A stretch of 14,774 nt of DNA, taken from Candidatus Bipolaricaulia bacterium (GTDB lineage Bacteria > Bipolaricaulota > Bipolaricaulia > RBG-16-55-9). The notes under the pieces are model-generated. The model was not told the DNA's origin and ran no database searches. It was given only the letters and a program-made list of their open reading frames with translations. The stretch spans positions 1 to 14,774 of the forward strand of contig JBDGQO010000021.1 in the NCBI GenBank assembly GCA_042219045.1, in the 5' to 3' direction. A program made the translations under genes and the position numbers. Positions 1-14,774 of the stretch are shown here, piece by piece. Position 1 is the first letter of the stretch; each line of letters opens with the position of its first letter.

Positions 1-2
1 CC

Positions 3-1136
3 GGCACCGCGACGCTCAGCGTGACCAACACGGGCGAGGACGACCACGCCGTCAACCTCGAACTGCGCATTGAGGCGACCCAAAACGGCGACACCATCAC
101 GTCATCAACCCCCTCTTTGCCGGATACGTGGACTGTTGGCGACCTCGGACCCGGCAACACGGCAACGAAGACGGTCGAGGTCACCGTCGATCGCAGTGCG
201 CGGGACGAGTCGTTCGAGCTCAAGCTGAGCGCGGAAGCCACGAACGAGGACTGCCGCCCGGGTCACACCGAAGGCCGGTCGGATAACGTTGACTTCACCT
301 TCGAGCCCATCGGCGACTCGGACGGAGACGGCGTTCCGGACGACGAGGACAATTGCCCCGACCAGTTCGGCGTTGCGGAGAACAACGGCTGTCCGGCATC
401 CGTCTCCTGCCAAGGTCAAGACTCGATCAACCCCGAGCCCGGCGACAACGTCCGCGAACGGAACGTCGGCTCCGATCCCGTTAAGACGGGTAGCGAGGAC
501 GTCAACGAGACGAACGATGAGAACGAATCGTCGGCCAACAAGCTCTCGAACTACGGCTACACGTATTACTACTGCTACACCTGGGACATGGCGGGCTACA
601 ACTACGCCTACGAATACGTCTACAAGTGGACGCCGGATGCCGGGTCGCCCAACCCGAATCCGACCCCGAACCCGCCATCGACGTTGAACGACGATGTCGA
701 TCCGGATCCCAATCCCGACCCGAACCCGCCGAACTCGGCGCCGACCGCGAGCGATGACTCGGCGACCACACAAAAGAACGAATCGGTCACGATCGACGTC
801 ATGGCCAACGACAGCGATCCGGACAACACGAACGATTACTGGTGGGCCTCGTCCCAGGATAAGACCTTGGACCCGAACCAACTCCAGGTCTCAAGCAGTC
901 CGCAGAATGGGTCAGCCTCGGCCAACAATGGGGAGATCACCTACACGCCTGCTCAGGACTTCACCGGGACGGACTCCTTCACCTATCAGGTCTGCGACCA
1001 GTCGGGCAAGTGTGCCGAGGCCACCGTCGAGGTGACTGTGGAGCAATCTGGCACTAGCGGAGGATGTAAGGACGAGGATGACAACGATGACGGCGACGAT
1101 GACGATTGCGACGACGATGACAGTGACGACGACTGA
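3..1136 (+). CDS. 5'-truncated acidic surface/secreted multi-domain protein (Ig-like domain, TSP3-like Ca-binding repeat, Tyr-rich segment, Pro/Asn linker, Big_9/cadherin-like domain, Asp-rich tail)
   Basis: Frame is open from the window edge (GTATLSVTNTG...), so the GTG at 21 is probably internal. DSDGDGVPDDEDNCPDQFGVAENNGCP resembles a thrombospondin type-3 repeat. APTASDDSATT...TIDVMANDSDPD...ITYTPAQDFTGTDSFTYQVCD...ATVEVTV is a typical Ig-like/cadherin-like repeat. Confidence 0.8.
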   Translation, partial: GTATLSVTNTGEDDHAVNLELRIEATQNGDTITSSTPSLPDTWTVGDLGPGNTATKTVEVTVDRSARDESFELKLSAEATNEDCRPGHTEGRSDNVDFTFEPIGDSDGDGVPDDEDNCPDQFGVAENNGCPASVSCQGQDSINPEPGDNVRERNVGSDPVKTGSEDVNETNDENESSANKLSNYGYTYYYCYTWDMAGYNYAYEYVYKWTPDAGSPNPNPTPNPPSTLNDDVDPDPNPDPNPPNSAPTASDDSATTQKNESVTIDVMANDSDPDNTNDYWWASSQDKTLDPNQLQVSSSPQNGSASANNGEITYTPAQDFTGTDSFTYQVCDQSGKCAEATVEVTVEQSGTSGGCKDEDDNDDGDDDDCDDDDSDDD

Positions 1137-1179
1137 GCCCTAACAGACCGATCAGCCGTCAGGAGGACCCATGCGAACG

Positions 1180-1209
1180 GTGGCCGACGTCCCGACGGGC
1201 GTCGGCCAC
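1180..1209. terminator. Strong hairpin between convergent genes, probable (bidirectional) terminator or RNA-stabilising stem
   Basis: GTGGCCGACGTCC-CGAC-GGGCGTCGGCCAC: 13-bp stem with one G.T pair and a 4-nt loop; no clear U-tract. Confidence 0.55.
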
Positions 1210-1277
1210 TGCCACGTCGCCGTGATCGTTGTGGGGGAATGCGGTTGACGGCAAATCAGCTCGCCAACGGGGTCTTG

Positions 1278-2426
1278 CTATTGGGCGGCCTCGAGCTGCT
1301 CCTGCCGGTGGGTGATCGACTCGCGAGCCCGCTCGCATTGGCCTGACAGCAGGTTAGCCCGCGGCTCGGGCGCGACGCCGGACCCCTTCATCAAGTTGTT
1401 GACGTCTGACTGGATGGCGGACACGGGCGAGTGTTCCGGGTGCTGCAGGCTAAAGTTGTGGCCGAGCTCGTGAGCGAGCGTCGCCAACATCTGTTCGGGC
1501 AACTCGCCATCGACGAGCGCGCCCCAACGGGCCACCGCGAACTTGGGCCAGGTGCCGCCGCTGAAGCCCTCGATCGGTCGCCAGTCTCCTTGCCACTTCG
1601 CCTTGATGGTCGAGCCCATCAGAATGACGTTGTAGCCCCGGAACGCCTCGTCGGTCTGCCCTTGCGCCGCTTCCCAGAGCTGCATCGTCGCCTGGCGCAT
1701 CAGCGTGTCCACCTGGCCCGAATAGCGAATGACGCGGTTGCCGTCTTCACCTTGGGCATAAATCTGCTCGCTCAGCGGCCGGCCGGAGATTTGAATGTCC
1801 TCAGGCTGGACGACCCACGCGCCGTTCATCTCGAAGCCGAGGCCGCACTGGTCCCAGATCCCGCTCAAGGCGGGCTTGATATCGTTGTGCAGTGCCTGGA
1901 GGACCTCTTGGCGCGGCATGCCGAGCATCGAGGCCTCGCCGAAGCTCGCCCCGTTGCTGAGCGTGTTGGCCCCGTCGTCGAGGATGAAGACGTTCAACGG
2001 AACGTCTTTGTCAATGGGAAGCTGCTGCTCGAGCACCGATCGGAAATTGTAGCGCGGCGGCTCACCGCAGGTGAAGCTGAACTTGCGCGGCGGGTTGCGC
2101 AAGCCCGTCTCATCCACAAGCCGAACGGACAGCGTGATCTGCTGGGCGAAGGATGTGCAGGGCAGTTGGAAGCTGAGCTGATCGTCGGATGCGTGGGCGT
2201 CATCCACGGACACGGTCTTGGGCTCGTAGCGCCCGTCGGCCACGTAAAACTCGGCCTTGGCAATCTCTGAGCTGAACCCGCGGAACGTGATTTCGCCTTG
2301 GGCGGATGAGCTGTTCGGGACGGTCGCGGGGAAGTCGATGTTCGTGACCATGGGGGTGGCGGCGCCGCCCTGGAAGGCGACGAGCGCGAGTCCGATGAAG
2401 ATCAAGCCGAGTGCTTTCCGTGTCAT
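1278..2426 (-). CDS. Secreted zinc-dependent metallopeptidase (metzincin-like)
   Basis: N-terminal signal peptide MTRKALGLIFIGLALVAFQGGA; C-terminal TLAHELGHNFSLQH (HExxHxxxxxH) followed by a Met-turn-like NNLM; promoter and riboswitch upstream. Confidence 0.75.
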   Translation of the reverse strand: MTRKALGLIFIGLALVAFQGGAATPMVTNIDFPATVPNSSSAQGEITFRGFSSEIAKAEFYVADGRYEPKTVSVDDAHASDDQLSFQLPCTSFAQQITLSVRLVDETGLRNPPRKFSFTCGEPPRYNFRSVLEQQLPIDKDVPLNVFILDDGANTLSNGASFGEASMLGMPRQEVLQALHNDIKPALSGIWDQCGLGFEMNGAWVVQPEDIQISGRPLSEQIYAQGEDGNRVIRYSGQVDTLMRQATMQLWEAAQGQTDEAFRGYNVILMGSTIKAKWQGDWRPIEGFSGGTWPKFAVARWGALVDGELPEQMLATLAHELGHNFSLQHPEHSPVSAIQSDVNNLMKGSGVAPEPRANLLSGQCERARESITHRQEQLEAAQ

Positions 2427-2430
2427 TTGC

Positions 2431-2511
2431 CCTTCGGCAGCCCGGCGGTCCGTTAGCGTTGGGATCCGTGGCTTTGCGTCCCCGCCTCTCGACGGGTTTG
2501 CCCTGTCGAGG
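2431..2511 (-). promoter_or_regulatory. c-di-GMP-I (GEMM) riboswitch
   Basis: Minus strand reads CCTCGACAGGGCAAACCCGTC-GAGA-GGCGGGGACGCAAAGCCACGGATCC...GGACCGCCGGGCTGCCGAAGG. It matches the GEMM hallmarks GGCAAAC, a GNRA-capped P2, GACGCAAAGC, P3 and the terminal RCCGA, and ends 4 nt before the ATG at 2426. Confidence 0.9.
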
Positions 2512-2533
2512 CCGATGCCACCTCCGTATCGAG

Positions 2534-2562
2534 GTTATAACATTAGTTGCGATCATGATCAA
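2534..2562 (-). promoter_or_regulatory. Sigma70-type promoter for the riboswitch-metallopeptidase transcript
   Basis: Minus strand TTGATC-17 nt-TATAAC with extended -10 TGn, about 20 nt upstream of the aptamer. Confidence 0.6.
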
Positions 2563-2583
2563 GGGGTCACCATTAGTCACAAT

Positions 2584-2676
2584 TACAGACCGCCGCACAA
2601 GTCGAGTCAACCGATGGTCGACATGTTGGCCCCACCGACAGCAACTGACTTGACCGGATTTTCGCAGTGATCAGTA
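2584..2676 (-). mobile_element. 93-bp TA-flanked palindromic repeat (MITE-like), copy 1
   Basis: Reverse complement aligns without gaps to 13351-13443 at 79/93 nt; TA at both ends; imperfect terminal inverted repeats. Confidence 0.7.
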
Positions 2677-2717
2677 GGGTTGGGGAGCTCGCGACTTCAC
2701 GCTAGACTGATCGGGCC

Positions 2718-3842
2718 ATGAGGGAACTCAAGGCGTTGGCGATCCTGGGCACGCGGCCCGAGGCCGTGAAGCTGGCCTCGGTCATTGGCAGTCTGCATGC
2801 CTCCGACGCGTTTGACGCCCGTGTCGGCATCACGGGCCAGCACCGCGAACTCATTCGGCCCTTCCTCGGGGTCTTCGGCATCGAGCCGGACTGGGACCTG
2901 GCGCTCATGGCCCCGGATCAGACGCTGACCGACTTGACATCAGTTGCGCTTAGCAAGCTCCGGGAGACGCTGGATCAGGAACGACCCGATGTGGTCGTCG
3001 TTCAAGGGGACACGACGACGGCGTTCGCGGCGACCTTGGCCGCGTTCTATCAACGGATCCCGATCGCCCACGTCGAGGCCGGGCTCCGTTCCGGCAATCG
3101 AGACAATCCGTTTCCCGAAGAGGCCCACCGTCGACTCGTGGATGCCATATCGGATTACCTGTTTGCGCCCACCGACGACGCGCGCGCCAATCTGATCGCC
3201 GAGGGGCATCCCGCCTCGCGGATATGGGTCACGGGCAACACGGCCATCGACGCCATGCTGGACGCGGTCGACGATCCACGCTTGGACGAGGTCAAGCTGC
3301 CCATCGAGTGGGACGGCGATCGGCGGCTCGTCGTCGTCACCGCGCACCGTCGCGAGAGTTTCGGCGCCGACTTGGCCAACATCTGCCACGCACTTCGTCG
3401 CCTGGCCACGGAGCGAGACGACGTGGAGATCGTCTATCCCGTCCACGTCAATCCCCATGTCCGCGTTCCGGTGTGCGAGCGGATTGGCCATGAGGACCGG
3501 ATCCATCTCATCGATCCCCTGCCCTATCTGGAGTTTGTCAAGCTGCTCCGTTGCGCGCACGTCGTCCTGACCGACTCCGGCGGCATCCAGGAGGAGGCCC
3601 CCGCCCTTGACGTGCCCGTGCTCGTCATGCGCCGCGCGACCGAGCGTCCCGAGGTCGTGGAGAGCGGGGCCGGTCGACTCGTCGGCACCGACATCGACGG
3701 CATCGTGAGCGCGACCTCGCGGGTGCTGGATGACGCCGAGGAACGCGATCGCATGGCCCGCGCGCCGAACCCGTTCGGCGACGGGCACGCTGGGGCGCGG
3801 ATCGTACGGGCTTTGGAGGCGGCGTTCGGAGCGCCGGAGTGA
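2718..3842 (+). CDS. wecB: UDP-N-acetylglucosamine 2-epimerase (non-hydrolysing)
   Basis: Motifs GTRPEAVKLA, TGQHRE, VQGDTTT, HVEAGLRS, PFPEE, TDSGGIQEEAP, ERPE, NPFGDG. Confidence 0.95.
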   Translation: MRELKALAILGTRPEAVKLASVIGSLHASDAFDARVGITGQHRELIRPFLGVFGIEPDWDLALMAPDQTLTDLTSVALSKLRETLDQERPDVVVVQGDTTTAFAATLAAFYQRIPIAHVEAGLRSGNRDNPFPEEAHRRLVDAISDYLFAPTDDARANLIAEGHPASRIWVTGNTAIDAMLDAVDDPRLDEVKLPIEWDGDRRLVVVTAHRRESFGADLANICHALRRLATERDDVEIVYPVHVNPHVRVPVCERIGHEDRIHLIDPLPYLEFVKLLRCAHVVLTDSGGIQEEAPALDVPVLVMRRATERPEVVESGAGRLVGTDIDGIVSATSRVLDDAEERDRMARAPNPFGDGHAGARIVRALEAAFGAPE

Positions 3843-3851
3843 CGGGCCCGT

Positions 3852-3880
3852 TTGAACGCATGTGTCCATCCGCCTAGAAT
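3852..3880 (+). promoter_or_regulatory. Sigma70-type promoter of the ABC operon
   Basis: TTGAAC-17 nt-TAGAAT, about 160 nt upstream of AGGAGG-N4-ATG(4045). Confidence 0.6.
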
Positions 3881-3891
3881 ACATCGGTATG

Positions 3892-4042
3892 CAGGCATTG
3901 GCGACACATACGGTGGCCCTTGCGCCGTGCCAATCGAAATCAACCGGCGATAACGGGCTTCGCCCGCCCTTTCCGACATGCCTGGAGCCGACAACCGCTC
4001 CAGCCTTCCTCGTCAACCGCTAAAAGCATTCGCAAGGAGGAA
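3892..4042 (+). promoter_or_regulatory. Structured 5' leader, candidate cis-regulatory RNA of unrecognised class
   Basis: Pairings seen: CAGGCAT/ATGCCTG (3892-3898/3978-3984); ATTGGC+ACGG/CCGTGCCAAT; CGGGC/GCCCG; CTGGAGC/GCTCCAG; TTCCTC (4006-4011) complementary to GAGGAA (4037-4042) over the SD. Confidence 0.4.
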
Positions 4043-4044
4043 CC

Positions 4045-5577
4045 ATGAGACTGACGCGACGTGCGGCGCTTCGCGCCCTGGGATCAACGCTCGTCATGGG
4101 CCCGCTGGTGGCTCGATCTCTGACGTCGGCGGCTCCGGCTCGGCCCCACCAGGCATCGAGCAACGTGCTCCGAGCCGCCATCCAGCCCATTCAGCAGACC
4201 GACCCCGCGTTCATCTCCGCCGAGAGCGAGATCACGTTCGCCAACAACGTCTACGACTACCTGGTGGACGTCGACGCGGACAACCGCATCCAGCCCCGCC
4301 TGGCACGCGACTGGACGGTCAGCGATGACGGTCGGACCTATCGCTTCCAGTTAGCTGAGGGCGTGCGCTTCCACGATGGAAGCCCGCTCACCCCAGCGGA
4401 CGTGGTCTGGACGTTTGAGCGACTGCGCGACCCCGAGGTCGGCGGAGCCACGGCCGACCTCTACGCCAACATCAAGGCGATCGAGGCCTCGGGCAATCGC
4501 GAGGTGACATTCCGACTGACTGAACGGAACCCGTTCTTTCTCTTCGACCTGAGTGACAATCACGCCGTGGTCGTGCCGGAGGGCGTCACGGACCTGACCG
4601 TGTTTAATGGAACGGGGCCGTTCCGGGTCGAGAGTGAGGGCATCGACGACGGCGTCTCATTGGCGGCCAACGAGAATTACTTCCTGGACGGGCAGCCCAA
4701 GCTGAGCGGACTCGAGCTGCAGTTCTTCAACGATCAGAGCGCTGCCATCGCCGCCGTGCGCGGCGACCAGAGCGACCTCGTCTGGCGCATCTCCAACGCC
4801 CAGCTGCAGAGCCTCCAAGGCCGTGCCGACCTGCAGGCGATCGACATTCCCACGAACCAGTTCGATCTGGTTCGCATGCGCAACGACCAGGAGCCGGGCA
4901 GCATTCCGGAAGTCGTCCAAGCGATGAAGCTCGCCACCGATCGACAGGCGATATTCCGCTCCGTGCTGCTCGGGATCGGCGCTCAAGGCCGCGATAGCCC
5001 GATTGGACCGACCTATCGCGACTACTTCACCACCGCGACTCCCTTGCCGGATCGCGATCCCAAGCGGGCACGCCAGTTGCTGCGCGAGGCAGGCTTCCCC
5101 AACGGGCTGGACATGACGCTCCACCTGCCTAACTCCGGCAATCGACCCGACTTTGCCCAAGTGTTGCAGCAGCAATGGGCCGAGGCCGGCATCGACGTTG
5201 AGCTCCAGCTCGAGCCGGAAAGCATCTACTACGGCGAAGGCAACTGGCTGGAGGTCAACCTCGGCATCACCGGCTGGGGCCATCGGCCGATCCCGCAGTT
5301 CTACGTCGACGTCATGCTCACGTGCGGCGCCAAGTGGAACGAGATGAAGTTCTGTAGCGAGGACCTCGATCAGGCTGCCGAGATCGCCGGAACCACGCAA
5401 AATGAACGGAAGCGGCGCCAGGCGTACGCCGAGATTCAACGGATCTGCATCGAAGAGGTCCCCATGGTCGTTCCCTACTTCTTTCCGGCCACGGCTGTCC
5501 TCCGTGAGGGCTTCCGCGGCTTCAACCTCAAGCCGTTCCCCGGCCGGACCGACTTCCGCACCGTCGAGACCGCCTGA
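4045..5577 (+). CDS. ABC transporter substrate-binding protein, peptide/nickel (SBP family 5), Tat-exported
   Basis: TRRAALR twin-arginine signal; PRLARDWTVSDDGRTYRFQLAEGVRFHDGSPLTPADVVWTF and NGTGPF family-5 motifs; SD AGGAGG. Confidence 0.92.
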   Translation: MRLTRRAALRALGSTLVMGPLVARSLTSAAPARPHQASSNVLRAAIQPIQQTDPAFISAESEITFANNVYDYLVDVDADNRIQPRLARDWTVSDDGRTYRFQLAEGVRFHDGSPLTPADVVWTFERLRDPEVGGATADLYANIKAIEASGNREVTFRLTERNPFFLFDLSDNHAVVVPEGVTDLTVFNGTGPFRVESEGIDDGVSLAANENYFLDGQPKLSGLELQFFNDQSAAIAAVRGDQSDLVWRISNAQLQSLQGRADLQAIDIPTNQFDLVRMRNDQEPGSIPEVVQAMKLATDRQAIFRSVLLGIGAQGRDSPIGPTYRDYFTTATPLPDRDPKRARQLLREAGFPNGLDMTLHLPNSGNRPDFAQVLQQQWAEAGIDVELQLEPESIYYGEGNWLEVNLGITGWGHRPIPQFYVDVMLTCGAKWNEMKFCSEDLDQAAEIAGTTQNERKRRQAYAEIQRICIEEVPMVVPYFFPATAVLREGFRGFNLKPFPGRTDFRTVETA

Positions 5578-8500
5578 TGCGTGACCCGTCCGAGGAGGGC
5601 GCCGAGCCAACCGCGTCGGCGCCCTCCGATAGCTTGGGCCGAACGTTGCGCGGCCTGCTCAGGTGGACGAGCCGCGTGGCCCGACACGCCACCCGGCTGA
5701 TCGTTCGCCTCTACCGCCGACCCATGCCAGCGCTCGGGGCGACCCTCGTGGTCGCATTCTTCGCGCTCGCGCTCGTGGGACCCTGGGTCGCGCCGTTCAG
5801 CGCCACCGAACAGAACTTTCAAGCGACGCTAGAGAGCCCATCGGCCCAACACCCCTTCGGCACCGATCGCTTCGGTCGTGACATCTTCAGTCGCGTGATC
5901 GTCGGCACGCAAAGCATCTTCGAGCTGGCCGGGATCGGCACGCTACTGGGCGTGCTGATCGGAACGGGATTGGGACTGCTGAGCGGCTTCCGCGGCGGCT
6001 GGTTCGACGAGATTTTGATGCGGATCTTCGACAGCATCCTGGCCATTCCGGCGCTGCTGTTGGCGCTGCTGCTGTTGGGCACCATCGGGCCCGCGGCCAC
6101 GGACGATCTCTGGATCTTCCACGCGTTGACGGTCCTGTCGCTCGGGATGATCGAGCCGTCGGAGGTGTCGGTGCTGCTGGTCATCGCCATTGTCTATACC
6201 CCCATCGTCGCCCGAGTGGTGCGCAGCGACGTCTTGGCGATCAAGACGCGCGACTACGTCGAGACGGCCCGCCTGCAGGGCGAGTCGACCGCCTACATCC
6301 TCACTCGCGAGATTTTGCCGAGCATCCTGCCCGCGCTGTCCGTGGAAGCCGCGCTGCGGTTCTCCTACGCCATCTTCCTCGTCGCCTCGCTCGGCTTCCT
6401 CGGCGTCGGCGTGCAGCCGCCCACGCCCAACTGGGGCCTCATGGTCCGCGCCGCCCGCGACTTCACCGACATTGCTCCCTGGTGGCTCATCTTTCCCGCC
6501 GGCGCGATCTCGCTGCTGGTGGTCGGCATGAACCTATTGGCCGATGGCCTGAAGCGCGTGCTCCAATCCTCGGAGGATCTGGCCACCTCAGGGGCCCGCG
6601 CGTCCGTCCCGGTGCACGGTGCGGACGAAGGGTCCAATCCCAACGAGGACCGCGAGTCGACGCCGTCCGAGACGGCCGTGTTGGCCGCGCGCGACGTCAC
6701 CGTGGCCTACGAGAGCCAAGGGCGCGCATTGGACGCCGTCCGCAACGTCTCGCTCGCCATCGAGCCGGGCGAGACGCTCGGGCTCGTCGGCGAAAGCGGC
6801 AGCGGCAAGTCGACGCTGGCGCTGGCGATGATGCGCTATCTGCCCGCCAACGGGTGGGTCCGTCATGGTCAGATCGCGTTCGACGGGCGCGAGCTGCTCG
6901 ATTTGGACGAAAGCGGACTCCGCGACCTATGGGGCAAGGAGATCAGCCTCGTGCCCCAGAACCCCTCGGCCTCGCTCAATCCATCGCTCCAGATCGGAGA
7001 GCAGATCGCCGAGGTGCTGCAGCGCCACACGGACCTCAACGGGCCCGATCGCGAGCGCCGCATTCGGGAACTGCTCGACCAGGTCCGCATTGGGGATCCC
7101 GAGCGGGTTGCGAACAGCTACCCGCACGAGCTCTCCGGCGGCATGCAACAGCGGGCCATGATCGCCATGGCGCTGTCGACCTCGCCCAAGCTGCTGGTGA
7201 TGGACGAGCCGACCACGGGCTTGGACGTCACCACGGAAGCGACCGTGTTGGACCTCGTCGACGACCTGATCGCGCAGCGCGAGACGTCCATGCTCTACAT
7301 CACCCACGATTTGGGCGTGGTGGCGCGCATTGCCGATCGTGTGGCCGTGCTCTATGCCGGCGAGCTCGTGGAGACCGCCCGAACGACCGAGCTCTACGAG
7401 CGCCCCTTGCACCCGTACACGCGAGGCCTGCTCGACAGCGTTCCGCGTCTCGGCGAGCGGAAGGAGATCGTCCGGCTCTCGTCGATGCGCGGCCGCATTC
7501 CCGCGCCCACCGAGCGGCCCGGCGGCTGCGTGTTCGCCCCCCGGTGCCCCGTTGCCGTCGATCGCTGCCATGCGGAACGGCCCACCCTCGATGTGGCCGC
7601 CAGGGGAGATGTTGCCAACGCTCGCCACGTGCGCTGCCACCGCTGGGCCGAGATCGACCGCGGCGAGATCCACGCCGGCCGGCGCAGCAAGGCCGCTAGC
7701 CCGTCGCGCGAGGCAGCCGATTCCGACGGCCATGCGCCCGTGCTCGGCATCGCCCAGCTCCACGTCCATTTTCCCGTCAAACGTTCCCTCACCGAGGTGG
7801 TCCGCGGCCGCCCCAGAGACGTTGTCAAGGCCGTTGACGGGGTGGGGCTCAACGTCCATGAGGGAGAGACGCTGGGGCTCGTCGGCGAAAGCGGCAGCGG
7901 CAAAACGACGCTGGCGCGCTCAATCCTCGGCCTCGTGCCCCCTTCGGAGGGACGTCTCGAGCTACAGGCACATGAGCTCCCGACGACCCTCGACGGGCGC
8001 GACCTCGACGTCCTGCGACACCTGCAGCTCGTGTCGCAGAATCCCGAGGAGGCGCTCAATCCCTACCAGACGATCGGCCAGATCCTGCAGCGGCCCCTGC
8101 GCCGCCTCCAGGGCAAGCCCAAAGCCGAGGCGGCTCGCGACGTGGATCGGCTCCTCGACTGGGTCCGCTTGGGGCCCGAATACGCGTCCCGACTCCCCGC
8201 TCAGCTAAGCGGGGGCGAAAAGCAGCGCGTCGCCATTGCCCGGGCGTTTGCGGCGCGTCCGGACCTCGTCGTCTGCGACGAGCCGACCTCCGCGCTGGAC
8301 GTGAGCGTCCAGGCCCGCATCCTCAACCTCTTGGCGGATCTGCAGTCCGAAGGCGGCGGCGCGTATCTCTTCATCTCGCACGACTTGGCCGTGGTCGGCT
8401 ACCTGGCCGACGCCATCGCCGTGATCTATCTCGGCCAGATCATGGACCTGGGCCGCCGCGAGACGTTCTTCGAGCCGCCGTTCCATCCTTACACGGAGGC

Positions 8501-8792
8501 GCTGCTCTCATCCGTCCCGTTGCTGGACCCGACCCAGACGACGTCGCGCGTCCACCTGAATGGCGACATCCCGAGCCCGACCGACGTCCCCTCGGGATGC
8601 CCGTTCCACACGCGCTGTCCTCGCTATTTGGGCAACATCTGCGAGGCGGAAGCGCCGCCCATCCGAGAGACATCCGACGGACGACGTATTGCCTGCCACA
8701 TTCCGCTGGAGGAGCTGGAACGCGAGCAGGAGCCGATGGGGATGCCGTCCGAGCCACAGGCGCCAGAACCGACCGAGGAGGCCCGCGACTGA
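5577..8792 (+). CDS. Fused peptide-ABC permease (DppC/OppC-like) plus two ATPase domains (DppD- and DppF-like)
   Basis: HPFGTDRFGRDIFSR and EAA-like loop DYVETARLQGES; two GLVGESGSGKS/T Walker A motifs; LSGGMQQR and LSGGEKQR; two DEPT Walker B motifs; two HPYT-containing C-terminal Cys domains; TGATG overlap with the upstream gene. Confidence 0.9.
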   Translation: MRDPSEEGAEPTASAPSDSLGRTLRGLLRWTSRVARHATRLIVRLYRRPMPALGATLVVAFFALALVGPWVAPFSATEQNFQATLESPSAQHPFGTDRFGRDIFSRVIVGTQSIFELAGIGTLLGVLIGTGLGLLSGFRGGWFDEILMRIFDSILAIPALLLALLLLGTIGPAATDDLWIFHALTVLSLGMIEPSEVSVLLVIAIVYTPIVARVVRSDVLAIKTRDYVETARLQGESTAYILTREILPSILPALSVEAALRFSYAIFLVASLGFLGVGVQPPTPNWGLMVRAARDFTDIAPWWLIFPAGAISLLVVGMNLLADGLKRVLQSSEDLATSGARASVPVHGADEGSNPNEDRESTPSETAVLAARDVTVAYESQGRALDAVRNVSLAIEPGETLGLVGESGSGKSTLALAMMRYLPANGWVRHGQIAFDGRELLDLDESGLRDLWGKEISLVPQNPSASLNPSLQIGEQIAEVLQRHTDLNGPDRERRIRELLDQVRIGDPERVANSYPHELSGGMQQRAMIAMALSTSPKLLVMDEPTTGLDVTTEATVLDLVDDLIAQRETSMLYITHDLGVVARIADRVAVLYAGELVETARTTELYERPLHPYTRGLLDSVPRLGERKEIVRLSSMRGRIPAPTERPGGCVFAPRCPVAVDRCHAERPTLDVAARGDVANARHVRCHRWAEIDRGEIHAGRRSKAASPSREAADSDGHAPVLGIAQLHVHFPVKRSLTEVVRGRPRDVVKAVDGVGLNVHEGETLGLVGESGSGKTTLARSILGLVPPSEGRLELQAHELPTTLDGRDLDVLRHLQLVSQNPEEALNPYQTIGQILQRPLRRLQGKPKAEAARDVDRLLDWVRLGPEYASRLPAQLSGGEKQRVAIARAFAARPDLVVCDEPTSALDVSVQARILNLLADLQSEGGGAYLFISHDLAVVGYLADAIAVIYLGQIMDLGRRETFFEPPFHPYTEALLSSVPLLDPTQTTSRVHLNGDIPSPTDVPSGCPFHTRCPRYLGNICEAEAPPIRETSDGRRIACHIPLEELEREQEPMGMPSEPQAPEPTEEARD

Positions 8793-9745
8793 TGGGCCGC
8801 TACGTCCTGCGCCGCCTCGGCTTTCTGCTCCTGACGCTGGCGCTGACGTCGATCTTGGTGTTCGGCGTCATGCAGCTGGTGCCGGGTGACGTCGCGCGCA
8901 TCGTCCTCGGGCGCGAGGCGAGCCCCGACGCCGTGGCCGAGCTCCGCCGTGAGCTGGGCTTGACCGAACCGCTGCCCGTCCAATACGCGCAATGGCTCGG
9001 GAACTTCGTCACCGGCGACTGGGGCCAGGCGTACACGTTCCCCCAACAGCCCGACATCCGGCCGTTGGTCATGGAGAAGTTGGGCGACTCCCTGCGACTC
9101 GCCGTGCTGGTGTTGCTCTTGGCCTTGCCGCTGTCGATCGCCGTGGGCGTCTGGGCCGGGCTCAACGAGAACCGTTGGCCGGACAACGCCGTCAGCATCG
9201 GATCGTTGGCGGCCGTCGGCCTCCCCGAGTTCGTCACGGGGCTGATCCTGATCGAGATATTTAGCTACGCGTTCGGTTGGTTGCCCGGGTCGGCGACCGG
9301 GGCTGCCGACTTGCCGTTCGTTGAGGCGCTGCCCCAGTTGATCCTGCCCGCCCTGACGGCGACGCTGGTCCTGTTGGCGTACATCGCCCGCCTCGTGCGC
9401 GCCGGCGTCATCGAAGAGCTCAAAAAACCCTACGTGCGCACGGCGGCGCTCAAGGGCCTGGCGACGCGCGTCGTCCTCGCCAAGCACGTGCTGCGCAACG
9501 CGCTGTTGCCCACGATCACCGTCATCGCCATCAGCTTCGGCTGGCTGATCGGCGGCCTGATCGTCATCGAAGTCGTGTTCAACTATCGGGGCCTGGGGTT
9601 GCTGCTCCTGACGGCCATCGACCGGCGCGACCTGTTGCTCGTCCAGGCGATCACGATGGTCATTGTCACGGGCGTTGCTCTGGCCAACTTGGCTGCCGAC
9701 CTGCTCTACGCCTATCTCAATCCGCGGATCCGGCTCAACGATTGA
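8792..9745 (+). CDS. Peptide-ABC permease (DppB/OppB-like)
   Basis: True start MGRYVLRRL at 8792 (TGATG overlap; the track start at 8597 is over-extended); VPGDVA, LGLTEPLPVQY, GDWG, YVRTAALKGL, KHVLRNALLP, LAADLLYAYLNPRI. Confidence 0.92.
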   Translation: MGRYVLRRLGFLLLTLALTSILVFGVMQLVPGDVARIVLGREASPDAVAELRRELGLTEPLPVQYAQWLGNFVTGDWGQAYTFPQQPDIRPLVMEKLGDSLRLAVLVLLLALPLSIAVGVWAGLNENRWPDNAVSIGSLAAVGLPEFVTGLILIEIFSYAFGWLPGSATGAADLPFVEALPQLILPALTATLVLLAYIARLVRAGVIEELKKPYVRTAALKGLATRVVLAKHVLRNALLPTITVIAISFGWLIGGLIVIEVVFNYRGLGLLLLTAIDRRDLLLVQAITMVIVTGVALANLAADLLYAYLNPRIRLND

Positions 9746-9810
9746 CCAACAGCGAAACCGCCCGCTGAACTCGGGGCATTTTGGCTCGATATCTTGACGT
9801 GCGCGCTAAC

Positions 9811-9985
9811 GGGGAGGAAGGGAGAGCAAGCAACAGAAGGCCACCCGGCTGGGCTTGCTCATGGCTCCCTGAGCAAAAACCCACAGGCAGGAGGTGGGAA
9901 ACCTGTGGTAAAACTCTGGGAAGCCTAGCTTGTGGGAACCCGATCGCCAGCCGAGTGCCTTCTTCCCCCCCTCTCACCGGTCCCC
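9811..9985 (-). ncRNA. Rod-shaped ~175-nt structured RNA with central bubble (6S RNA-like; identity unproven)
   Basis: Nested stems 9811-15/9981-85, 9822-26/9971-75, 9835-52/9947-63, 9863-73/9914-25 and 9881-87/9902-08. Plus-strand C-A mismatches become G.U pairs on the minus strand. A minus-strand promoter candidate lies just upstream. Confidence 0.5.
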
Positions 9986-10012
9986 TCAACTATGGCTAAG
10001 CGTTAATGATGC

Positions 10013-10041
10013 TTTCTAGCATAAACGGCCAGTCACGTCAA
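10013..10041 (-). promoter_or_regulatory. Possible promoter for the candidate ncRNA
   Basis: Minus strand TTGACG-17 nt-TAGAAA with TGn extension; the final T of the -10 box is missing. Confidence 0.35.
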
Positions 10042-10121
10042 CCATCCCGTTCTCCCGTCCGTGGGATCGTCGACGCCCGTAAGGCGTCCCACAAGCTCAT
10101 GTCTTGCGAGTTTTATCGGTG

Positions 10122-12089
10122 TTATTTGCCCTGGAAATCCGGGTCCTTCTTGCTCATGAACGCGGTGGTGCCCTCGACCATGTCTTCGGTGGAAAAGAGC
10201 AAGCCGAACGCCTGATGCTCCATGGCCAGGGCCGTCTCCATCGGCGCGTTCAGGCCCTCGTCGACGACGCGCTTGGCGAACTTGAGCGCGATCGGCGGGC
10301 CATCGGCCAACTTCCGCGCAAACGCCTCCACCTGGGCGTCAAACGACGCGTCCGGATAGACGTGGTTGATGAGGCCCCACTGTTCGGCTTCATCCGCCGA
10401 GACGCGCTCGCCGAGCATGATCAGCTCCTTGGCGCGCGACGGACCGATCAATCGCGCAAGACGTTGCGTGCCACCCCCGCCGGGGATCAGCCCGAGGTTG
10501 ATTTCGGGTTGGCCGACCTCGCTCCGTTGAGAAGCCAACCGGAAGTCGCACGCGAGCGACAGTTCCAGGCCGCCGCCGAGGGCGTAGCCGTCGATGGCCG
10601 CAACCACGGGTTTGGCGCACTTGGCCGGCGCGTCGAAGAACTCGCCGATCTCGGCCAATTGGTGCGGCTTGCCGCTGGCGAACTCCGTGATATCGGCGCC
10701 GGCGCTGAACGCTCGGTCGCCCGCGCCCTGAATGACGATCGCGCGCACGTCGTCGCGCATCTCCAGCGATTGGAACGCCTGGGGCAACTCCTCGCGCATT
10801 CGGGCGTTGATGGCGTTCAGACGGTGCTCGCGGTCCAGCGTGATCCGGGCGATCCGATCGTCGATCTGCACGTCGATCGTCTGGAAGCCGCTCAGGTCCG
10901 TGCCCCCGGCGTCCCCGTGGCTGTAAAAGCCCTGGCCGGCGTCCCGGCCCGTATGGCCCCGCTGGACCATCGTCTCCAAATACGACGTCGGCCGGTAACG
11001 CTCGTCGCCGTGCTCGTCGTGCAACGACTTGAGGGTGTCCAGGAGCGTGTCGAGCCCGATATCGTCCGCCCGCTGCAGGAGGCCTTCGGGGAACCCGGCG
11101 CCCAGTTGGACCGCCTTGTCGATCTCCGCGGCCGTCGTCACGCCCTGCTCCAACAGGCTCGTCGCCTCGTTGACCATGAGCGCGTAGACCGGCGTCGGGT
11201 CGACGGGTTCACCCGCTTCTTGGGCATAGTCCGCACCGCCGTTCTCGTAATTGTAGAAGCCCTGACCCGTCTTGCGGCCCAGTTCGTTAGATTGGACCTT
11301 GTCTTCGACGATGGGCGGGATGGGGAGGCCGGCTTCCCGACTGAGATAATACCCGATGTCGATGCCCGTGAGATCCTGGAGCTCGAACGGGCCCATGGGA
11401 AACCCTTCGAAAAACTTCATGCGCGCGTCGATGGCCTCAATCGTCGTCTCGCCGCGCGAGACCATCCAGGCCGGCTCGAACATGAACGGCCCGACCAACA
11501 CCCGATTGACGATGAAGCCGAAGACGTCCTTATGGACTTTCACGGGCGACTTTCCCAACCGCTCTGCCAACTGGGTGATCAACTCGAGGGTGTCGTCGCT
11601 CGTGTGTTTCCCCTTGATGGCCTCCACGAGATCCATCTTCACGGGGGGATTGAAGAAGTGCATGCCCGCCACCTGCGACGGCCGATCGGTCGCTTCCGCG
11701 ATCTCGCTGATGGAGAGCGAACTCGTGTTGGAGGCCAGAACGGCATGATCGGGCGCGTTCTCATCCAATTGTTTGAAAATGTCGTGCTTGACGGCCATTT
11801 TCTCCGGGCCCGCCTCAATGACGACATCGGCCCCCTCTGCCGCTCGGGGGATCTCCGTGGTGGTTGCCACGCGCTGGATGGCCGCTTGGGCGTCGTCGCT
11901 TTTGATGAACCCTTTCTCCGCCAGCTTCTGCAGGCTCCAATCGATCTGCTGATGGCCGTTCTGGACGATATCGTCGTCGATGTCGTGCAGCGTCACGTCA
12001 TAACCGGCCAGGGCGGCCAGTTCGGCGATGCCATGGCCCATCGTGCCGGCGCCGATCACGGCCACGTGCCGGACGTCGTCAATGTTCAC
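10122..12089 (-). CDS. Bifunctional 3-hydroxyacyl-CoA dehydrogenase / enoyl-CoA hydratase (archaeal domain order)
   Basis: VAVIGAGTMGHGIA Rossmann motif, NTSSLS, GMHFFNP, GFIVNR, LGRKTGQGFY; C-terminal crotonase FSAGADI, GGGLEL, GQPEINLGLIPGGGGTQRL. Start probably GTG 12089 (6 nt after SD GAGGTG) or ATG 12095, not 12272. Confidence 0.93.
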   Translation of the reverse strand: MNIDDVRHVAVIGAGTMGHGIAELAALAGYDVTLHDIDDDIVQNGHQQIDWSLQKLAEKGFIKSDDAQAAIQRVATTTEIPRAAEGADVVIEAGPEKMAVKHDIFKQLDENAPDHAVLASNTSSLSISEIAEATDRPSQVAGMHFFNPPVKMDLVEAIKGKHTSDDTLELITQLAERLGKSPVKVHKDVFGFIVNRVLVGPFMFEPAWMVSRGETTIEAIDARMKFFEGFPMGPFELQDLTGIDIGYYLSREAGLPIPPIVEDKVQSNELGRKTGQGFYNYENGGADYAQEAGEPVDPTPVYALMVNEATSLLEQGVTTAAEIDKAVQLGAGFPEGLLQRADDIGLDTLLDTLKSLHDEHGDERYRPTSYLETMVQRGHTGRDAGQGFYSHGDAGGTDLSGFQTIDVQIDDRIARITLDREHRLNAINARMREELPQAFQSLEMRDDVRAIVIQGAGDRAFSAGADITEFASGKPHQLAEIGEFFDAPAKCAKPVVAAIDGYALGGGLELSLACDFRLASQRSEVGQPEINLGLIPGGGGTQRLARLIGPSRAKELIMLGERVSADEAEQWGLINHVYPDASFDAQVEAFARKLADGPPIALKFAKRVVDEGLNAPMETALAMEHQAFGLLFSTEDMVEGTTAFMSKKDPDFQGK

Positions 12090-12127
12090 ATCCATCACCT
12101 CGCAAAAAATGGGAACAGTCGCTGAGT

Positions 12128-12157
12128 ATCGTAGCACAGCGTCGAAGTCGGGCTCAA
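12128..12157 (-). promoter_or_regulatory. Sigma70-type promoter for the dehydrogenase/hydratase gene
   Basis: Minus strand TTGAGC-18 nt-TACGAT with TGn extension. Confidence 0.5.
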
Positions 12158-12197
12158 CTGGCCTCGATGGAGCCAAGACGCAACGTCGAGCGAAAAA

Positions 12198-12227
12198 TTG
12201 ACAAATCTGAAGCCCCAGAACTACATT
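12198..12227 (+). promoter_or_regulatory. Sigma70-type promoter (divergent; liv remnant/livF)
   Basis: TTGACA-18 nt-TACATT preceded by an A-tract. Confidence 0.6.
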
Positions 12228-12376
12228 GATCGGCCGTGAGGGACATGTCCCATGGGCCACAGCGATCATCATTCGAGATTCCCCCCAAGGGACGATCGGG
12301 GAGACGGTCAGAGTTCCTTATGCGGGCCGAAGCCCCGGAGGCCCGCATGCGCGACGCCGACCGCGGTACGCAGCCA

Positions 12377-12556
12377 CTGATGCCGCCGATCGGTTGGGGT
12401 GGGGGCCGCCACTCCGGCCAACTCCTGGCCGAAGGATCTCCGGAGGCGATCGCCGTCAACCTGCGCGTCCGGACGGTTGATCTCGCTGGCAACGACGAGC
12501 ACGCCTTCTCGCCAGAAACGTCGGAATCGGACGGATCGGGCGGTGACGCGCCATGA
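12377..12556 (+). pseudogene. livG: Remnant of the 3' end of a LivG-type branched-chain amino acid ABC ATPase
   Basis: HSGQLLAEGSPEAIAVNLRVRTVDLAG resembles the LivG C-terminal G..IAEG.P..I..NP.V...YLG; an ADRL motif lies just upstream in another frame; the stop overlaps the livF ATG (ATGA); no Walker motifs remain. Confidence 0.6.
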
Positions 12557-13257
12557 CGCTGTTGGACGTTGAGGAGCTCGACGCGTTTTACGGCAAGGCC
12601 CAGGCGCTCCATTCGGTCTCGCTCGAGGTGGAAGCGGAGACCGTTGTGGCGATTATTGGGCCGAACGGCGCCGGCAAGACGACGCTGCTGAACGCCCTAT
12701 CCGGGCTGGTTCCGTATCACGGCGAGGTGCGTTTCGACGGCCAAGCGTTGCCCCGTCGACCGAGCGACATCGTCGAGCGCGGGCTGATCCACTGTCCGGA
12801 AGGGCGCCACCTCTTTCCCTATCTCAACGTCCACGACAACCTGACTATGGGGGCCTACCTCCGTCATGACGCAGAGATTGATCGCGACCTGCGAGTCGTC
12901 CAGGAGCTCTTCCCTCGATTGGCGGAGCGGCGACATCAGCCGGTCCATACGCTGTCTGGCGGAGAGCAGCAGATGGTGGCGATCGGGCGAGCGCTGATGA
13001 GCAGCCCCCAACTGTTGATGCTCGACGAGCCGACGCTCGGCCTGGCTCCGATCGTCTGTGAGGACATCTCGCGGGCGCTCGGCGAGATCCGCGAGCGGTT
13101 TGCCATGGCGATCCTCCTTGCCGAGCAGAACACCAGCTTCGCCTTCGCGCACGCCGAACGCGTCCATCTGCTGGAGACGGGACAACTCGTCCGTACGGGA
13201 TCCGGCCCCGAGCTCCAGGAAGACCCCTACGTTCGCCAAGCCTATCTCGGCCGCTGA
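12553..13257 (+). CDS. livF: Branched-chain amino acid-type ABC transporter ATP-binding protein (LivF-like)
   Basis: YGKAQALHSVSL, GPNGAGKTT, CPEGRHLF, LFPRLAER, LSGGEQQM, LDEPTLGLAP, AEQN, VRQAYLG. Confidence 0.9.
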   Translation: MTLLDVEELDAFYGKAQALHSVSLEVEAETVVAIIGPNGAGKTTLLNALSGLVPYHGEVRFDGQALPRRPSDIVERGLIHCPEGRHLFPYLNVHDNLTMGAYLRHDAEIDRDLRVVQELFPRLAERRHQPVHTLSGGEQQMVAIGRALMSSPQLLMLDEPTLGLAPIVCEDISRALGEIRERFAMAILLAEQNTSFAFAHAERVHLLETGQLVRTGSGPELQEDPYVRQAYLGR

Positions 13258-13350
13258 AGAGTCCGATTTCCCACGACGATGCGCTCCCGCAAATCAGACG
13301 GACAGGCCGTTCCCTCACGACATCCAGAGCCATCGGTCGGAACCGGCGCT

Positions 13351-13443
13351 TACCGATCACCGCGAACGTCCGGTCAAACCAGTTGCTGTCAGCGGGGCCA
13401 ACGTGGCGACCGTGGGTTGACTCGACTTGTGCGGTGGTCAGTA
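13351..13443 (+). mobile_element. 93-bp TA-flanked palindromic repeat (MITE-like), copy 2
   Basis: TACCGATCACCGC...GCGGTGGTCAGTA terminal inverted repeats; 79/93 identical to the reverse complement of 2584-2676. Confidence 0.7.
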
Positions 13444-13460
13444 AATCCGTATCGGCCGAA

Positions 13461-13490
13461 TTGACAGTCCAGAAGCCATCCCGCTACACT
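13461..13490 (+). promoter_or_regulatory. Sigma70-type promoter of the MTH865-thiolase operon
   Basis: TTGACA-18 nt-TACACT, followed by SD GGAGGT and ATG 13519. Confidence 0.7.
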
Positions 13491-13518
13491 ACGCGTGTCG
13501 AATGAGGGAGGTGGCCGC

Positions 13519-13773
13519 ATGAGCGAGCGCGAGGAACTGGAACAACAATTGCGAGACGTCTTCGGCAAAGCCGACTATCCCATCAACAACGTCATGGAAC
13601 TGCTCCCGGTGTTGCCCCAAGGCCCCAACACCCAGTTCACGGCAGGCGACAAGTCGTGGTCGGCGATGGAACTGTCACAGAAACTCTCGAGTCAGGCGGA
13701 GTTCCCCTATCACGACGTCGATTCGTTCGTCAGTGACGTCATCGCAGGCCTCGAGAGCGCCGGAGAGCTCTGA
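13519..13773 (+). CDS. MTH865-family small protein
   Basis: ADYPINNVMELLPVLPQGPNTQF...AMEL...FPY pattern recalled from archaeal MTH865-like proteins; strong SD GGAGGT before ATG 13519. Confidence 0.8.
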   Translation: MSEREELEQQLRDVFGKADYPINNVMELLPVLPQGPNTQFTAGDKSWSAMELSQKLSSQAEFPYHDVDSFVSDVIAGLESAGEL

Positions 13774-13779
13774 TCAGCG

Positions 13780-14774
13780 ATGGACACAGCCCAGGAGCCT
13801 GTCATTGTCGAAGCCGTTCGCACCCCCATCGGCAAAGCCGGCGGCGCGTTCCAAGATATCCGTCCGGACGATCTCGGCATCAACGCGCTGAATGCCCTCG
13901 TCGAGCAGACCGGGATCCAGTCCGATGACGTCGACGACCTGGTGCTCGGCTGCGTCACCCAGCGGGGCGAGCAAGGCGGCAACGTCGCCCGGTTCATCGC
14001 GCTGGAGGCTGGGCTGCCCGTGACGGTCGCCGGCACCACCGTCAATCGGCTCTGCGGATCCGGCCAACAGGCCGTCATGTTCGCCGCCCAGCAGATCGCC
14101 ACCGAGGTGAGCGACATGGTCATCGCCGGCGGCGTGGAGAGCATGACCCGCGAACCGATCAGCTCCGACATCGACAAGCCCATGAACCCGAAGCTCGTCA
14201 ATCAGTACGAGGTCGTCTGGCAGGGCGAGTCCGCCGAGCGGATCGCGGAGCAGTGGGAGATTTCGCGCCAGGAACTCGACGAGTTGTCGCTGGCGAGCCA
14301 CCAGCGGCTGGCCCGCGCGCAGGACGAGTGCCGCCTCCAGGACCAGATCGTCCCCATTGAAACCGAAGACGGGACGATCGCCGACGACGAAGGCGTCCGG
14401 CGCGACACGAGCTTGGAGAAGATGGCAACCCTCGCGCCCGCGTTCCGTCCCGATGGGTCCATCACGCCCGGGAACTCCAGCCAGATGAGCGACGGCGCGG
14501 CCATGTTGTTGCTCACAACCCGCCAGAAGGCCCAAGAGCTCGGCTTGACGCCGAAGGCTCGCTTGGTGTCGTCCTCGGTCGTCGGCGTGGACCCGACGAT
14601 CATGTTGACCGGGCCCATCCCCTCGACCCGACAGGCGCTCGACAAGGCCGGCATGACGCTCGGCGACATCGACCTCGTGGAGATCAACGAGGCGTTTGCG
14701 TCGGTCCCCTTGGCTTGGGGGCGCGAGCTCGATCCCGACTGGGACCGGGTCAACGTCAACGGCGGCGCAATCGC
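13780..14774 (+). CDS. Acetyl-CoA C-acyltransferase (thiolase), 3'-truncated by the window edge
   Basis: Manual translation (not in the ORF track): MDTAQEPVIVEAVRTPIGK..., NRLCGSG (catalytic Cys), AGGVESM, GNSSQMSDGA, EINEAFAS, RVNVNGGAI. Confidence 0.95.
   Translation, partial: MDTAQEPVIVEAVRTPIGKAGGAFQDIRPDDLGINALNALVEQTGIQSDDVDDLVLGCVTQRGEQGGNVARFIALEAGLPVTVAGTTVNRLCGSGQQAVMFAAQQIATEVSDMVIAGGVESMTREPISSDIDKPMNPKLVNQYEVVWQGESAERIAEQWEISRQELDELSLASHQRLARAQDECRLQDQIVPIETEDGTIADDEGVRRDTSLEKMATLAPAFRPDGSITPGNSSQMSDGAAMLLLTTRQKAQELGLTPKARLVSSSVVGVDPTIMLTGPIPSTRQALDKAGMTLGDIDLVEINEAFASVPLAWGRELDPDWDRVNVNGGAI

Follow-up and report, generated by a model that had tools for sequence, protein, structure and literature searches.

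The ABC importer operon in the window (the whole 14,774-nt stretch of DNA that was analyzed) was found to follow a strongly conserved leader. The leader is best explained as a lineage-specific cis-regulatory element acting through SD occlusion and protection of the 5' end, a reading to which we give about an even chance. Transcription from the TTGAAC/TAGAAT promoter would begin near 3887. A terminal helix would then tie the first five nucleotides of the transcript to 3977-3981, closing a 5' domain that is adjoined by a 7-bp hairpin at 3982-4003, and in a further hairpin at 4005-4040, CUUCCU would pair with AGGAGG of the ribosome-binding site. With its 5' end base-paired, the mRNA would be shielded from decay that depends on that end, and initiation of translation of the binding protein would be throttled by the SD hairpin. 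The features concerned are as follows.

2432-2511, minus strand: c-di-GMP-I-GGC aptamer (Rfam gathering scan, 68.8 bits)
3852-3880, plus strand: sigma-70-like promoter, TTGAAC-17 nt-TAGAAT, with a predicted transcription start near 3887
3887-4044, plus strand: predicted leader (5' UTR) of the ABC importer operon, ~158 nt, from the promoter-like site and conservation
3887-3981, plus strand: 5' domain closed by the GUAUG/CAUGC helix, with an interior MFE structure that differs between species
3982-4003, plus strand: hairpin CUGGAGC-8 nt-GCUCCAG, an inverted repeat (P 0.95-0.98)
4005-4040, plus strand: predicted SD-sequestering hairpin, CUUCCU 4005-4010 with AGGAGG 4035-4040 (P 0.79)
4034-4040, plus strand: SD, AAGGAGG
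4045, plus strand: start codon, ATG
4045-5577, plus strand: family-5 solute-binding protein (SBP) of the peptide/nickel/glutathione type (Pfam SBP_bac_5, 1.1e-71)
5577-8792, plus strand: OppC-type permease and two ABC ATPase domains in a single fused ORF (OppC_N, BPD_transp_1, 2x ABC_tran, 2x oligo_HPY)
8792-9745, plus strand: OppB/NikB-type permease, start approximate, with profiles matching from residue 1 given a start at 8792

The promoter-like site at 3852-3880 was the only one in 3600-4200, with 0.0 expected from 50 shuffles, and both of its hexamers were identical in the congeneric sister genome G001. The leader, whose start is predicted, sits between this site and the SD and ATG (4034-4047), on the strand of the regulated gene; it has no clear decoy SD, and no terminator was found in it. 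The original prediction of a real, long 5' leader for an SBP_bac_5 ABC operon was borne out by the promoter-like site and the domain annotation. The operon comprises the binding protein, the fused permease plus two ATPases, and the second permease. By our own reading of the translated ORF start, the N-terminus of the binding protein appears twin-arginine-like. No NCBIfam equivalog reached its cut-off for this protein (the best, Opp5A_nikA, scored 126 bits versus 600), and the best PDB match was 5u4o (2.3e-34). Peptides, nickel, glutathione, and opines are among the cargo of family-5 binding proteins; the profile and structure matches (NCBIfam, PDB) assigned no transporter substrate to this member.

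Conservation was compared with one congeneric genome, G001, and the leader was 144/158 identical to it (91%), with 86/99 identities in the putative aptamer part and 58/59 in the expression-platform part (3986-4044). The promoter region at 3843-3886 was identical at 38/44 positions. Identity at third codon positions was 73.6% for the epimerase gene, 61.4% for the SBP gene, and 53.5% for a third flanking gene. The intergenic regions at 2427-2717 and 9746-10121 were 50% and 67% identical, respectively, the c-di-GMP aptamer in the former being 81% identical, and identity fell to 55-75% just inside the SBP gene. Across the 10.9-kb syntenic block, 3943-4042 was the most conserved 100-nt segment (96%), tied with one in a fadB-like gene, and segments as conserved as this made up 0.07% of all those of that length. 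The leader thus appears to evolve more slowly than nearby neutral sites, and the comparison supports purifying selection on it in the sister species. In contigs from four DNA runs of four studies, relatives were 6-10% diverged over 3600-4400, and, among the matches listed, the changes 3919 C>A, 3928 T>C, and 3970 T>C were common to these relatives and G001. The 14 sequencing runs found included no RNA data.

Three elements of the predicted fold appeared robust, namely, the helix between the 5' end and 3977-3981, the hairpin at 3982-4003, and the SD-burying hairpin at 4005-4040, with helix probabilities (0.99, 0.95-0.98, and 0.79, respectively) that held in both species. The closing helix, GUAUG 3887-3891 with CAUGC 3977-3981, reached 0.99-1.00 in both species and carries a one-sided change in G001, from U.G to U-A. 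The sole G001 substitution in the hairpin at 3982-4003 was in the loop (3991), and the SD hairpin was 100% identical. The probability of SD pairing was 0.94, versus 0.74 with shuffled upstream sequence (the observed value was reached by 3% of shuffles), and in G001 it was 0.96 versus 0.77 (7% of shuffles); a purine-rich SD in a C-rich context is often paired by chance, as the shuffled mean of 0.74 indicates. The whole leader folded with a z score of -1.39 (22/200 shuffles as stable) and the 5' domain with -0.39 (-0.19 in G001). For the 3' part, 3982-4047, the z score was -2.87 (1/200 shuffles as stable), and for the SD hairpin alone it was -1.21. The minus strand of 3982-4047 likewise folded well (z -2.55); the G-U pairs and the changes from G-C to G-U and from U-G to U-A fit the plus strand only.

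Structure conservation was assessed from 14 substitutions between the two species, none of which disrupted consensus pairing: 10 fell in unpaired columns, 2 were one-sided, and 2 formed one compensatory pair. When the same substitutions were placed at random in 1000 trials, 1.8% of the trials reached the observed consensus energy and 2.0% the observed structure conservation index. The lone compensatory pair, 3910/3928, was not significant, with at least one such pair arising in 30% of random trials, and it is ambiguous, as 3910 A>G also improves pairing with 3859 in an alternative repeat, 3857-3866/3903-3912. As an RNA helix, this repeat is relevant to read-through transcripts only.

The original prediction had drawn a different fold from motifs that were all present in the sequence: the inverted repeats CAGGCAT 3892-3898/ATGCCTG 3978-3984 and CTGGAGC 3982-3988/GCTCCAG 3997-4003, two copies of a repeated motif (GGCGACACATACGG, 3900-3913, and GGCGATAACGG, 3946-3956), and TTCCTC 4006-4011 with GAGGAA 4037-4042. 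As the closing stem of a multi-way junction, the first of these repeats had an ensemble probability of 0.00 in both species and a C-A mismatch in G001. The two bulged hairpins that it was said to enclose had probabilities of at most 0.01 in the window (in G001, 0.29 for the outer part of the first and 0.90 for the inner part of the second), and the whole drawn structure, at -29.8 kcal/mol versus an MFE of -53.0, was about 23 kcal/mol above the optimum. With the better-supported closing helix, which abuts the hairpin at 3982-4003 with no overlap, the competition proposed for the closing stem and that hairpin is lost. Occlusion of the SD was retained (CUUCCU/AGGAGG, P 0.79), in a register one off from that originally proposed, which had a probability of 0.12. 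The repeated motif, GGCGA-N(2-5)-ACGG, was defined post hoc and occurred six times in the window versus 1.94 expected, with 4/200 shuffles reaching 6; its first copy reads GCGG in G001, so that it is not conserved as a motif.

Of the 4227 models of Rfam 15, only c-di-GMP-I-GGC matched the window at the gathering threshold (2432-2511, minus strand), a match that shows that the scan does detect real riboswitches in the window. Over 3780-4120 at E<=10, the only match was to HIV-1_SL4, at 14 bits, inside the CDS and on the minus strand. The leader thus had no match at either the gathering score or E<=10, in agreement with the original prediction, which could match it by eye to none of several known riboswitch classes. 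In 101 relatives, a covariance model of the leader found it once per genome and only in the genus members G000 and G001; a 151-genome phylum sample that overlaps the 101 gave the same two and no others. By BLAST over 61 genomes, the leader was recovered from G001 only, other matches having E>0.005 and lengths of 15-40 nt, and neither BLAST nor the covariance model found a similar element elsewhere in the source genome.

Loci encoding related proteins were also searched, and none carried the leader: 48 loci in genome contigs (best outside the genus, 57%), 40 in metagenome contigs (best, 54%), and those of 23/184 genomes in a class-wide search at E<=1e-120 (50-63% identity outside the genus). 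The relatives at 52-57% in Chloroflexota MAGs belong to another phylum. The original prediction had been staked on conservation upstream of orthologs, and at 33 orthologous loci (50-65% protein identity), no leader match was found at E<=1. The single leader-located match (L137:152-219; 8.6 bits, E 8.2) scored below its own reverse strand (9.2 bits), leaving 0/33 loci with a credible match. The orthologous leaders were 65-115 nt and differed by lineage. Scanned at Rfam gathering thresholds, 19 orthologous loci and the locus of a more distant relative (L056) gave neither a family match in a leader nor a known riboswitch. Local alignment to 12 orthologous leaders raised two above their shuffles, L051 (z 3.6, reached by 1.5% of shuffles) and L034 (z 2.5), and both similarities were treated as chance given 12 tests. 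The L051 match is a 22-nt GC hairpin resembling 3910-3931. SD occlusion as a family trait of the orthologs was rejected, with only 6/31 leaders (source and G001 included) exceeding 90% of shuffles. In the part of the literature open to full-text search, no paper came up that describes an RNA motif upstream of peptide-type ABC operons, whether from this lineage or from related ones.

The very high conservation of the 3' two thirds of the leader suggests that the sequence itself may also be read, by a protein, a small RNA, or a ligand. A helix would need less than the 58/59 identity over 3986-4044, whose real cause may therefore be a partner that reads the sequence or a role at the DNA level. 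One such partner would be a trans-acting factor, either a small RNA or an RNA-binding protein, that binds C/A-rich CAACCG repeats near the ribosome-binding site, an explanation that we regard as rather unlikely. The repeats are located as follows.

3941-3946, plus strand: CAACCG, first copy
3992-3997, plus strand: CAACCG, second copy
4014-4019, plus strand: CAACCG, third copy

G001 keeps both 3' copies, which fall in predicted loops, but has CGACCG in place of the first copy. Longer direct repeats were also present, CGACAACCGCT at 3989-3999 with CGTCAACCGCT at 4011-4021 and TCAACCG at 3940-3946 and 4013-4019. However, finding a 6-mer three times in 160 nt is only borderline once all 6-mers are corrected for (a rough estimate), no similar element turned up elsewhere in the genome, and the partner is itself only hypothetical. 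The logic would be analogous to the control of dppA and oppA leaders that small RNAs reportedly exert in enterobacteria.

A genus-restricted new riboswitch, in which the 5' domain at 3887-3981 binds a substrate-related metabolite or ion and so alters access to the ribosome-binding site, is considered unlikely. It would account for the long leader with its multi-helix 5' domain and SD hairpin, for conservation exceeding that of the window's c-di-GMP aptamer (91% versus 81%), and for substitutions that avoid or preserve consensus pairs (p about 0.02); the lack of a known-family match would make it new, and no substrate is assigned to the binding protein. However, the 5' domain was no more stable than shuffles in either species, and the aptamer of the original prediction was not sustained, its fold not being favored and the MFE structures not being common to the two species. 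No conserved alternative pairing connects the 5' domain to the SD hairpin, and the only other anti-SD candidate, CCUUGCG 3918-3924 with CGCAAGG 4031-4037, has two mismatches in G001. The best-conserved part was the expression platform rather than the putative aptamer. The restriction of the covariance model to two genomes and the lineage-specific leaders of the orthologs also argue against this reading, and an aptamer conserved across diverged lineages with covariation, the generic mark of a riboswitch, was not found. Two sequences are too few to decide for or against ligand sensing. It is quite doubtful that the leader is the founding example of a rare riboswitch or RNA sensor that occurs in a single genus of a small phylum, most of it uncultured, and that senses the true, possibly non-peptide cargo of the importer. 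We would likewise give little credence to the near-invariant 3943-4042 holding both a ligand pocket and a translational gate for an importer with an unusual fused permease-ATPase-ATPase subunit.

Conservation might instead act at the DNA level, through transcription factor operators overlapping the promoter and the initial transcribed region, although this is quite unlikely. A 10-nt inverted repeat, 3857-3866/3903-3912, flanks the -10 box and the start with 90% complementarity and stays at 9/10 in G001 despite two substitutions in the right arm, and the promoter region is itself conserved. However, the half-sites are 46 bp apart, and the most conserved stretch, 3943-4042, corresponds to +57 to +156, far from usual repressor sites. 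No regulator gene was recognized among 11 ORFs scanned against Pfam, and the one-sided changes are consistent with G-U pairs in a plus-strand RNA. An ordinary UTR with no dedicated function, similar in the two species through a local recombination tract or chance, has a similarly poor prospect: the single comparison genome and the weak thermodynamic signals over most of the leader would allow it, but the flanks on both sides are much more diverged, and the rank of the top 100-nt segment together with the structure-preserving substitutions is unlikely for neutral sequence. An upstream ORF of 44 codons (3889-4023) that would be translated without a leader, opening the anti-SD hairpin and coupling to translation of the binding protein, is highly improbable and was rejected, for although its ATG lies 2 nt past the predicted start and its frame is open in both species, with a stop 21 nt before the main ATG and within the SD hairpin, the substitutions show no synonymous or third-position bias (4 synonymous versus 8 non-synonymous codon changes; 6/3/5 by codon position; 4/4 non-synonymous in the best-conserved half), the start site is only predicted, and an open frame of 44 codons has an estimated chance of roughly 1 in 3 at the given G+C.

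If the leader, as in the preferred reading of SD occlusion with 5'-end protection, only tunes stability or translation, it would be one more lineage-specific UTR, of local annotation interest for an uncultured lineage. If a ligand or partner were found, it would be more important, and a sensor in the leader would name the cargo of the binding protein. In practice, a riboswitch cannot be told from other sequence-reading mechanisms by strong conservation in a single sister genome.

Among known systems, riboswitches with translational expression platforms (TPP, SAM-II, and c-di-GMP-I) share with this leader a cis-acting place at the head of a transporter operon, the several helices, and the SD in a hairpin. 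The leader differs from them in matching none of the 4227 Rfam models even at E<=10, in having no aptamer conserved beyond one genus and no conserved switching helix, and in a putative aptamer that is thermodynamically unremarkable. RNA thermometers of the ROSE and fourU types occlude the SD without a ligand. The likeness to these is an imperfect hairpin pairing a pyrimidine tract with the SD (4005-4010/4035-4040), but there was no ROSE or fourU Rfam match, and the SD hairpin here encloses 24 nt that include a small stem of their own. The leaders of Escherichia coli ompA and Bacillus subtilis aprE carry 5'-terminal stem-loops that stabilize the mRNA. They bear no sequence relationship to this leader, and in place of their simple hairpin, a long-range helix around a 95-nt domain would close its 5' end, at a start that is predicted; what the three have in common is a helix on the first nucleotides of the transcript (here predicted, P 0.99), a long leader, and a gene for an exported protein.

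The leader lies in the 202-nt gap between a wecB-type UDP-GlcNAc 2-epimerase gene and an ABC importer operon, on a 2.4-Mb assembly of 105 contigs that is 89% complete. A single sigma-70-like site was found within 3600-4200, with none expected from shuffles, and it predicts a transcription start near 3887. The leader therefore spans 3887-4044, about 158 nt, in agreement with the start at 3886 originally proposed. No terminator-like site was found in the region scanned for such sites around the leader. The features of the locus are as follows.

2718-3842 (+), wecB-type UDP-GlcNAc 2-epimerase gene (TIGR00236, 1.5e-138)
3852-3880 (+), sigma-70-like promoter TTGAAC-17-TAGAAT
3887-3891/3977-3981 (+), helix GUAUG/CAUGC, pairing probability (P) 0.99-1.00 in both species
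3982-4003 (+), hairpin, P 0.95-0.98 in both species
4005-4010/4035-4040 (+), Shine-Dalgarno (SD) hairpin CUUCCU/AGGAGG, P 0.79, robust in both species
4045-5577 (+), family-5 solute-binding protein (SBP) gene (Pfam SBP_bac_5, 1.1e-71)
5577-8792 (+), 1071-aa ORF, an OppC-type permease fused to two ATPase domains (DppD- and DppF-like)
about 8792-9745 (+), OppB/NikB-type permease gene

In Opp/Dpp/Nik-type systems, the permease and ATPases are usually encoded by three separate genes. The SBP scored below every NCBIfam equivalog cutoff, the top scores being 126 bits for a nickel NikA-like family (cutoff, 600) and 120 for a GsiB-like family (cutoff, 594), and the nearest solved structures were 5u4o (2.3e-34; an unnamed binding protein), Lmo0135, and YliB. 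These matches assign no cargo to the protein. The phylum is small and is represented in the genome collection by families f1-f11 only. Of 184 genomes of the class, 23 encode an SBP ortholog (E ≤ 1e-120), those outside the genus being 50-63% identical; the closest outside the phylum, at 52-57% identity, were in MAGs with record titles of Chloroflexota, Chloroflexia, or Promineifilaceae. This patchy distribution suggests that the operon spread by horizontal transfer.

DNA similarity to the leader was found in one other genome only, G001, from the single congeneric species (public record title, uncultured Thermotogae bacterium). The leader was identical at 144/158 positions and its segment 3986-4044 at 58/59, compared with 73.6%, 61.4%, and 53.5% at third codon positions of the flanking genes, 50% for the upstream intergenic region (81% for its genuine c-di-GMP aptamer), and 67% for the downstream one. 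Among 100-nt windows of the 10.9-kb syntenic block (77% identical overall), 3943-4042 ranked first at 96%, tied with a window in a fadB-like gene. This single genome pair provides good evidence that the leader is a non-coding element under purifying selection. Relatives diverged by 6-10% (contigs, four DNA runs) have at least three leader variants in common with G001 among the matches listed. Among the 14 runs found, none of RNA was listed for this sequence. The hexamer CAACCG occurs three times, within loops or next to them, in the invariant 3' part, and a protein or small RNA could bind such C/A-rich repeats. A DNA-level operator at a promoter-proximal inverted repeat is possible but leaves unexplained why conservation peaks at +57 to +156 relative to the predicted start.

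When the 14 substitutions were mapped to the RNAalifold consensus, 10 fell in unpaired columns, two were one-sided changes that retain pairing (U-G to U-A and G-C to G-U), and two made up one compensatory pair (A3910-U3928 to G-C). Of 1,000 trials with the same changes placed at random, 1.8% attained the observed consensus energy and 2.0% the observed structure conservation index, and the substitution pattern argues for constraint at the RNA level on the + strand. By itself the compensatory pair lacks significance, as 30% of random trials yielded at least one, and it is ambiguous, since A-to-G at 3910 also strengthens an alternative inverted repeat (3857-3866/3903-3912) that would form only in read-through transcripts.

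The sequence strings of the original prediction were all present at their positions, but the multi-way junction built from them was not the favored fold (-29.8 kcal/mol for the whole structure versus a minimum free energy of -53.0). Its closing stem, CAGGCAU/AUGCCUG, had P 0.00 in the Boltzmann ensembles of both species, and its 3' strand reads AUACCUG in G001, giving a C-A mismatch. The two bulged hairpins had P ≤ 0.01 in the window ensemble, and their repeated motif was not kept, the first ACGG being GCGG in G001. The supported closing helix, 3887-3891/3977-3981, adjoins the 3982-4003 hairpin without overlap, and the proposed competition between stem and hairpin therefore falls away. Occlusion of the SD by an anti-SD was borne out (P 0.79), although the register first proposed was one base off (P 0.12). 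Compared with shuffles, the folding energy gave z scores of -1.39 for the whole leader, -0.39 for the 5' domain 3887-3981 (-0.19 in G001), whose predicted interior differs between the species, and -2.87 for 3982-4047, where 1 of 200 shuffles was as stable.

A riboswitch, as originally predicted, is unsupported, and we consider it improbable. The lack of a match by eye to known classes was borne out: Rfam 15 gave no match in the leader at the gathering score, nor at E ≤ 10 with permissive filters. With the same scan, a c-di-GMP-I-GGC riboswitch was recovered at a distance of 1.4 kb, showing that the approach is effective on this DNA. A covariance model built from 3887-4004 matched exactly one copy in each of the two congeneric genomes, with no further match at E ≤ 1 among 101 relatives or an overlapping 151-genome phylum sample. 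With filters off over 33 orthologous transporter loci, it gave no match at E ≤ 1 inside a leader; at the only leader-located match (locus L137, 152-219; 8.6 bits, E 8.2), the reverse strand scored higher (9.2 bits). Across these 33 loci and model searches, conservation upstream of orthologs, whose absence the original prediction took as refuting it, was not found beyond the genus. By eye, the orthologous leaders are 65-115 nt long, with their own -10 boxes and hairpins that vary by lineage; a scan of 19 orthologous loci, plus that of one more distant relative, found no known riboswitch. The expression platform is better conserved than the putative aptamer (58/59 versus 86/99), and no conserved alternative pairing coupling the two was found; the sole candidate switching helix, 3918-3924/4031-4037, has two mismatches in G001. 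Within the portions of text available, a full-text literature search returned nothing describing an RNA motif ahead of the peptide-type ABC operons of this lineage. A 44-codon upstream ORF, starting 2 nt past the predicted transcription start and terminating within the SD hairpin in both species, was rejected as a coding element: its codon changes were 4 synonymous and 8 non-synonymous, and the substitutions did not favor third positions (6/3/5).

Other conserved elements were observed. Four loci of genus g31 (L139, L140, L143, and L144) share a short conserved leader of their own, some 75 nt before the SBP starts, with a -10-like TAGGCT and then a GC hairpin (GCCGUC...GACGGC, loops variable) just before the SD; unrelated in sequence to 3887-4044, it illustrates the lineage-to-lineage difference for this transporter. 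The c-di-GMP-I-GGC riboswitch (RF03167; 2432-2511, -) scored 68.8 bits (gathering score, 59; E 8.4e-15), and the intergenic remainder around it is 15-40% identical to G001, versus 81% for the aptamer. Directly downstream, a 382-aa ORF (1278-2426, -) without a Pfam or NCBIfam match may, from the riboswitch position, be under c-di-GMP control; its neighbor (3-1136, +) encodes Big_9/cadherin-like adhesin domains. Positions of about 9840-9935, within the convergent intergenic region 9746-10121, form an island that is about 88-92% identical to G001 (flanks, 40-70%) and holds a CCACAGG...CCUGUGG hairpin around AGGAGGUGGG. It had no Rfam match at the gathering score and may represent a small RNA, a small ORF, or a 3' element.

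The SD core of the SBP gene was paired with a probability of 0.94 in the window and 0.96 in G001. With the upstream sequence shuffled, pairing was still 0.74 to 0.77, and the observed values were reached by 3% and 7% of shuffles; the predicted occlusion by the leader is genuine, though of modest size. Among 31 orthologous leaders, no more than 6, the two congeneric ones included, exceeded 90% of their own shuffles, and the transporter family therefore does not have SD occlusion in common.

The feature is thus a real leader: conserved, structured, without an Rfam match, and occluding the ribosome-binding site. The most likely mechanism, to which we give about an even chance, is a lineage-specific cis-regulatory leader that would protect the 5' end and throttle translation initiation, possibly with a sequence-specific partner acting on it. 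The ompA leader of E. coli and the aprE leader of B. subtilis are mRNA stabilizers with a stem-loop at the 5' terminus, and RNA thermometers occlude the SD in the absence of a ligand. In enterobacteria, the dppA and oppA leaders are under sRNA (GcvB) control, which a trans-acting partner at the C/A-rich repeats would resemble in logic.
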